64,000 nucleotides of DNA from a virus (lineage: Duplodnaviria; Caudoviricetes). This document shows positions 1-64,000 of the stretch, piece after piece. Positions within the stretch are counted from its first letter, which is position 1. Each line of letters begins with the position of its first letter. The position numbers and the translations under genes are program-made. The stretch spans positions 128,001 to 192,000 of IMG/VR virus record IMGVR_UViG_3300012952_003952. The stretch is one strand, 5' to 3'. The notes beneath the pieces were generated by a model. The model saw nothing but the letters and a program-made list of their open reading frames with translations. It was not told where the DNA came from and searched no databases.

Positions 1-1221
1 ATAAAGCAATATACTTCTAATGTAGAAAATAACGACATTAGTATTAATAACATAGACGCAAAACTTGAGAAAATAGAATCTATAAGAAAACAATTTCCAA
101 TCAAAGAACTGAAAGAAAGGCATGCGGCACAACTAGAGTTAGAAAAAACTCTTCTAGTCTTAGAAGGAAATTTAGATCAAGAAAATTCTAACTTAAAAAA
201 TAAGAAAGATTCTATTTCTTTATTAGATCAAGTTCCTTGTGGAGACAAGTTTCCAACTTGTAAGTTTATAAAGCGTTCTCACCAAGATAAAGATTCTCTG
301 TCAGAGCAAATAAATTCGATAGAAGAAATTTCTGAAAAAATAAAAGCAGCAAAAAAATCATTTGAAATTCTGCTTAAAGAAGATTTAAAATCTAAGATAG
401 ATAAATATCAGAGCTTATTAGAAAAAGAAAGTAATTTTAAAATTGAAAAATCTACTATCGAAGCGAAATCTAGAGAGTCAGAAAACGCTATTTCAAGAGT
501 TACGTCTCTTCTTGAAGCTTTAAAAACAGAATACAAAAATTCTAAAGGAAAAGTTGATAACTCAGAAAAATCTAACAAGATTAATTCTATAAAATTAGAG
601 CTCATGGATCTAGAAAGCAAAGCGAGAGATTTAGATGCTAAAAGAATGAGCACTAGCGAAACCATCGGCCTTACTACTTCAGAATTAGAAAATTTAAAAG
701 AAGAAAAAACTAATTATGAAAATCTTTTGATGGAATGGAGAATTTATGAATTGGTAATGAGTGGAGTAAACAAAAAAGGAATCCCGCTTCAGATTTTAAT
801 GACTCAACTTCCAAAAATTAATAAAGAAATAGCTAAAATTCTTCATGGTGTAGTAGAGTTTACTGTAGAGTTAGAAGCAGACCTAAATTCTAACTCGATG
901 GATGTGTTTATCAATTACGGAGATTCTAAAAGAATAATTGAGTGCGCTTCAGGGATGGAAAAAATGATATCCTCTATTGCTATTAGAGTAGCTTTAATTA
1001 ACGTATCCTCTTTACCAAAGTGCGACACGTTTATAATAGATGAGGGGTTTGGAGCTTTAGACGAAACGAATGTAGAATCTTGTAATAGACTTTTACAGTC
1101 TTTAAAGAAGTGGTTTAGGAACATAGTGGTCATTTCTCATGTAGACGCGGTAAAAGATAGTGTAGATACAATTTTAGACATATCTTCTAAAGGCATAGAT
1201 TCTTTGGTGGCCCATGATTGA
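1..1221 (+). CDS. SbcC/Rad50/gp46-like recombination ATPase, C-terminal part (5' end outside window)
   Basis: Frame is open from base 1 and in frame with track ORF 604..1221. Coiled coil with CGDKFPTC hook-like Cys pair, signature-like ASGMEK, Walker B FIIDEGFGALD, and VISH. Confidence 0.85.
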   Translation: MKQYTSNVENNDISINNIDAKLEKIESIRKQFPIKELKERHAAQLELEKTLLVLEGNLDQENSNLKNKKDSISLLDQVPCGDKFPTCKFIKRSHQDKDSLSEQINSIEEISEKIKAAKKSFEILLKEDLKSKIDKYQSLLEKESNFKIEKSTIEAKSRESENAISRVTSLLEALKTEYKNSKGKVDNSEKSNKINSIKLELMDLESKARDLDAKRMSTSETIGLTTSELENLKEEKTNYENLLMEWRIYELVMSGVNKKGIPLQILMTQLPKINKEIAKILHGVVEFTVELEADLNSNSMDVFINYGDSKRIIECASGMEKMISSIAIRVALINVSSLPKCDTFIIDEGFGALDETNVESCNRLLQSLKKWFRNIVVISHVDAVKDSVDTILDISSKGIDSLVAHD

Positions 1222-1477
1222 TATAACCTATATAGAAATAGTAGACAAAACTAATAAAGAAAATTTTGTTGATTTTGAGTGTCCTGTTTGCCTAACAGTT
1301 ATGAGAGACGGAAATGACTCTATGTTGATAGATAAATATGGCTGCTGTGCTCTATGTGTTGATGAAGTTGTTTGGCCAAATAAGCCAAGATGGGACCGCG
1401 GTTGGCGCCCTGGAAAAAGAAAGAAGGCACAGATGAGAAAAAAACGACTCGAACTGCCTAGTTATTATGTGTATTAA
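1214..1477 (+). CDS. small putative zinc-finger protein
   Basis: CPVC and CCALC Cys motifs, basic C-terminus; overlaps the upstream stop. Confidence 0.6.
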   Translation: MIDITYIEIVDKTNKENFVDFECPVCLTVMRDGNDSMLIDKYGCCALCVDEVVWPNKPRWDRGWRPGKRKKAQMRKKRLELPSYYVY

Positions 1478-1489
1478 AGAGGGTTAACA

Positions 1490-1861
1490 ATGCTTTCAAT
1501 TCAACAGACAAACATCCTTGGTCAAATTTTAGAGACCTCTTGGGGAAAAAGTAGTGATACTTATCAGTGCAAAGCCAATCTAGTCGGCGAAAACACTTTA
1601 AGAATAATGTATAGTACAGTAGTTTATTTAGCATCTGAAAGAGGTATGGAATCTCAAATACCTCCAGTTGCTGAAGAGGCAAATGCAATAATTTCTAATT
1701 TAATTTCAGACTGCAAAAAACAATATAAAGAAATTGCTGGCGAAGCCTTGACTTTAAAAGAAGTTTCGCTAAGAGATAACGTAGAACTTATTCAAGCATC
1801 TCAAGTAAACCCAAGAAGAGTAGTTCTCTATAGAAAATTTGCAGATTTTTCCATAGGCTAA
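1490..1861 (+). CDS. hypothetical protein
   Basis: 123-aa ORF with GAGGG upstream, packed between neighbours. Confidence 0.6.
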   Translation: MLSIQQTNILGQILETSWGKSSDTYQCKANLVGENTLRIMYSTVVYLASERGMESQIPPVAEEANAIISNLISDCKKQYKEIAGEALTLKEVSLRDNVELIQASQVNPRRVVLYRKFADFSIG

Positions 1862-1877
1862 TTAGTGATGGGTAATT

Positions 1878-3476
1878 ATGGCTCCGCAAAATAAAAAAAG
1901 ACAAGTCAATGAAATAATAAAATGCGGAAAAGACCCACTCTACTTTATAAACAGCTATGTGAAGATTCAGCATCCGCAAAGAGGTACGATACCCTTTAAA
2001 ACTTATTCTTTCCAAGACGATTGCATAGAAGAGTTTACTAAAAATAGGTTTAACGTAATTCTTAAATCTAGACAGTTGGGTTTGTCCACACTATCAGCTG
2101 CTTATGCTACTTGGTTAGCGCTTTTTTACAAAGACAAAAATGTCTTAATCATCGCGACAAAGCTTTCAGTTGCGATGAACTTTATCAAGAAAGTAAAAGT
2201 AGCTATTTCTCATTTGCCGCCATGGCTTATTTTACCAGAAATAGTTTCTAATAATAAGCAAAGCATAGAATTTAGTAATGGATCTCAAATAAAAGCCGTT
2301 CCAACTTCAGAAGATGCTGGTAGATCTGAAGCTCTGACTCTTTTGATAGTTGATGAGGCAGCTTTTGTTAGAAATTTTGATGATCTTTGGATGGGCCTTT
2401 ATCCTACTCTTTCTACTGGAGGTAGAGCTATTATCTTGTCTACTCCGAATGGAGTTGGTGGACAATATTATGACCTCTATATAAAGGCGGAATCTGGAGA
2501 AAATGAATTCAATCCAATAAAGCTTAAATGGGATGTCCACCCCGAAAGAGACGACGATTGGTTTGAGAAAGAAACAAAGAATTTAAGCGAAAAGCAAATT
2601 GCTCAAGAGCTCCTTTGCGACTTTGCGGCTTCTGGAGAAACTTTCTTGAAGTCTGAAGACATCGAATACCTAAGATATATGGTAAAATCTCCTATGGAGC
2701 GCTGGGGCCCTGAGATGGCATGTTGGCAATGGAAGTACCCCCTCGCAGAGCATCAATACGTAATTTCGGCTGACGTCTCAAGAGGAGATTCAAAAGATTA
2801 TTCTGCTTTTCACGTAATAGACACTACAGAGTCTGAAGTAGTTTGCGAATTTAAAGGTAAAATCCCGCCAGACCAATTTGGAGTTTTACTTACTGAAGCT
2901 GGAAAAAGATTTAACAATGCAGTGATCTGTCCAGAAAGCAATACATACGGCTACGCTGTCTTAGTAAAACTAAAAGAGCTTGGATACACAAATATTTATT
3001 TTGCTAAAGAAAAAGAAAAATACGACGTTATGTATGGAAATGGCAGTATAGGAAAAGCTGGATTTTCTACTCAGGGTAATAATCGCGGAAAAATTCTCAC
3101 ACGCTTAGAAGAAGTTTTAAGAAATAAGCAGATAAAAGTTTACTCTTCTAGATTTTATGAAGAAATGAAGACTTTTATTTGGAAAAGCAACAAAGCTCAG
3201 GCGATGAGAGACAAGAATGATGATCTAGTCATGGCCTTAGCTATTGGGGTTTGGCTTTATGACACTAGCGAATCTTTTAATAAACAAGCTGTAGATTTAA
3301 ATAAAGTAATGCTAGACGCTATGGGCTTTACTTCAAACGAGCCCAAAGGTGTTTTAGATCCTAAGCTTCGCACTGTTTCTCATTTGAATCCATTTAAGCC
3401 AGTTATTTTAGACGAAGCAGATGTTAAAGAAAATGAACCAGACAGTCCTATAAACTTTGGCTGGTTGCTGAAATAG
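1878..3476 (+). CDS. terminase large subunit (T4 gp17-like)
   Basis: LKSRQLGLST Walker A, LIVDEAAF Walker B, STPNG coupling motif, nuclease motifs ADVSRG and NDDLVMALA. Confidence 0.93.
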   Translation: MAPQNKKRQVNEIIKCGKDPLYFINSYVKIQHPQRGTIPFKTYSFQDDCIEEFTKNRFNVILKSRQLGLSTLSAAYATWLALFYKDKNVLIIATKLSVAMNFIKKVKVAISHLPPWLILPEIVSNNKQSIEFSNGSQIKAVPTSEDAGRSEALTLLIVDEAAFVRNFDDLWMGLYPTLSTGGRAIILSTPNGVGGQYYDLYIKAESGENEFNPIKLKWDVHPERDDDWFEKETKNLSEKQIAQELLCDFAASGETFLKSEDIEYLRYMVKSPMERWGPEMACWQWKYPLAEHQYVISADVSRGDSKDYSAFHVIDTTESEVVCEFKGKIPPDQFGVLLTEAGKRFNNAVICPESNTYGYAVLVKLKELGYTNIYFAKEKEKYDVMYGNGSIGKAGFSTQGNNRGKILTRLEEVLRNKQIKVYSSRFYEEMKTFIWKSNKAQAMRDKNDDLVMALAIGVWLYDTSESFNKQAVDLNKVMLDAMGFTSNEPKGVLDPKLRTVSHLNPFKPVILDEADVKENEPDSPINFGWLLK

Positions 3477-3497
3477 TTTATTCTGGATTAAAAATGA

Positions 3498-3504
3498 ATA
3501 TTTA
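3498..3504 (+). promoter_or_regulatory. ATANTTA putative late-promoter element (one of 13 placed copies; see findings)
   Basis: ATATTTA 21 nt before the portal ATG; the same heptamer precedes many structural genes. Confidence 0.5.
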
Positions 3505-3525
3505 TTTTATTGAAGAGATATAAAA

Positions 3526-5535
3526 ATGGCTGACAATTCTCCAAGTTTGTTTAGAAGACTATCCGCTCTATTTAGGGCCGGCCCATCTATTAAAAGAAAA
3601 GTTAGAGCTTTTGATGGTAAAAATGTAACAGCTCAAAGTTCTTTACAGCAGTTTAGAAAGTCGCATAGCGACATTTACACTAATACAATGAGCGCGTACG
3701 GCTCTTTTGATAGAATGGCAAGATATTCAGATTTTAGCGAGATGGAAGCCACTCCGGAGATAGCCTCTGCGCTCGACATATACGCAGAAGAAACAGCATC
3801 TGCAGACGACAAAGGAAATGTACTCCACATCTATTCTGAAAACAGAAAAATAAGAGAGTTACTCTTTACGTTATTTTATGATACTCTAAATTTAGATTTT
3901 AACTTGCCGATGTGGACAAGAAATCTTGTAAAATATGGAGACTTCTTTTTGTTTAATGACGTTTCTCCTGAATTTGGAGTCATTGCTTGTTACCCAATTC
4001 CAATATCTGAAATAGAAAGAGAAGAGGGATTTGATCCTGAGAATCCGGCAGCAGTTCAATTTCGTTGGATGACTCAGGGAAATCAAATTTTAGAAAATTG
4101 GCAAGTTTCTCACTTTAGGTTGCTTGGAAACGATTCTTTTTTGCCTTATGGATCAAGTGTTTTAGAGTCTGCTAGGAGAATTTGGAGACAGTTAATTCTG
4201 ATCGAAGATGCAATGCTAGTTTATAGAATTATTAGAGCTCCTGAAAGAAGGGTTTTTAAAATTGATGTAGGTAATATCCCGCCTGAAAGTGTTGCAGAAT
4301 ATTTGGAACAAGCTAAAACGTCTCTTAAGCGCGAGCCCGTAATTAATAAATCGGATGGCAGAGTAGATCTCAGATACAATCCACTTTCAGTAGATGAGGA
4401 TTACTTCATCCCTGTCCGAGGAGGTGATTCAGGGACGGATATAAGCTCTTTGGCTGGAGGTCAAAATACCAGCGCTATTGAAGATGTCGAATATATTCAG
4501 AAAAAACTTTTTGCTGCCCTTAAAATTCCAAAAGCTTATTTAGGTTATGACGAAGAAATAGGATCTAAAGCTACTTTAGCGCAAGAAGATATTAGATTTT
4601 CTAGAACTATTCAAAGAATTCAAAAGACTGTAATCTCTGAACTTAATAAGATTGCGATGATTCACTTGTATTCTCATGGATTTACTGGAGAAGATTTAGT
4701 AGACTTTGACTTAAAGCTTTCAAACCCTTCTAGCATTGCGCAACAGCAAAAACTAGAGCTAATCAATCAAAAATTCGAAATTGCTGGAAAAGTACCAGAA
4801 GGAATGCTCGACAAAGATTGGGTAAGAAAAAATGTGCTGGGTCTCACTGATGAAGAGATCAAGTTAGTTGAAGAAGGCAGAATTTCTGATAAGCTAAGAG
4901 ACGCAGAAGTCGAAGGCGCAGGGGCCGAGGGTGGCGGTGAAGAAGGCGGCGGCGGTGGAGAAGACGCTGGAGGAGACGAAGGCGGAGGATTATTTGCTGG
5001 TGACGCTATTGATGGTGACATCTTAGACGGAAACATGCTTCCGATAGGGATAGCTGCTCTACCCGAAGCCGACGGTTTAAACGAAGAAGATTTAGACGAA
5101 GAAGATGAAGAAGATGATGACGATATTGTCAAATTTTCTTTAAACGACGAAAATGGACCGGTAAAAGCAGATAACATGGTAAAAAATATCTGGAACGAAC
5201 CAATGAGGAAATCTAGAAGCTATAGTGCTGAAAGATTACACTCACCAGATTTTAAATCTATGACAGGTGTAGGGAGTTCTACGAGAAAAAGAGATTCAAT
5301 GAACAGCCCTTACGATTCTGAATTTTTTAAGAATCCATTCGGCGAAAATCTACACACAAAAGTTTCTACTCTTTTAGATAATAGAAAAAGAAATCCACCA
5401 AGAATGGACGCAAGTATGAAACATGTGATAAATAACCTCTCTAATCTTATAGATAATCATAGCGGGAATATTCTTTTAGAAGGAGAAGATCCCGATATAG
5501 AAATTGACTTAGATGAAGAGTCAAGCGAAGGATAA
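3526..5535 (+). CDS. portal protein (T4 gp20-like)
   Basis: EDAMLVYRIIRAPERRVFKIDVGN, EDYFIPVR and KKLFAALKIP are gp20-type motifs; follows the terminase. Confidence 0.92.
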   Translation: MADNSPSLFRRLSALFRAGPSIKRKVRAFDGKNVTAQSSLQQFRKSHSDIYTNTMSAYGSFDRMARYSDFSEMEATPEIASALDIYAEETASADDKGNVLHIYSENRKIRELLFTLFYDTLNLDFNLPMWTRNLVKYGDFFLFNDVSPEFGVIACYPIPISEIEREEGFDPENPAAVQFRWMTQGNQILENWQVSHFRLLGNDSFLPYGSSVLESARRIWRQLILIEDAMLVYRIIRAPERRVFKIDVGNIPPESVAEYLEQAKTSLKREPVINKSDGRVDLRYNPLSVDEDYFIPVRGGDSGTDISSLAGGQNTSAIEDVEYIQKKLFAALKIPKAYLGYDEEIGSKATLAQEDIRFSRTIQRIQKTVISELNKIAMIHLYSHGFTGEDLVDFDLKLSNPSSIAQQQKLELINQKFEIAGKVPEGMLDKDWVRKNVLGLTDEEIKLVEEGRISDKLRDAEVEGAGAEGGGEEGGGGGEDAGGDEGGGLFAGDAIDGDILDGNMLPIGIAALPEADGLNEEDLDEEDEEDDDDIVKFSLNDENGPVKADNMVKNIWNEPMRKSRSYSAERLHSPDFKSMTGVGSSTRKRDSMNSPYDSEFFKNPFGENLHTKVSTLLDNRKRNPPRMDASMKHVINNLSNLIDNHSGNILLEGEDPDIEIDLDEESSEG

Positions 5536-5536
5536 A

Positions 5537-6376
5537 ATGTCGAAACATAACAAGAAAAGAAATGTTGGAATTATCTATGAACAACTCCTTTCTTCTCTTT
5601 CTAAATCTTTAGTAGAAGGAAAAAGTGGAGAAGTTAAAATAGTAAAGGGTTTAATAGATAAACATTTCCGACCAGGCACTGAGCTCTACAAAGAGTTCAG
5701 GCTGTTTCAGGCGATGGTAAAAACCAATGTACCAAGAGAGTCTTTAGCAATAAAGATCTTAGAGGAAGCAAAGAAGGCTTCAAATAATCTAGATTCTAAA
5801 AAGTTGCAAATTGAAAAATCTTTATTAATAAAAGATATAAACCACAAGATAGCTGACGGAAATTTCTACAATCAAAGAGTAAACGAGTATAGAGACTTTG
5901 CAACAGTACAAGTTTTATTAAATCTTTGGAATAAGGGAGATTTATCTTCTTTAAAAACAATTTCTGAATATGAAGCTAAAGTTCAAGAAATGCTACTTTC
6001 TGAATCTAAGCAAGCCATATTAGAAAATGAGAAAACTTCTGAAATAAACAGTTTTACGGTTAAGATAATGCTAGAAAAATTCAATAAAAAATACGATGGC
6101 ACCCTAAATGAAGTTCAGGCAAAAATTATCAAAGAGTACGTGTTTTCTCCTAAGAGCGATCTACTCACTAATTTGCTAAAAGAAGTTAAACAAGATACTC
6201 TTAAAGAAATTGCCAACTTGCCAGAAAAACATAGCAATCAAATTCTCTGCGAAAAAGTAAACAACGTTAAGGGTCAAATATCTAGCTTAAAAGAATCAGT
6301 GCATGATGATGATAATATTTCTCGATTTTTATTGCTTTCTAAACTTTGCACAGAGCTTAAGGAGGAATCACCGTGA
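5537..6376 (+). CDS. hypothetical head-module protein
   Basis: Long helical ORF between portal and protease; ATG at 5537 directly after the portal stop. Confidence 0.65.
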   Translation: MSKHNKKRNVGIIYEQLLSSLSKSLVEGKSGEVKIVKGLIDKHFRPGTELYKEFRLFQAMVKTNVPRESLAIKILEEAKKASNNLDSKKLQIEKSLLIKDINHKIADGNFYNQRVNEYRDFATVQVLLNLWNKGDLSSLKTISEYEAKVQEMLLSESKQAILENEKTSEINSFTVKIMLEKFNKKYDGTLNEVQAKIIKEYVFSPKSDLLTNLLKEVKQDTLKEIANLPEKHSNQILCEKVNNVKGQISSLKESVHDDDNISRFLLLSKLCTELKEESP

Positions 6377-6984
6377 GCGATTCAAAATTACATTTATTGA
6401 CTAGTTGGACCCCGTTTGAATATACTCCAGACCAGATTCAAGAATCTAGAGACCAAAATGGCGGCAAGATTATGATGCGTGGTATTTTGCAAAAAGCTGA
6501 TACGCTTAATCAAAATGGCCGAGTATATCCTAGAGTTATACTAGATAGAGAAGTCCGAAATTATCAGAAATTCATTGCAGAAAATAGAGCGTTGGGAGAA
6601 TGTGACCACCCAGACTCTTCGGTGGTTGAACTCAAAAATGTTTCACATATTATCAGAGAAGCTCACATGGATGGAGATATCTGTTATGGTACGGTTGAAT
6701 TATTAGACACTCCTGCTGGAAAAATACTGCAAAGTTTAGTAGAGTCAGGTGTGACTTTAGGCATATCCTCACGAGGAGTGGGATCCACTAAGTCTGAAGG
6801 AGATCACCAAGTCGTCCAAGATGACTTTCAATTGATATGTTGGGATTTTGTCAGTGAGCCTTCTACCCCTGGAGCTTTTATGATGCGTGAAGGAGTGGAA
6901 GTCAGAAGGTCTGATCTAAATAAACATTTTAATAAAACAGACAGAATTGATAGAATATTTAACGATATTTTAGATTGGGAGTAA
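6373..6984 (+). CDS. prohead protease (T4 gp21-like)
   Basis: NQNGRVYP, GECDHP, GISSRGVGS and DFVSEPSTPGA motifs; GTG start with GGAGG upstream. Confidence 0.92.
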   Translation: MSDSKLHLLTSWTPFEYTPDQIQESRDQNGGKIMMRGILQKADTLNQNGRVYPRVILDREVRNYQKFIAENRALGECDHPDSSVVELKNVSHIIREAHMDGDICYGTVELLDTPAGKILQSLVESGVTLGISSRGVGSTKSEGDHQVVQDDFQLICWDFVSEPSTPGAFMMREGVEVRRSDLNKHFNKTDRIDRIFNDILDWE

Positions 6985-6987
6985 AAA

Positions 6988-7443
6988 ATGTCATACCAAA
7001 ACAGAACCGGCCCAGGTTGGAACTTCGCACCAGAGTATCAGAGCTCTGGTACGCCTTTCGTAACTTCTAGTAGAGATGGTTCAATTGCAACTGACTCAGT
7101 GTATACAGTTAAGTTCCCCACAGTTACAAGGTGGGTCCAAATTAGAAATACGGGGACTGGAAACTTAAAAGTAGGATTTACTTCTAACGGAGTGCAAGGA
7201 AAAGGCGGATCCGTTTCAGGTTCAGCAGCTGAACAAGCTGGTGACAATAGGAACTACTATATAATCCCCTCGGCTTCAAATTCAGATTCTTCTACAGTCC
7301 GCTGGGAGCTTCGTTGCGATAAATTATTTTTTCAAGCTAAAGACGCCGCAACAGGCTTTTCTGTAATAGCTGGACTTACTAATATTCGACCAGCTCAATT
7401 CTTCAAACTTACAGGATCGCAAGGATTCCAGGGAGTTGGATAA
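6988..7443 (+). CDS. hypothetical protein, possibly virion-associated
   Basis: 151-aa Gly/Ser-rich ORF coupled to the protease gene. Confidence 0.6.
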   Translation: MSYQNRTGPGWNFAPEYQSSGTPFVTSSRDGSIATDSVYTVKFPTVTRWVQIRNTGTGNLKVGFTSNGVQGKGGSVSGSAAEQAGDNRNYYIIPSASNSDSSTVRWELRCDKLFFQAKDAATGFSVIAGLTNIRPAQFFKLTGSQGFQGVG

Positions 7444-7865
7444 TGGCTAAAATTTCTAGAAACGCCCTGAAGGGTTTAGTAAAAGAATGTTTAGTAGAAA
7501 TACTCGCAGAAGGTTTGCTGGCTGAAGAAAAACCAGCGGCAAATAAAAAGAGTCTTAGAGAATCTGCTAATTCAAAAAGAAGAGCCCCTACGCGGCGACC
7601 TGCATTAGATCAGATAAGGATGGGAGAGCAAGACCGTCCGGTTGTTAATCCAACTCTGCCAGAAGTAAAAGATCCCATTATGGCTAGTATTTTTGCCGAT
7701 ACTGCGGCCAACACGTTCCAAGCCCAAGTTATGGCGGAGCAAAAAAGTTCAGTGGCTCAGAGGATGACCCACGGAGATGCTGCGACTAAAGCAATGGCCC
7801 AAAATGACCCAATGGATCTTTTTGATGGCGCAAATAATTGGGCAAAATTAGCGTTTGATACCTGA
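7443..7865 (+). CDS. hypothetical protein
   Basis: TAATG overlap with the previous gene; N-terminal LKGLVKECLVEILAE motif. Confidence 0.6.
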   Translation: MAKISRNALKGLVKECLVEILAEGLLAEEKPAANKKSLRESANSKRRAPTRRPALDQIRMGEQDRPVVNPTLPEVKDPIMASIFADTAANTFQAQVMAEQKSSVAQRMTHGDAATKAMAQNDPMDLFDGANNWAKLAFDT

Positions 7866-7923
7866 AAAAATCTCGAGTAGATGATAAGTAATATAGAACA
7901 ACCCCGTTCTAGGAGTTTTTAAA

Positions 7924-8217
7924 ATGTCAAGAAGAAACAGAAGTATAAAAAAGTTAACCCCATCTCTTCTCAAGAAGATGGTGCTGCAAGAGAGAAAGAG
8001 AATGAACGAAACTTCCGATCCTGTAGCAGCTGGTGTAGAAGATCCTGAAAAAGTAAAAGCCGAAGAAGTAGATGCTGATAAACTTGCGGGTAGTTTAGAA
8101 AAAGACTTAGACCACCTTAAGGCTCTTAAGATTCAAGAGACAAAAATACATCAGAAACTTAAGAAAATTAGGGAAGCTAAGCGAATTCTTGTAAAAAGAG
8201 TTGCAAAAAGAATCTAA
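7924..8217 (+). CDS. hypothetical protein
   Basis: AGGAG upstream; 97 aa, coiled-coil-like. Confidence 0.6.
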   Translation: MSRRNRSIKKLTPSLLKKMVLQERKRMNETSDPVAAGVEDPEKVKAEEVDADKLAGSLEKDLDHLKALKIQETKIHQKLKKIREAKRILVKRVAKRI

Positions 8218-8238
8218 TTTTATTAAGGAGTAATTTAA

Positions 8239-8763
8239 ATGCCTACGCACAAACAAGGAACCACCACTGCTATTCCAGGCGCTGGATATGGAACCGGTAC
8301 AGCAACAAGCCTCGGATCAGCGAACCACGGAGTTCAAGCTGCTAGCTTTCCAGGAAGCCCGCTTAACACAGTAGATCAGCTTACTGACGATGGAAGTTCT
8401 TCACCATCCAAAATGGCCGATTGGTACACCACAAATGTCTTGCAGGCAGTTATTAATGATGGTGGACATACTTTCGGTACCCAAGATATGGATTGGGGAA
8501 ATAACATTCCCGAGGGAGAAATTTCTAACGATGGTGGCGGCGCGCCGGCAAATGCCTTCGTTCCAAACACTGTTTCTCCAGGAGAGGGAAGTACAAACCC
8601 TGCAGATCAGCCTCCTGCTCCAGACGAAATAGCCAACATGGGACCTCACGATGTCTTCGGTACTGGAGTCGGCTCCTCATTGCCTGTGGCAGATTCATCT
8701 ACTACACAAAACACGGCAGCCATTGGAACCCTAGCTTCAGGTAAGTCTCCAGGCTCAGAGTAG
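8239..8763 (+). CDS. Gly/Pro/Thr-rich hypothetical protein
   Basis: AAGGAG upstream; 174 aa, low complexity. Confidence 0.6.
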   Translation: MPTHKQGTTTAIPGAGYGTGTATSLGSANHGVQAASFPGSPLNTVDQLTDDGSSSPSKMADWYTTNVLQAVINDGGHTFGTQDMDWGNNIPEGEISNDGGGAPANAFVPNTVSPGEGSTNPADQPPAPDEIANMGPHDVFGTGVGSSLPVADSSTTQNTAAIGTLASGKSPGSE

Positions 8764-8766
8764 TGA

Positions 8767-9339
8767 ATGCCCTTTAAGAGCTCAGGACTTGGCCATATAG
8801 CCACTTACGATGCGCGGGACGACCTCGGTTATGGTCGGATTCGCGCAAAGTTTGACTCACCTCGCAGCTTTATGCAATATGGAGAAATAGAGAGGGATCC
8901 TGAAGCTGAAGAATATGTTGACGACGATAGCTATGAAGCTATATTAACAAAAGTTTTGAATTACGATCCCGGTGATCCGTATGCCAAAAATAAAACAGAC
9001 CCATTCCACTTTGTAGATGGATCTACTAAAATATCTGAACTCTCTACCGCAAAGGGAATGGTACCATTTCCTAGAATGTATAAAAATAGAACAGGTTCAG
9101 GAACTGGTGGATCTGGAAAAGCTATAGCTCATGGTGGTCCCACAAATACTTTTAGGTCTATAACAAGGCCTACAGGGACAAAAAAAGGTTATTCTTCTGC
9201 ACCAGAGCCAATAGAAGTTTTACAAGACATAAACGGCCCCAAATATTCTTTAATGGATATTATTTTTGGGGATGAAGACTTAGAACACTTAGAGAGAATC
9301 CAAAATCAAGTATTTAAAATCCAAAATAGTCAAGAATAA
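8767..9339 (+). CDS. hypothetical protein
   Basis: 190-aa ORF starting 3 nt after the previous stop. Confidence 0.6.
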   Translation: MPFKSSGLGHIATYDARDDLGYGRIRAKFDSPRSFMQYGEIERDPEAEEYVDDDSYEAILTKVLNYDPGDPYAKNKTDPFHFVDGSTKISELSTAKGMVPFPRMYKNRTGSGTGGSGKAIAHGGPTNTFRSITRPTGTKKGYSSAPEPIEVLQDINGPKYSLMDIIFGDEDLEHLERIQNQVFKIQNSQE

Positions 9340-9434
9340 AGGAAATAATTTGGCACCCGCAGTTAAATCTTCCGTTTTGAGTGAATATTTACGATTATCA
9401 TAGTGATATTAGTTTCTTCTAATGAGAGAGGCAA

Positions 9435-11084
9435 ATGAGTAAAAATCTTTATAATGAAGCTATCGCAGAAGCGAAACAACTGCGCGAGATGGCGGAACAA
9501 AACGCAAAAAACAAAATAATCGAAGCAGTAACCCCTAGAATTAGAGCTCTTATCGAACAGCAACTTATGGATGATGTCGAAGAAGAGTCCGACTTAGTAG
9601 TTGGCGAAGAGGGTGTTGCTGAAGACGAAGAAATAGAAATTGCAGTTGCCGACATAACCCCCCTTGCTGCCCCGGCTCCAGAAGTAGAAGCCGCTCCAAA
9701 AGTTTCAATCACAGTACAAGGTGATTTAGAAATGGCGCTTGGAGAAGAAGACAGCGAAGAAGACGAGGATTTGATTTTAAGTCAAGAATCATTCTTACGC
9801 TTAGAGAATTTTTTGCACAATGTGTCAAAAACAAAAAGCTTTTCTGATAGAGTAGTTAGTCTTGCTAAAAGATTTAGCATGCTTAGAGAAGCTATCGATG
9901 GAGTAAATCTTAACAGGTGTACTTCCATTGAAAAACAGACGGCCATTATTTTTTATGGTCGTCTATTAGAGGAAGCTATTATATTATCTGATAATTTAAT
10001 ACTTATGAAAGAGTCCATTGACAATAGACTCGAATTACAATTAACTCAACTAATAAAGGAGATGAGCAATATGTCTAGAAGACGTGACGCAGCAGCTTTC
10101 AGGAGACTCTTTGAAGAGTTAACCAAGGATGAGGGTCTTGAGGAAGTGGGCATGTACGAACAAGAAGAAGAAGAAGTCGAAGTAGAGGACGAAGAGGTCG
10201 TAGACGATGTAGAAGTAGCCGCTGAGCCAGATGTGGATGCAGCTGAAGATGCATTATTGGACCTTGGAGCAGCTCTTGGTCTCGACGTCGAAGTCGAGCA
10301 AGCAGAAGAAGAAGTGGAAGTCGACGTAGAGGAAGAAGAAGAGATCACTCTTGAGGGTGAGCACGCAGATGAAACTGATGAAATGGACGAAGTCTATGAA
10401 ATCGATGAAGCGTCTCTCCGTCGTGAACTTCTTAAAATGAGAAGACTTCGTGAGCAAGAAGAGGGAAGAGCTGCTGAGGCAGATCCTGCACTTGCCCATG
10501 GCGGTGATGATGAAGGAGACGTTATTATTGATGTCGACGAAGATGCTTTATTAAATGCATTGGCTGATGAGCTTGGTGATCCAGGCGTTCCAGAGCCACA
10601 AGTAGAAGCATTCATTCGCCGTAGACTTCGCAGAGCTAGCCGACAGCTAGCAGAATCGCAGAGACGCAACAGAAGAGTTTCTCGTCGTAGATCGGCTAGA
10701 AGAACTTCAGCTCCTGCATCTAACAAAAGAGCCGTTATGGCTGAAAGAACTGTTTCTAAATTAAAGAAGCAGCTTAACGAAATGAATCTTTTTAACGCTA
10801 AGCTTCTATTTGCTAATAAGCTCATGCAGAATCGTGGGCTTTCAACGAAGCAGCAACGCGTAGTCGTCGAGGCACTCGACAAGGCACGCACAATCAGAGA
10901 GGCTAAACTCCTTTATAAGAGTCTTAGCGCATCTCTAAATCGAGGTTCCGGTAAGACTCTATCTGAGAGTCGATCTCGATTGCTCGCATCTTCATCCAAA
11001 TCAACCCGGTCAGGCGCGCCTGCCAAAAGTGGGAATGAGGTAGATCGTTGGGCAGTACTCGCCGGACTTGCTTCCAAAAAATAA
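9435..11084 (+). CDS. prohead core/scaffold protein (gp22-like)
   Basis: Very acidic coiled-coil protein with a basic C-terminal region, immediately upstream of the major capsid gene. Confidence 0.75.
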   Translation: MSKNLYNEAIAEAKQLREMAEQNAKNKIIEAVTPRIRALIEQQLMDDVEEESDLVVGEEGVAEDEEIEIAVADITPLAAPAPEVEAAPKVSITVQGDLEMALGEEDSEEDEDLILSQESFLRLENFLHNVSKTKSFSDRVVSLAKRFSMLREAIDGVNLNRCTSIEKQTAIIFYGRLLEEAIILSDNLILMKESIDNRLELQLTQLIKEMSNMSRRRDAAAFRRLFEELTKDEGLEEVGMYEQEEEEVEVEDEEVVDDVEVAAEPDVDAAEDALLDLGAALGLDVEVEQAEEEVEVDVEEEEEITLEGEHADETDEMDEVYEIDEASLRRELLKMRRLREQEEGRAAEADPALAHGGDDEGDVIIDVDEDALLNALADELGDPGVPEPQVEAFIRRRLRRASRQLAESQRRNRRVSRRRSARRTSAPASNKRAVMAERTVSKLKKQLNEMNLFNAKLLFANKLMQNRGLSTKQQRVVVEALDKARTIREAKLLYKSLSASLNRGSGKTLSESRSRLLASSSKSTRSGAPAKSGNEVDRWAVLAGLASKK

Positions 11085-11109
11085 TATAACAATATAAAGG
11101 AGATTTCAA

Positions 11110-13020
11110 ATGAGCAAGAAATTTACATTGGAGCAGTTAACCGAGGGTATTCGTCAACGTAACGTTGGATCGGGTAACAGTAGGTTAATTGAAAAGTGGT
11201 CTCGCACCGGTCTTCTCAGAGGACTTGAGGGCACTACTCGCGAAAACATGGCGGCACTGCTTGAAAATCAGGCATCCCAGGTTCTTCGTGAGGCTAACTC
11301 AATTTCCACCGGTGGTGGAAACTTAACTTCTTCTGGCGACCTCCGCGGTTTCCAGAACATAGCATTCCCAATCGTCCGTAGAGTTTTCGGCGGCTTGGTA
11401 GCTAATGAGCTTGTATCCGTACAGCCCATGAGCCTTCCATCAGGCCTCCTTTTCTATCTCGATTACACGTATGGAACTAATGTCGGTGGTGCAAATGCAC
11501 CTAAGGGTTCAACTTACGTCTCAGGAACTTCTATCTATAATGCACCTACAGGAAAGGGCGTTCGCTCCGGTTCTCTTGGAATCGGTGGACAGTACAACCT
11601 TGCAGGTTCTGGTTATTCCAGAGTCCACAAAGTTGCTACTAGTATCACTCTCCTCGCTTCTGGCGCGTTCATGGGAGACTCTACGTTCTCCGCAGGTGGT
11701 TCAGGCGCAAGACAAACTCAGCGTATGGTTGCTACTGGTTCTGACGGCAAGCTTCTACAGTTTGACGAGCAGATCTGTAGATTAATTGAAGATAACCCCA
11801 ACGCTGCTGGCGCTGGTGTTTTCAAAGCATACGTTGTTGATTTTGCTTCAGGCAAATTCGCAGATGCCGACACTAGTATGGTCAAAGACTTCGCTCTTAC
11901 ACCAGACGCAGGTGCTAACCCCACAATCCTCTCAAACACTCTGAAGTCAGAAGACGTTCAGGTCAGTGGTGATAACGTCCTTAACGTACGTCGTCTTAAC
12001 CAGTTAGGTAAGTGGAACAATGGTCAGTTCACCGCAGATCCTCTCGTAAAAGCTGGCGATTCTAACGCTGCGCTTCTATTGATTGTTTCTGGTGGTGGTG
12101 GCACTACTGATGCAACCGCTGAGCAGACTTATGACGTTGGTTATGTTCTTAGCCCAAGCTTGAATGCTGGATCTGATGGTGATACCCTTACGATTCCAAC
12201 TTTCGAGTCTAACTTTGCAACTACACCTTCTCCAGAGATCCCAGAGATCGATATCAAGGTAGAATCTATTGCGGTCACCGCGGTAACTCGTAAGCTTCGT
12301 GCTCGCTGGTCACCAGAACTCGCACAGGACCTAAACGCTTACCACAGCCTTGACGCTGAGGTTGAGCTTACTCAGATCCTTTCCGAGCAGATCGCACTTG
12401 AGCTTGACAGAGAAATTCTTAACGACCTTCTCACCCAAGCCAAGACCAACTTCTACTGGTCACGTGCACCTGGTAAGTTCATGAACAAGAGAAGTGGTAC
12501 TCTTATCACTCCCGGAGGCGCTGGTACTATTGGACCAAGCTTCACCGGTACTGTTCGCGAATGGTATGAGACGCTCGTTGAGACTATTATTGATGTTGCT
12601 AACGAAATTCACAGACTCACACTCCGTGGTTCAGCTAACTTCATCGTAGTTTCTCCAGACATCGCAACCATCCTCGAAGCATCCGTCCTCTACCGCCCAA
12701 GCTACAGCTTAGATGGTGATGGACAGGTCGGTACTCCAATGAGTATCGGAGCTGAGAAGGTTGGTACTCTAAGCAACCGCTTCACAGTCTACAAAGATCC
12801 TTACTTCCCACGGAACAAGGTACTTGTCGGATTCAAGGGTGGTAGCTACTTAGAGACTGGTTATGTCTATGCTCCATACGTACCGCTGATCGTTACGCCT
12901 ACTATCTTCGCTCCTGAGGACTTCACCCCAAGAAAGGGTGTTATGACTCGCTACGGCAAGAAGATGGTTCGTTCCGACTTCTACGGTACCGTTACTGTCG
13001 CAGACATGAACGTTATCTAA
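11110..13020 (+). CDS. major capsid protein, copy 1 (T4 gp23-like)
   Basis: LLENQ, FPIVRRVF, VSVQPMSLPSGLLFYL, RKLRARWSPELAQDL, EIL/LDREIL, YAPYVPL and GVMTRYG; AAGGAG RBS. Confidence 0.95.
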   Translation: MSKKFTLEQLTEGIRQRNVGSGNSRLIEKWSRTGLLRGLEGTTRENMAALLENQASQVLREANSISTGGGNLTSSGDLRGFQNIAFPIVRRVFGGLVANELVSVQPMSLPSGLLFYLDYTYGTNVGGANAPKGSTYVSGTSIYNAPTGKGVRSGSLGIGGQYNLAGSGYSRVHKVATSITLLASGAFMGDSTFSAGGSGARQTQRMVATGSDGKLLQFDEQICRLIEDNPNAAGAGVFKAYVVDFASGKFADADTSMVKDFALTPDAGANPTILSNTLKSEDVQVSGDNVLNVRRLNQLGKWNNGQFTADPLVKAGDSNAALLLIVSGGGGTTDATAEQTYDVGYVLSPSLNAGSDGDTLTIPTFESNFATTPSPEIPEIDIKVESIAVTAVTRKLRARWSPELAQDLNAYHSLDAEVELTQILSEQIALELDREILNDLLTQAKTNFYWSRAPGKFMNKRSGTLITPGGAGTIGPSFTGTVREWYETLVETIIDVANEIHRLTLRGSANFIVVSPDIATILEASVLYRPSYSLDGDGQVGTPMSIGAEKVGTLSNRFTVYKDPYFPRNKVLVGFKGGSYLETGYVYAPYVPLIVTPTIFAPEDFTPRKGVMTRYGKKMVRSDFYGTVTVADMNVI

Positions 13021-13035
13021 ACCCTAACAGTGATG

Positions 13036-13061
13036 GGGCGGTGCTCTAACGAGCACCGCTC
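13036..13061 (+). other. GC-rich RNA hairpin between the two capsid genes
   Basis: GCGGTGCTC-TAAC-GAGCACCGC perfect 9-bp stem (13038-13059), extendable with G-U and G-C pairs; no U-tract follows. Confidence 0.7.
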
Positions 13062-13081
13062 TTGATCGGAGAAAATATAAT

Positions 13082-14965
13082 ATGTCTAAAAAATTTACAT
13101 TAGAACAACTAACTGAAGGAATTCGCCAACGTAATGTTGGTAAAGGTAATTCTAAGTTAGTTGAAAAGTGGTCTCGTACTGGACTTCTTCGAGGTCTTGA
13201 AGGTACCACTCGCGAGAACATGGCTTCTCTTCTAGAAAACCAGGCGTCTCAAGTTCTCCGCGAAGCTAACTCAATCTCTACCGGTGGAGGAAACTTAACT
13301 TCTTCTGGTGATTTAAGAGGCTTTCAAAACATTGCGTTTCCAATCGTCCGTAGAGTCTTTGGTGGATTAGTTGCTAACGAACTAGTTTCAGTTCAGCCTA
13401 TGAGCCTTCCTTCTGGTCTGCTCTTCTATCTAGACTATACTTACGGCACAAACGTTGGCGGTAATGATGATGCTGGTGATGAAGCCACTTATCCTTCCGG
13501 AAGCTCTATTTATAACGCCCCAACTGGAAAGGGCATTCGCTCTGGCTCGTTAGGCATAGGTGGACAGTACAACCTTGCAGGTTCTGGTTACTCTAGAGTT
13601 CGCCAAGTTGCCAATACGATTACGATCATGGCTTCCGGCGCATACAACGGAGGATCAACTTTTACTGCTGCTAAGAGATTGGCTGCTACCGGTTCAGATG
13701 GTAAACTTCTTCAGTTTGATCCACAGATCTGTAGGTTGATTGAAGATAATCCCAACGCTGCTGGCGCTGGTGTTTTCACCGCAATGTTCATTGACTTAAA
13801 CTCTACGCAGTTTAGCAATGGTGATCTTAGTATGGTTAAGGATTTCTCTCTTATTCCTTCTGGAACAGGTGGTCTTAACTTCAATGAGATAGCTCAAACG
13901 CTGAAAGATGAAGATATTCAGATTTCTGGAAAGAGAGTTGTTAACGTACGTCGTCTTAATCAATTAGGAAAGTGGGATGGAAGTAACTTCACGCATGATC
14001 CTTTAGTTAAGGCTGGCGATTCTAACGCAGCTATATTGATGATCGTTTCTGGTACTCGAATCATGGCAGATGGTGCAGACATAAACTATGTCTTAGCTCC
14101 AGATTTAAATGCTGGATCTGATGGTGACACTCTTACCATTCCAACTTTTGAATCTGACTTCGCGGCTTCTCCATCTCCTGAAATTCCAGAGATTGATATT
14201 AAAGTTGAGTCAATCGCAGTTACTGCAGTTACTAGAAAGCTTCGTGCTCGCTGGTCACCAGAACTTGCTCAAGACTTGAATGCATATCACTCTTTAGATG
14301 CAGAAGTAGAGCTTACACAGATCCTATCTGAGCAGATCGCTCTTGAACTTGACCGTGAGATCCTTAATGATCTACTTACCCAAGCTAAGACTAACTTCTA
14401 TTGGTCAAGAGCTCCCGGTAAGTTCATGAACAAGAGAAGCGGAACCCTCATTACTCCTGGTGGTGCTGGAACTATTGGACCAAGCTTCACAGGAACAGTC
14501 AGAGAGTGGTACGAGACCCTTGTCGAGACCATTATCGATGTTGCTAATGAGATCCACCGCCTGACTCTTAGAGGTTCAGCTAACTTCATCGTAGTGTCTC
14601 CAGACATTGCAACTATCCTTGAAGCCTCAGTTCTTTATCGTCCAAGCTACAGCTTAGACGGTGATGGACAAGTCGGCAGCCCGATGAGCATTGGCGCTGA
14701 GAACGTAGGTACTCTTTCAAACCGTTTCACGGTTTATAAAGACCCATACTTCCCGCGCAACAAGGTTCTCGTCGGATTCAAGGGCGGAAGTTATCTTGAG
14801 ACTGGATATGTATACGCACCTTATGTACCACTTATTGTCACTCCAACAATCTTCGCACCAGAAGACTTCACACCTCGTAAGGGCGTGATGACTCGATATG
14901 GTAAGAAGATGGTTCGTTCCGACTTCTATGGTACAGTTACTGTCGCAGACATGAACGTTATTTAA
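13082..14965 (+). CDS. major capsid protein, copy 2 (T4 gp23-like)
   Basis: Same gp23 motifs as copy 1; GGAG RBS; different central region. Confidence 0.95.
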   Translation: MSKKFTLEQLTEGIRQRNVGKGNSKLVEKWSRTGLLRGLEGTTRENMASLLENQASQVLREANSISTGGGNLTSSGDLRGFQNIAFPIVRRVFGGLVANELVSVQPMSLPSGLLFYLDYTYGTNVGGNDDAGDEATYPSGSSIYNAPTGKGIRSGSLGIGGQYNLAGSGYSRVRQVANTITIMASGAYNGGSTFTAAKRLAATGSDGKLLQFDPQICRLIEDNPNAAGAGVFTAMFIDLNSTQFSNGDLSMVKDFSLIPSGTGGLNFNEIAQTLKDEDIQISGKRVVNVRRLNQLGKWDGSNFTHDPLVKAGDSNAAILMIVSGTRIMADGADINYVLAPDLNAGSDGDTLTIPTFESDFAASPSPEIPEIDIKVESIAVTAVTRKLRARWSPELAQDLNAYHSLDAEVELTQILSEQIALELDREILNDLLTQAKTNFYWSRAPGKFMNKRSGTLITPGGAGTIGPSFTGTVREWYETLVETIIDVANEIHRLTLRGSANFIVVSPDIATILEASVLYRPSYSLDGDGQVGSPMSIGAENVGTLSNRFTVYKDPYFPRNKVLVGFKGGSYLETGYVYAPYVPLIVTPTIFAPEDFTPRKGVMTRYGKKMVRSDFYGTVTVADMNVI

Positions 14966-14984
14966 TAATTACGTCAAATAATAT

Positions 14985-15020
14985 TGAGGCGGCGTTTTTG
15001 ACGCCGCCTCATTTGTTTTA
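14985..15020 (+). terminator. intrinsic terminator after the capsid genes
   Basis: TGAGGCGGCGT-TTTTG-ACGCCGCCTCA 11-bp stem followed by TTTGTTTT. Confidence 0.85.
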
Positions 15021-15069
15021 TTAAACGTTTAATAAAGCAAGTTATAATATAATCAAATTGGAGTTTATC

Positions 15070-15354
15070 ATGGATGATACTACTAAAAACACAAGAGCTC
15101 GCTCTAGAAAACCCGCAGTTAAAAAAGAAGTTTCAAACTCTGCAGACACTAAAGCGCTTGAAAAAGCAGTGGCGTCTCTTACTAACAGATGCGACGCTTT
15201 AGAAGCAAGGTGCGCTAAATTAGAGAACGCTAAAACACCAAAAGCTTCTGGAAGCAACGATATTTCTGAAGCTAGATGGGAGAGCCTTAAGCTATTTTTA
15301 GAAAAGAAGTTTGGCAGAGATTGGTTAAAGCGCACCGGTATGTGGGAACTTTAA
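15070..15354 (+). CDS. hypothetical protein
   Basis: GGAG RBS at 15060; TATAAT at 15043 upstream. Confidence 0.6.
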   Translation: MDDTTKNTRARSRKPAVKKEVSNSADTKALEKAVASLTNRCDALEARCAKLENAKTPKASGSNDISEARWESLKLFLEKKFGRDWLKRTGMWEL

Positions 15355-15492
15355 TTTTTTTGAAAAAAAATAAAGCTTTATCTAGACAAATTTATGTGAT
15401 TAATCACACGTAGAAATTTATTAGGGCAAAGTTTACGCTCGGTAACTATGGAAACTAGCTTAATAGTTAGTCATAGTTGCCGAGTTTTTTTT

Positions 15493-16683
15493 ATGTCATC
15501 ACAATTTTTTAAAACCTTAAAGCCTACTCCATTTGGATTCTTTGATGAAGAGCTAGCGTTTCAAAAAGAAGCGGATGCTATTGTCACTTATGTAAAGAGA
15601 AAATTAGGTGATGATATTTTGAGCGTGGAGCTTACTAAAAAGCAGATTTGGGCTTGCTTAGAAGAATCAACTCTAGAATATGGAGCCTTAGTAAATGAAT
15701 TTCAAACGAAATCTCAGCTAAGTAACGTGCTAGGAGCTTCTACTGGTTCTAATATTCAAGGAAAGTACGCGCACGAAACGCTAGACTTTATTTTAAGGCT
15801 AGCAGAGCCGTATGCTCAAGAAGGCGGATTTGGAGGGTCTTATAATACTTTGTCTGGCTCTATTAAACTAGAGAGCGGAAGACAAGATTATGACATGTAC
15901 GATGAGCTTAAAGATGAGAGTGGTAATTTAATTTTCTCTTCTAGCTTAAACGGGAACGGAGCGGGTAGAATGAAGATTATGGAAGTATTCCACTTCTCCC
16001 CTCAAGCAGCCTACAGATTTTTTGATACTACATCTGCAATAAACTATCTTAATAACGAATTTTCTTTTGAATCATTCACCCCCGAAACAGTATTTTATGT
16101 ACTTCCAGTATTTGAAGACGTTTTACGCGGCGGAATGATGGATATGTCTAATAGAGTAAGAAGATCTAATTTTTCTTATAGAACCCAAGGTACAAAAATT
16201 AGAATTTTCCCCACTCCAACTTTTGGCGATGGAAACGATGTCGCTGAGAAAAATAGAAAACTTTGGATAAGAGTTGGGTTTGGAAGCAATCCATTTGATC
16301 CAGCTTATAATGACGAAACTATCGATGGAGTCAGCGATTTTTCTAACATTCCTTATGATAATATAAAATATGAAAATATTAATAGCATGGGAAGGCACTG
16401 GATTAGAGAATATACCCTAGCTTCTTCCAAAGAGCTTTTAGGGTTGGTAAGATCTAAATTCTCTTCAGTTCCAATCCCAGGAGGAGATCTTCAGCTAGAT
16501 GGATCCACTTTAGTAACTCAAGGTAGAGAAGATAAAGATAAACTTAAGACAGACTTGAAAGAATTGTTAGATTCTTTAACTTATGATAAAATGCTTGAAG
16601 GAGAAGCAGGAAAAGCCGGTAATCTTCAAACCGTTCTTAAAACTGTTCCAATTCCTATGGGCAAAGCAATAGTGATAGGTTAA
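15493..16683 (+). CDS. neck/head-tail adaptor (gp13-like)
   Basis: YVKRKLGDDILSVELT near the N-terminus and KFSSVPIPGGDLQLDG near the C-terminus; position after the capsid genes. Confidence 0.7.
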   Translation: MSSQFFKTLKPTPFGFFDEELAFQKEADAIVTYVKRKLGDDILSVELTKKQIWACLEESTLEYGALVNEFQTKSQLSNVLGASTGSNIQGKYAHETLDFILRLAEPYAQEGGFGGSYNTLSGSIKLESGRQDYDMYDELKDESGNLIFSSSLNGNGAGRMKIMEVFHFSPQAAYRFFDTTSAINYLNNEFSFESFTPETVFYVLPVFEDVLRGGMMDMSNRVRRSNFSYRTQGTKIRIFPTPTFGDGNDVAEKNRKLWIRVGFGSNPFDPAYNDETIDGVSDFSNIPYDNIKYENINSMGRHWIREYTLASSKELLGLVRSKFSSVPIPGGDLQLDGSTLVTQGREDKDKLKTDLKELLDSLTYDKMLEGEAGKAGNLQTVLKTVPIPMGKAIVIG

Positions 16684-16690
16684 GGTTAGT

Positions 16691-17368
16691 ATGGCTCGCT
16701 TGTTTATAACTCCAAGAGAAATTGATCTAATCTCAGATATTAATAAGGAGATAGTCAAAGACGTTATCGGGCAAAGAGTCTACTATTACAAAGTTAGAGA
16801 AGAACTTTCTAACGTTCATGATGTTTACGAAGAGGCAATAGATAAGATATTCGACCCCCCTATAGACCTAGACGCAACAATTGAGTGGAATCAAGCTGAG
16901 ATAAGAACTAATCAATTCGGGTCTGAAGAATACAGCACTATTACGGTCTATGTGCAATATAGAGACATTTTAGATAAAGAAATAGACGTCGAAGAGGGAG
17001 ATTACGTAAGCTATGGAGACACTTTTTTCGAAATAGTCACGGCGGTCATTGATAGCACAATTTTCGGCGAAATAGAATATTCTACCGGGTATAAACTAAC
17101 ATGCAAACAAGCCAGAAAAGGCCTGATAGACAAAATTCCTCTTGGGCCTACTGATGAAGCTTACTCAGACGCTGATGCTGTAGAAAAAACGTTTGTCCAG
17201 CAGAGAGGATACACCGAAAACAAACTCGGTCCAACTGGAGACGTAAGAGCGCTTCAGCAACAAGGAAAATTGCAGCGTCCTCCGGAAGGGCCTGTTGAAG
17301 TTTCTCCAAAGGGAGACTCTAAAGGAATATCGTCAGCTTTTTATGGCGATGATGGAGAAGATTGCTGA
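16691..17368 (+). CDS. neck/head-completion protein (gp14-like)
   Basis: Position between gp13-like and gp15-like genes; EGDYVSYGDTFFEI motif. Confidence 0.55.
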   Translation: MARLFITPREIDLISDINKEIVKDVIGQRVYYYKVREELSNVHDVYEEAIDKIFDPPIDLDATIEWNQAEIRTNQFGSEEYSTITVYVQYRDILDKEIDVEEGDYVSYGDTFFEIVTAVIDSTIFGEIEYSTGYKLTCKQARKGLIDKIPLGPTDEAYSDADAVEKTFVQQRGYTENKLGPTGDVRALQQQGKLQRPPEGPVEVSPKGDSKGISSAFYGDDGEDC

Positions 17369-18642
17369 TGTCTACTAGAAAACAAACATCACCTAACTTT
17401 CTCCCCATGGGCGCAAGCATAGATTCAGAGCTTAACCTCCCGTCTTGCACTATTGAAGATGTCGATAGAGCGCTTTTTAATCTTTTTGATAAAGACTTAG
17501 ATTTAATTTATAAAGAAAAGAAAACAACTAGAAAAGTTCCAATTATTTTCGCAACTGGAGAAAGATTTGCAGTTCTCAGAAGAAAGCAGCCGCTTAGAGA
17601 TAAAGCTGGAGCAATTATTCTTCCGTTAATCTCTATTCAGAGGACTGGAATCGATCAAACCCCTTCAAAGGGAGCTGCTACAAACCAGAGTGCTCCTATC
17701 ACTATTAAGAAGAAGTTATCTCCTAGAGATTCTGCTTATCAACAGATTTTAAACAAAGAAAGATTACAAAATTCTGATGACAGAGCTACGCCTAATCACC
17801 AGCTAACCACTAAAGAAACAAAGGGCGGATTAGGGAGAGGTGCTGAGCCAGGAACGATTGCTACAAGAAGAAAAAGGCCAAACGAAAAATCTAATTTTAA
17901 GAATGGCAGACTAATATCTGATAGTATAGCAAACAACATATATGAGATCTATACCATGGAGCCTCCTAAGTATTATGTGGCAACCTACGAGATTACAGTA
18001 TGGGCACAATATACTCAGCAGATGAACGATCTTTTGACTGCTATTATGTCTTCTTATCATTCTTTTGGACAAAGGGTTTACAGAATAGAAACTGAAAAAG
18101 GCTACTTTTTCAGCGCATATTTTGCGTCAAGTATATCTACAAACAATAATTTTGATGATTTTACGGATAGTGAGAGAATAGTTAGAAATACGTTTACCGT
18201 AGAAGTTCCAGGTTATATCGTAAATCCTGATTATCCTGGATCCACTCCTACACACCGCAGATATATTTCTGCTCCATCTATAAGTTTTGATATGACTCAA
18301 GTGAACTCTGTTCCAGATAAAATTTTAGTTGAAGGAATCCCAAGTGGCAATCCAAATGACTACATATTGCAAGACGTAAAAACAAAAGATGATCCAGGTG
18401 TCGCAAGAGTGGCGGGTGGTAAAGCGGCAGTTCCAGGAAATTATTATAAAAATACTAGCGTGGGTGGTTCACAGGCTGGTAATACGCCATTAACGGTTAA
18501 GAGGGTAGAAATTGACCCTGTTACCGGGCAAACCATTAAAAAACAATTAACAATGACTACTAGAATCCAAAGAAAGGGTGAGACAGTTTATAAAGAATTG
18601 CTTACTCATGACTTAGGAGATTTAGTAATTGAACCAGAATGA
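17368..18642 (+). CDS. tail terminator/sheath stabiliser (gp15-like)
   Basis: TGATG overlap; KVPIIFATGER and LPLISIQRTG resemble gp15-type motifs; precedes the sheath genes. Confidence 0.6.
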   Translation: MSTRKQTSPNFLPMGASIDSELNLPSCTIEDVDRALFNLFDKDLDLIYKEKKTTRKVPIIFATGERFAVLRRKQPLRDKAGAIILPLISIQRTGIDQTPSKGAATNQSAPITIKKKLSPRDSAYQQILNKERLQNSDDRATPNHQLTTKETKGGLGRGAEPGTIATRRKRPNEKSNFKNGRLISDSIANNIYEIYTMEPPKYYVATYEITVWAQYTQQMNDLLTAIMSSYHSFGQRVYRIETEKGYFFSAYFASSISTNNNFDDFTDSERIVRNTFTVEVPGYIVNPDYPGSTPTHRRYISAPSISFDMTQVNSVPDKILVEGIPSGNPNDYILQDVKTKDDPGVARVAGGKAAVPGNYYKNTSVGGSQAGNTPLTVKRVEIDPVTGQTIKKQLTMTTRIQRKGETVYKELLTHDLGDLVIEPE

Positions 18643-18704
18643 GATTTTTGAGTTTGAAATGAATATTTATGAAAGACAGCAAATATGCTTGAGGAGAGAT
18701 TTAA

Positions 18705-21700
18705 ATGGCTGAACAGACCTTCCGTTCTCCAGGGTTTTTTGAACAAGAGATAGATCTTTCGCAGAGAGAGAAGGCTCCTAATGGTACCCCTGCAGGTATT
18801 ATTGGAACCGCTGAAAAAGGACCGGCCTTCGTGCCAGTTACCGTAGGTTCTTTTGCAGATTTCGAAACGAGATTTGGAACACTTGACTCAAACCGTTATG
18901 GTCCCTATGCAGTAAGAGAATATTTAAAAAATAAAGATGCAGTAACTTATCTTCGCGTTTTAGGCGCGGGATCTAATGATACCAGTGCAGAGATAAGCAA
19001 CACAGAAAATTATGGATATGTATCCAAAGCAGGATTCATAGTTTCCGGATCGGCCATCGGCGGATTCAAGGGAGACGTTACCCGAAATGACTTTAGAGAT
19101 AGGGGATACGTGCAATTCCTTTGCGCAAGACATTATCTTTCAGCCTCTGAAGCGAATGTTGGATATCCTATTTTCGATGATAATGATTCATTCCCAGATT
19201 TGAACAAAGCCGCGACTCGTAAAGACTCAACAAACGTAGTTAACTTAGTACGCGGAATGATTTTGCCAACAACTGGCTCTAGAGTCTTAGTTTGTGGATG
19301 GGATCATGAGCTTAAAGCAACTAGCGTCCCAAGAGCAGACGTCGCGTCACGAAATGACAACAAGACTTCTGCTGCCTACAACACCTTTAAGATAATAATT
19401 TCATCTTCTGCGGGTACAGGCTTTGCCAACGATGACAATTTACCGGGCTTGAGAATCTATAGTGCTTCTCTAGATCCAAATAACCAAAATTACATTGGAA
19501 AAGTTTTAAATACTGATCCATGGAAATTCCAAGAGAAGCAACACCTTCTTTGGGCTGATTTCCCCGTAGAGCACGAAGTCGCTCCAGTTTCAAATGTCAG
19601 CGGTTCGATTGGAATCAGTTCCGGATCTGCTGCTACTGCTACTGGAACAAACGCTGTCGATGAGCCGTGGAGAACTTCTTTTGGAAGATTTGACACTAGA
19701 TACCAAACACCACAAACGCCTGCGATTATATCACAGCCTTTCGGTAACCTCGAGTATGACTTGTTCCACTTTGAGTCTTTGTCTGATGGTGCATATGCAA
19801 ACTCTAAACTGAAAGTGTCTATTGCCAATGTCCGGGCCTCTACTGATGAATCTAACCCATACGGAACATTCGAAGTTCAGCTTAGAAAATTCGATGACAC
19901 CGACATGGCTAGAGAGATCGTAGAGCAGTATCCAGAATGTACTCTAGATCCAAATGATGATCGCTTCATCGGCCGCCAAATTGGAGATAAGAAAGTTTAT
20001 TTCGACTTTGATGCAGACGATCCAGAAGAGCGCAGGCTCGTAATGGGCGGAAAATATCCAAATGTATCTGCGAACATTAGAGTAGTAATAAATGACGCAG
20101 TCTACAGAGGCGATGTACCAAAAGAATCTGTTCCATTCGGTTTCCGTGGAATTCCAGTCTTAAAGACCACTGATAGTTTTACAGATCTTTCTGATAAGCT
20201 TATCACTGGCTGGGAAGGCGATGATATTGGATCTTCTGGAACTAGAACAGCTCTAGTCACCGGTGATCATGGTAGTGGTTCTTGGGGACACGGTCTTACT
20301 GGATCTATCCTTCCACCACTTCCCTACAGGTTCAAGTGCACTAGAGGACTAGTAAAAGCTTCTCCAAGCTTCTCCGGAGAGCCTGGCAAGAATGAAAGAG
20401 CAGACTCAAGACTATATTGGGGCTCAATGCCCACAAGAGTACCACTGACAGGATCAGTTACTTCCGCCTGCTTAGACGCAAACGTTGGAAGTACGGTAAA
20501 CGAACTCGTTAGAGGTTATACTACCTTCCAGGGTATCGTGAAACTAGATAACTTAGTTACTGGCTCCGGTGCAGATGCTTTCAATAACAATAAGTTCACG
20601 CTAGCAAGAGTGGCACTTTACAATACTGAAACTAACCTAAGCAAAATCACGGGTTCTGCTGCAGAGCATATGTTAGATGCCGCTTATATAAGAAATGGAA
20701 TCTATAGTGCCACTGATTATACCATCAGCGATGGTGTCCGGGCTGGAAGGTTGACGTTGGCGACTCTAGTTAACTCTAGTTCTATTAAGTTCAATCGATT
20801 CCAAGATTATGCTAAGTTTACTATGCCATTCTTCGGTGGATTCGACGGGTTAAACGTTCTAGACAAAGATAGTGCTTTAATGAACGACCGTTCAGCTTCT
20901 ACTGATCCTAAGGGATTAGCTGGAGACGATCCTCCCGGAGGAGGCCTCGGACTGGCAAACACTGAAAATGGTGGAATGTCCGGAAGAGATAGACAAAACA
21001 ACGCAGTTTTCTCTTACAGAAAAGCTGTTGAAATAATGACTGATCCAATGATTGTTAACACTAACATCTTGGCCGTTCCAGGCATTAGAGATCCATACAT
21101 CACAGACTTAGCTTCAGATAGAACAAGAGATTATTCTATGGCTATATACCTCATGGATATTCAACACTACGACGAAGATGAAAACAGACTCTATAATTCT
21201 GATTCTGCAAAGAGAGATGTTAGAGAAACTGCTGAGCAGTTCGAAAGCCGTAGAGTTAATAACAACTATGTCGCTACATACTTCCCAGATGTTTATATTG
21301 ATGATCCAATCAACAATAGATCTGTACAAGTTCCATCTTCCGTAGTTGCTCTTGGAGCTTTGGGTTACAACGATACTGTTTCTTATCCTTGGTTCGCACC
21401 TGCTGGATTCAACAGAGGCGCGCTAGATAATGTTAGAAACACAGTTGTAAGACTAACGGCTGGAGACCGAGACGAGTTGTATGACGCTAGAATTAATCCA
21501 ATTGCGAACTTCCCAAGTGGCGGATTCGTTATCTTTGGACAAAAGACACTACAACTCGCGAAAAGCGCTCTAGACAGAGTAAACGTTCGCAGAATGTTGC
21601 TGGAAGTCAAGAGACTCGTTGTACAAGTCGCAGATCGACTGCTCTTCGAGCCGAATACACCAGCCACAAGAGCTAAGTTTACTTCGCAAGTAGCACCAAT

Positions 21701-21887
21701 CCTTGCTTTAGTGCAATCTCAAGCAGGTATAGAAAAATTCGCGGTTGTTATGGATGACACCAATAATACAGCGGAAGATATTGAATCAAATAGACTAAAT
21801 GGTAGAATCGTCGTCGTACCTACGAGATCTATCGAATTCATCGCTATCGACTTTATCATCACAAATAGTGGCGTGTTGTTCTTGTAG
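18705..21887 (+). CDS. tail sheath protein 1
   Basis: N-terminal SPGFFEQEIDLS; C-terminal WFAPAGFNRG, RINPI, FGQKTLQ, DRVNVRR, FEPN and IEFIAIDF. Confidence 0.92.
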   Translation: MAEQTFRSPGFFEQEIDLSQREKAPNGTPAGIIGTAEKGPAFVPVTVGSFADFETRFGTLDSNRYGPYAVREYLKNKDAVTYLRVLGAGSNDTSAEISNTENYGYVSKAGFIVSGSAIGGFKGDVTRNDFRDRGYVQFLCARHYLSASEANVGYPIFDDNDSFPDLNKAATRKDSTNVVNLVRGMILPTTGSRVLVCGWDHELKATSVPRADVASRNDNKTSAAYNTFKIIISSSAGTGFANDDNLPGLRIYSASLDPNNQNYIGKVLNTDPWKFQEKQHLLWADFPVEHEVAPVSNVSGSIGISSGSAATATGTNAVDEPWRTSFGRFDTRYQTPQTPAIISQPFGNLEYDLFHFESLSDGAYANSKLKVSIANVRASTDESNPYGTFEVQLRKFDDTDMAREIVEQYPECTLDPNDDRFIGRQIGDKKVYFDFDADDPEERRLVMGGKYPNVSANIRVVINDAVYRGDVPKESVPFGFRGIPVLKTTDSFTDLSDKLITGWEGDDIGSSGTRTALVTGDHGSGSWGHGLTGSILPPLPYRFKCTRGLVKASPSFSGEPGKNERADSRLYWGSMPTRVPLTGSVTSACLDANVGSTVNELVRGYTTFQGIVKLDNLVTGSGADAFNNNKFTLARVALYNTETNLSKITGSAAEHMLDAAYIRNGIYSATDYTISDGVRAGRLTLATLVNSSSIKFNRFQDYAKFTMPFFGGFDGLNVLDKDSALMNDRSASTDPKGLAGDDPPGGGLGLANTENGGMSGRDRQNNAVFSYRKAVEIMTDPMIVNTNILAVPGIRDPYITDLASDRTRDYSMAIYLMDIQHYDEDENRLYNSDSAKRDVRETAEQFESRRVNNNYVATYFPDVYIDDPINNRSVQVPSSVVALGALGYNDTVSYPWFAPAGFNRGALDNVRNTVVRLTAGDRDELYDARINPIANFPSGGFVIFGQKTLQLAKSALDRVNVRRMLLEVKRLVVQVADRLLFEPNTPATRAKFTSQVAPILALVQSQAGIEKFAVVMDDTNNTAEDIESNRLNGRIVVVPTRSIEFIAIDFIITNSGVLFL

Positions 21888-21928
21888 TGAATAATTACTG
21901 GTAATAGAAATTTTAGGAGCATAAATAA

Positions 21929-24900
21929 ATGGCTGAATTAACTTTTAAAAGTCCAGGGGTATCAACTAGGGAGATAGATCTTTCTGGTCCCACTTCGGTT
22001 GCACCCCAGGGAACCCCAGCAGGAATAATCGCTACAGCGAACCAAGGACCTGCCTTCGTTCCTGTAACTGTGGCGACTTATCAAGACTTCGTTGCTACTT
22101 TTGGACAGTCAAACGGTGAAATGTTTGGTCCGCTAGCAATGAATGAGAGGATGAGAAACGCAAAAGCGGGAACCTATTTAAGGGTTCTTGGTGTAGGAGA
22201 CGGTAAAAAGAGGCTTACTTCTGATTCTACCGACGCAGCTGGAGCCAACATCTATGCGGGAGCAGTTAAAAATGCTGGCTTCATTGTTGGCCAAAAGCAG
22301 GTTAACGACAAAGGTAGCTTAGCAACCAACCCGTTCGCATATGATTACGGCTTGTCAGGCGCAACCTACATGTTGGGATGTTTGATGTCAGAATCTAACG
22401 GTTCTTCAATCTTCTCAGATGCGGGATTACAGCATAAGACGAAAGCTCATAAAAACGCTGGATCAAAAGCGATCCCAATTTTGCGAGCTGTAGTGATGGT
22501 AGCATCTGGAGTTACTATTGGTCTATCTGGAAACCTTGATGGAAATCTCAACACGGTAGTGACAGCTTCTACTGCTGGATCTACTGGAATATTCTCTGCA
22601 TCTGCAGATGGAGGATACAGTTGGGGAGAAATCGATGTGCAATCGGCAAACCATTATAACTTTATAATGTTGTTGAATGGCCATAAGAGTACAGCCCAGT
22701 ATCCCAACACGATTACCGCTTCCATGTCACCATGGAGTCCATCCTATTTTACTAACGTGTTCAACACAGACCCAACGAAGATCCAAGATGCTGGTTACTG
22801 TATGTATGCCCACTATGACATCGCTCCTACCATGGCGGTTGTTACAGGCTCTGGTATCGTTTCGACGACTCACTGGTCTGGATCATACTCAGCTCAAAAT
22901 ACTGAGCCGGCTATATTCGCTTTCACGTCTTCTATGGGCCCTAACGCCGGAAGCACCACGAAGCCAAACTATGAAAACTTTAGTGACAGGTTCCGTACAG
23001 CGAAAAGCCCTTGGGTTGTATCTCAACAGTACGGTGGCCAAAACAGAGACTTGTTTAAACTGCATTGTCTAGATGATGGCGCTTATCCAAATACACTCAC
23101 AAAAATCTCGATTAGTAACTACAAGAAAGCAGAAAAAGATACTGATTATGGTACTTTCGACCTGATGGTAAGAGCGTTTGGAGATACGGACAGCGAGCCT
23201 GAAATTCTTGAATCTTATATGGGAGTAGATCTCAACCCAGGATCTGACAACTATATCGCTCGTCGAATTGGCGATATTCATCGATATTTTGACTTCGACC
23301 ATGCTGCTGCTAGCCAAAAACTTGTAGTGGAGGGAACACACCCGAATATGAGCAAGTACGTTAGAGTTCAAATGCACGGAGAGCTAGAAGCTGGAAACAT
23401 TTCAACCACAGCTCTTCCAGTTGGATACAGAGGTCCTCACCACTTAGTTACTTCTGGTTCGAGTATTTTCAATGGAGGGTATCCCAACCATCCGACCGTT
23501 ACCGGATCTAATGCAGATAGCGGTTTTCATCACGTGAAAGCTAAAAACTCGATTATCGGTGAAACTGCTATTGCTGCAATGGTAGAACCTCCAATTCCGT
23601 ACAGACTCTGCATCTCTAACAATAAAGGAGACAAGAGGACTGCTAACTCAAGCTACTATTGGGGAGTTCAATTTACTAAACAGGACAAACTTTACAACAA
23701 TGATAGTAACTCAAGCAGGATTCTTGATCCCTCTTTAGCTTCTTACACTAAATACTATCCAGTGTTTGCCACTGGCCAGCGCTCTGTTTCGGTTGGAGAC
23801 AACGCTGGAACAGTAGACAGCTCAGGTACTGTTCTAGATTCAGACAAGTTCAATAATAACCTTTTCACTCTAGAAAAAGTACAAGTTCATACCAAGTCGG
23901 CATCTGAAGATAAGGTTGATTCTAAAGAGTGGGCTTTCGCAGTTTATCGAAGAAACGGCGTCTTGTCTTCTTCGCTGATGAAATCTGACGGAACATATAC
24001 CCAGGGAAGATTCTTAAATGTATCTAAAGACTTTGGAGATATTGCTTCTCGTAAGTACATGAAATTCACATTCTTCATGCAGGGAGGATTCGATGGAGTC
24101 AACATCTTTAACAAAGATAAAGCACAGCTCCTAAATGCTGCCGCAATGAGAGAGATGGATGATGAAAGCCAAGGATTTTCATCCGGTCCAACTGTTGCAA
24201 CTTATAGAAAAGCAATCGACGTTATGTCCGAAAAATCAGACTCAGACATTATGCTCTTAGCGATTCCAGGTATTCGTGAAACGAACATTACTGACCACGC
24301 GATAGATCAGACTGAAGCTAGATTCGATGCCATGTATATCATGGATATCGAAGAGAGAGATACCCTGAACAACAAGGTTACTGGATCTGTAGAGGTTGTT
24401 GGAGTAAACAACACTATTACAGACTTCAAATCTAGAAATCTAGATAGTTCTTTCGCGGCGGCCTATTTCCCTGACACATATATTACAGATCCACACACCA
24501 ACACTATCGTTCGCTGTCCACCATCTGTATCAGTCATTGGAGCTATGTCTCTAAACGATAAGGTTGCATTCCCATGGTATGCACCAGCTGGTTTCACTCG
24601 AGGAGCTCTGTCTTCAACTCTCTACTCTCACGTTAAACTAAGTAGAGCTAACTTAGACACCATTTATGATGGAGACGTTAATCCGATCACAGCATTCCCA
24701 ACTTCAGATGGAGTTGTAGTCTTTGGTCAGAAAACTCTGCTTCAAGCAGCTAGCGCACTCGATAGAGTTAATGTTAGAAGGCTTTTGATTGACATTCGTA
24801 GAAAAGTCAGAAAAATTGCCGATACGTTCCTATTTGAACCTAACCGAGCAGATACTTTAGCTAGATTCTCAGCTTCAGTTAGTCCAGTACTCACCAGAAT

Positions 24901-25072
24901 TCAACAGCAACAAGGGCTTGATAAGTTCAAGGTGCTGATTGATACCACCACCACTACGCAAGCGGATGTAGAAAATAATACCATTAGAGGAAAAATATTC
25001 TTACAGCCAACCCGCAGTGTTGAATTCATCTCATTAGATTTCGTTGTTACAAATAATGGAACAGAGATTTAA
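21929..25072 (+). CDS. tail sheath protein 2
   Basis: SPGVSTREIDLS, WYAPAGFTRG, FGQKTL, DRVNVRRL, FEPN and VEFISLDF. Confidence 0.92.
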   Translation: MAELTFKSPGVSTREIDLSGPTSVAPQGTPAGIIATANQGPAFVPVTVATYQDFVATFGQSNGEMFGPLAMNERMRNAKAGTYLRVLGVGDGKKRLTSDSTDAAGANIYAGAVKNAGFIVGQKQVNDKGSLATNPFAYDYGLSGATYMLGCLMSESNGSSIFSDAGLQHKTKAHKNAGSKAIPILRAVVMVASGVTIGLSGNLDGNLNTVVTASTAGSTGIFSASADGGYSWGEIDVQSANHYNFIMLLNGHKSTAQYPNTITASMSPWSPSYFTNVFNTDPTKIQDAGYCMYAHYDIAPTMAVVTGSGIVSTTHWSGSYSAQNTEPAIFAFTSSMGPNAGSTTKPNYENFSDRFRTAKSPWVVSQQYGGQNRDLFKLHCLDDGAYPNTLTKISISNYKKAEKDTDYGTFDLMVRAFGDTDSEPEILESYMGVDLNPGSDNYIARRIGDIHRYFDFDHAAASQKLVVEGTHPNMSKYVRVQMHGELEAGNISTTALPVGYRGPHHLVTSGSSIFNGGYPNHPTVTGSNADSGFHHVKAKNSIIGETAIAAMVEPPIPYRLCISNNKGDKRTANSSYYWGVQFTKQDKLYNNDSNSSRILDPSLASYTKYYPVFATGQRSVSVGDNAGTVDSSGTVLDSDKFNNNLFTLEKVQVHTKSASEDKVDSKEWAFAVYRRNGVLSSSLMKSDGTYTQGRFLNVSKDFGDIASRKYMKFTFFMQGGFDGVNIFNKDKAQLLNAAAMREMDDESQGFSSGPTVATYRKAIDVMSEKSDSDIMLLAIPGIRETNITDHAIDQTEARFDAMYIMDIEERDTLNNKVTGSVEVVGVNNTITDFKSRNLDSSFAAAYFPDTYITDPHTNTIVRCPPSVSVIGAMSLNDKVAFPWYAPAGFTRGALSSTLYSHVKLSRANLDTIYDGDVNPITAFPTSDGVVVFGQKTLLQAASALDRVNVRRLLIDIRRKVRKIADTFLFEPNRADTLARFSASVSPVLTRIQQQQGLDKFKVLIDTTTTTQADVENNTIRGKIFLQPTRSVEFISLDFVVTNNGTEI

Positions 25073-25112
25073 TTTGCTTAATACTTATATTATACCTTAA
25101 GGAGAAAAGAAA

Positions 25113-25601
25113 ATGGCAGAAACTCTCGCAGTTCAAGATATGCTTCCAAACAAATTTGAGCCTAAAAGAAAATTTAGATGGATATTTGCTATCGAAGGAA
25201 TTGATGCTTTCCTAATGAAAACAGCATCTCGACCAAATGTTACTATTTCTGAACAAGAAATGCACTTTATCAACTCACGTCGATATCTTGCTGGAAAACT
25301 AAATTACGATGCAATAAGCGTAACTCTGTACGATCCAATCGCACCTTCTGGAGCTCAGCAGGTAATGGAATGGGTACGTACTCACTCAGAAACAGTCTCT
25401 GGCCGTTCTGGTTACGCAGATTTCTACAAGAGAGATTGCCAGCTTAAAATGCTGGATCCAGTAGGAACAGTTGTTGAACTTTGGGATCTTAAAGGTTGCT
25501 TTTTAACTAACGCAAACTTCAATGATCTAGATTATGGCGCTGAAGATCCAACCGAAATCGCGTTGACGATTCGATTCGATAATTGCGTACTTCAATACTG
25601 A
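25113..25601 (+). CDS. tail tube protein (gp19-like)
   Basis: 162 aa directly after the sheath genes; LAGKLNYDAISVTLYDP ... IALTIRFD pattern. Confidence 0.85.
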   Translation: MAETLAVQDMLPNKFEPKRKFRWIFAIEGIDAFLMKTASRPNVTISEQEMHFINSRRYLAGKLNYDAISVTLYDPIAPSGAQQVMEWVRTHSETVSGRSGYADFYKRDCQLKMLDPVGTVVELWDLKGCFLTNANFNDLDYGAEDPTEIALTIRFDNCVLQY

Positions 25602-25640
25602 TATTTTATCCATTTTCTTTTTAGTTTTGAACTGTATCAG

Positions 25641-25673
25641 CAGCCCCGTTTAAATACGGGGCTGTTTTATTTT
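25641..25673 (+). terminator. intrinsic terminator after tail tube
   Basis: CAGCCCCGT-TTAAAT-ACGGGGCTG followed by TTTTATTTT. Confidence 0.85.
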
Positions 25674-25729
25674 ACAAGCTAGAAAAATGGTAAAAATTAT
25701 AATTAAGATATCGCTTTCTAGGAGAATAA

Positions 25730-26596
25730 ATGTCTGATCAAGATAGAGCAAAAAGAAATGAAGTTTTTGGATCTTCAAATAATCCTTCTGGCCACGCTCC
25801 AGGGATCCCAAGTCGAAACGTAATGCGTGATGACTTTGGCTTTGATATTCCAGTAGATACCGTGCCTCTTCCATCAAAGGGAATAGTCTATCCAGTGGAT
25901 TCTCCAATGCATGGAAAAGAAACAGTTCAAATTAGAGCGATGACCGCAAGAGAAGAAGATATTCTGACTTCTAGAGCTCTCATTAAAAATGGTACCGTTA
26001 TTTCAGAACTTCTGAAGTCTTGTATTGTAGATGAGGGTTGGGATCCTATGGCTATGCTTACTGGAGATAGAAATGCTCTGATGACGGCTCTGAGAATTAC
26101 TGGCTATGGATCTGATTATAAGGTTGAAGTCAATTGTCCTGCTTGCGGAGAAAGATCAAAACAAGAATTTGACTTAACTTCACTTCCAATTAAAAGTTTG
26201 GAAATCGAGCCTGTTGCCTTGGGCTCGAATTTGTTTGAAGTAGAATTACCTATCACAAAAAAGAAAGCAAGGTTTAGATTTTTAGACGGCCACGCAGAGC
26301 AAGAAATATCTACAATTTCTGAAAGAAGAAAGAAGTCAGGTCAAAGGACCGATAATTTGGTTACTACAAGACTTCAGTATTCATTGATGCAAGTAGGTAA
26401 TATTACTGATAAATCTAAAATTAATCTTTTTATTAAAAATATGCCAGCTAAAGACTCTCTTTTTCTTAGAAGATACATTGATAAGAATGAGCCTGGAATA
26501 GAGATGAAAGGTTGGGTGGATTGTCCCGCCTGTTTCGAGACATCGGAGGTCAAGATGCCGCTTGGTGCGTCGTTTTTTTGGCCTGACACCGAGTGA
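25730..26596 (+). CDS. baseplate hub/tail assembly chaperone (T4 gp26-like)
   Basis: LPSKG, IRAMTAREEDIL, two CPAC motifs, C-terminal FFWP. Confidence 0.75.
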   Translation: MSDQDRAKRNEVFGSSNNPSGHAPGIPSRNVMRDDFGFDIPVDTVPLPSKGIVYPVDSPMHGKETVQIRAMTAREEDILTSRALIKNGTVISELLKSCIVDEGWDPMAMLTGDRNALMTALRITGYGSDYKVEVNCPACGERSKQEFDLTSLPIKSLEIEPVALGSNLFEVELPITKKKARFRFLDGHAEQEISTISERRKKSGQRTDNLVTTRLQYSLMQVGNITDKSKINLFIKNMPAKDSLFLRRYIDKNEPGIEMKGWVDCPACFETSEVKMPLGASFFWPDTE

Positions 26597-26831
26597 TAAA
26601 GAGATATTTTTAGAACACACTTTCTTATTGATGTATTATGCTGGGTTTGACTACTTAGCGTGCTATAATATGCCTATATGGCAAAGAGTGTGGTTTATTG
26701 AAAGAATAAACAAAGAAATAAAGAGATCTAACGGTCAATCTCACGCTGCCCACCAGAACGATCAAGGCACTAGAGAGATGATGGGTAGAGCGAGAAATCA
26801 AGTTCCGTCTAACTTAAGAAGATTTACGTGA
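26562..26831 (+). CDS. gp51-like hub-assembly ORF, probably reached by frameshift from the upstream gene
   Basis: LMYY..FDY...YNMPIWQRVWFI resembles gp51-like proteins; overlaps the gp26-like 3' end in the +1 frame; no ATG near its start. Confidence 0.6.
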   Translation: MVRRFFGLTPSDKEIFLEHTFLLMYYAGFDYLACYNMPIWQRVWFIERINKEIKRSNGQSHAAHQNDQGTREMMGRARNQVPSNLRRFT

Positions 26832-26859
26832 GGGTAATATTTATATCCAGAGGTGCAGT

Positions 26860-27120
26860 ATGTCTAATGAAAATAAAGATGGAGAAAAGAAACTTTTCGC
26901 TTCGTCTGCCGCATATATTTTAGGTCTCGGCCCAGTACAAAAGATAAAAGGTTCTGTAGTTCAAATAGAGTCATATCAAAAAGTGTTGTTGGCCTCAAGA
27001 GTTCTTTTCGAAGCTCTTAAAAATAACGAATCTTCTGAAAAGATATTTTCTTTAATCCAAGAAAAGAAAGATAGAGCTAAAGAGCTATATCTTCACACTG
27101 GATTACGCTGGCCATTTTAG
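26860..27120 (+). CDS. hypothetical protein
   Basis: GAGGT RBS and ATATTTA motif upstream. Confidence 0.6.
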   Translation: MSNENKDGEKKLFASSAAYILGLGPVQKIKGSVVQIESYQKVLLASRVLFEALKNNESSEKIFSLIQEKKDRAKELYLHTGLRWPF

Positions 27121-27203
27121 TTTTCTGACTGGACAGAATTAATAACGCAAACTTCTGTTAGAGATATTTAATACATAGGTAAACAATATCTTCGGGAAAA
27201 TAA

Positions 27204-30200
27204 GTGGCTACTGAAAAAGAATTACAAGCTCAGCTGAATATTCAGACTCAAATAAACAAAATGCTCCAAAAGCGAGCTGGTTTATTGAAAGGTGTCACGT
27301 CTGAAATAAGCGCCCAAGTCTCTATGGCGCAAGAGTTGTGTAAAGCTTTAGACTGCGAAGACCTCGACGGTATGAAAGAGCGTATGGAGGGTTTTGGCGA
27401 AGCTCTTAAACAAGCTAGAGAGGGTGCCGAAGGTGCTTCTTCTGCCACAGACCAGCTCGGAGACGCAGCAAAAAAATCAGCTAAGTCTGCAAAAAGTTTA
27501 GGCAGCGAATTAGCTGATCTATCTCCTAAAGCTGTAGCCGCAGCTTCTGCTATAGACGCTATTGGAGGAGTGAAAAATACGCTTAGCTCTGTATGGGATA
27601 CTGTCACCGGGCTCGGTAGTTCTTTAATGAATATAGGCGGATCTATATTGGGAGCTGTGTCTTCTGGAATTGGATTCTTGGCAAACGCATCAATGCAGGC
27701 AGGAAACGCTAATGTAGGTTTTGCCAATGCGATGAATAAGCTTAATGGAACCTTTGGAGAAGCGAGTGCCCAAGCTAACAATGTAAATGCTGCGTTTAAC
27801 AATCTTAAATCAGGTGGAGACGCAATGTCCCAGGCGGGGGTGAGCTTAAGGGATATTTATGGCGCCGGGCCAGATGGCCTAGCTGCTGCAATGGAAGATA
27901 TTACAGCGCTAGCTGAAGAAATGGGTACTGAATTTAATAAGCTCGGTGATGATTTTGCAAAAAATACCGGCTTATACATGAACGCATATAAAGGTTTAGG
28001 CCTCACCGGCGAAGCTATAAGCGAAATAAATAGAAGAGCTCGCTCCGAAGGAAGAGACGCTTCAGATTATCTTGCCGAACAAGCAAGATCAGTAACCATG
28101 CTATCTAGGAAATATGGACTATCTGCTAAACAGATTGGTAAAAATTTAGATGAAATGGCGAAAGACTATGAAACTTTCGGTGGATTGAGCCAAACTGAAA
28201 TGGCGGCTACTGCTGCATTCGCTGCAAAACTTGGGGTAGAGATGAAAGCTCTCCAAGGCATCACAGCTAAAACCGACGACTTTGAAGGCGCGGCCCAAGC
28301 AGCCTCAGAATTAGCTGCTTCTTTCGGTATGACCGTTGACGCTATGGAAATGATGTCTGCAGATCCTGCTGAAAAAGCTGAGATGGTCAGGCAAGCTTTC
28401 TTAGAGACTGGAAAATCTTTCGAAGACATGAGCCGCCAAGAAAAAGCTAGAATGGCTGAAATAACTGGAATGGGCGGAAAAGACCTTGCAGGGTTGTTCG
28501 ATCCAGCAAATGCAGATATAGGTTTAGATGAAATGCAAGCTGCAGCTGAAGATGCTGCAGATGGCGCCATCACTCAAGAAGAAGCTAATATGCACCTAGC
28601 TAAATCTATCACCAAGCTCACCGAAGCTTTTGGCGGTATGACCCAAGTTGGAGGTCCCTTTGATGCGTTTTTACAAGGCATCACCCAAGGTATCATGAAG
28701 TCTCCACAGATGCAAAAGATTCTTGAGAACTTCCGCGAAGTCTTAATGATTATCTTTGACGCTGGTAAACAGATTGGTAAACTCTTTATGGAGCTGTTTC
28801 CAGGCATGGACCAATTTGCTACTGGCTTAGGAGAGCTGCTTAATCCAGAACAGTGGCGCGCCGCAATGGGCGAAGTGGTAGATGCTTTTAGAGACTTCTT
28901 TAATCTTTTAGAGTCTGATCCTGAGCAAGCTATGGAGAATTTGATAGATAAGATTAAAGAGATCTTTGGTAATTTCTTCGGCGGCAATGAAGGCGCAAGC
29001 ATGATGCAAGAAGGCTTCGCGAAAATGTGGTCCGCGATCAAAGCAATCACTGGCTTCTTGGCTAAGAAACTTGCAGAAGTAATGTATGACGTAATTGTAG
29101 AGCTAGTTAAGACGCCAGAATTTAAAAAGGGTATGGCGATTCTCGGAGCCGCAATTACGGCTAAAACAGCTCTTGGATTAATATTAGGCGCAGCTAAAGC
29201 AGTTATTGCTGCTAAGCTTAAAGACATGCTGATGAAAAAATTCGCGCCTGGCTTAGCTGATGGAGCGAAACAAGCTGGCGAAGCAGCTGGCGACGCTGCA
29301 GGCGAAGGAATGTCTGAAGGCGTAGAACAACAAAAATCCATAATAGAAACGCTCAGAGATATAAAACAATCGGATATAACAAAAGCTTTTAAGATCGGCC
29401 TGTATTTAGTTGGCTTCGTTATGATAGCTATGGTTGGATTAGCTACAGCGTTTATGGTAGTTTCTAAAATTATTAGTGTACTCAGCCCGCAAGAGCTAGC
29501 TCAAGGGATCGTAGGTCTCGGAGCTGCGCTAGCTGCAACATACGTCATGATTAGACTGGCTAAAATGATGAAAGAAGCCGATATTCTTAAAGCTGGCATT
29601 GGAATGCTGGCTGCCGGCCTCATGTTCAAGATAAGCGGCAAAATGTACGCAGAGGGGCTTAGAGATATACACAGTATCTTAGAAGGTATTGATCTCATGA
29701 GAATGGTTGAAGTCATGGGTATGCTGGGAATGGCACTCTTGGCCACTTGGGGAATGATACTTTTGGGTTCATTATTGGTAGCTGATGGCGGAATGATGAT
29801 GGCTATGACTACTCTTGGTATGCTCGCAGCTGGTCTAATGTTTATGGTTACCGCACCAATATTTGGGTTAGGGTTAGTAACATTACATGATATCATGGAT
29901 GGTATTGATCTTATGAGAATGATAGAAGTCATGGGTATGTTAGGCATGGCTCTATTAGCTACATGGGGAATGATAGCAGTTGGAGCGATGCTGGGAACTG
30001 CCTTGGTTCCAATAGCTCTTGCTGTTCTTGGGTCTATTGCTGCTGGAGGATTATTTGGCGTAATGGCTGAACACATGGGCAATTCCCTAGTTCTTTTCTA
30101 CCAGACGATGTCTGGAGTAGATGGACAAAGATTATCTATCTTAATGGGAAATCTTATCGTAGCTCTCGGTGCAGTGCTCTTGTTTTTACCAGTCGCTGCC

Positions 30201-31982
30201 GCCTTTGGTTTAATGTTAGCTCTTCAGCCATTTGGCGGAGCTGGAATAAAATTAATAAAAGCAGGCTTTGGAGTGCTTGGTGAATTTGCTGAATCAATGG
30301 TCAATGCTATGGCTCCAGCCCTGATATTAATTGCAAATATGCCACTTGGAGATCCAAAACAACTCTTTTTGAAAATCATGGCTATTGTAGCGTTGCTTCA
30401 GACTGTCCATTCTTTTAGTGGGGTAGCGATAGCCTTGGCTGGGCTAGAGTTAATAAATCAAGAAATGGGTGGAGACTCAGGCACTATAATGGAAGGTGCA
30501 GCTAAGTTCATGGACTCTATGATGGGCGGCTTGTCTGAAATGATTCAAGCAATGACTCTGCTCACCGCCCTTATAAGATTAGAAGACATTCCTAAACTAG
30601 AAGCTATTGGAGCAATAATAGGAGCTATTGCAAGCGTAATACAAGCGATTCAGCCTCCTCCTGGTTTATTAGAGGCGATGAAACCCTCGACAACCATAAG
30701 TTGGAGAGGCGTAAGCACCCAGGCTGCACCAGTTGGAGCTATATTAAAATCATACTCTGAAGCAGTTACTGGAATGATGAAGTCGATGACCACTCTACTT
30801 CCTCCATTTTTCCAAGCCATCATGACCGTAGATTTAGGAGACGATCCAGAAAAAGCTAAAATAAAGATGGAGGCTATATCAGGCGTGATCAAAGCTATTG
30901 GACAGTTTGCTAAAGATATAGGCGAAATATCTGCTATGATCATGTGCATGAACTATGAACAGCAAAGTTGGGCATTCGGTGGGCCAAAAATGGCTGATAC
31001 TATTAGGGAGTTTAATAAATCTTTAAGGGTGATCATGAAAGCTGTTAGAGATTACATGCCAGCGCTATTAGAAAGTGTAATCGAAGCAGCTAAAAATATT
31101 GATGGCTCAGAAAAATCTATAAAGAAAATGGAAGTAGTCTCTATGGCTATTTCAGCAATTGGACAATTTGCTTCTGGCATTGGAGCTATGTCTGATCTAG
31201 TTCCCCAAGACGATAGCTGGAATCCGTTTGCAGATAAACCAGATCGTCTGGGCGAAATGACAAAAATGATAACTGGAATTGTAACTAGCGTCAAAGATAC
31301 GCTTCCTGGTCTCGTCACCGCACTACTTTCAGTAAACGTGCAGTCTGGCGCTGGAGAGAAATTAGACATAATAAGTCGAGTAATAGATGAGATGTCTCAT
31401 TTCACTAGTACGCTCGGAGGCATGGCTGGAGAGATGGAAGATCCAGCCGGCTTTGCAGAGTGGAAGACAAAATTGGCTTCAGTAATGGGTACCATTATAC
31501 AGTTGATCGACCCAACGATATTTAACTCAGAATTACCTGAAGGTCAAGCTAGTCTAAAACAAGTAGTGGAAGCCCTGGGAACCATGACAGGCCTCGAAGC
31601 TGCTGCAACAAACATGGAAAATATGGCTACTTTCATGACGCATCTTGCGACTTTTGGACAAAAGATGGAAGTAGTTGGCCAGATGATGATGGATTTTACA
31701 GCTGACTCCGTTGCCGAAAGTGTTGGAGCGGCTATTACTGCATATAATCAGACTGGAATAGAGTTGGCTAGAATTCGCCATTTTGATATAAACGCTGTCA
31801 TGGAAGACGTTGGCACCGCTCTCTCAGTTAGAAGGCAACAGGTTACAGTAGAAGATAACGGTATTAGTATTGTAATGAACCTTAATGTTACTATGGAAGC
31901 TGATGATGTGGCTAACGTATTAGTAGATAAAAACCTTGTAGTGGCTGGAACAGCGCTAGAAGGTCAAGGTGACGTAAACTAA
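27204..31982 (+). CDS. tape measure protein
   Basis: 1592 aa, Ala/Gly/Met-rich and helical, hydrophobic middle, internal repeat; follows tube and chaperone genes. Confidence 0.85.
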   Translation: MATEKELQAQLNIQTQINKMLQKRAGLLKGVTSEISAQVSMAQELCKALDCEDLDGMKERMEGFGEALKQAREGAEGASSATDQLGDAAKKSAKSAKSLGSELADLSPKAVAAASAIDAIGGVKNTLSSVWDTVTGLGSSLMNIGGSILGAVSSGIGFLANASMQAGNANVGFANAMNKLNGTFGEASAQANNVNAAFNNLKSGGDAMSQAGVSLRDIYGAGPDGLAAAMEDITALAEEMGTEFNKLGDDFAKNTGLYMNAYKGLGLTGEAISEINRRARSEGRDASDYLAEQARSVTMLSRKYGLSAKQIGKNLDEMAKDYETFGGLSQTEMAATAAFAAKLGVEMKALQGITAKTDDFEGAAQAASELAASFGMTVDAMEMMSADPAEKAEMVRQAFLETGKSFEDMSRQEKARMAEITGMGGKDLAGLFDPANADIGLDEMQAAAEDAADGAITQEEANMHLAKSITKLTEAFGGMTQVGGPFDAFLQGITQGIMKSPQMQKILENFREVLMIIFDAGKQIGKLFMELFPGMDQFATGLGELLNPEQWRAAMGEVVDAFRDFFNLLESDPEQAMENLIDKIKEIFGNFFGGNEGASMMQEGFAKMWSAIKAITGFLAKKLAEVMYDVIVELVKTPEFKKGMAILGAAITAKTALGLILGAAKAVIAAKLKDMLMKKFAPGLADGAKQAGEAAGDAAGEGMSEGVEQQKSIIETLRDIKQSDITKAFKIGLYLVGFVMIAMVGLATAFMVVSKIISVLSPQELAQGIVGLGAALAATYVMIRLAKMMKEADILKAGIGMLAAGLMFKISGKMYAEGLRDIHSILEGIDLMRMVEVMGMLGMALLATWGMILLGSLLVADGGMMMAMTTLGMLAAGLMFMVTAPIFGLGLVTLHDIMDGIDLMRMIEVMGMLGMALLATWGMIAVGAMLGTALVPIALAVLGSIAAGGLFGVMAEHMGNSLVLFYQTMSGVDGQRLSILMGNLIVALGAVLLFLPVAAAFGLMLALQPFGGAGIKLIKAGFGVLGEFAESMVNAMAPALILIANMPLGDPKQLFLKIMAIVALLQTVHSFSGVAIALAGLELINQEMGGDSGTIMEGAAKFMDSMMGGLSEMIQAMTLLTALIRLEDIPKLEAIGAIIGAIASVIQAIQPPPGLLEAMKPSTTISWRGVSTQAAPVGAILKSYSEAVTGMMKSMTTLLPPFFQAIMTVDLGDDPEKAKIKMEAISGVIKAIGQFAKDIGEISAMIMCMNYEQQSWAFGGPKMADTIREFNKSLRVIMKAVRDYMPALLESVIEAAKNIDGSEKSIKKMEVVSMAISAIGQFASGIGAMSDLVPQDDSWNPFADKPDRLGEMTKMITGIVTSVKDTLPGLVTALLSVNVQSGAGEKLDIISRVIDEMSHFTSTLGGMAGEMEDPAGFAEWKTKLASVMGTIIQLIDPTIFNSELPEGQASLKQVVEALGTMTGLEAAATNMENMATFMTHLATFGQKMEVVGQMMMDFTADSVAESVGAAITAYNQTGIELARIRHFDINAVMEDVGTALSVRRQQVTVEDNGISIVMNLNVTMEADDVANVLVDKNLVVAGTALEGQGDVN

Positions 31983-31994
31983 GGAGAGATAAAA

Positions 31995-32273
31995 ATGTCC
32001 GATAAAAAAGTAGAATTTTCAGAAGAAGCTTATACAGAAATACCCGAAGTGCCCCTTTATGATGTCCACGGCACCCTAGAAGATAATCCAGCTTATGCAC
32101 ACATGTTGGAACAGGTGCCTGAAGACAAAAGGGCCGAGGTGATAGCTGACGTAAAAAAGCAAACAGATGTCTGGCAAAAAGTGTTCGATCACCTTCATGA
32201 AACCCTGCAAGATCCAGCAGCTAGAGAAAAATTTAGAGATTTGCTAAAAGAGAAAGTGAAAAATAGTATTTGA
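31995..32273 (+). CDS. hypothetical protein
   Basis: AAGGAG RBS; 92 aa. Confidence 0.6.
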   Translation: MSDKKVEFSEEAYTEIPEVPLYDVHGTLEDNPAYAHMLEQVPEDKRAEVIADVKKQTDVWQKVFDHLHETLQDPAAREKFRDLLKEKVKNSI

Positions 32274-32298
32274 TACTATTTAATCTAAGAGGATCTAC

Positions 32299-35200
32299 AT
32301 GAGCATTAAAAAAACAGAATTAGAAGATTTGATAGAGGCCGGGACAACCGAAGCTTCTTATTCTCCTGAGGGAACTAATGCTGATGGAACTGTAAATGTC
32401 AATCTCCCAGACGATATTAGGGCGATAGGATACGAAGATCCCCCTAAAAAGACACTAGGAGACTGGCTCGCAGATCAAACTGAGAAAAACGAATATGGAC
32501 CTAGCGGTGGGCTTACCGTTGCTTCGAAAATGCAAGGCGCTACAGAGCCACCGCCAATAAACACCGCCGGCGATGATTCTGGAGCAAGAGTTTTTTTTAA
32601 TGACGTTTTAGAAGATGCTGCGTCTTATTTTGAAGGCATAAGCAAGGGAGGAACTCCAGACACCCGGACTGGAGGAACTTTTGATTCAGCTGATCTCTTA
32701 GACCTTTTAGACAAAAATGACGGATCAAGTGGAAATACTCTTCTCGGAGATATTCCAGGAGACGCTTTAAATACTGCTGGAACGCAAGACTACGGAGACA
32801 GCAGTAATAACCCTGTCAAAGAAAAAATATCGAGCGTATTAAAATATAACAGGTTTAGTCCCGGTGGCTCTTCTCCATACATTCAAGACCAACAGTACTC
32901 GAAGGGCCCGTGGTCAGAACAAAAGACTTTTGGAGAATATAAAGACGATGGTAAAACTCCAACTCTCCAAGAATTAGCAAAAGTCGGCTTATCACTAATG
33001 CTCAGAGCAACAGGAGATAATACTGACCCCGATAGTGCGAACTCTACAAAAGCGATTGGCCAAGGAATCGATGTACAGCTAGCTTTAGCGAAGACTAAAC
33101 AAACTGAGCTCAATGTCAGCGCAGTATCTTCAGATGTTATGGGATTAAGCAACACCGGTTTAAATAATACTACGATGTATACTGCTGGAATTCGGAGAAA
33201 AGGGTCTAAAACAGAACCTCTTGAAGCCGAACACGCAAAGTCTTGGGGACAACTTAACAGTTACTTAGAGCCTTGGGGCGGACCGCTACCTATCGCCATG
33301 ATAGTGCTGGCCGTTTTAGCCGCCCTAGCAACTCTTGTAGCTGGAGTAGTTATTGGTCTCCTTTTAGACTTAATATTCTTACTGTTTCCTGCTGGCGAAG
33401 AAGAAATGCCTGGCGAAGTTTTTCCAATGGGCGCTGCTCCTGGAAAGAAAGACTTTGGAACTAACAACATTGGCGCCAAAATTTTAGCTTATTTGGGAAT
33501 ACCGAAACTGCGCTCAGGAAAAGCGTTCTTCTTGTGTATGGCTGTGGGTGTACTAAGATTCTACAGCAGGCTTTTAGGCACTAGCGCCAGTTATTATGTC
33601 GTGGTATCTCGTGCAGCTATTAGAGATATTAGTCAAATTTCCGATTCTATGAAAGATGCTGATTTCAGCAACCCTGTTAGTTTTATAGAGAGCTTGTTTT
33701 TGATTATAGATGCATTTGCCACTTCTACTACTTTCCAGTTTTTAAATACAATGGCTAAATTGGGAGATATCGTCATGCTGTCTGGTGGTCTTTTTGGCGG
33801 AGGAGATCTAATTTTATCTCCCTATCCGGAAGGAAAAAATTCTGATTTGACAGCTCCCGATATATACAATTTGCACACAAAATCTAGAACTCTCGTTGCT
33901 GGACAAGAAAATGATGATACTAGAATGTCTTGGAGGTTTGGAGCTTTGCCTTCTGCGTATTTGATGCCAAACGGATTTGATAGTTTAGTAAAGAGAAAGA
34001 AGTGGGCAGGACTTCAAATGTCTAGAGGGTTTACTCGAGGCGAAGCACTTGACGGAGCAAACCACCCAGGTGGATACGAGAAAGTAAAAGCACATGTTGC
34101 CGGCGCACGGATGGACACAGCAGATAGAATGGAGCTTGAAGACATTTTAGATGCTTCTTACATGCCGTTTTATTTCCACGACCTTAGAACAAACGAAATT
34201 ATATCCTTCCACGCATTTTTAGCTTCCGTCACCGATGGCTTTAGTCCGAAATGGAAAGAAGAAGAAGGGTTTGGGAGAATGGACCCTGTTCAAATATACC
34301 AAAAAACTACAAGAAAAATTGGTCTGAGCTTTTATGTAGCTGCAACTTCAAAAGAAGACTTTGACGAAATGTGGTTTGCTGTTAACCGCTTAATTTCCAT
34401 GACATACCCTCAGTGGAGCCGCGGTGTACAGAGAAAAGATGCGGCTGGAAACACGTTTATTCAACCATTTTCTCAAATGCCAACTGCATCTCCAGTTATA
34501 AGAATGCGCTTGGGAGAGCTTTTTAAATCCAACTATTCAAAAATGAGCTTAGAAAGGTTGTTTGGTCTCGCAACTGATATGTTTATGTTGACCGTCGATA
34601 CCGGCGAAGCCAACGCAGAAATTAGAGAAAAAATGCTCCTGGCTCGAGACACCGCGATCGCTGACTTAGCTAACGCAGAACTCGGACCCCCGCCAGCTTC
34701 AGAAATGATAGCTGTTCTTGGAGCCATTGCAGCAGGCTTAACCCCATCTCCAAGCCAAGGATACCTCCCCGGCATGCCTGTAGCTATTAACCCAGCAATT
34801 GGAGCTAAATATCCGTACTGTAAAGCCACTGGAGTCCCCGGCCAATATAGTAAAGCTTTAAGAAGATTTACCGCTACTTCAGCAGGCCCAATTGAGGGAG
34901 GAATCATAGGGTATAACATGAAGCCACTTATCGATCTTGGAGATGATGATGAGAAAAAAGCTAAGAAAGCTAAAAGAATGCAAAAGAGGCAGTCTATCAG
35001 ATACGTCTTTAAGCCGGCTTCTCCAGATTTTCCTCTTCCTGATGGAATGGAAGGAATTATTGTAGACCACTCAGCAATTAAAAGTGCACAAGGTTCATGG
35101 ATAAGAGCTTACATATGGAAATGCATAACAGATGCATTCGCTGCTGGCCCTACTTTACCGTTGCCTACCCCTATTCCCTCAGTCGGAAATGCGCAAATTC

Positions 35201-35634
35201 CAGATGGCGCAGAATGGTTTTACGCTCAAGAAGTTAGCGATTGGTTTTCAGCAGAAAATAATGCAATTGTTAGATCTTTTGAATCTGCTGGAGGTCAAGG
35301 CCTTGCAGGAGTAATCAATGCTTTAGATTTTGATTATGGAATCGAAAAAACAACTTGGGAGACTATGCCTGGTTCTAGAGCTCCGCAAGCTATAAAAGTA
35401 ACTTTAGGATTTGCTCCAATTCACGATATACCGCTCGGCCTAGATGCAGATGGCACAATGAGAGCTGTGGCTATTCCAGCTGGAGACCTGGTAAGACAAC
35501 TCTTCGGGGATCCATCACGAGAATATGGTGATGAAGAGTATTTTTTCCGCCAAGCTCAAGCCGCCAGAGGTTTTGGTCAGCCGCTTGACGAGGGAGAAGA
35601 GCAAGACTCACCACCGCCACCACCGGGTAGTTGA
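32299..35634 (+). CDS. large baseplate protein with tube-like (tube-initiator-type) domain
   Basis: PFYFHDLRTNEIISFHAFL...W....FGRMDPVQIYQKTTRKIGLSF pattern; sits between tape measure and a LysM-like gene. Confidence 0.55.
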   Translation: MSIKKTELEDLIEAGTTEASYSPEGTNADGTVNVNLPDDIRAIGYEDPPKKTLGDWLADQTEKNEYGPSGGLTVASKMQGATEPPPINTAGDDSGARVFFNDVLEDAASYFEGISKGGTPDTRTGGTFDSADLLDLLDKNDGSSGNTLLGDIPGDALNTAGTQDYGDSSNNPVKEKISSVLKYNRFSPGGSSPYIQDQQYSKGPWSEQKTFGEYKDDGKTPTLQELAKVGLSLMLRATGDNTDPDSANSTKAIGQGIDVQLALAKTKQTELNVSAVSSDVMGLSNTGLNNTTMYTAGIRRKGSKTEPLEAEHAKSWGQLNSYLEPWGGPLPIAMIVLAVLAALATLVAGVVIGLLLDLIFLLFPAGEEEMPGEVFPMGAAPGKKDFGTNNIGAKILAYLGIPKLRSGKAFFLCMAVGVLRFYSRLLGTSASYYVVVSRAAIRDISQISDSMKDADFSNPVSFIESLFLIIDAFATSTTFQFLNTMAKLGDIVMLSGGLFGGGDLILSPYPEGKNSDLTAPDIYNLHTKSRTLVAGQENDDTRMSWRFGALPSAYLMPNGFDSLVKRKKWAGLQMSRGFTRGEALDGANHPGGYEKVKAHVAGARMDTADRMELEDILDASYMPFYFHDLRTNEIISFHAFLASVTDGFSPKWKEEEGFGRMDPVQIYQKTTRKIGLSFYVAATSKEDFDEMWFAVNRLISMTYPQWSRGVQRKDAAGNTFIQPFSQMPTASPVIRMRLGELFKSNYSKMSLERLFGLATDMFMLTVDTGEANAEIREKMLLARDTAIADLANAELGPPPASEMIAVLGAIAAGLTPSPSQGYLPGMPVAINPAIGAKYPYCKATGVPGQYSKALRRFTATSAGPIEGGIIGYNMKPLIDLGDDDEKKAKKAKRMQKRQSIRYVFKPASPDFPLPDGMEGIIVDHSAIKSAQGSWIRAYIWKCITDAFAAGPTLPLPTPIPSVGNAQIPDGAEWFYAQEVSDWFSAENNAIVRSFESAGGQGLAGVINALDFDYGIEKTTWETMPGSRAPQAIKVTLGFAPIHDIPLGLDADGTMRAVAIPAGDLVRQLFGDPSREYGDEEYFFRQAQAARGFGQPLDEGEEQDSPPPPPGS

Positions 35635-35648
35635 TATGGAGAAATTTT

Positions 35649-35936
35649 ATGAAACGCTATAGTAGATCTAACACCGTCAAGGGAGGAAGGCAGTATGGAA
35701 CTTCTAGAGGTGCGACTGCCATATATTATGCTGCTAAATCAGGTGGTATTACTTGCACTAGAAGAGTTACTAAAGAGGGAGACAGGCTAGATATTATAGC
35801 AGGACAACTGTGGGGTGACGCCACACTATGGTGGGTAATTGCTGCGTGTTCAGGAATTGGATGGGGCCCGCAAATACCACCTGCAGTAGTTTTAAAAATT
35901 CCAATAAATATAGATGATATCCAGCTCTACGTGTAG
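35649..35936 (+). CDS. LysM-like baseplate protein (gp53/tail X-like)
   Basis: EGDRLDIIAGQLWGDATLWWVIA...LKIP; GGAG RBS at 35638. Confidence 0.75.
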   Translation: MKRYSRSNTVKGGRQYGTSRGATAIYYAAKSGGITCTRRVTKEGDRLDIIAGQLWGDATLWWVIAACSGIGWGPQIPPAVVLKIPINIDDIQLYV

Positions 35937-35942
35937 GAATTT

Positions 35943-38900
35943 ATGAAGCAACAAGAACTCATAGAAGAAGCATGCGCTGAAATTGGAAAATTCTTTGGGT
36001 CTATTACTAAAGATAGATTTATAGCAATGATCCTTGAGCTTAGCCCTCAATACGATGAAGAGTCTGGAAGAGTTGTGTTTCACGACTTAAATTCAGAAGT
36101 CGCTAAATCTGTCATTAATATGACAGACGGAGGGCTGTATGCTTATGAAATATGCGGCATGCCTGCTTTGAATGATGCGGATGCCACAAGCAAAAAACTC
36201 GTTCAAGATGCTTTTCAAGTAGTTTGTAAAGATGATATTACAGAAGATTATGCTGAAATTAGGCACACCGGTGTTCCCATGGCAACTATGTTGGGAGATC
36301 TTGGCACAGGCGTAAATCAAAATCTACCTCCAACAAGAGATAAACCAGCATTATCAATAATGCAAGTGCGTCCAGTGCAATTAAATTTTGGAAATAGAGA
36401 TACTGGAGCTTTAGAAATATTCTTAAACGCGATTCCTGCCTTAGAGTGGAGTCGCTCAGTACCATATTTGTCTGCAGAAGTTATAACGCCAGGAGACGCA
36501 GTTCAATCGGGAAGAATTCAAAAAGCTGGCTTGATGAGATTCCTTTTAGGAACTGCAGAAGTAGTAGAGGGTAGTACTGATCACTCCCTAGCATCTGCAG
36601 TTTCTGCTGAAATAGCTGGTATGAATTTTGAAGCCGCAATCGATGCACAGCTTCAAAATGAGGCTGCTGCTGCAGGCGCAGCCGAAGGCGCACCCCCAAC
36701 AGAAGATGTAGAGCCTAAAACATATTCTTCTGCTGGAATGGAAATCTTTACTGCTCCGCAGACTTTAGTGAATGCTGATGAAAACTATGTCAGCTATGAA
36801 TCGATGGCGTACTCAGCGGATGCTATGAGAGCCGAAATCGAAGCCATTGGATCTGCTGCAGGAATAGACACCACAGAGATTTTGGAGCAATTGATATTGC
36901 CCGGAGAACCTGGATCTAATCGACCTGCTCCAATTATTGATAAAATGCGGCCATTTATGAGCTTAAACAGCGTTGAGATAAGCGTTAAGCCAACTCGCGG
37001 AATGATGGCGCACAAATCTGCAAAGATGAAAATAACGCTTCACGATAGATCTAGATTGGGAGAAATAGCAGAATTTGTTAAGCCATCCAGTTTCGGCCAA
37101 ACAGAAATAATGCTGGAGTATGGATGGTCCCACCCTGATGGTACCGTGGGAGGCAACAACAGTTTCGGCAAGCTTATTAATGCGATGAGAGTAAAAGAAA
37201 AATTTGGTGTCTATAATACTCAGTATAGTTTTGATGAAGCTGGCCAAGTCAAGATAACACTAGATTTAGTCACAAAAGGCGCCGCTCATCTTAATATCAG
37301 TGACATAGGAATGTCTGGAGCAGTAGCAGCAAAATGGTACGCGATAGAGAAATTAATAGAAAAAATTAGAGATGTCAGAAGAGATGTTCTTTCTGATGAA
37401 GGGATGAGAGACGTTATAGGAATGAGCGTAATTTCATCTTTAAGCCCAACAAATCTTTCAGACGCTTTTGATGGAGAAAAACTTCAAGAGCTAAACAGTT
37501 TTATTTCGAATAGTCTTCATTCCGAAAATGAAGACCTTGCTTCTTTAGCTGGTTACATGGACACTCTTAAAGATGACGTAAATAGCTTCAATACAACCAT
37601 TGGCGCAGTTATTAAGTCTAAGACTGATCGCTGTTTGGGTGAAGGAGACCCATTTTTAACTAGCCGGTCTGACACCGACATGCTCGGCTTTTGGGCTAAA
37701 GCTGGCCAAAGTGGAATTCAAGTTTCTGATAGCCCTAGCAGGAGGCGACCCAGGGGAACAAAATGGTGCTCTTTTGCTAAGCTCATGTCTATCTTTGTAG
37801 GCCTTCCAATTGCTGAATCTGGAAGGTTTGAAGAAGTTCAAATGATATTTTACGCTTTTAACGACTCTTGCAGCTATCTTCATAATTTAAATATCGGATC
37901 TCTGCCAATAGAAATGACCGGCGATAATGGATTTGAAAAACTTTTTAAAGCGTATCAAGAAGAGAAAATTCAAGTATCTCCAGCCCGTTTTTTGTCTTTT
38001 GTGAACAGAGAGTTTATAAGCAATCAAGCTGCTGCGCCATACGGTTTTTCTAAGCTTTATTCTAGAGACGACGAAGGCAATGTAGAAATGAGAGACTCTG
38101 CAAAAAATAATCCTGGTAGCACTAAATCTTTCAAAGATTCTGTTCTAGAAGATGCTTATGGGCCAGGCACCGATATGAAATTTAAACTTCCTCGAGTTCA
38201 AATGTACATGGAGGCTGTGCCTCACCAAAAAGCTTCTCCAGAATCTTCAGCTGCTGGTCAGCCATGGGCTCCTGGGATGGCGAACACTGTTTTGCGATTG
38301 CATTTTTTCGACAGCGTAGCCACAAAATATGCTGGCGTTTCTGATTTAATTAGAATTTCTAGAAATAGCTCTATGGGAGCTATGAGTTCTGTACTTCGAG
38401 ATATAACAGCGGTAGAAGATGGAGACATGTCTCAACACGCCGCAGCTTTTAATGACGTAATTACTCAAGCAGTAGAAATGAAGCTTATAGAAGAAACTAC
38501 GGCATCTGATGGAAATAAATACTTTAGGATGATAGGCGGAGTACCAAGACTAAAACAATTTGTCAAAAAAGCTATGCCCTCTCTCATGTATGGAGCTCAA
38601 AATTCTTCGGCTCTTTCTGTTAGTGCCGACTCTATGCATAACTCTAAAGATACCACTGTTCATATGTTGCGCTCATCAAGAAACTCAAGCTCAGATGCTA
38701 ATGCTCCAGGCGAACAAGATCGAGGCCTTCCTCTCCGTATGATGCCAATGAAACTAAAAGTCAAATGTTTCGGGTGTCCGCTTATCTCACATGGCCAGCA
38801 GATTTTTGTAGATTTAGGAACTGGAACAACGGTGGATAACATCTACGCAGTGAATGGATTGCAACATAGTTTTTCGCCTGGAGAGTTTAAGACTTCTTTT

Positions 38901-39008
38901 GAGATGGTTCCGTTTGGAGATGCTTATGGCTCTTACGAATCTTTAGATAACTTAATATCTCAAGCTTCAGGTATAATATCAGCAGCTCAAGCTGGCGGTA
39001 ATTCTTAA
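35943..39008 (+). CDS. putative baseplate hub protein
   Basis: 1021 aa after the LysM gene; C-terminal GCPLISHGQQIFVDLGTGT...YAVNGLQHSFSPGEFKTSF resembles hub (gp27/late-control-D-like) C-termini. Confidence 0.5.
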   Translation: MKQQELIEEACAEIGKFFGSITKDRFIAMILELSPQYDEESGRVVFHDLNSEVAKSVINMTDGGLYAYEICGMPALNDADATSKKLVQDAFQVVCKDDITEDYAEIRHTGVPMATMLGDLGTGVNQNLPPTRDKPALSIMQVRPVQLNFGNRDTGALEIFLNAIPALEWSRSVPYLSAEVITPGDAVQSGRIQKAGLMRFLLGTAEVVEGSTDHSLASAVSAEIAGMNFEAAIDAQLQNEAAAAGAAEGAPPTEDVEPKTYSSAGMEIFTAPQTLVNADENYVSYESMAYSADAMRAEIEAIGSAAGIDTTEILEQLILPGEPGSNRPAPIIDKMRPFMSLNSVEISVKPTRGMMAHKSAKMKITLHDRSRLGEIAEFVKPSSFGQTEIMLEYGWSHPDGTVGGNNSFGKLINAMRVKEKFGVYNTQYSFDEAGQVKITLDLVTKGAAHLNISDIGMSGAVAAKWYAIEKLIEKIRDVRRDVLSDEGMRDVIGMSVISSLSPTNLSDAFDGEKLQELNSFISNSLHSENEDLASLAGYMDTLKDDVNSFNTTIGAVIKSKTDRCLGEGDPFLTSRSDTDMLGFWAKAGQSGIQVSDSPSRRRPRGTKWCSFAKLMSIFVGLPIAESGRFEEVQMIFYAFNDSCSYLHNLNIGSLPIEMTGDNGFEKLFKAYQEEKIQVSPARFLSFVNREFISNQAAAPYGFSKLYSRDDEGNVEMRDSAKNNPGSTKSFKDSVLEDAYGPGTDMKFKLPRVQMYMEAVPHQKASPESSAAGQPWAPGMANTVLRLHFFDSVATKYAGVSDLIRISRNSSMGAMSSVLRDITAVEDGDMSQHAAAFNDVITQAVEMKLIEETTASDGNKYFRMIGGVPRLKQFVKKAMPSLMYGAQNSSALSVSADSMHNSKDTTVHMLRSSRNSSSDANAPGEQDRGLPLRMMPMKLKVKCFGCPLISHGQQIFVDLGTGTTVDNIYAVNGLQHSFSPGEFKTSFEMVPFGDAYGSYESLDNLISQASGIISAAQAGGNS

Positions 39009-39049
39009 TACGGCTAACCAATTAGTGGTTTTTAGTTAGATTATTACTA

Positions 39050-40249
39050 ATGAACCTCTTAATAGATGCAAGAAATTTTGGAAAATCAAGCCACCTTGCT
39101 TTTGATGGCCAAAATTATTTTTGGACTGAAACTATAGACGAGAGTTCTGTAGTTTTATGTGGAGACCCTGAAAAAGAGTACTCTATAGAACATATTTGTA
39201 AGCTTTTAGACATGGAGTGTCCTTCGATACTGGACGAAAACCAAAAGCAATCTCTTTTAGAACTTGGAGTCAAAACTCGTAACCATCCTGCCATAATGAT
39301 TCAAAGGCCAGAAGACTTTAAAGCTAATTTAAAAAGAATCACAGAATGGGCTTCTGAAGTATACGAAGTTTTAGATGAGTATTCCTATTTAAACACTTTT
39401 AAGAAAGAGCTGAAGTTATTACGTGGCATGAGAGAGGCTATCTTTGATTCCGTCTCTTTTAATCGCTGGCTTTTAGGTAAAAAAATAGACAAAAAGGTTA
39501 AAAATTCTTTTTCTACTAACAGATTTGGCTATCTTCAAAGAGTAGTATATAATAATCATTCTACGAGAACTGGAAGAATAGTAACGGAATCAGGACCCCA
39601 ACTGCTAACAACTCAAAAAGAAGTTAGAAGCTTTTTAAAATCTAGATACAGAGGCGGAAAAATAATTCAATTAGATTTTGTGTCTTTAGAGCCGAGAGTT
39701 GCGCTGTCCGCCGCAGGAAATAATTCGCAAAAAGATGTTTACGAAATGTTTAATGAAAATTACTTTTCTAATTCTTTAAAACGCTCTCAAATTAAAAAGC
39801 TAGTGCTGTGTGCTCTGTATGGAGCGGGAATCAGGACTTTGAAGAAAATATTGCCTGAAAACGTTAATCCAAAAGAAGCTGTGAAATATATCAGAGATTC
39901 GATGAATTTTAATGATGTAGTAAATTTAAAAAAAGAAGAGCTAGAAAAAAATTCTTTTATGAGTAATATTTTTGGTAGAAATATCGTTCCATCTTCCGAT
40001 AGAGACTCTATTATATTTAACAATTGGGTACAGTCTTCTGCGGTCGATGTTTCTTTAGTAGGATTTCAAAATTTAGTAGAAAAATTGAGGTCTGAAAAGT
40101 TAGATTTTGAACCGCTTTTTTTAATTCATGATGCTCTAATAATAGATGCTAGTCCAGATATGGTGAAAAGAATAGAAAAAGATTCCAATATATCTATTTT
40201 TATTAAAGAATTAGGCCACTTTCCTCTTTCGGTGGAATACCTGAGTTAA
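39050..40249 (+). CDS. minimal family-A DNA polymerase domain
   Basis: TRTGRI, motif A QLDFVSLEPR, motif B RSQIKKLVLCALYG, NNWVQSSAVD, motif C LIHDALI. Confidence 0.75.
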   Translation: MNLLIDARNFGKSSHLAFDGQNYFWTETIDESSVVLCGDPEKEYSIEHICKLLDMECPSILDENQKQSLLELGVKTRNHPAIMIQRPEDFKANLKRITEWASEVYEVLDEYSYLNTFKKELKLLRGMREAIFDSVSFNRWLLGKKIDKKVKNSFSTNRFGYLQRVVYNNHSTRTGRIVTESGPQLLTTQKEVRSFLKSRYRGGKIIQLDFVSLEPRVALSAAGNNSQKDVYEMFNENYFSNSLKRSQIKKLVLCALYGAGIRTLKKILPENVNPKEAVKYIRDSMNFNDVVNLKKEELEKNSFMSNIFGRNIVPSSDRDSIIFNNWVQSSAVDVSLVGFQNLVEKLRSEKLDFEPLFLIHDALIIDASPDMVKRIEKDSNISIFIKELGHFPLSVEYLS

Positions 40250-40277
40250 GATTGATATTTATTCTAAAGGTGCATCG

Positions 40278-41036
40278 ATGAATGAAAAACAGATTCGCAA
40301 TTATATTCGAAAGATTATAAAAGAGCAAAATGAAGAAGAGCCCCAAACGACGCAAAAGCGTGGTAAGGGTAGATATAAAAAAGAAATTGAAGATGTGGGC
40401 AGAGTCCCTCCTGGCGAATTAATGCAGAGGCTAGGCGCAAAAAAGGGCGTTGGAGATTCTGATATTAAAAAATTGACGAGCTTTTTAGATTCTGCCACTG
40501 GTGGAATCGAAGCTATGAAAATAGTTTATGATTCTCCTAAAGAAAAACAAGACTCACACGGCCGGTATGGCGCAGAAATTCCTCTAAGCAGTATTAAAGG
40601 CGCAGGAGGAACAATTCCACCAAGAGATGGTAGAAGATATATAGAATATACGATGGCTGCAGGTAAAGATTCCGGTTTCGTAGACACTGCTCCTTTTATG
40701 GTAGAAATTTTTGGAAACGGCATTCTAGTATATTTTTCCGACAAGCCCTATATGTGGAATAGAGCACCTCAAAAGAAGAAATCTACCAACGAATCTGCTG
40801 TAGATGAAGAGTTACTTGGAGAGCCAGATGAGTCTAACGAAGACGAAAGAGAAGACGCTGAAAAAGATGAATACAGCGTCTCTGCAAATGTTGCAGGCGT
40901 AGTAACTCCACTAGGAACAGGCCCAACGGGTGGAAAGGGAAAAGAAGACAAGAACAATGATCCGCGCAAAAGAGCGATCGACGCCAACGAAAGAGCATTT
41001 GGTGGTGGGAAAGTCTATTCTCCAAAGAAGAAATAA
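40278..41036 (+). CDS. hypothetical protein, possibly a virion internal protein
   Basis: N-terminal IRNYIRKIIKE motif; ATATTTA upstream. Confidence 0.55.
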   Translation: MNEKQIRNYIRKIIKEQNEEEPQTTQKRGKGRYKKEIEDVGRVPPGELMQRLGAKKGVGDSDIKKLTSFLDSATGGIEAMKIVYDSPKEKQDSHGRYGAEIPLSSIKGAGGTIPPRDGRRYIEYTMAAGKDSGFVDTAPFMVEIFGNGILVYFSDKPYMWNRAPQKKKSTNESAVDEELLGEPDESNEDEREDAEKDEYSVSANVAGVVTPLGTGPTGGKGKEDKNNDPRKRAIDANERAFGGGKVYSPKKK

Positions 41037-41074
41037 GTTGTAGCTCAGTCTTATACCTATTAATATAGGTCTTA

Positions 41075-41527
41075 GTGAGCAATATGAAAAAAACATCTAG
41101 ATTTGTTGCAGGCGACTTAATAGCAGTGTTCGGCGCAGAATCTGGAAAAGAGGGCAAAAAAGCCGAAACCGTTTCTCTCTGTAAAGTTATTTCAGTAGGC
41201 GAAAAAGACCTCATCGTAGAAGAAAAAGATACTCCCTCTTATTCTTCTCGCAAACCTTATTATATAGTGCCTAAGTCTATTTGTCATAAACTTGCAATGG
41301 ACCCTGACACAGTAACAAGCGCTTCTCTTATGATTCCAAAAATCGGAGATCTTGTTCTCTCTTACGTAAAAGAAGTGTTTAAAAATGAAGATCCTGTTGA
41401 AATAACTGGAATTTTGTATAAAATAACGTATAAGCTTGGAAGACCCTTGACAGCGACTTTACTTATGGGTAGCACAGAAATGAAAGAAGTACCCTTTTCA
41501 AGTTTAATGGTTTTGCAAACAAATTAA
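41075..41527 (+). CDS. hypothetical protein
   Basis: 150-aa ORF filling the gap; beta-rich SH3-like appearance (weak). Confidence 0.55.
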   Translation: MSNMKKTSRFVAGDLIAVFGAESGKEGKKAETVSLCKVISVGEKDLIVEEKDTPSYSSRKPYYIVPKSICHKLAMDPDTVTSASLMIPKIGDLVLSYVKEVFKNEDPVEITGILYKITYKLGRPLTATLLMGSTEMKEVPFSSLMVLQTN

Positions 41528-41625
41528 TTTGAACAACTCACTATAAAGTTATAAATTTATTATGTGGTTATCTACCACACTACAAACTAAAAATTTGCAC
41601 ATTTAAACATTTAAAGGAGTAAAAA

Positions 41626-42444
41626 ATGGCAATTGATCTCGACGCAATTCGCAAGAAGCTAAACCAGCTTTCTGGCAACAATTCAAAGCGCAACTCTATG
41701 TGGCGACCACAAGAAGGAGAAGAACACACTGTTCGAATTCTTGCTTTTTCTGATAATGATGGACAGCCTTTCAAGGAGCGCTGGTTCTATTATAACATTG
41801 GAAATAATCCAGGACTTCTAGCTCCACACCAATTTGGTCAGCCAGACCCAATTCAAGAATTGATTAATACGCTTCGTAATGACGGAACTAAGGAATCATA
41901 CGAGCTGGCTAAGAAGCTATATCCTAAGATGCGAGCATACGCTCCAGTTATCGTTCGTGGTGAAGAGAGCCAAGGTGTTCGTCTTTGGTCTTTCGGAAAG
42001 ACGGTCTATCAATCTCTTCTTAACTTGATGCTTGATGATGAAGTTGGAGATATTACTGATCCCACAACCGGCCGCGATATTAAGGTAACTTGCACAAAGC
42101 CTCCAGGTCGTATGTGGGCTACTACTGAAGTCCGGCCTCGGATGAGCACTACAGATCTTGCCGAAGATGCAAAACAAGCTAAGGCATGGCTTGACAGCAT
42201 TCCAGATATCGATGAAATGTATACTTGCAAGAGTTATGATGAGCTAGAAAATATTGTTAACGCATGGCTAAATGGTGATGAATCAGATGATTCGAATTCG
42301 AACAACTTCGGTCAGACTCGAGGAGGTTCAACTCAAGATAGCTCTACCGCTACCACAAAGGATACCTCGACCGACAATGCGAAGATGGCAGAAAAGTATG
42401 CAAGTCTAGATGATGCATTTGCAGACATCGAAAAAGATTTTTAA
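41626..42444 (+). CDS. single-stranded DNA-binding protein (gp32-like)
   Basis: VRLWSFGKTVYQ, DITDPTTGRDI, acidic C-terminal tail; AAGGAG RBS. Confidence 0.8.
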   Translation: MAIDLDAIRKKLNQLSGNNSKRNSMWRPQEGEEHTVRILAFSDNDGQPFKERWFYYNIGNNPGLLAPHQFGQPDPIQELINTLRNDGTKESYELAKKLYPKMRAYAPVIVRGEESQGVRLWSFGKTVYQSLLNLMLDDEVGDITDPTTGRDIKVTCTKPPGRMWATTEVRPRMSTTDLAEDAKQAKAWLDSIPDIDEMYTCKSYDELENIVNAWLNGDESDDSNSNNFGQTRGGSTQDSSTATTKDTSTDNAKMAEKYASLDDAFADIEKDF

Positions 42445-42472
42445 GATTTAAATTTCTAAAAGCTTTCATTTT

Positions 42473-42501
42473 GAGGCGTCACTAAGTGGCGCCTCTTTTT
42501 T
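42473..42501 (+). terminator. intrinsic terminator after SSB
   Basis: GAGGCGTCAC-TAA-GTGGCGCCTC (one G-U pair) followed by TTTTTT. Confidence 0.8.
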
Positions 42502-42530
42502 ATGAACATCGCATGGTTTAGTTTTATATT
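42502..42530 (+). promoter_or_regulatory. sigma70-like promoter for recA operon
   Basis: ATGAAC-N17-TATATT immediately after the SSB terminator. Confidence 0.55.
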
Positions 42531-42548
42531 AGATTAGGAGATTAATAG

Positions 42549-43739
42549 ATGGGAAAAAGTACAAAAAACAAAAATTCTGATGATTTTACAAGCGATCTAA
42601 TAAAGCAACTTAATAAAGAACACGGTTCCAAAGTGGCTTATAACTTAGAGAACGATGAATCACCAACGCACATCAAAAGGTGGATCAGCACAGGTTGCAG
42701 ACAGTTAGATTATATTGTTTCTAATCGTGCAAACGGTGGATTACCAGAAGGTAGAATTATAGAAATTTTTGGACCACCCTCAATTGGAAAGTCACACATT
42801 GCTATTCAGATAGCCCGAACTACTCAGCAGATGGGCGGCATTGTGGTCTATATAGATACTGAGAATGCCACATCTGTAGAAAATCTAGGGCTTCTAGGAG
42901 TTGATATTTCTAAGAGGTTTGTCTATGTTGATACCCACATGACTGAAGAAGTTCTTTCTATAGCGGAGTCAACAATTCTTAAAGCTAGAGCAATGGAAAA
43001 AGATGTTCCAATTACTATTATTTGGGATTCAGTCGCTGCTTCTTCTCCAAAGGCTGAGCTCGATGGAACTTATGAACAAAACTCTATAGGCCTTCAAGCC
43101 CGAGCAATTTCTAAAGGAATGCGTAAAATAACTGGCGTAATTGGCCAAACTAACGCTTTATTCGTAATACTTAACCAAATTCGAACTAAGATCGGAGTTA
43201 TGTATGGAGATCCTACTACTACACCCGGGGGTAAGGCAATCCCTTTTCACTCATCTGTACGAATCAAGTTGGGAGCAGGACAACAGATCCAAAACAAAGA
43301 CTAAGAAGTCATCGGTATTAATGTTTCTGCTAAAACTATCAAGAATAAAGTAGCCCCACCTTTTAGGTCAGCAAATTTTGAGATCCATTTCGGTAAAGGC
43401 GTCTATGAACATGAGCAAGTTTTTGATCTTTTGAGAAAACATGGCCCCGAAGTAGTAGAAGGTAAAGAAATTGCGATTTCTGGAGCAGGCGCTTGGAAAA
43501 ACTTAACAGTTACGGATGTATCTACTGGTGAAATTATAGCTGAGAAAAAGTTTTATAAAGCTGATTTTGGCAGCGTTTGGAAAGATGAGCAATATGAACC
43601 TTATATTGAAAGTTTACTTGAACAATGTCTAGTAAAGACTTTAAGAGATCCTGATTCTATGGATATCGATACTGAGTCTTTTGAAGAAGTAAGAGCACTA
43701 GCTATGGAAGCTGATCTGCTATTGGATTCGGATGAATAA
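42549..43739 (+). pseudogene. recA: RecA/UvsX recombinase interrupted by one in-frame TAA (43302-43304)
   Basis: GRIIEIFGPPSIGKS, YIDTE, WDSVAA, LQARAISKGMRK, ILNQIR and TTPGGKAIPF; after the TAA the same frame continues EVIGINVSAKTIKNKVAPPFR to 43739. Confidence 0.85.
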
Positions 43740-44694
43740 AAAAGAGAGACCGATAGTTTTTATTGACGCATTAAATTTTTTCATGCGCCACTTTACTGTA
43801 AATCCCTCTGTGGGGATGAACGGCCAACATGTGGGAGGGTCTCTAGGTTTTTTAAGAGGGCTTGGTTATTTAGCCGATCTACTCAATCCGGAATGTGTAT
43901 ACGTTATTTGGGAGGGCGGCGGATCTCCAAGAAGAAGAAGTATTTACCCGGACTACAAGAAGAATAAGCGCCCCGTAAAATTAAACAGGTTTTATGAGGG
44001 AGATATTCCAAACACAGTAGAAAATAGAAACTACCAAGTAAATCTAATTGTGAATCTTTTAAAAAGGTCTGGTATAAAACAAGTCTATACTTCGGATTGC
44101 GAAGCAGATGATGTAATAGGCTATGTTTGTAAGAGAGAGTTCCCAAACAAGAAAAAAGTCATAATATCTTCGGACAAAGATTATTATCAGTTGTTAGAAG
44201 ACAAAAACATAAGAATTTGGTCTCCCGGTCAAAAAGATTTTGTCACTTCAGAAAAAATATTAAAAAAATTTGGTGTCACTGCTGCCAATTTTTGCCTATG
44301 CCGCTGCTTTACAGGAGATGGCTCTGACGGAATCCCAGGAATAAAAGGTGTTGGCTTTCGTTCTCTAGCCAAACGTTTTCCTGATCTGGCATCTTCTGGA
44401 TCGATGGATGTGGAAGAAATACTTAGTCTAAGTAAGGCACGAGCAACTAACAGCAAGCTTCAAATTTATCAAAATATCGGTAAGGATGAAGATGCTGTGA
44501 GGAGGAATTGGAAGCTGATGTACCTAGACACTTCCAATCTATCGTTCAACCAAACACAAAAAATAAAAAGTCAACTGGAATCCGAGATTCCAAAAATAAA
44601 TAAAATGGATTTTATGAGAATTATTCTAAAAGAAGGAATACAAGATTTCGACGTAGAAAAATTCTTCATGAGTATGAAAGCAATGAGTTATTAG
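43732..44694 (+). CDS. 5'-3' exonuclease/flap endonuclease (Pol I N-terminal or T4 RNase H-like)
   Basis: IDALN, YKKNKR, EADDVIG, SSDKDYYQL and GDGSDGIPGIKGVG. Confidence 0.9.
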   Translation: MNKKERPIVFIDALNFFMRHFTVNPSVGMNGQHVGGSLGFLRGLGYLADLLNPECVYVIWEGGGSPRRRSIYPDYKKNKRPVKLNRFYEGDIPNTVENRNYQVNLIVNLLKRSGIKQVYTSDCEADDVIGYVCKREFPNKKKVIISSDKDYYQLLEDKNIRIWSPGQKDFVTSEKILKKFGVTAANFCLCRCFTGDGSDGIPGIKGVGFRSLAKRFPDLASSGSMDVEEILSLSKARATNSKLQIYQNIGKDEDAVRRNWKLMYLDTSNLSFNQTQKIKSQLESEIPKINKMDFMRIILKEGIQDFDVEKFFMSMKAMSY

Positions 44695-44702
44695 GAGTAG
44701 CC

Positions 44703-46103
44703 GTGTCAGAAGTTTATGACGTATCCCCATCATCAGGGGCACCGTATTTTTCAAAGTATGGAAAGAACTTTCAAGAGAAGATTTTCCAAGGTTTGTTAAC
44801 CGATCACAGATGGGCATCTCAAATGATTGAGATTATGCATCCTGATTTTTTCGAACTTAGATATTTAACGTATCTTTCAGAGAAATATTTTAACTACTTC
44901 ACAAACTATAATGCTTTCCCAACACCGCAACTTCTTATCACCATTGTAAAAGAAGACCTGTCAGAATCTGGAGACATTCTCTTAAAAGAACAAGTTGTAG
45001 ATTTTCTTCACAGACTTAAGTCTAATCCAGATTTGGGAGACCAAAACTACGTAAAAGATAAAGCGTTAGACTTTTGCAAGTGCCAAGTTTTTAAAGAAGC
45101 TTTAGACAAGGCAGTAGATCTTATTTCTACTGAAAAGTTTGAGTCTGTTGTTGGTTTAATGAAAGAAGCGGTGTCTGTTGGCATGCCAGCTAGTTTAGGA
45201 CACGATTTCTTTGAAGATATGGATTCTCGTTTTGTTAAAAACACTAGAATTGTAATTCCCACCGGGCTTCCAAGATTAGACGCTCACGATATCTTAAGAG
45301 GAGGCCTCGGCCGAGGAGAGATTGGCGTTATAACTGCCAACACTGGAGTTGGTAAATCTCACTGGCTTGTAGAAATGGGGGCTAATGCAATGAGAGCTGG
45401 CAAAAATGTTGTTCATTACACATTTGAATTGTCAGAAGAGGCGGTTGGCTTAAGATATGATTCGAATCTTTGCGACATCGCCAACAACGACGTGGTAAAC
45501 CACAAAGAAGAAGTTCAAGATTTTTATAAAGAAAACGAAATGGGAAAACTTATAATAAAAGAGTACCCAACAGGCTCAGCTAGCATCGTAACAATTAAGA
45601 ATCATTTAGACAAACTTCTTCTTAAAAACTTTAAGCCGAATATTATCATTGTAGATTATGCTGATATTATGAGATCAACAAGATCTTTTGACTCTTTGAG
45701 GCACGAATTGAAATTGGTTTATGAAGAATTAAGAAATATGGCTATGGAACTCAATATTCCAATTTGGACAGCTTCTCAAGCTAATAGAGACTCTGCGAAT
45801 TCTGATATAGTTGGACTCGAAAACATGTCAGAAGCTTATGGCAAAGCCATGGTCGCCGATTTAGTAGTTTCTATCTCTAGAAAAGCCACTGAAAAAGCAG
45901 GTGGAACAGGCCGTCTTTTTATAGCAAAAAATAGAGCAGGTAGAGACGGTCTTCTTTTTCCTATTTCAATCGACACAGCAAAATCGAAGTTTCAAATCTT
46001 AGATGAAAATTCACTAACTTTAAATGAAGCTGTTCAACAAGATAAAAATGAAATTAAAGACCAACTACGTGAAAAGTGGGCGGAAGTAAGAAGGTTGCAA
46101 TAA
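44703..46103 (+). CDS. replicative DNA helicase (DnaB/gp41-like)
   Basis: TANTGVGKS Walker A, FELSE, IIVDYADIM, WTASQANR and KNRAGRDG. Confidence 0.9.
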   Translation: MSEVYDVSPSSGAPYFSKYGKNFQEKIFQGLLTDHRWASQMIEIMHPDFFELRYLTYLSEKYFNYFTNYNAFPTPQLLITIVKEDLSESGDILLKEQVVDFLHRLKSNPDLGDQNYVKDKALDFCKCQVFKEALDKAVDLISTEKFESVVGLMKEAVSVGMPASLGHDFFEDMDSRFVKNTRIVIPTGLPRLDAHDILRGGLGRGEIGVITANTGVGKSHWLVEMGANAMRAGKNVVHYTFELSEEAVGLRYDSNLCDIANNDVVNHKEEVQDFYKENEMGKLIIKEYPTGSASIVTIKNHLDKLLLKNFKPNIIIVDYADIMRSTRSFDSLRHELKLVYEELRNMAMELNIPIWTASQANRDSANSDIVGLENMSEAYGKAMVADLVVSISRKATEKAGGTGRLFIAKNRAGRDGLLFPISIDTAKSKFQILDENSLTLNEAVQQDKNEIKDQLREKWAEVRRLQ

Positions 46104-46104
46104 C

Positions 46105-48549
46105 ATGAAAGAAAAATACGAAAAGGACAAAGTTTTAGAAGAAACCAACACTTATTTCAACGGAGACGAACTAGCAACTAGTGCGATAGTCAATAAATAT
46201 CTTCTCAGAGACTCAGAAGGAAATTTTCTTGAATCTAATCCAGATCAGATGCACCGCAGGTTAGCTTCTGAATTTGCTAGAATAGAAAAAAAATATAATG
46301 GCTCTAGATCTCTTGACGAAGAGCAAATCTATAATTTATTCAAGAATTTCGAACAAATAATACCTCAGGGTTCTCCAATGTTCGGAATTGGAAATGAGCA
46401 CGCAGTAGTCAGCCTTTCCAACTGTGTGGTTGTAGATTCTCCAAAAGACGATATAAGCTCGATATTAAATCGAGGAAAAGATTTAGCCAACCTTTTTAAA
46501 AGACGCTGTGGAGTGGGAATAGATATATCTACACTCCGACCAGAAGGAGCTTCAGTATCTAATTCTGCTAGGACGACTACAGGAGCTTGGAGCTTTGCAG
46601 ATTTTTATAGCTATGTTTGCAGGATGATCGGCCAAAATGGTCGTCGTGGAGCACTGATGATAACCATCGATGTTCGCCATCCAGACATTGCAAGCTTTGT
46701 TACGATGAAAAAAGATCTCACCAAGGTGACCGGCGCAAATGTTTCTGTAAAAATCACTAATGACTTCATGAGAGCAGTAGAAAGCGGAGAGAAGTTTACT
46801 TTACAGTGGCCAATAGATTCTACTGACCCTTGTGTTTCTGAAGAAATAGACGCAGGAGAGCTTTGGAAATTAATAGTCGAATCTGCTACTGAAACAGCAG
46901 AGCCCGGTTTAATGATGTGGGACAATATAATAGAAGATTTACCCGCAGAGTCTTATAGCGATGTAGGGTTTAAGACGATTACTACTAATCCCTGTGGAGA
47001 AATTCCTTTAAGTGCTTATGATTCATGCCGCCTCATAGCCATCAATCTTACAAGCTATGTTGAAAACTCTTTTGAGAAAAATGCATCTTTTAACTTTGAA
47101 AAATTCAACATGGCAGCTCGATATGCGATGCGGTTAAGCGATAACTTGATAGATTTAGAAGCTGAGAAGCTGCAAGCGATACTAGAAAAAGTAGATACTG
47201 AAGATGAAAAAATTCTTTGGAATAAGCTTTTAGATGCTTGCTTAAATGGAAGAAGAACCGGATTAGGCACCCTCGGCTTAGGTGACACTTTAGTAAAATT
47301 AGGAATAACATACGGCTCTGAAGAATCTATTGAAATGATAGAAAAAATATACGAATCTTTAAAGATTTCTGCGTATACAGAAAGCGTAATTTTAGCTGAA
47401 GAGCGCGGTCCCTTTAAGGTCTGGGATTGGGAAAAAGAAAAAGATAACGCCTTTATTAAAAGGCTTCCAGAGAATTTAAAAGCAGCAATCAAGAAGCACG
47501 GCCGAAGAAACATCGCGTGTTTGACAAATGCCCCAACCGGAACATGCTCAATCGCAGCTCAAACATCGAGCGGCATCGAGCCAATTTTTAGATTAAGCTA
47601 TACTCGAAGAAAAAAGATTAATTCAGACGAAGAAGAAAAGCCTGATTTTGTTGATAATTTAGGTGATAAGTGGAAAGAGTTCGAAATATATCATCATGCG
47701 CTTCAAGAATATTGGGATGCTAGAGGATCTAGCGACATAGAGTCTTTGCCTGAATGTTTTATTACTTCAGACGAAATTGATTGGGTAAAAAGAATAGAAG
47801 TTCAAGCAGCTATCCAGAGACATATCGATCACTCTATTAGCAGTACTATTAATCTACCCTCGGATACATCTCCTGACGTAGTTGATGTTCTATACAGAAA
47901 AGCTTGGAAAAATGGACTGAAGGGCGTCACCGTTTATGTTGATGGTTCTCGAACTGGAGTCTTGGTTACTAAAAAAGAAGAGAATTCAGAAAAGAAATAC
48001 AAATCTGCTCCAAAAAGAGCAGAATTACTAGAATGCGATATTCATAGAGCTTCAATAACAGGCGAAGATTGGACAATTTTAGTAGGTTTAAGCGAAGGCC
48101 AACCCTATGAAATATTTGGTGGTTTATCTGAATATGTGGAGATCCCCAAGAAGCACACTTCTGGAAAAATTAGAAAAAGATCTAGAAAGTCTGTTAACTC
48201 TAAATACGATTTAATAGTAGGAACTAATGGAGATGAATTCGTTATAAAAGATATAGTGTCAGTGTTTAGGAATCCCAACCACACTGCTTTTACTAGGACT
48301 ATTTCTCTGTCTATGCGCCACGGAGTACCGGTTCAATATTTAGTAGAACAACTTCAAAAAGACAAAGAAGCCGATTTATTTTCTTTTAGTAAAGTTATAG
48401 CAAGAGTAATGAAAAAATACATTAAAGACGGAACAAAAGTGAGCAACGGAGTAATAGACTGCAATTGTGAAAACCAAGAACATTGTAAGGTAGTCTATCA
48501 AGAGGGCTGCGCTACGTGTTTAACTTGCGGATATGCTAAATGCGGGTGA
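46105..48549 (+). CDS. nrdJ: class II (adenosylcobalamin-dependent) ribonucleotide reductase
   Basis: SLSNC, RRGALM, NPCGEIPL, APTGT, TSSGIEP, GLKGVTVY, C-terminal CATCLTCG; no beta-subunit gene adjacent. Confidence 0.85.
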   Translation: MKEKYEKDKVLEETNTYFNGDELATSAIVNKYLLRDSEGNFLESNPDQMHRRLASEFARIEKKYNGSRSLDEEQIYNLFKNFEQIIPQGSPMFGIGNEHAVVSLSNCVVVDSPKDDISSILNRGKDLANLFKRRCGVGIDISTLRPEGASVSNSARTTTGAWSFADFYSYVCRMIGQNGRRGALMITIDVRHPDIASFVTMKKDLTKVTGANVSVKITNDFMRAVESGEKFTLQWPIDSTDPCVSEEIDAGELWKLIVESATETAEPGLMMWDNIIEDLPAESYSDVGFKTITTNPCGEIPLSAYDSCRLIAINLTSYVENSFEKNASFNFEKFNMAARYAMRLSDNLIDLEAEKLQAILEKVDTEDEKILWNKLLDACLNGRRTGLGTLGLGDTLVKLGITYGSEESIEMIEKIYESLKISAYTESVILAEERGPFKVWDWEKEKDNAFIKRLPENLKAAIKKHGRRNIACLTNAPTGTCSIAAQTSSGIEPIFRLSYTRRKKINSDEEEKPDFVDNLGDKWKEFEIYHHALQEYWDARGSSDIESLPECFITSDEIDWVKRIEVQAAIQRHIDHSISSTINLPSDTSPDVVDVLYRKAWKNGLKGVTVYVDGSRTGVLVTKKEENSEKKYKSAPKRAELLECDIHRASITGEDWTILVGLSEGQPYEIFGGLSEYVEIPKKHTSGKIRKRSRKSVNSKYDLIVGTNGDEFVIKDIVSVFRNPNHTAFTRTISLSMRHGVPVQYLVEQLQKDKEADLFSFSKVIARVMKKYIKDGTKVSNGVIDCNCENQEHCKVVYQEGCATCLTCGYAKCG

Positions 48550-48574
48550 TACTTAGATAAACGTAGGGAGAAAA

Positions 48575-48961
48575 ATGGCTTATTCTGATAAAGTTATTGA
48601 CCACTTTGAGGATCCACAAAATATGGGATCTCTAGATAAAAAAGACCCATCTGTAGGAACTGGATTAGTCGGTGCCCCAGCATGTGGCGACGTAATGAGA
48701 CTTCAGTTAAAGATTAGCGATAGTGGAATTATAGAAGAAGCCAAATTTAAAACTTTCGGCTGCGGATCTGCTATTGCTTCTAGCTCTCTCATAACAACTA
48801 TGGTTAAGGGAAAAACTGTTGAAGATGCTGAAAAAATTTCTAATGCTGATGTCGCCAAAGAGTTGTCTCTCCCTCCAGTAAAAATCCACTGTTCAGTATT
48901 GGCAGAAGACGCTATTAAAGCCGCTATTAAAAATTATAGAGAAAAAAATGACGAAAGATGA
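48575..48961 (+). CDS. iscU: Fe-S cluster scaffold IscU
   Basis: MAYSDKVIDHF, GAPACGDVMRLQ, FKTFGCGSAIASSS and LPPVKIHCSVLAEDAIKAA. Confidence 0.95.
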   Translation: MAYSDKVIDHFEDPQNMGSLDKKDPSVGTGLVGAPACGDVMRLQLKISDSGIIEEAKFKTFGCGSAIASSSLITTMVKGKTVEDAEKISNADVAKELSLPPVKIHCSVLAEDAIKAAIKNYREKNDER

Positions 48962-49220
48962 AATACAGAATTTTATAGATGAAGAAATTAATCCACTCCT
49001 CCAAGACCATGGCGGATTTATTTCTATTTACGATTTCGATCAAAGTAGTAAATCTTTAAAGATACAAATGGGTGGAGGCTGCCAAGGTTGCGCAGGTTCT
49101 AAAATGACTCTGAGAAGAGGGGTCGAGAATCATCTTAGAGAAAATTTTCCAGACATGGGAGAAATCGAAGATGTTACCGATCACCTAGCTGGAGAAAACC
49201 CATATTATGAGAAGGAGTAA
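48948..49220 (+). CDS. NifU/Nfu C-terminal-domain Fe-S carrier
   Basis: INPLLQDHGG and GGCQGC (CxxC), then TLRRGVE. Confidence 0.85.
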   Translation: MTKDEIQNFIDEEINPLLQDHGGFISIYDFDQSSKSLKIQMGGGCQGCAGSKMTLRRGVENHLRENFPDMGEIEDVTDHLAGENPYYEKE

Positions 49221-49223
49221 AAA

Positions 49224-49550
49224 TTGCCTATAACAATTACAGAAAAAGCAAAAGAAAAAATTTCTTCTCTCCTTGCGCAACGCCAAACTCCTGACCACTA
49301 TTTAAAAATTGGGCTTCAAGGCGGAGGCTGTTCAGGATTCAAATATAATTATGATTTTGTTCTAGAGCCAGAAGACAAAGACAAAGTTTTTCAGTTTGAA
49401 AACATTAAAATTTGCATAGACAAAAAATCTTATTTATTTCTCAATGGGGTAGAAATAGATTATGAAGAAGACCTTTTTAAATCTGGTCTTGTATTCAATG
49501 CTCCCTCTGCGAAGAGAACGTGTGGGTGCGGAGAATCGGTAGCTTTTTAG
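49224..49550 (+). CDS. iscA: A-type Fe-S carrier (IscA/SufA/ErpA family)
   Basis: ITITEKA, GGCSGFKY and CGCGES; TTG start with AAGGAG RBS. Confidence 0.9.
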   Translation: MPITITEKAKEKISSLLAQRQTPDHYLKIGLQGGGCSGFKYNYDFVLEPEDKDKVFQFENIKICIDKKSYLFLNGVEIDYEEDLFKSGLVFNAPSAKRTCGCGESVAF

Positions 49551-49558
49551 GAAAAAAT

Positions 49559-50161
49559 ATGAAATGGACTACAAATATATCGCCGTTAGTTAAAGAGTTT
49601 GAACTTAGAAAAAACCCAATAATAATACGCGTAAATAAATTCGACGAAGAATCTGCTAGAAAATTCAGCCAAGAAATAGCGCAAGCCCACAACACTGGGC
49701 AAAAGATAGTTCCAGTCGTGATAGATTCATATGGCGGCCAAGTTTACAGTTTGATGGCTATGATAAGCGACATACAGAATTCAGAAATACCAGTTGCTAC
49801 GATTGTAGAAGGAAAAGCCATGTCTTGTGGAGCAATACTTTTTTCTTTTGGTGCCGAAGGGTATCGTTTTATGGACAAAAATGCAACAGTGATGATACAC
49901 GATGTTTCTTCTATGGACATGGGAAAAGTGGAAGAGTTAAAAGCAGGAGCAGCTGAAGCAGACCGACTAAACAGCATAGTTTATACAATGATGGCTCAAA
50001 ACTGTGGCAAGAAAGACGATTATTTTATGGAAATAGTCTACACGAAGAAACACGCTGATTGGTTTCTAGATGCTAACGAATGTAAGACTCATAATCTAGC
50101 TAATCACTTAAGAGTCCCAAAGCTCAACATTAAAATTGATGTTGACATAGATTTTGAGTAG
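49559..50161 (+). CDS. ClpP-like serine protease
   Basis: IDSYGG, AMSCGA (Ser), MIHD (His), DWFLDANE; ATG at 49559. Confidence 0.8.
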   Translation: MKWTTNISPLVKEFELRKNPIIIRVNKFDEESARKFSQEIAQAHNTGQKIVPVVIDSYGGQVYSLMAMISDIQNSEIPVATIVEGKAMSCGAILFSFGAEGYRFMDKNATVMIHDVSSMDMGKVEELKAGAAEADRLNSIVYTMMAQNCGKKDDYFMEIVYTKKHADWFLDANECKTHNLANHLRVPKLNIKIDVDIDFE

Positions 50162-50170
50162 GTTTCTAAA

Positions 50171-51106
50171 ATGGCTATCGATAAAGTCTTCTACAACAAG
50201 AGCTCTTCAGACTCTCTCGGTTGGGAACCAAACTGGTTTGGCGCTAAATATCACGACGAAGATTTAGTAAAAGCAATCCGATCTTGGCAAAAAGCAAGAG
50301 GCCTAACAGCAGATGGCTTGTGTGGCCCCTCTACTTATAGGAGAATTTGGACAGAAAGAGATGCCGAAATAGGGAATCATGTTAAATATAACCACAACCA
50401 CAGTGGCGACTCTTTCATAATTCATAACAGTAAACCAATTTTGATAGAATGGGATAAAGTAGTTTTGTGGTCAGATAGTGGTGGGTTAAAAATGAAGCCT
50501 GGCACTTATTATGATTACGCAGGTAAAAAAGATAGAAAACCAACTCATTTCGTTAACCATTGGGACGTGTGTTTAAGTTCTGAGTCATGTGTAAAAGTTT
50601 TAAACAGGAGAGGCGTCTCAGTTCATTTTTGCATCGACAATGACGGCACCATTTACCAAATTTTAGATACTCAGCATGGCGCTTGGCACGCGGGGAATGT
50701 CTATGGTAATAAGCACGGCATTGGCGTTGAGATCAGCAATGCATATTACACAAAATACCAGGATTGGTACTCTAGAAACGGTTTTGGCGAGCGGCCAATT
50801 CAAGAAAACGGATACGTTCATGGCAGAACTTTAGACCCCTTTACTGATTTCTACCCTGTCCAAATAGAAGCTCTTAAAGCTCTTTGGAAAGCTTGCCACG
50901 TTGGTATGGAAATACCGTTAGAATATCCAAAAAATTCTAGTGGGCATATTGAAACTGGGGTTCATAAAGATGTCGCAAAAGGTAGGTTTTCTGGATTTTG
51001 TAATCACTATAATTTCACGAGAAATAAAATAGATTGCGCTGGTTTAGATCTTCCAACCCTTTTGGAAGAAGTAAAAAACACGCCAATGTACTGTTTGGAT
51101 AAATAA
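50171..51106 (+). CDS. peptidoglycan-binding domain plus N-acetylmuramoyl-L-alanine amidase (endolysin candidate)
   Basis: WQKARGLTADGLCGPST PG-binding motif; NHWD, SVHFCID, AWHAG, IGVEI and late H..KID amidase motifs. Confidence 0.85.
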   Translation: MAIDKVFYNKSSSDSLGWEPNWFGAKYHDEDLVKAIRSWQKARGLTADGLCGPSTYRRIWTERDAEIGNHVKYNHNHSGDSFIIHNSKPILIEWDKVVLWSDSGGLKMKPGTYYDYAGKKDRKPTHFVNHWDVCLSSESCVKVLNRRGVSVHFCIDNDGTIYQILDTQHGAWHAGNVYGNKHGIGVEISNAYYTKYQDWYSRNGFGERPIQENGYVHGRTLDPFTDFYPVQIEALKALWKACHVGMEIPLEYPKNSSGHIETGVHKDVAKGRFSGFCNHYNFTRNKIDCAGLDLPTLLEEVKNTPMYCLDK

Positions 51107-51107
51107 G

Positions 51108-51572
51108 ATGATTAATAATCGCTGGAGAACCATGAATTTAATATCTACCCACTTGTGTAAAACAAGCGACGTTGGATTTCATGGTAATTTGTTTGGCGGC
51201 CAACTTTTAGCTTGGCTAGATGAAGCCGGAGCTGCTCTTTCCGCAGAGTTTACCGAAACCGGAAAAGTAGTAACAAAACATATTTCAGAAGTTAATTTTC
51301 AGAGTCCAGTTCGGCCAGGCCAACTTATTAAAGTTTATGGAAAAATAATGAAAGTTGGAAACACTTCTTTGACTATTGAAGTGGAAGCCAGAAGACATAG
51401 TATTTATAACGGAACTCAAAAGCCAGTTTGTAAGTGCCAGATGGTTTTTGTGAGAATTGACGGAGATGGAGAAGCTGTTCCTATTCCTCCACACATTCAC
51501 AAAAAATTTAAAAGACCGATAGAGAGAAGCAAGGTTTCTAACCATGATAAATCTTCTAATTCAGAAAATTAA
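51108..51572 (+). CDS. hotdog-fold acyl-CoA thioesterase (YciA-like)
   Basis: DVGFHGNLFGGQLLAWLDEAG, VNFQSPVRPG and VFVRID; true start may be 51132. Confidence 0.8.
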   Translation: MINNRWRTMNLISTHLCKTSDVGFHGNLFGGQLLAWLDEAGAALSAEFTETGKVVTKHISEVNFQSPVRPGQLIKVYGKIMKVGNTSLTIEVEARRHSIYNGTQKPVCKCQMVFVRIDGDGEAVPIPPHIHKKFKRPIERSKVSNHDKSSNSEN

Positions 51573-51735
51573 AAAAATTTTTAAAAAAAAATCTAATAAC
51601 ACCGAAAACCACCCACAGAGTAACTTAGACGGCATAGTTGATCTTGAGAGTTTTCTGAAGTACCGCTTAAAATTTAACCCAGAAAGCAAAAAATACCAAA
51701 AAGTGTTAGAGTACTCCGAAGAAGATCTAAATTAG
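51544..51735 (+). CDS. small hypothetical protein
   Basis: 63-aa ORF filling the gap; no motifs. Confidence 0.35.
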   Translation: MINLLIQKIKKIFKKKSNNTENHPQSNLDGIVDLESFLKYRLKFNPESKKYQKVLEYSEEDLN

Positions 51736-51783
51736 GCTCCAATCTTTATATTTAAGAAATGTCAGTACTTCTTGGTTGGTTTA

Positions 51784-52020
51784 ATGAGCAGTGATTCTCC
51801 ATGCAGCGTTCAAGATTCTATTTTAAAGCTTAGGTCTTTAAGAGAAAAGCTTTGTAAAAACGATGTTCAGTGGAAAAAAGCTTTTGAAGTAAGAGATCAC
51901 GTAATAAGCAGCCTCGAAGCTCTTCAGTGTAAGCTTGAAGATAAAGATACGCCTAAAGCAGAATGCGCTATAGAGCTAAGAAGAATATTAAGATATTTTG
52001 AGGATAACAATAATGTCTAG
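51784..52020 (+). CDS. hypothetical protein
   Basis: ATG at 51784 in frame with the track ORF; ATATTTA upstream. Confidence 0.5.
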   Translation: MSSDSPCSVQDSILKLRSLREKLCKNDVQWKKAFEVRDHVISSLEALQCKLEDKDTPKAECAIELRRILRYFEDNNNV

Positions 52021-52333
52021 TGGTGCCGACTGGAATGAATATTCAAGGTTGGTTTTAAACCAACTAGAAACCTTGGCGAATAGTATCCAGTCTTTAAATT
52101 CTGAGATTCAGGAGCTTAAGCAAGAGATTGCTAGAATGAGAGAGCGGGAAGACCGGGTTGACGAGCTTCGAGCCTGGAAAGAGAAAGTAGACGAAGTCGC
52201 TTCCCCAACTCAGCTCGGCACAGCCTTGAAAGAAGTCGACGAACTTAAACAATTTAAGACAAAAGCGATTACCATATTTGCAGTAGTTCAATTTGCGATG
52301 GGCGCCATAGTTTTTGCGATGAGATTTATGTAA
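52013..52333 (+). CDS. coiled-coil protein with C-terminal transmembrane helix
   Basis: GAGG RBS; heptad region, then AITIFAVVQFAMGAIVFAM. Confidence 0.6.
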   Translation: MSSGADWNEYSRLVLNQLETLANSIQSLNSEIQELKQEIARMREREDRVDELRAWKEKVDEVASPTQLGTALKEVDELKQFKTKAITIFAVVQFAMGAIVFAMRFM

Positions 52334-52356
52334 ATTAGCTTTTTTTGTGTTATATT
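52328..52356 (+). promoter_or_regulatory. sigma70-like extended -10 promoter for glycosylase pair
   Basis: ATGTAA-N17-TATATT with TG at the extended position; ATG lies 7 nt after the -10 box. Confidence 0.55.
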
Positions 52357-52362
52357 TTTAAC

Positions 52363-52788
52363 ATGAAGAAATGGAATCCACCAAAATCACCATGGAATCT
52401 TGTGCAAGAGCCATATTTCGGTGATGAATGGAAAATTCTTATATGCTGTCTGTTATTGAATCTTACGACTCACAAGCAAGTTAGAAAAATTTTAGACGAG
52501 TTATTTGAGAAATACCCTAATCCAAAATCTATGTGTTTGGCTGAAGAAGAAGATTTAAAAGATTTGCTTAGTTCTCTTGGTTTAGTTAACAAGAGAGCAA
52601 AAACGCTTATTCGGTTCTCTCATGAATACCTTACCAAAGATTGGAAGACGGCTAAAGATTTGTACGGCTGCGGAAAATATGCTGATGATGCATGGCATAT
52701 TTTTTGTGTCGGAGATTGGCAAAGCGTTGAGCCAAAAGATCACGCATTAAACTATTATCATGACTTTTTGAGGGAGAATTATGCCTGA
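52363..52788 (+). CDS. MBD4-like HhH mismatch (G:T/G:U) DNA glycosylase, catalytic domain only
   Basis: KKWNPPKSPWNLVQE, WKILICCLLLNLT, LGLVNKRAKTL and LYGCGKYADDAWHIFCVGDWQSVEPKDHALNYYHDFL. Confidence 0.85.
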   Translation: MKKWNPPKSPWNLVQEPYFGDEWKILICCLLLNLTTHKQVRKILDELFEKYPNPKSMCLAEEEDLKDLLSSLGLVNKRAKTLIRFSHEYLTKDWKTAKDLYGCGKYADDAWHIFCVGDWQSVEPKDHALNYYHDFLRENYA

Positions 52789-53587
52789 AGGCCCAGAATG
52801 CAGAAGAATTGCAGAGTCGCTTGCAAAAGAAGTTTCTAATAAGACCATCGTGGGTATAGACATCCTCGGAGGCAGGTATACTAAGAAAGAACCATCAGGT
52901 TTATCAGATTTAATTTCTGATCTACCGATTGCCGTTGCTGGGGTAGGTGTTCATGGAAAGTTTATTTATTGGATTCTTTCTAAAGAACATTCGCTCTGGA
53001 ACACTCTTGGAATGAGTGGACATTGGTCTGGTGAAGAGCAAAAACATTCTAGAATAAAAATCAGGTTTTCTGATAAAACGCATGTTTACTTTAATGACAC
53101 TAGAAATTTTGGAACAATTAAATTAGTAAAGGGAAAATCAGAGCTTATAAAAAAGCTTAAATCTCTTGGTCCAGATATGCTCTCAGAAGACGTTGATAAT
53201 ATAACATTTTTGTCTGCGCTTAGAAAGAAAAATAAACACAATATATGCAAAGTTCTTATGGACCAAAGCGTCATCGCTGGCGTAGGAAATTATGTAAAAG
53301 CTGAAGCATTGTGGTTAGCTAAAATTAATCCAGCTTCTAACGTTCAAGATTTAGAAGACTACCAGTTAATAGATCTTAATGAGTCTATTAAAAGTGTTTT
53401 AAGAGCTTCTTACGAAAGCGGAGGAGCTACTATTAAGTCATATAAAAACTTTGATGGTGAAATTGGGGATTACTCTTCTCGGTTTCTTGTTTATAATCAG
53501 AAAACAGACCCCCACGGAAACGAAGTGGTAAAGTTTCAAACCCCAGACGGTAGAACAACTCACTGGGTGCCAGAAGTTCAAATTTAG
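52781..53587 (+). CDS. Fpg/Nei-family DNA glycosylase
   Basis: N-terminal MPEGPE, HGKFIY, LGMSG, FNDTRNFG, H2TH LMDQSVIAGVGNYVKAEALW. Confidence 0.9.
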   Translation: MPEGPECRRIAESLAKEVSNKTIVGIDILGGRYTKKEPSGLSDLISDLPIAVAGVGVHGKFIYWILSKEHSLWNTLGMSGHWSGEEQKHSRIKIRFSDKTHVYFNDTRNFGTIKLVKGKSELIKKLKSLGPDMLSEDVDNITFLSALRKKNKHNICKVLMDQSVIAGVGNYVKAEALWLAKINPASNVQDLEDYQLIDLNESIKSVLRASYESGGATIKSYKNFDGEIGDYSSRFLVYNQKTDPHGNEVVKFQTPDGRTTHWVPEVQI

Positions 53588-53595
53588 GAGAAAAA

Positions 53596-53877
53596 ATGAG
53601 CGAAGAAACAACATACAAAATGACAGATCATTCTATTGCCCACGTGGCGAAATTAATTCAGGTTGCTATGCTAACTGGAACAGACATAGTAGATCATTTG
53701 CGCTCTGTAGAGTTTACACTCGATGAAAACGGAGGGCTAACCCCATCTTCAGCAACTCTTTCGTCTCTAGGTTCAGAAATTGAATCTATGTTTACAGACC
53801 TTGAAAATGAGGCAAGTAATCAAAATGACATTAGCTTCGAAACTCCTAATCAGAAAACAACTATTTTTGAAGTATAG
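53596..53877 (+). CDS. hypothetical protein
   Basis: AGGAG RBS; 93 aa. Confidence 0.6.
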   Translation: MSEETTYKMTDHSIAHVAKLIQVAMLTGTDIVDHLRSVEFTLDENGGLTPSSATLSSLGSEIESMFTDLENEASNQNDISFETPNQKTTIFEV

Positions 53878-53915
53878 AGATTTTTCAGTGATACTTACTA
53901 ACAAGGTATCGCTAA

Positions 53916-54731
53916 ATGAAAGCTACAAATATCAGAGAAAAAATAAAGCTCAACAAAAAATATACCGAGCTTAATTATTGGAAGAGTATCTTTGAAGATA
54001 CCCAAGAGCTTTTTCATGCGTACGACATAGAATTAGCAGACTTTGTAAACCAAGTATCTAATATAGTCAACGAAAATGAAGCTTCGAGTGTAGAAATTTG
54101 TGATGAAGAAAATTTGGTAAAGTTTGAAGAGCAAAAACAAGATAACCAACATCAAAATTCTTACGAAGAAACTCGAAGCGAAGAATCTTTAGAGCATGAT
54201 TTAGAAAACAAAAAAGCTCCAGATTGGATGAAAAAAGCTTTTAAAGCTATTGCGCTAAAAACGCACCCTGATAAAGTTCTTTATAGAGATGATCTCTCTG
54301 AAAAAGAAAAAGAACACCTGGTAAAAACTTACTCTAGAGCTGCTGATGCAGTAGCTTCTTTAAGCGGAATTTCGCTTATAGAAATAGCCCAATCTTTAGG
54401 AATAGAGCTAGACCTAAGCCCGAAACAGCAGATTTTAATGCTGGAAAACAAGATAGAAAAAATAAAAAAAGAAGTCCAAAACCATCAACAGATGATTTCT
54501 TGGTCTTGGGGTGAAAATGAGGGTAATATAGAAATTAGAGCTAATTTGTTTCTTCACGTTTTAAGCCATTTAAAAATAGAGCCCATCCCGATAGAAAAAC
54601 TCAAAAGCATGATTGAAAAATTCGAAAAGGGCGATAATTTAGTTGAAAAAACTGACAGCCGAGATAAAATATTAAAAAGAAAGGTTGGTCAAAGACCAGC
54701 TCCTGGTATAGGCAGGATGAGGAAAAAATGA
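53916..54731 (+). CDS. J-domain-containing protein
   Basis: KKAFKAIALKTHPDK (helix II plus HPD) in the middle of the protein. Confidence 0.7.
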   Translation: MKATNIREKIKLNKKYTELNYWKSIFEDTQELFHAYDIELADFVNQVSNIVNENEASSVEICDEENLVKFEEQKQDNQHQNSYEETRSEESLEHDLENKKAPDWMKKAFKAIALKTHPDKVLYRDDLSEKEKEHLVKTYSRAADAVASLSGISLIEIAQSLGIELDLSPKQQILMLENKIEKIKKEVQNHQQMISWSWGENEGNIEIRANLFLHVLSHLKIEPIPIEKLKSMIEKFEKGDNLVEKTDSRDKILKRKVGQRPAPGIGRMRKK

Positions 54732-54964
54732 AAATCGGTTCTCTTATAGTGTTTGAAGAAGAAGCTCAAGGATATGATCTAGTTCAAAAGCAGGGCAATC
54801 TTTTTAGAAATGATCTAATAAGAATAAACACTGGAACCTGTGGAATAGTTTGCAAGCTTTACGACTACCCATCTACTAACATGACACTGGCAGAGATACT
54901 AATTGGAAACAAGCTTGTTTGTGACGTTAATTTAAATAAGCACGAATACAAGCTTATAAATTAA
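54728..54964 (+). CDS. hypothetical protein
   Basis: ATGA overlap with the previous gene; 78 aa. Confidence 0.5.
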   Translation: MKIGSLIVFEEEAQGYDLVQKQGNLFRNDLIRINTGTCGIVCKLYDYPSTNMTLAEILIGNKLVCDVNLNKHEYKLIN

Positions 54965-55695
54965 AAACATTCTCTTGCAATTGAAACAGATCCGCTTGGA
55001 GAAGCTTGAAAAGTTCTTATTTTGACATGCGGATAATAGTCTTTGCATAAATCTGCAACAGCGTCGATATTGCCAGAATTGTCATCATAAAAATACACTT
55101 CATCTGGATCATATTGGTCTATGTAAGATTTCATTATGCTTGCTTTAGCGCTAGGGTTCCCTCCCATATCACCAGCAGTATGAATGTCTCCACTAGAAAT
55201 GCTTAATCCTTGAGAATTTAGAAATTGAGAAATGTCTTCTCTGTTCGTAGCTTTTACAGAGTTTCCCCTAAGAGAATCTAGATCTTGGTTACCAGATCTT
55301 GCTGTTATGATTATCACTAAAGAGCTAGGGCTACTCTGCGCGCTTTTAGCTATATTCAATATATTTTCTATTGGAGAAGTAGAATCAATGTTTACGCCGG
55401 CAGTTTCTGAAAAATCGAAAACATCTTCTAGCTCATTAGAAGAAAGGTAATCTAAATCTTTTCTTGCTTTTTGCTCATAGTGCGCAAAGTCTTCTGATGA
55501 AAACCAAACTATTTCATTTTCAGTGCCTTTATTCTCTACAGAGTTAAAATCTAGTGAATTGTCTAATATCCAATTCATGAATTCTGGATCAGCTTTTCCG
55601 CTTGGTTTATTTCTCCTAACTCCGATCAGATTATCAGTTATAGCTAGCGTATCATCAAAATCAAACGCGAATATTTTTTTAATTTTTGAAGCCAT
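54961..55695 (-). CDS. HAD-superfamily hydrolase
   Basis: FAFDFDDTL (motif I), IITARS (II), K (III), FYDDNSGN (IV); ATG at 55695 with AAGGA upstream. Confidence 0.8.
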   Translation of the reverse strand: MASKIKKIFAFDFDDTLAITDNLIGVRRNKPSGKADPEFMNWILDNSLDFNSVENKGTENEIVWFSSEDFAHYEQKARKDLDYLSSNELEDVFDFSETAGVNIDSTSPIENILNIAKSAQSSPSSLVIIITARSGNQDLDSLRGNSVKATNREDISQFLNSQGLSISSGDIHTAGDMGGNPSAKASIMKSYIDQYDPDEVYFYDDNSGNIDAVADLCKDYYPHVKIRTFQASPSGSVSIARECF

Positions 55696-55752
55696 GTACA
55701 ATTTCCTTATGCAAAATATAAGTATTATAGTATTATCTAACAAGAGACTCTA

Positions 55753-56049
55753 ATGAATCCTTTAAGACTTTTTATAAGAGAAATTTTAAAAGAACAAGTA
55801 GTCGGGTATACACCGCCGCAAAAAGATTCTAGCGGAGATGACGACGCCGACTTTTTAGCTTATGGAGACATGTCAAGTCCAGCGCCTGCAAATCCTTCCG
55901 AAACCGAAGATCCAGAAGACGAAGAGCAGCTTCAGACGCAACTTCAGACTACTAATAAGCAACGCCAAAAAGATTTAGATTCAGGTGATGCTACGGCTGC
56001 TAATTACGACGGTAGGGTACTTCAAAAACTTCAAAAAACTACAGGATAG
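55753..56049 (+). CDS. acidic hypothetical protein
   Basis: N-terminal LRLFIREILKE motif; 98 aa. Confidence 0.55.
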   Translation: MNPLRLFIREILKEQVVGYTPPQKDSSGDDDADFLAYGDMSSPAPANPSETEDPEDEEQLQTQLQTTNKQRQKDLDSGDATAANYDGRVLQKLQKTTG

Positions 56050-56051
56050 TT

Positions 56052-56080
56052 GTGAAAAACTAAGCTTACTTTGATATAAT
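56052..56080 (+). promoter_or_regulatory. sigma70-like promoter for dnaE
   Basis: GTGAAA-N17-TATAAT. Confidence 0.6.
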
Positions 56081-56100
56081 AAACTATCAAAGGTAGGTTT

Positions 56101-59100
56101 ATGAAAACACCCAGCAAGTTTTTTGGTTTACACGCGCATTCTGGCTTTTCTATTTTCGATGGGCTAGGTTATCCGCAAGAACATATTGATTTTTGTAGAG
56201 AGAATGGACTAGACGGATGGTCCATGACTGACCATGGTCACATGAACGGCTTTGGTCACGCTTATTTGCACACGGAAAAGCTAAATAAAGCAGGCGGTAA
56301 TTTTAAGTTAATCCCCGGCTGCGAGATGTATGTTCATCCAGATTTAGACGTGTGGAAGCTAGATTACGAAATCAATAAAACAGCTAAAAAAGGAGACAAA
56401 GAAGCTTTAGCTATTTTAAAAAAGCAGAGAGAAGCAATTCAAACTCCTCTTCTCGCTTTTGTAGATGAGCATGACGAAACTTTAAACGTTGGCCTAGAAG
56501 GCGCTTCTTTGACCGTTGAAAACGAAGAAGAAACTAAATCAGGAAAGTTTTATGATCCGATCAAGCGTCGTCACCATCTAGTGGTTTTACCAAAAACTTC
56601 CGAGGGATTGCAAAGGTTGTTCCACTTAGTTTCTCGAGGTTACACAGAGGGATTCTATAGATTTCCAAGAGTAGACTATAAGATGCTTAAAGAAGCCGCT
56701 AAGGGTGGCCATCTAATGGTATCGACAGCTTGTATCGGTGGACCGTTAGCCTATGACGTGTTCCAACCGCTGCAAGAAACCAATTTTGAAGATCTCATTC
56801 CTTCACTTTTTGATGACGAATCTTTAAGAAATAAAATTCTTTCTAAGTTTGAATATTCTTATGACCAGCTAGCGGATGCCGTTGGAGAAGAAAATGTAAT
56901 GCTGGAATTGCAGTTTAATAAACTCCCAGCGCAGCACTTAGTAAACAAAGCTATATTAGAATTCGCTAGAACGCGATCTTTAACAGATCAACTTATTGTT
57001 ACTTGCGATTCTCATTATGCTTCTCCTGACCACTGGAAAGAGAGAGAGCTTTATAAAAAGCTCGGGTGGCTAAACTATCAAAGCTTTAATCCAGATAATT
57101 TGCCCAAATCTAAAGAAGACTTAAAGTGCGAACTGTACCCTAAGAATGCAAAACAGGTTTGGGAATCATATCTTGAAACGACAGAAGGCCACGATTTTTA
57201 TGAAGATTCAGAAATATTTGACGCTATAGAAAGAACACATGATGTTGCTCACGAGATGATTGGAGAAATTCACCCTGATCGTAAAATGAAATTACCTTCT
57301 TATGTAGTTCCTAAAGGCCAAACAGCGAATAAAGCTCTTTTAGAAGCAGCTAAAGCTGGATTAATCAAGCGAGGACTAGCAAATCAACCAGAATATGTCG
57401 ACAGGATGAAGACAGAGCTTAAAGTTATTTTTGATAAAAATTTCTCTGAGTATTTCTTAACCATGAAAGCAATTATTGATCTTGCTCGCGAGAAAATGCT
57501 AGCTGGACCAGGCCGCGGATCTGGAGCAGGGTCTCTAGTGAATTACGCCCTTTATATTACTGACATAGATCCAGTGGAATATGGGCTCTTATTTGAGCGG
57601 TTCATGTCTCCAGAGCGAACCGAAATGCCGGATATCGACACCGATATCGCAGACCGAGATGAACTCATTAAAATTCTTAGAGAGAATTTTGGTAACAAAA
57701 ATGTGATTCCGATCTCAAATTACAATACTTTCAAGATCAAAAGTCTTCTTAAAGATGTTTCTAGATTTTATGGGATTGAATTCTCAGAAGTAAATAAGAC
57801 TCTAGCTTCTCTAGAAAGAGATGTTGCTCAAGGAAGAAAAGCAGACGGCGTGGACGCAGCTTTTGATATTAGTTTTGAAGAAGCCAAGAAGTATTCTACT
57901 AAAGTTAGTGATTATCTAGAAAAATATCCTCAAATTGCAGACCCTATCAATGTGCTTTACAAGCAAAATAAAGCACTTGGCCGACACGCTGGTGGTGTCA
58001 TTGTTTCTGAAAAAATAGAAGAAAGAATGCCTTTGATTGTGGCTCGTGGCGAAATGCAAACTCCTTGGGTCGAGGGAATGAACTACAAGCACCTTGAAGA
58101 GTTTGGTTGGATTAAGTTTGATCTCCTCGGCCTAGAAACTCTTAGAATTATCGAAAGAACAATTTCTCTTGTTTTACAAAAATCAGGGGTGGAGAACCCA
58201 ACGTTCGACCAGGTGGTAGATTGGTACAATGAAAATATTGCCCCAAACGTAATTGACTTCAACGATAGCAAAGTTTACAAAAACGTATATCACTCTGGAA
58301 GGTGGGCTGGTATTTTTCAGTGCACTCAAAGAGGTGCGCAAGCTCTATTTAAAAGAGCTAAGCCAGAATCAGTAGTAGATTTAGCTACTCTTACTTCTAT
58401 TTATCGTCCTGGTCCACTTTCTGCAAAAGTAGATAAGCTTTACATTAAAGCCAAAAACAATCCGCAGAATGTTTTTTATGGTCACCCTTTAATCGAACAA
58501 GTTCTAAATTCAACTTATGGAATGATTATCTTCCAAGAGCAAGTAATGGAACTTTGCCATGTCGTAGCCGGTTTTCCAAAAGCAGAATGTAATAAGCTTA
58601 GAAAGATGATGAAGCCGGTTGGGTCTGGTAACGAAAATGTAAAGAAGGCTGCAGCTCTAAAGAATAAATTCGTAGAAGGAGCTTCGCAAAATGGAGTAGA
58701 TAAAAATATAGCTAGCGAGCTTTACGATAGAATCTTGTATTTCAGTGGCTATGGTTTCAATAAGTCTCACGCTGTTTCTTACGCAGTTAATTCTTACCAC
58801 TGCGCTTGGCTTATGACTTACTACGAGCAAGAATGGATTCAAGCTTATTTAGAAGCTTGTTCTGGTAACCCTAAAAAGCTTTCTAAAGCCCTAAGCGAAG
58901 TAAAAGCTTTAGGATACAACATTGTTCCCATCGATATCAATAAAGCTGGTAAAGCTTGGAGTTGCGTAGACGACAATTCTTTGATGCCGTCTTTTCTCTC
59001 TTGTAAAGGCGTTGGCGAAGCTGCTGTAGAAGAAATCTTAGAGCAGAGACCTTACTCTTCTATTGAAGATTTGTTTTGGGATGAAGAAGGAAAGTGGAAG

Positions 59101-59700
59101 CATGCAAAATTCAATAAAAGAGCTATTGAATCTTTAATCAAGATTAGAGCTTTTGATTCTCTTGATTGTGTGGGTCCAGACAAAACTTTCCAAAGTTATT
59201 CTCACATGCACACTGTACTCATGGAAAACTTTAATGATATCAGGAAGAGAACCAAGAAAGATCCTTATCGCGGCAAGAATAACTTTATTAAAGCTTTAGT
59301 AGAATCTCCTCGTTCTGAAGAGTGGTCTTTCGATGCGTTGATGAACTTTGAAGAAGAGTTGTTGGGAACTATTAACGTAGAAGCTCTTCTTCCGAAAAAA
59401 TTCGTGAAGAAGATGACCGAAAAGAATATCCATTCTTTAGACGATCATAACGGAAGAGAGTTTTATTGGTTCGTTTTGACTAAAGCTATACCTAAGCTTA
59501 CAAAAAACAAGAAGCCATACCTTCTTTTAAATGGAATAGCTTCAACTGGAAGGGTCCATAGAATGTTTTGCTGGGGAGTTCCTAAAGATGCTGACCTTCC
59601 GCCGTTTACTTTTTGTATAGCCGAAGTAGACAAAAACGACTTTGGGATGTCTACTAAGTGGAACAGAATTAAAAAATTTAGCTTTAATGATTTAGCTTAA
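56101..59700 (+). CDS. dnaE: DNA polymerase III alpha subunit (family C)
   Basis: PHP motifs HAHS..S..DG, TDHG, GCEMY, CDSHY; GPGRGSGAGSL, FERF, MPDIDTD, GRHAGG, KFDLLGL, YRPGP and FNKSHA. Confidence 0.95.
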   Translation: MKTPSKFFGLHAHSGFSIFDGLGYPQEHIDFCRENGLDGWSMTDHGHMNGFGHAYLHTEKLNKAGGNFKLIPGCEMYVHPDLDVWKLDYEINKTAKKGDKEALAILKKQREAIQTPLLAFVDEHDETLNVGLEGASLTVENEEETKSGKFYDPIKRRHHLVVLPKTSEGLQRLFHLVSRGYTEGFYRFPRVDYKMLKEAAKGGHLMVSTACIGGPLAYDVFQPLQETNFEDLIPSLFDDESLRNKILSKFEYSYDQLADAVGEENVMLELQFNKLPAQHLVNKAILEFARTRSLTDQLIVTCDSHYASPDHWKERELYKKLGWLNYQSFNPDNLPKSKEDLKCELYPKNAKQVWESYLETTEGHDFYEDSEIFDAIERTHDVAHEMIGEIHPDRKMKLPSYVVPKGQTANKALLEAAKAGLIKRGLANQPEYVDRMKTELKVIFDKNFSEYFLTMKAIIDLAREKMLAGPGRGSGAGSLVNYALYITDIDPVEYGLLFERFMSPERTEMPDIDTDIADRDELIKILRENFGNKNVIPISNYNTFKIKSLLKDVSRFYGIEFSEVNKTLASLERDVAQGRKADGVDAAFDISFEEAKKYSTKVSDYLEKYPQIADPINVLYKQNKALGRHAGGVIVSEKIEERMPLIVARGEMQTPWVEGMNYKHLEEFGWIKFDLLGLETLRIIERTISLVLQKSGVENPTFDQVVDWYNENIAPNVIDFNDSKVYKNVYHSGRWAGIFQCTQRGAQALFKRAKPESVVDLATLTSIYRPGPLSAKVDKLYIKAKNNPQNVFYGHPLIEQVLNSTYGMIIFQEQVMELCHVVAGFPKAECNKLRKMMKPVGSGNENVKKAAALKNKFVEGASQNGVDKNIASELYDRILYFSGYGFNKSHAVSYAVNSYHCAWLMTYYEQEWIQAYLEACSGNPKKLSKALSEVKALGYNIVPIDINKAGKAWSCVDDNSLMPSFLSCKGVGEAAVEEILEQRPYSSIEDLFWDEEGKWKHAKFNKRAIESLIKIRAFDSLDCVGPDKTFQSYSHMHTVLMENFNDIRKRTKKDPYRGKNNFIKALVESPRSEEWSFDALMNFEEELLGTINVEALLPKKFVKKMTEKNIHSLDDHNGREFYWFVLTKAIPKLTKNKKPYLLLNGIASTGRVHRMFCWGVPKDADLPPFTFCIAEVDKNDFGMSTKWNRIKKFSFNDLA

Positions 59701-59701
59701 T

Positions 59702-59729
59702 TTGTAAATCTAGCGAAAGAGGATATTAT
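59702..59729 (+). promoter_or_regulatory. sigma70-like promoter for nucleotide-modification operon
   Basis: TTGTAA-N16-TATTAT; ATG lies 7 nt after the -10 box. Confidence 0.5.
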
Positions 59730-59735
59730 TACTAC

Positions 59736-60584
59736 ATGAATTCGAAATACAAAAATTTAAATCAAGCCTTTGTAGAAGAGTTAGTCGATTGCCACAAGAA
59801 CGGCGTAGAAGTTGAATCTCGTGGCTTCGTACAAAAAGAAAAACTTTTCTCTTCTTTTATAATTCAAGATCCCACCGATTTGCGAATTGATGTCCCAGCT
59901 AGAAAGTTCAATGAAGACTATGCAATTTTAGAATGGCTTTGGTACCTAAACTCTGACTCTAGAATAAAGACTATCGGTAAATTTGCAGATATTTGGAACA
60001 AGATTGCAGATTCGCAAGGGGTCGTTGAGTCTAACTATGGCTCTTATTTAAAGCCGTGCTGGTATGACTTAGTAGATGAGCTTATATCTGATAGAGATAC
60101 CCGTAGAGCAACTTGCGTAATTAATCAGCCATACCATAGGTTCAAAAACCCAAAAGACTATCCTTGTACGCACTATATTCACTTTTTTATCAGAGAAGAA
60201 GCTCTTCACATGGGCGTATATATGCGGTCTAATGATGCAGTTTTTGGTTTTTGTAACGACGTTTTCACCTTTGCGTTGTTTCAACAGCTTATGCTAAATG
60301 AACTAAACGCTCGCGGTGGTAAACTTTCATTAGGAACATACTACCACTCGGCTGGAAGCTTTCACGTATACGATAGACATTATTCTATGATGGAAAAGAT
60401 AGCTGAAAATTATTTTGTGAAAGCTAGAAGAAATGGGTATCCAACCGACTTAAAGAAAATAGTGCTAGATCCCAATTTAACCTGGCCGAAAATGGAAAAC
60501 TACACGTCTTTTTTCAATGAAGACTTAGACAAAGAAGAAGTTTTAAATACAATTAAAAAGACTAAGGAAATTATATTCAAATGA
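59736..60584 (+). CDS. thymidylate-synthase-fold enzyme, dCMP hydroxymethylase-like (T4 gp42 type)
   Basis: DTRRA, DYPCT catalytic Cys, MRSNDAVFGFCNDV with Asp at the base-specificity position, YYHSAGSFHVY. Confidence 0.8.
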   Translation: MNSKYKNLNQAFVEELVDCHKNGVEVESRGFVQKEKLFSSFIIQDPTDLRIDVPARKFNEDYAILEWLWYLNSDSRIKTIGKFADIWNKIADSQGVVESNYGSYLKPCWYDLVDELISDRDTRRATCVINQPYHRFKNPKDYPCTHYIHFFIREEALHMGVYMRSNDAVFGFCNDVFTFALFQQLMLNELNARGGKLSLGTYYHSAGSFHVYDRHYSMMEKIAENYFVKARRNGYPTDLKKIVLDPNLTWPKMENYTSFFNEDLDKEEVLNTIKKTKEIIFK

Positions 60585-60862
60585 ATATTCTAAAAAAAGC
60601 AAATGAGATAATCAATGAAAGATCTGAAGAAAAAGAGCGCCAATACGGCCCAATGGGTGAAGGCCTTGAAAGAGCTGCGATGATTGCTTCTGGAATAACG
60701 GGTAAAGATTTAACAGCAGACGATATTTTTGCATGCCTCATCGGCCTTAAATTTTCTAGACATTCGTATAACTACAAAGAAGATAATTTTCTAGATGCTG
60801 CTGCTTATTTGGGAGCGTGGAACAATTACCAACAGGAGAAATTAAAAAGTGAAGATAAGTAA
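60581..60862 (+). CDS. DUF6378-like small all-alpha protein (possible nucleotide pyrophosphatase)
   Basis: RQYG ... LIGLKFSR ... DNFLDAAAY pattern; ATGA overlap. Confidence 0.55.
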   Translation: MNILKKANEIINERSEEKERQYGPMGEGLERAAMIASGITGKDLTADDIFACLIGLKFSRHSYNYKEDNFLDAAAYLGAWNNYQQEKLKSEDK

Positions 60863-61283
60863 AGTAAGGGCAGTTAAAACACCGCAAAGGGGGACTCCAG
60901 AGTCAGCTGGAATTGATTTTTTCGTGCCAGAGGGAATGATAGCTAAATTATCGCCTGGAGACTCTTGCTTGATGCCAAGCGGAATCAAAGCCAATGTTCC
61001 ATCTGGCCATGCATTAATAGCGTTTAATAAGAGTGGAGTAGCAGTTAAGAAATCTCTTCACGTTGGGGCATGCGTCGTAGACGAAGATTATCAGGGCGAA
61101 ATTCACCTTAATTTAATCAATGTTGGCTCGAGCGTTGCAGAGATAAAATCTGGAGAAAAAATAGTCCAATTTATTTTACTTCCTGTTTTTTATGACACAA
61201 TTGAAGAAGTAGAATTGGAAAACCTTTACGAAGACGAAACTGTTCGAGGTGAAGGTGGTTTTGGTAGCACGGGAGTAGAATAG
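60849..61283 (+). CDS. dut: trimeric dUTPase
   Basis: AGIDF, KSGVA, VVDEDYQGEI, IVQFIL and RGEGGFGSTG. Confidence 0.92.
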   Translation: MKISKVRAVKTPQRGTPESAGIDFFVPEGMIAKLSPGDSCLMPSGIKANVPSGHALIAFNKSGVAVKKSLHVGACVVDEDYQGEIHLNLINVGSSVAEIKSGEKIVQFILLPVFYDTIEEVELENLYEDETVRGEGGFGSTGVE

Positions 61284-62353
61284 TGGATTATTTTGTAGAT
61301 TATGAAATTCCTAAAAACTTTAAGATAGGGATCGACGGACTAGAGAGAAACATTCCGGCTAGAAAACACAGCCACAATGCTGCCTGGGTTCATCTCTACA
61401 AAAATATGCTACAATCTGCTGGCTGGAGTGATGTACACGTCTTAGGCAATCATGACACTTACGAAGGTTATGATGCTATGATATTTTATCCAGGAATTGC
61501 TTACGCTGGAACGATTAACTTCTTTTTTGGAGTTGACGACAATGTAGTTAGAAGGTTCTCCAGAATTCAAGATTTTGAAGGTCCGACTTTTATTTTAAAT
61601 CATGAAATGCCGCTCATTGGAGCGACGATCAGCAAAAGACTGCACAATAAATCGACAAGCTCGAAAATTGGAAATCTTAAACTGAGCTTATTAGATGATA
61701 TTTGCAAATCTACTCGCAGAATAGATTATGTTGAAAGATCAACAAAGCTTTGCTTTGGAGACAGTCATTGTTTTTCTGCTTATCTTCCAGGGTATTCTGT
61801 TTGCCGAAATGACGGGCTCACTCTTTTTTCTACGCTTCGCGATGGAGTAAAAGAGACCATTGAAGAAAAATATGGAGCTTCTGTTGAAAATTTGACTCAT
61901 CTTACTTTTTATATGGGCAATATTGATATAAGGCACCACTTGATGCGCCAAGAAAATCCATATGAAAAAATCCACGCTATGACTATCGAGCTTTCACACC
62001 AGCTTAAAAAACTTGATATACCAAACATTGAACTAGTTCACGCACTGCCTATCGAAAATATTTCTAGAAAACTTCCTAAAACTGGATATTATAAGAAGAC
62101 TCCATATTTCGGAACTTGGGAAGAAAGAACAAAATTAGTCAATACATTCAATGCCGCTGTAGATAGAATTTGTATAGAAAACAAATGGAATTCTTTCCAC
62201 TGGCCAGCTAAATTTTTAAATGATTCTGGTGAATTAGACTTTGAATATATGGAGCGCCCTAAAAGCGTACACTTAAGCCCGCTTTCTTATAGGTGGGACC
62301 TTTTTGAAAATCAATTAAATTTATTGCATAGTAATCAAAACAACGGAGAATAA
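61283..62353 (+). CDS. two-domain unknown: glucosyltransferase-N-like plus SGNH-like
   Basis: C-terminal FGDSH, GNIDIRHH and SVHL (SGNH-type blocks); N-terminal KIGI..YDAMI..INFFFG recalls T4 beta-glucosyltransferase. Confidence 0.5.
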   Translation: MDYFVDYEIPKNFKIGIDGLERNIPARKHSHNAAWVHLYKNMLQSAGWSDVHVLGNHDTYEGYDAMIFYPGIAYAGTINFFFGVDDNVVRRFSRIQDFEGPTFILNHEMPLIGATISKRLHNKSTSSKIGNLKLSLLDDICKSTRRIDYVERSTKLCFGDSHCFSAYLPGYSVCRNDGLTLFSTLRDGVKETIEEKYGASVENLTHLTFYMGNIDIRHHLMRQENPYEKIHAMTIELSHQLKKLDIPNIELVHALPIENISRKLPKTGYYKKTPYFGTWEERTKLVNTFNAAVDRICIENKWNSFHWPAKFLNDSGELDFEYMERPKSVHLSPLSYRWDLFENQLNLLHSNQNNGE

Positions 62354-62354
62354 T

Positions 62355-63545
62355 ATGCCAAAAAACAAGTCAATTAGAGTTGCAATCGTCGGAGTCGGAA
62401 ATTGTGCTAATTCCTTTTACCAGGGCTTAACGTATTATGCGGGGTACACCGCTGGACAAGAGCGCGATGGAGTGATGAAGAGCCGAATCGGAGGATATTC
62501 GGTAGCTGATCTCGAGGTTGTAGCAGCATTCGACGTTGATAAACGAAAAGTTGGAAAGTGTTTTAGAGAAGCTATGCTAGCCAAACCAAACTGTACTCCA
62601 AGCTATGAGGCAAATGTTCCTGACGGTCCCGTAGTTCAAATGGGCCCAATCATGGACGGTGTTCCAAATTTGATGGCTAATTATTCTGATGAAGAAGCGT
62701 TTAGAACTGCTGATTTAGAACCAGTAGATGTGGCTCAAGTGTTATTAGACCGCAAAGTGGATATTCTTATCAACTATCTTCCTGTTGGTTCTCAGAAGGC
62801 CACCGAGTGGTATGCAGAACAGTGCCTTAAGACTGGAGTTTCTCTTCTTAACTGTATTCCAGTTTTTATTGCTTCTAATCCAGTTTGGGAGCAAAAGTTT
62901 ATTGATGCTGGAATTCCACTCGTTGGCGATGACATGAAATCTCAATTTGGGGCCTCTATTATGTCTCAAATGCTTCAAGAACTAGCTTTTGCTCGAGGTC
63001 TAAATGTTAAAGCTCACATTCAGCGAAATGTCGGTGGCAATACTGATTTCTTGAACATGGTAGATCAATCTCGGCTGAAATACAAGAAAGTTTCAAAGGA
63101 GAATGTAATTCGATCTCAACACGTAATTCGTGGTGTAGACCCCGAAGAATCTTTCCTCCATGCTGGGCCGTCTGAATATATTCGCTACTATGGAGATAAC
63201 AAGGTCGCAAACTTCCGAATTGAAATGGAGGGATTCCTTGGTGCCCCAGTTATTTTAGACGCGCAGCTTTCTGTAATTGACTCTCCTAACTCTGGAGGCG
63301 TTGTAATCGACGCCGCTCGGTATCTAAAAGTCGCCAGAGAGATGGGCATTGTAGGGGCTCTCAGAGGTCCGTCTGCTTTTACTCAGAAGACTCCGCCTCA
63401 ACAGCTTATGTTTAGTGAAACTCTTTATGAATGCGACGCTCTTTCTGATAGGAGGCTCACTCGATTTACTAAGCGCCAAACAGAAAAATACAGCGCTGAA
63501 GAGCTTTACCTATCGTGTCCAGCAGGAAACAAGGAAGTAGATTAA
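62355..63545 (+). CDS. ino1: myo-inositol-1-phosphate synthase
   Basis: VAIVGVGNCA, AAFDVDKRKVG, NYLPVGS, NCIPVFIAS, GDDMKSQFGAS, NVGGNTDFLNM, GPSEYI and DSPNSGGVVIDA. Confidence 0.95.
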   Translation: MPKNKSIRVAIVGVGNCANSFYQGLTYYAGYTAGQERDGVMKSRIGGYSVADLEVVAAFDVDKRKVGKCFREAMLAKPNCTPSYEANVPDGPVVQMGPIMDGVPNLMANYSDEEAFRTADLEPVDVAQVLLDRKVDILINYLPVGSQKATEWYAEQCLKTGVSLLNCIPVFIASNPVWEQKFIDAGIPLVGDDMKSQFGASIMSQMLQELAFARGLNVKAHIQRNVGGNTDFLNMVDQSRLKYKKVSKENVIRSQHVIRGVDPEESFLHAGPSEYIRYYGDNKVANFRIEMEGFLGAPVILDAQLSVIDSPNSGGVVIDAARYLKVAREMGIVGALRGPSAFTQKTPPQQLMFSETLYECDALSDRRLTRFTKRQTEKYSAEELYLSCPAGNKEVD

Positions 63546-64000
63546 TGGCTAAATTGCATGAGCAAAAAGGAAAACTTTTTAATCCAGACTCTGAAGATTT
63601 TGAAGAGTGTGTAATAAAGTTTAACGGAAGGAATGGGTTTTGGTACAGACCAGGCACTTTTGATTTAAATTCTATAAGAGAGTGCAGAGACAATTATAGC
63701 GATATTGACACTTGCGGGAAAACAGTTTTAGATTTAGGAGCCAACATTGGAGGATTTTCAAGAATGGCTCTAGAAAAAGGAGCTAAAAAAGTAATAGCTT
63801 TAGAGCCATGCCCTCATAATTTTCAAATTTTAGAGATCAATGCCCCAAATGCAGAATGTCTAAATGCTGCAGTTTGCGAAAGCAAGGTAAAAGAAGTAGT
63901 TTTTCATTATGCTGGATCTAAAAGAAACTCAGTGTCGTCTTCTACTCTTAAAAGAAGAAATGCTTCTGGAGTATCTATTGCAGTACCAGGATTATCATTT
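63545..64000 (+). CDS. FkbM-like SAM-dependent methyltransferase (3' end outside window; absent from ORF track)
   Basis: TAATG overlap with ino1; open to the window end: MAKLHEQK...KTVLDLGANIGGFSRMALEKGAKKVIALEPCPHNFQIL...LNAAV. Confidence 0.8.
   Translation, partial: MAKLHEQKGKLFNPDSEDFEECVIKFNGRNGFWYRPGTFDLNSIRECRDNYSDIDTCGKTVLDLGANIGGFSRMALEKGAKKVIALEPCPHNFQILEINAPNAECLNAAVCESKVKEVVFHYAGSKRNSVSSSTLKRRNASGVSIAVPGLSF

What the first reader, a model, noticed from the sequence alone, without database searches (positions are those of the whole stretch)
61283..62353. Unknown two-domain protein: beta-glucosyltransferase-like N-domain joined to an SGNH-like domain
Seen: the N-terminus has KIGI...HLYKNML..G..DVHVL...YDAMIF...INFFFG. 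From memory this parallels T4 beta-glucosyltransferase (KIAI...YLFKVI..MGLNVDII...YDRLIV...INFFGG), in the acceptor/DNA-binding half. The C-terminal half lacks the UDP-sugar domain and instead has SGNH-type blocks (GDSH, GNID, SVH). Inference: this may be the enzyme that recognises modified C in DNA and attaches a non-UDP-sugar group. It sits directly upstream of ino1.
Basis: inference. Interest (0 to 1): 0.72.

Follow-up and report, generated by a model that had tools for sequence, protein, structure and literature searches.

The report
Phage hmC-DNA enzyme: half glucosyltransferase, half esterase
This uncharacterised phage protein joins the DNA-facing half of T4's DNA glucosyltransferase to an esterase-type (SGNH) domain. 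It is the constant core of a widespread, undescribed gene set that further modifies hydroxymethyl-cytosine in phage DNA, here probably with inositol.

Summary
ORF 61283-62353 (+) encodes 356 aa with no Pfam or NCBIfam match. AlphaFold2 (pLDDT 96) gives two domains. Residues 150-355 have an SGNH fold (Z 12.9; all 50 top rows are SGNH). For residues 1-150, the best match among 48,161 chains is the T4 beta-glucosyltransferase N-domain (Z 7.7). A profile comparison (E 1e-4; controls 0.2-0.4) agrees in the same register and on the recalled motifs.

The family is phage-only (at least 710 clusters). 93 of 101 loci place it fused to, or within 2.4 kb of, a kinase-less helical protein of the 5-hmdU-kinase / amino-acid:DNA-transferase superfamily. 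That partner keeps the catalytic E-x3-C motif. Nearly all neighbouring ThyA homologues with a readable motif carry the T4 gp42 (hydroxymethyl-dCMP) signature. Accessory genes switch with partner type: ino1 + HAD (+ FkbM) here, a PLP enzyme elsewhere.

Cultured carriers are Aeromonas phages 44RR, 31 and 25, long known to have gene 42 but no glucosyltransferase.

Best reading (0.4): the protein esterifies the 5-CH2OH of hmC in DNA, taking the role the P-loop kinase has in thymidine pathways, and the partner then attaches inositol. First-stage notes of this scan had already flagged this stretch on this genome.

The parts
61283..62353 (+). Target gene, 356 aa: BGT-N-like domain plus SGNH-fold domain
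   Evidence: ORF. No Pfam or NCBIfam match. PHROG 17781/13881, both 'unknown'. AF2 model pLDDT 96.4, pTM 0.93.
61283..61732 (+). N-domain (residues 1-150), Rossmann-like, homologous to the N-terminal (acceptor-side) domain of T4 beta-glucosyltransferase. S30-H31 are near-invariant (H31 codon 61373-61375).
   Evidence: VIA-align top hit 1c3j_A, Z 7.7. hhalign E 1.1e-4 against controls of 0.19-0.43. S30 and H31 each 67/70; H31 invariant in the 7-sequence alignment that includes cultured phages.
61733..62353 (+). C-domain (residues 151-356), SGNH fold. Block I is G159-D160-S161-H162 (S161 codon 61763-61765). A block III-like G212-N213-I214-D215-I-R217-H218-H219 follows. H330 (codon 62270-62272) sits in S-V-H. 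R222, E258, R262, R282 and E324 are also invariant or nearly so.
   Evidence: Z 12.9, all 50 top rows SGNH. Foldseek E 2e-4. Residue counts.
59736..60584 (+). ThyA homologue of the T4 gp42 type (predicted 5-hydroxymethyl-dCMP synthase)
   Evidence: Pfam Thymidylat_synt 1e-17. 31% identical to T4 gp42. Positions 143=D, 169=D, 177=D, read against the diagnostic residues given in PMC13326640.
60581..60862 (+). DUF6378 protein, the most constant upstream neighbour of the target
   Evidence: Pfam DUF6378 1.4e-12. Present in 72 of 80 viral loci.
60849..61283 (+). Trimeric-type dUTPase; its stop codon overlaps the target's start
   Evidence: Pfam dUTPase 1e-21. NCBIfam dut. Sequence.
62355..63545 (+). 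myo-inositol-phosphate synthase (ino1)
   Evidence: Pfam 4e-22. NCBIfam inositol-3-phosphate synthase 6e-98, below the equivalog cut-off. In the viral loci it occurs only in those whose partner is the HMUDK-like type, 22 loci, and likewise in the MAG loci, except L112, which is cut off before a partner could be seen.
63515..64000 (+). FkbM-family methyltransferase; runs off the window (complete at L002:4516-5262). Beyond the window follow a small HAD (L002:5272-5688), the 484-aa kinase-less HMUDK-helical partner (L002:5681-7135) and a C5-methyltransferase-like gene (L002:7135-8313).
   Evidence: Fused to partner and target in P0130.

Best explanation
The protein is the constant catalytic core of a previously undescribed family of post-replicative 5-hydroxymethylcytosine (hmC) DNA hypermodification systems in T4-like and other large phages. 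The phage makes hm-dCMP with a gp42-type enzyme and incorporates hmC into its DNA. The BGT-like N-domain then presents the hmC hydroxymethyl group (H31 is a candidate general base). The SGNH domain (Ser161/His330) converts the 5-CH2-OH into an ester, that is, it installs a leaving group. This is the role that the P-loop kinase 5-HMUDK plays in thymidine hypermodification. The helical partner (484 aa here) uses its E-x3-C cysteine to attack C6, expel the leaving group and add the cluster-specific nucleophile. In this phage that nucleophile is myo-inositol, made by ino1 plus the small HAD phosphatase and then O-methylated by FkbM. SHOWN: the folds, residue conservation, gene linkage, fusions, and the ThyA and partner motifs. 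INFERRED: DNA as substrate, the order of steps, the nature of the ester (acyl is favoured by SGNH chemistry; the donor is unknown), and inositol as the nucleophile.
For: (1) Architecture: BGT N-domain homology plus an SGNH fold with Ser and His retained (S161+H330 in 68/70). (2) Obligate-looking pairing. In 77/80 viral loci, and 36/36 with enough flank, a helical partner lies on the same strand, fused or within 2.4 kb; likewise in 16/21 MAG loci, the other five being cut off by a contig end. Independent fusions exist to both partner families: P0179 and P0130; P0128, P0147, P0157, P0168, P0196, P0212, P0218 and P0247. (3) The partners keep an invariant E-x3-C: E345/C349 in 17/17 and E322/C326 in 8/8. 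This is the spacing of catalytic Glu243/Cys247 in PaMx11 gp46 (PMC11472151) and of M6 gp51. Atlas look-alikes of B410 carry HMUDK_hel/ADDT/aGPT-Pplase3. (4) The partner branch lacks a kinase: no P-loop, and none of its 120 closest homologues has a kinase domain. No AAA_33-, Zeta- or M6-type kinase was found on the 242-kb contig. (5) The constant target contrasts with a variable partner and accessories: ino1/HAD accompany only the HMUDK-like partner, PLP/MazG only B410. This mirrors the kinase + AADT core with variable tailoring in thymidine pathways (PMC8989533). (6) hmC context: 16/16 ThyA homologues in viral loci and 11 in MAG loci read D143/D169/D177. The operon ino1-HAD-[FkbM+partner+target]-dNMP kinase-ThyA[DDD] occurs in an independent lineage. 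(7) The cultured carriers 44RR, 31 and 25 have gene 42 but no glucosyltransferases (PMC2993671).
Against: No biochemical data exist for any member. The complete genomes of Aeromonas phage 25 and Tenacibaculum phage PTm5 carry the family without any detectable helical partner, so the protein can work without one. SGNH enzymes are not known to act on DNA or to make activated esters for substitution, and no acyl donor or donor-supplying gene is evident in the clusters. The canonical SGNH block III register (GxND) and the block V Asp (DxxH) are not kept. The many invariant Arg, His and Asp residues could point to phosphate or metal chemistry instead. The BGT similarity is moderate (Z 7.7, hhalign probability 57%), and the BGT catalytic Asp100 is not clearly conserved. 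The contig is only 57% complete, so a separate kinase cannot be excluded.
Confidence: 0.4

Rival explanations
1. One reading: the protein is itself the group transferase. The N-domain binds hmC in DNA as in BGT. The SGNH domain replaces the UDP-sugar domain, binds a non-nucleotide donor (here an inositol derivative) and attaches it to the hmC hydroxyl. The helical protein serves only as a base-recognition or flipping subunit.
For: Its GT-B-like logic (acceptor domain plus donor domain) fits the architecture. The gene abuts ino1. Phage 25 and PTm5 have the protein without a helical partner. Many invariant Arg and His residues could bind a phosphorylated donor such as inositol phosphate.
Against: The protein is conserved at about 40% identity between clusters with ino1 and clusters with a PLP enzyme and no ino1. 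It is the partner family, not this protein, that switches with the accessory chemistry. The partner retains the catalytic E-x3-C of proven DNA transferases. Inositol or inositol phosphate is not an activated donor, and no nucleotidyltransferase that could activate it is present.
Confidence: 0.25
2. A tailoring or editing esterase/O-acyltransferase. It adds or removes an acyl group on the moiety already attached to the base (inositol, sugar, amino-acid-derived group), or on hmC as a simple end modification such as O-acetyl-hmC.
For: This is the ordinary chemistry of SGNH enzymes, including the O-acetyltransferases OatA and PatB found among the structural matches. Phage 25 places it next to a UDP-galactopyranose mutase and an unknown 358-aa protein, which is a sugar context without a helical partner. 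PaMx11-type thymidine pathways do end with an acetyltransferase (PMC8989533).
Against: A tailoring enzyme would be expected to vary with the appended group, yet this is the most constant gene of the system and is repeatedly fused to the partner rather than to accessory enzymes. The BGT-like N-domain suggests that the base, not a distal group, is recognised.
Confidence: 0.17
3. Not a DNA enzyme. It might be a nucleotide- or metabolite-level esterase or phosphoesterase (for example acting on hm-dCMP derivatives or inositol phosphates), or a non-catalytic scaffold, whose linkage to the cluster reflects shared metabolism only.
For: No direct evidence of DNA binding exists. The Z 7.7 match is within the range where only a common arrangement may be shared (note). 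The D-x-H, G-N-x-D and H-H motifs superficially recall phosphoesterase signatures.
Against: It is fused to a domain family whose characterised members act on bases within DNA. The BGT similarity is specific against controls. Ser and His are invariant in a well-formed SGNH site. Linkage persists in clusters that lack ino1.
Confidence: 0.1

Closest known systems
T4 beta-glucosyltransferase (BGT; GT-B fold; PDB 1C3J, 1J39)
   Same: The N-terminal Rossmann-like domain matches: top structural match (Z 7.7, 105 residues, BGT 1-137), profile match E 1e-4 in the same register, and shared KI.I / YD..I / N.FGG motifs. Both occur in T4-like phages whose DNA carries hmC made by a gp42-type enzyme.
   Different: There is no UDP-sugar-binding C-domain; an SGNH-fold domain takes its place. 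BGT's catalytic Asp100 is not clearly conserved, and S30-H31 are the conserved N-domain residues instead. No sequence search retrieves BGT.
SGNH/GDSL hydrolases and SGNH O-acyltransferases (sialate O-acetylesterase 7PZG, PAF-AH, OatA/PatB)
   Same: The five-stranded alpha/beta/alpha fold (Z up to 12.9). Block I G-D-S lies directly after strand 1. A conserved His lies in the loop after the last strand. Ser and His are kept in 68/70 sequences.
   Different: No Pfam GDSL model matches. Block III reads G-N-I-D rather than G-x-N-D. The DxxH Asp is absent. Family-specific invariant residues are added (H162, R217, H218, H219, R222, E258, R262, R282, E324). It is joined to a BGT-like domain and linked to DNA-base-modifying partners.
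5-hmdU DNA kinase (5-HMUDK) + amino-acid:DNA transferase (aGPT-Pplase2/AADT) core of thymidine hypermodification (phages M6, ViI, PaMx11, PhiW-14)
   Same: The system logic is the same: a hydroxymethyl-pyrimidine is made at nucleotide level, a constant two-enzyme core acts on DNA, and variable tailoring genes (PLP enzyme and others) follow. The partner protein belongs to the same helical superfamily and keeps the catalytic E-x3-C.
   Different: The base is cytosine rather than uracil (ThyA 177=D). No P-loop kinase is present, and this BGT-N/SGNH protein occupies its place. The accessory genes (ino1, HAD, FkbM) are new to such clusters.

Membership tests
T4 BGT-type GT-B DNA glycosyltransferase | N-terminal Rossmann-like acceptor-side domain | tested here: met
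   VIA-align top hit 1c3j_A: Z 7.7, rmsd 2.7 A, 105 residues. hhalign E 1.1e-4 against controls of 0.19-0.43. The strength is moderate.
T4 BGT-type GT-B DNA glycosyltransferase | C-terminal Rossmann-like nucleotide-sugar-binding domain | tested here: not met
   Residues 150-355 match only SGNH proteins: 50 of the 50 top rows. The profile match to BGT ends at BGT residue 97.
T4 BGT-type GT-B DNA glycosyltransferase | Catalytic Asp100 | tested here: inconclusive
   The aligned columns 106-108 are variable: column 106 has D 24, N 11, H 9; column 108 has P 22, D 18, E 12, out of 70. The alignment register beyond BGT residue 97 is uncertain.
SGNH/GDSL hydrolase superfamily | Three-layer alpha/beta/alpha SGNH fold | tested here: met
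   Z 12.9 to 9.2 for 50 SGNH chains. Foldseek E 2e-4, target TM about 0.6. Atlas look-alikes are GDSL clusters.
SGNH/GDSL hydrolase superfamily | Block I G-D-S with nucleophilic Ser after strand 1 | tested here: met
   G159 68/70, D160 70/70, S161 69/70 (+1 T), immediately after strand 155-159.
SGNH/GDSL hydrolase superfamily | Block II Gly and block III G-x-N-D (oxyanion hole) | tested here: inconclusive
   G178 is present in 53/70. The motif after strand 3 is G212-N213-I214-D215 (N 60/70, D 70/70), shifted by one position from G-x-N-D. The geometry could not be inspected.
SGNH/GDSL hydrolase superfamily | Block V D-x-x-H | tested here: inconclusive
   H330 is present in 68/70, but position -3 is K/R/Q. 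Invariant E324 lies at -6.
SGNH/GDSL hydrolase superfamily | Recognised by curated family models | tested here: not met
   No Pfam hit at E<=0.1 and no NCBIfam hit. The profile finds no PDB chain.
5-hmdU DNA kinase (5-HMUDK) | P-loop kinase domain | tested here: not met
   The target has no Walker A motif. The fold is SGNH. Only a functional analogy is proposed.

The most novel reading that the evidence does not exclude
An SGNH-fold enzyme grafted onto half of a DNA glucosyltransferase esterifies hydroxymethyl-cytosine within DNA. This would be a kinase-independent way of activating a DNA base, allowing a cysteine-dependent partner to build an inositol-ether (then O-methylated) cytosine, a DNA base not yet described. 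Sister clusters would make amino-acid-derived cytosine adducts, and the same enzyme would account for the unknown hmC modification of Aeromonas phages 44RR, 31 and 25.
Probability: 0.3. Interest if true: 0.9.

Novelty: new variant of a known kind. Interest (0 to 1): 0.8.

Why it matters
Phage DNA hypermodifications decide how phages fare against restriction, CRISPR and other defences, and they have supplied tools for epigenetic sequencing. All characterised hmC hypermodifications are glycosylations, and the kinase/transferase route is known only for thymidine. This family points to a cytosine version of that route with a new kind of core enzyme and new appended chemistry (inositol; amino-acid-derived groups). 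It is abundant: at least 595 viral contigs, mostly marine. It also gives a concrete candidate for a question left open since 2010, namely what T4-like Aeromonas phages that have gene 42 but no glucosyltransferase do with their hmC. Because 44RR2.8t, 31 and 25 are cultured, this is directly testable.

Tried and rejected
- Complex prediction of target + 484-aa partner: score 0.00, 'no answer'. It is neither support nor evidence against binding.
- hhalign between the two partner families (A3 vs A4): no signal. Their kinship rests on the shared E-x3-C motif and Atlas look-alikes only.
- Profile searches of target and partner families against PDB sequences: nothing, or spurious TPR hits.
- Foldseek on the N-domain alone: only weak, generic flavodoxin/TIR/CheY rows, with BGT at rank 41. 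The BGT link comes from VIA-align plus hhalign.
- blastn of the 7.9-kb region against phage genomes: no match.
- M6 pathway proteins (kinase gp54, AADT gp51, gp55, PLP gp52) against this genome and the loci: no detectable similarity.
- Searches for AAA_33- or Zeta-type kinases on the contig: one sub-threshold Walker-A hit only.
- The 'GFIVDGKS' pattern in the partner was considered as a P-loop and rejected as chance.
- Phage 25's 358-aa neighbour against BGT and the N-domain profile: not significant.
- ThyA family in ten large clade-B contigs: found in only two, but the contigs are 27-64% complete. The question was settled by the MAG loci instead.
- Iyer et al. 2013 (the paper that defined aGPT-Pplase and 5-HMUDK) is not in the held library, so I could not check whether it already noted the Aeromonas fusion.
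- A metallophosphoesterase reading of the D-x-H / G-N-x-D / H-H motifs was rejected because the fold is SGNH.
Full report
OBSERVATION. The ORF at 61283-62353 (+) is real: 356 aa, with a GTG start overlapping the stop of the upstream dUTPase gene and a GGAG about 8 nt upstream. The gene is followed one base later by an inositol-3-phosphate synthase gene. The protein matches no Pfam or NCBIfam model, only two PHROG families of unknown function.

FOLDS. An AlphaFold2 model built on 70 homologues is confident (pLDDT 96.4, pTM 0.93).
- C-domain (residues ~150-355). It is an SGNH fold. In an exhaustive alignment to 48,161 PDB representatives all 50 top rows are SGNH/GDSL proteins (Z 12.9 to 9.2), and Foldseek agrees (E 2e-4).
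- N-domain (residues 1-150). Folded alone it reaches pLDDT 96.3. Its best match in the same exhaustive search is T4 beta-glucosyltransferase 1c3j_A: Z 7.7, rmsd 2.7 A, 105 residues, model 13-149 on BGT 1-137. The next row is Z 6.3, and T4 alpha-GT appears at rank 31. Foldseek alone was weak.
- Independent sequence test. hhalign of the N-domain family profile against the T4 BGT sequence gives E 1.1e-4 over 86 columns in the same register. Four unrelated T4 proteins give E 0.19-0.43 over at most 16 columns.

CONSERVATION. The family has at least 710 clusters at 90% identity and 388 representatives at 50%.
- Invariant residues in the 70-sequence alignment: D160, H162, D215, R217, R262, G277, R282, M323, E324.
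- Near-invariant residues: S30, H31, S161 (69/70), H218, H219, R222, E258, H330 (68/70).
- The same core is kept in the Aeromonas fused form, the stand-alone phage 25 form, PTm5 and other fusions.
- G-D-S follows strand 1 and H330 lies in the loop after the last strand, as in SGNH enzymes.
- Block III is G-N-I-D rather than G-x-N-D, and the DxxH Asp is missing.
It therefore looks like an active Ser/His enzyme with a remodelled, Arg/His-rich pocket.

DISTRIBUTION. The members look viral throughout.
- Atlas structural neighbours are 100% viral.
- 595 IMG/VR contigs encode a relative.
- Among 185,579 species genomes only 21 loci appear. All are in metagenome bins of scattered taxa and none in isolates.
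- Cultured carriers are 38 Aeromonas T4-like phages (the 44RR2.8t/31 group and the 25/Aes508 group), 2 Stenotrophomonas IME13 records and 3 Tenacibaculum phages.
- Petrov et al. 2010 state that 44RR, 31 and 25 encode gene 42, gene 56, alc, denA and denB but no glucosyltransferase, and that it is unknown whether such phages modify hmC otherwise (PMC2993671).

THE PARTNER. In 44RR2.8t the homologous region is the first ~335 aa of a 795-aa protein.
- The C-half of that protein matches a 484-aa protein encoded 2.3 kb downstream of the target in this phage (phrog_17781 positions 371-779, E 1.7e-89; phmmer 7e-90).
- This 484-aa protein hits Pfam HMUDK_hel, the helical domain of 5-hmdU DNA kinases, above threshold. 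It has no P-loop kinase domain.
- None of its 120 closest homologues has a kinase domain.
- A second partner family ('B410') is the downstream neighbour of the target in the ~40%-identity clade. It is fused to the target in eight 50%-identity representatives.
- hhalign does not connect the two partner families. However, Atlas look-alikes of B410 carry HMUDK_hel, ADDT (PF18724) and aGPT-Pplase3.
- Both families share an invariant E-x3-C-[Q/D]-[F/Y]..R motif: E345/C349 in 17/17 sequences and E322/C326 in 8/8.
- This is the spacing of Glu243/Cys247, the metal-binding and C6-attacking residues of the solved glycine:DNA transferase PaMx11 gp46 (PMC11472151). It is also found in M6 gp51 and gp55.

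LINKAGE.
- With profile HMMs, 77 of 80 viral loci have a partner on the same strand, fused/overlapping or within 2.4 kb. The three exceptions are truncated. Among loci with enough flanking DNA the count is 36 of 36.
- In the 21 more divergent MAG loci, 16 show a partner and the other five end where it would be expected.
- Accessory genes follow the partner type: ino1 (22 loci) and a small HAD (21) accompany the HMUDK-like partner, while a PLP enzyme (40) and a MazG-like protein (34) accompany B410. DUF6378 is present in 72/80.
- An independent lineage compresses the inositol type into ino1 - HAD - [FkbM + partner + target, one 981-aa protein] - T4 gp1-like dNMP kinase - ThyA homologue.

WHICH BASE. 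PMC13326640 gives diagnostic ThyA positions: N177D means dCMP, L143D/E means a non-methyl product, and D169N means 5-hydroxy-dCMP.
- This phage's homologue is D143/D169/D177 and 31% identical to T4 gp42.
- So are 16/16 readable homologues next to targets in viral loci and 11 in MAG loci, including B410/PLP-type operons ordered ThyA - dCMP deaminase - B410 - PLP - target.
- The gene-42 proteins of 44RR and 25 read the same.
- PTm5 has E143/N169/D177, the 5-hydroxy type.

MECHANISM. Thymidine hypermodification uses a constant core, with variable tailoring such as PLP decarboxylases (PMC8989533). In that core 5-HMUDK phosphorylates 5-hmdU in DNA, and an AADT then displaces the phosphate via a C6-cysteine adduct. 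Here the helical E-x3-C partner is present but kinase-less. No 5-HMUDK-type kinase is found on the contig, which is 57% complete. The one gene that is constant across partner types and accessory chemistries is the target. The most economical reading is that the target performs the common step: it recognises hmC through its BGT-like domain and esterifies the 5-CH2OH through its SGNH site, giving the partner a leaving group. The partner then chooses the nucleophile. Here that would be inositol from ino1 + HAD, later O-methylated by FkbM; in sister clusters it would be an amino acid processed by the PLP enzyme. I give this 0.4.

Against it, phage 25 and PTm5 have the protein but no detectable partner. 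In phage 25 it sits behind a UDP-galactopyranose mutase and an unknown 358-aa gene. Also, no donor is evident and the SGNH blocks are atypical. The rivals are as follows.
- A tailoring esterase/O-acyltransferase, or a simple O-acyl-hmC end product (0.17).
- A non-DNA or non-catalytic role (0.1).
The general statement, that this is a core enzyme of hmC-DNA hypermodification, I hold at about 0.8.

COMPARISON AND NOVELTY. It is not a BGT-family glycosyltransferase, because the donor domain is absent and Asp100 is not clearly kept. It is a divergent SGNH-fold protein that curated models do not recognise, and it is no kinase. No paper in the held library links an SGNH protein to DNA hypermodification or describes a cytosine-directed AADT-like system. 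Iyer et al. 2013 could not be consulted. I class it as a new variant of a known kind of system (post-replicative hydroxymethyl-pyrimidine hypermodification) built around a new enzyme architecture. First-stage notes of this scan had already flagged the same stretch and operon on this genome.

Noticed in passing
window 60581-60862 (+): The DUF6378 gene is the most constant neighbour of the target (72 of 80 viral loci, usually directly upstream). PHROGs label its families 'phosphofructokinase', which looks spurious. Its function is unknown. It may be a third core component, or a small all-alpha NTP pyrophosphatase-like protein.
   Followed up: partly
L002:7135-8313 (genome 194134-195312, beyond the window); also L107, L108, L111, L113, L119: A C5-cytosine-methyltransferase-like gene recurs directly downstream of the target, with both partner types. 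A C6-attacking enzyme in an hmC phage is unexpected and may take part in the same chemistry.
   Followed up: partly
L083:2743-4924 (Aeromonas phage 25): Phage 25 has a UDP-galactopyranose mutase (GLF, E 5e-54) and an unidentified 358-aa protein directly upstream of its stand-alone target homologue. 44RR has a sodium:solute symporter at the same position. This suggests different appended groups in the two Aeromonas phage groups.
   Followed up: partly
L096:1444-2121 (Tenacibaculum phage PTm5): PTm5's weak ThyA homologue reads E143/N169/D177, the signature reported for 5-hydroxy-dCMP synthases. Its target homologue has a diverged N-domain, and no helical partner was found in the complete genome.
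   Followed up: partly
Atlas structure search, row 4: A cluster of 972-aa Nucleocytoviricota proteins carrying glycosyltransferase domains (Gly_transf_sug, Glyco_transf_8) aligns to 251 residues spanning both domains of the model (TM 0.57). This may be a related two-domain module in giant viruses.
   Followed up: no
window 54961-55743 (-) and L002:5272-5688: There are two HAD-type proteins with DxDxT/V motifs (FAFDFDDTL; FDIDGVI), both matching phrog_415 ('polynucleotide kinase'). Only the small one travels with ino1; the larger lies on the opposite strand just before dnaE.
   Followed up: partly
window 52781-53587 (+): The phage encodes a complete Fpg/Nei-type DNA glycosylase (three Pfam domains) although its DNA is predicted to carry hypermodified cytosine.
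   Followed up: no
L106:10172-11116: One MAG locus has a ThyA homologue whose motif parsed as L143/N169/E177, unlike all the others (D/D/D). This may be a parsing artefact or a different specificity.
   Followed up: no
L002:8298-10324: Downstream of the cluster lie a GalE-like NAD-dependent epimerase, thymidine kinase, a cupin (PHROG 'cysteine dioxygenase'), a DHH phosphoesterase and dCMP deaminase. They are conserved only in the closest relatives (4-9 loci).
   Followed up: partly
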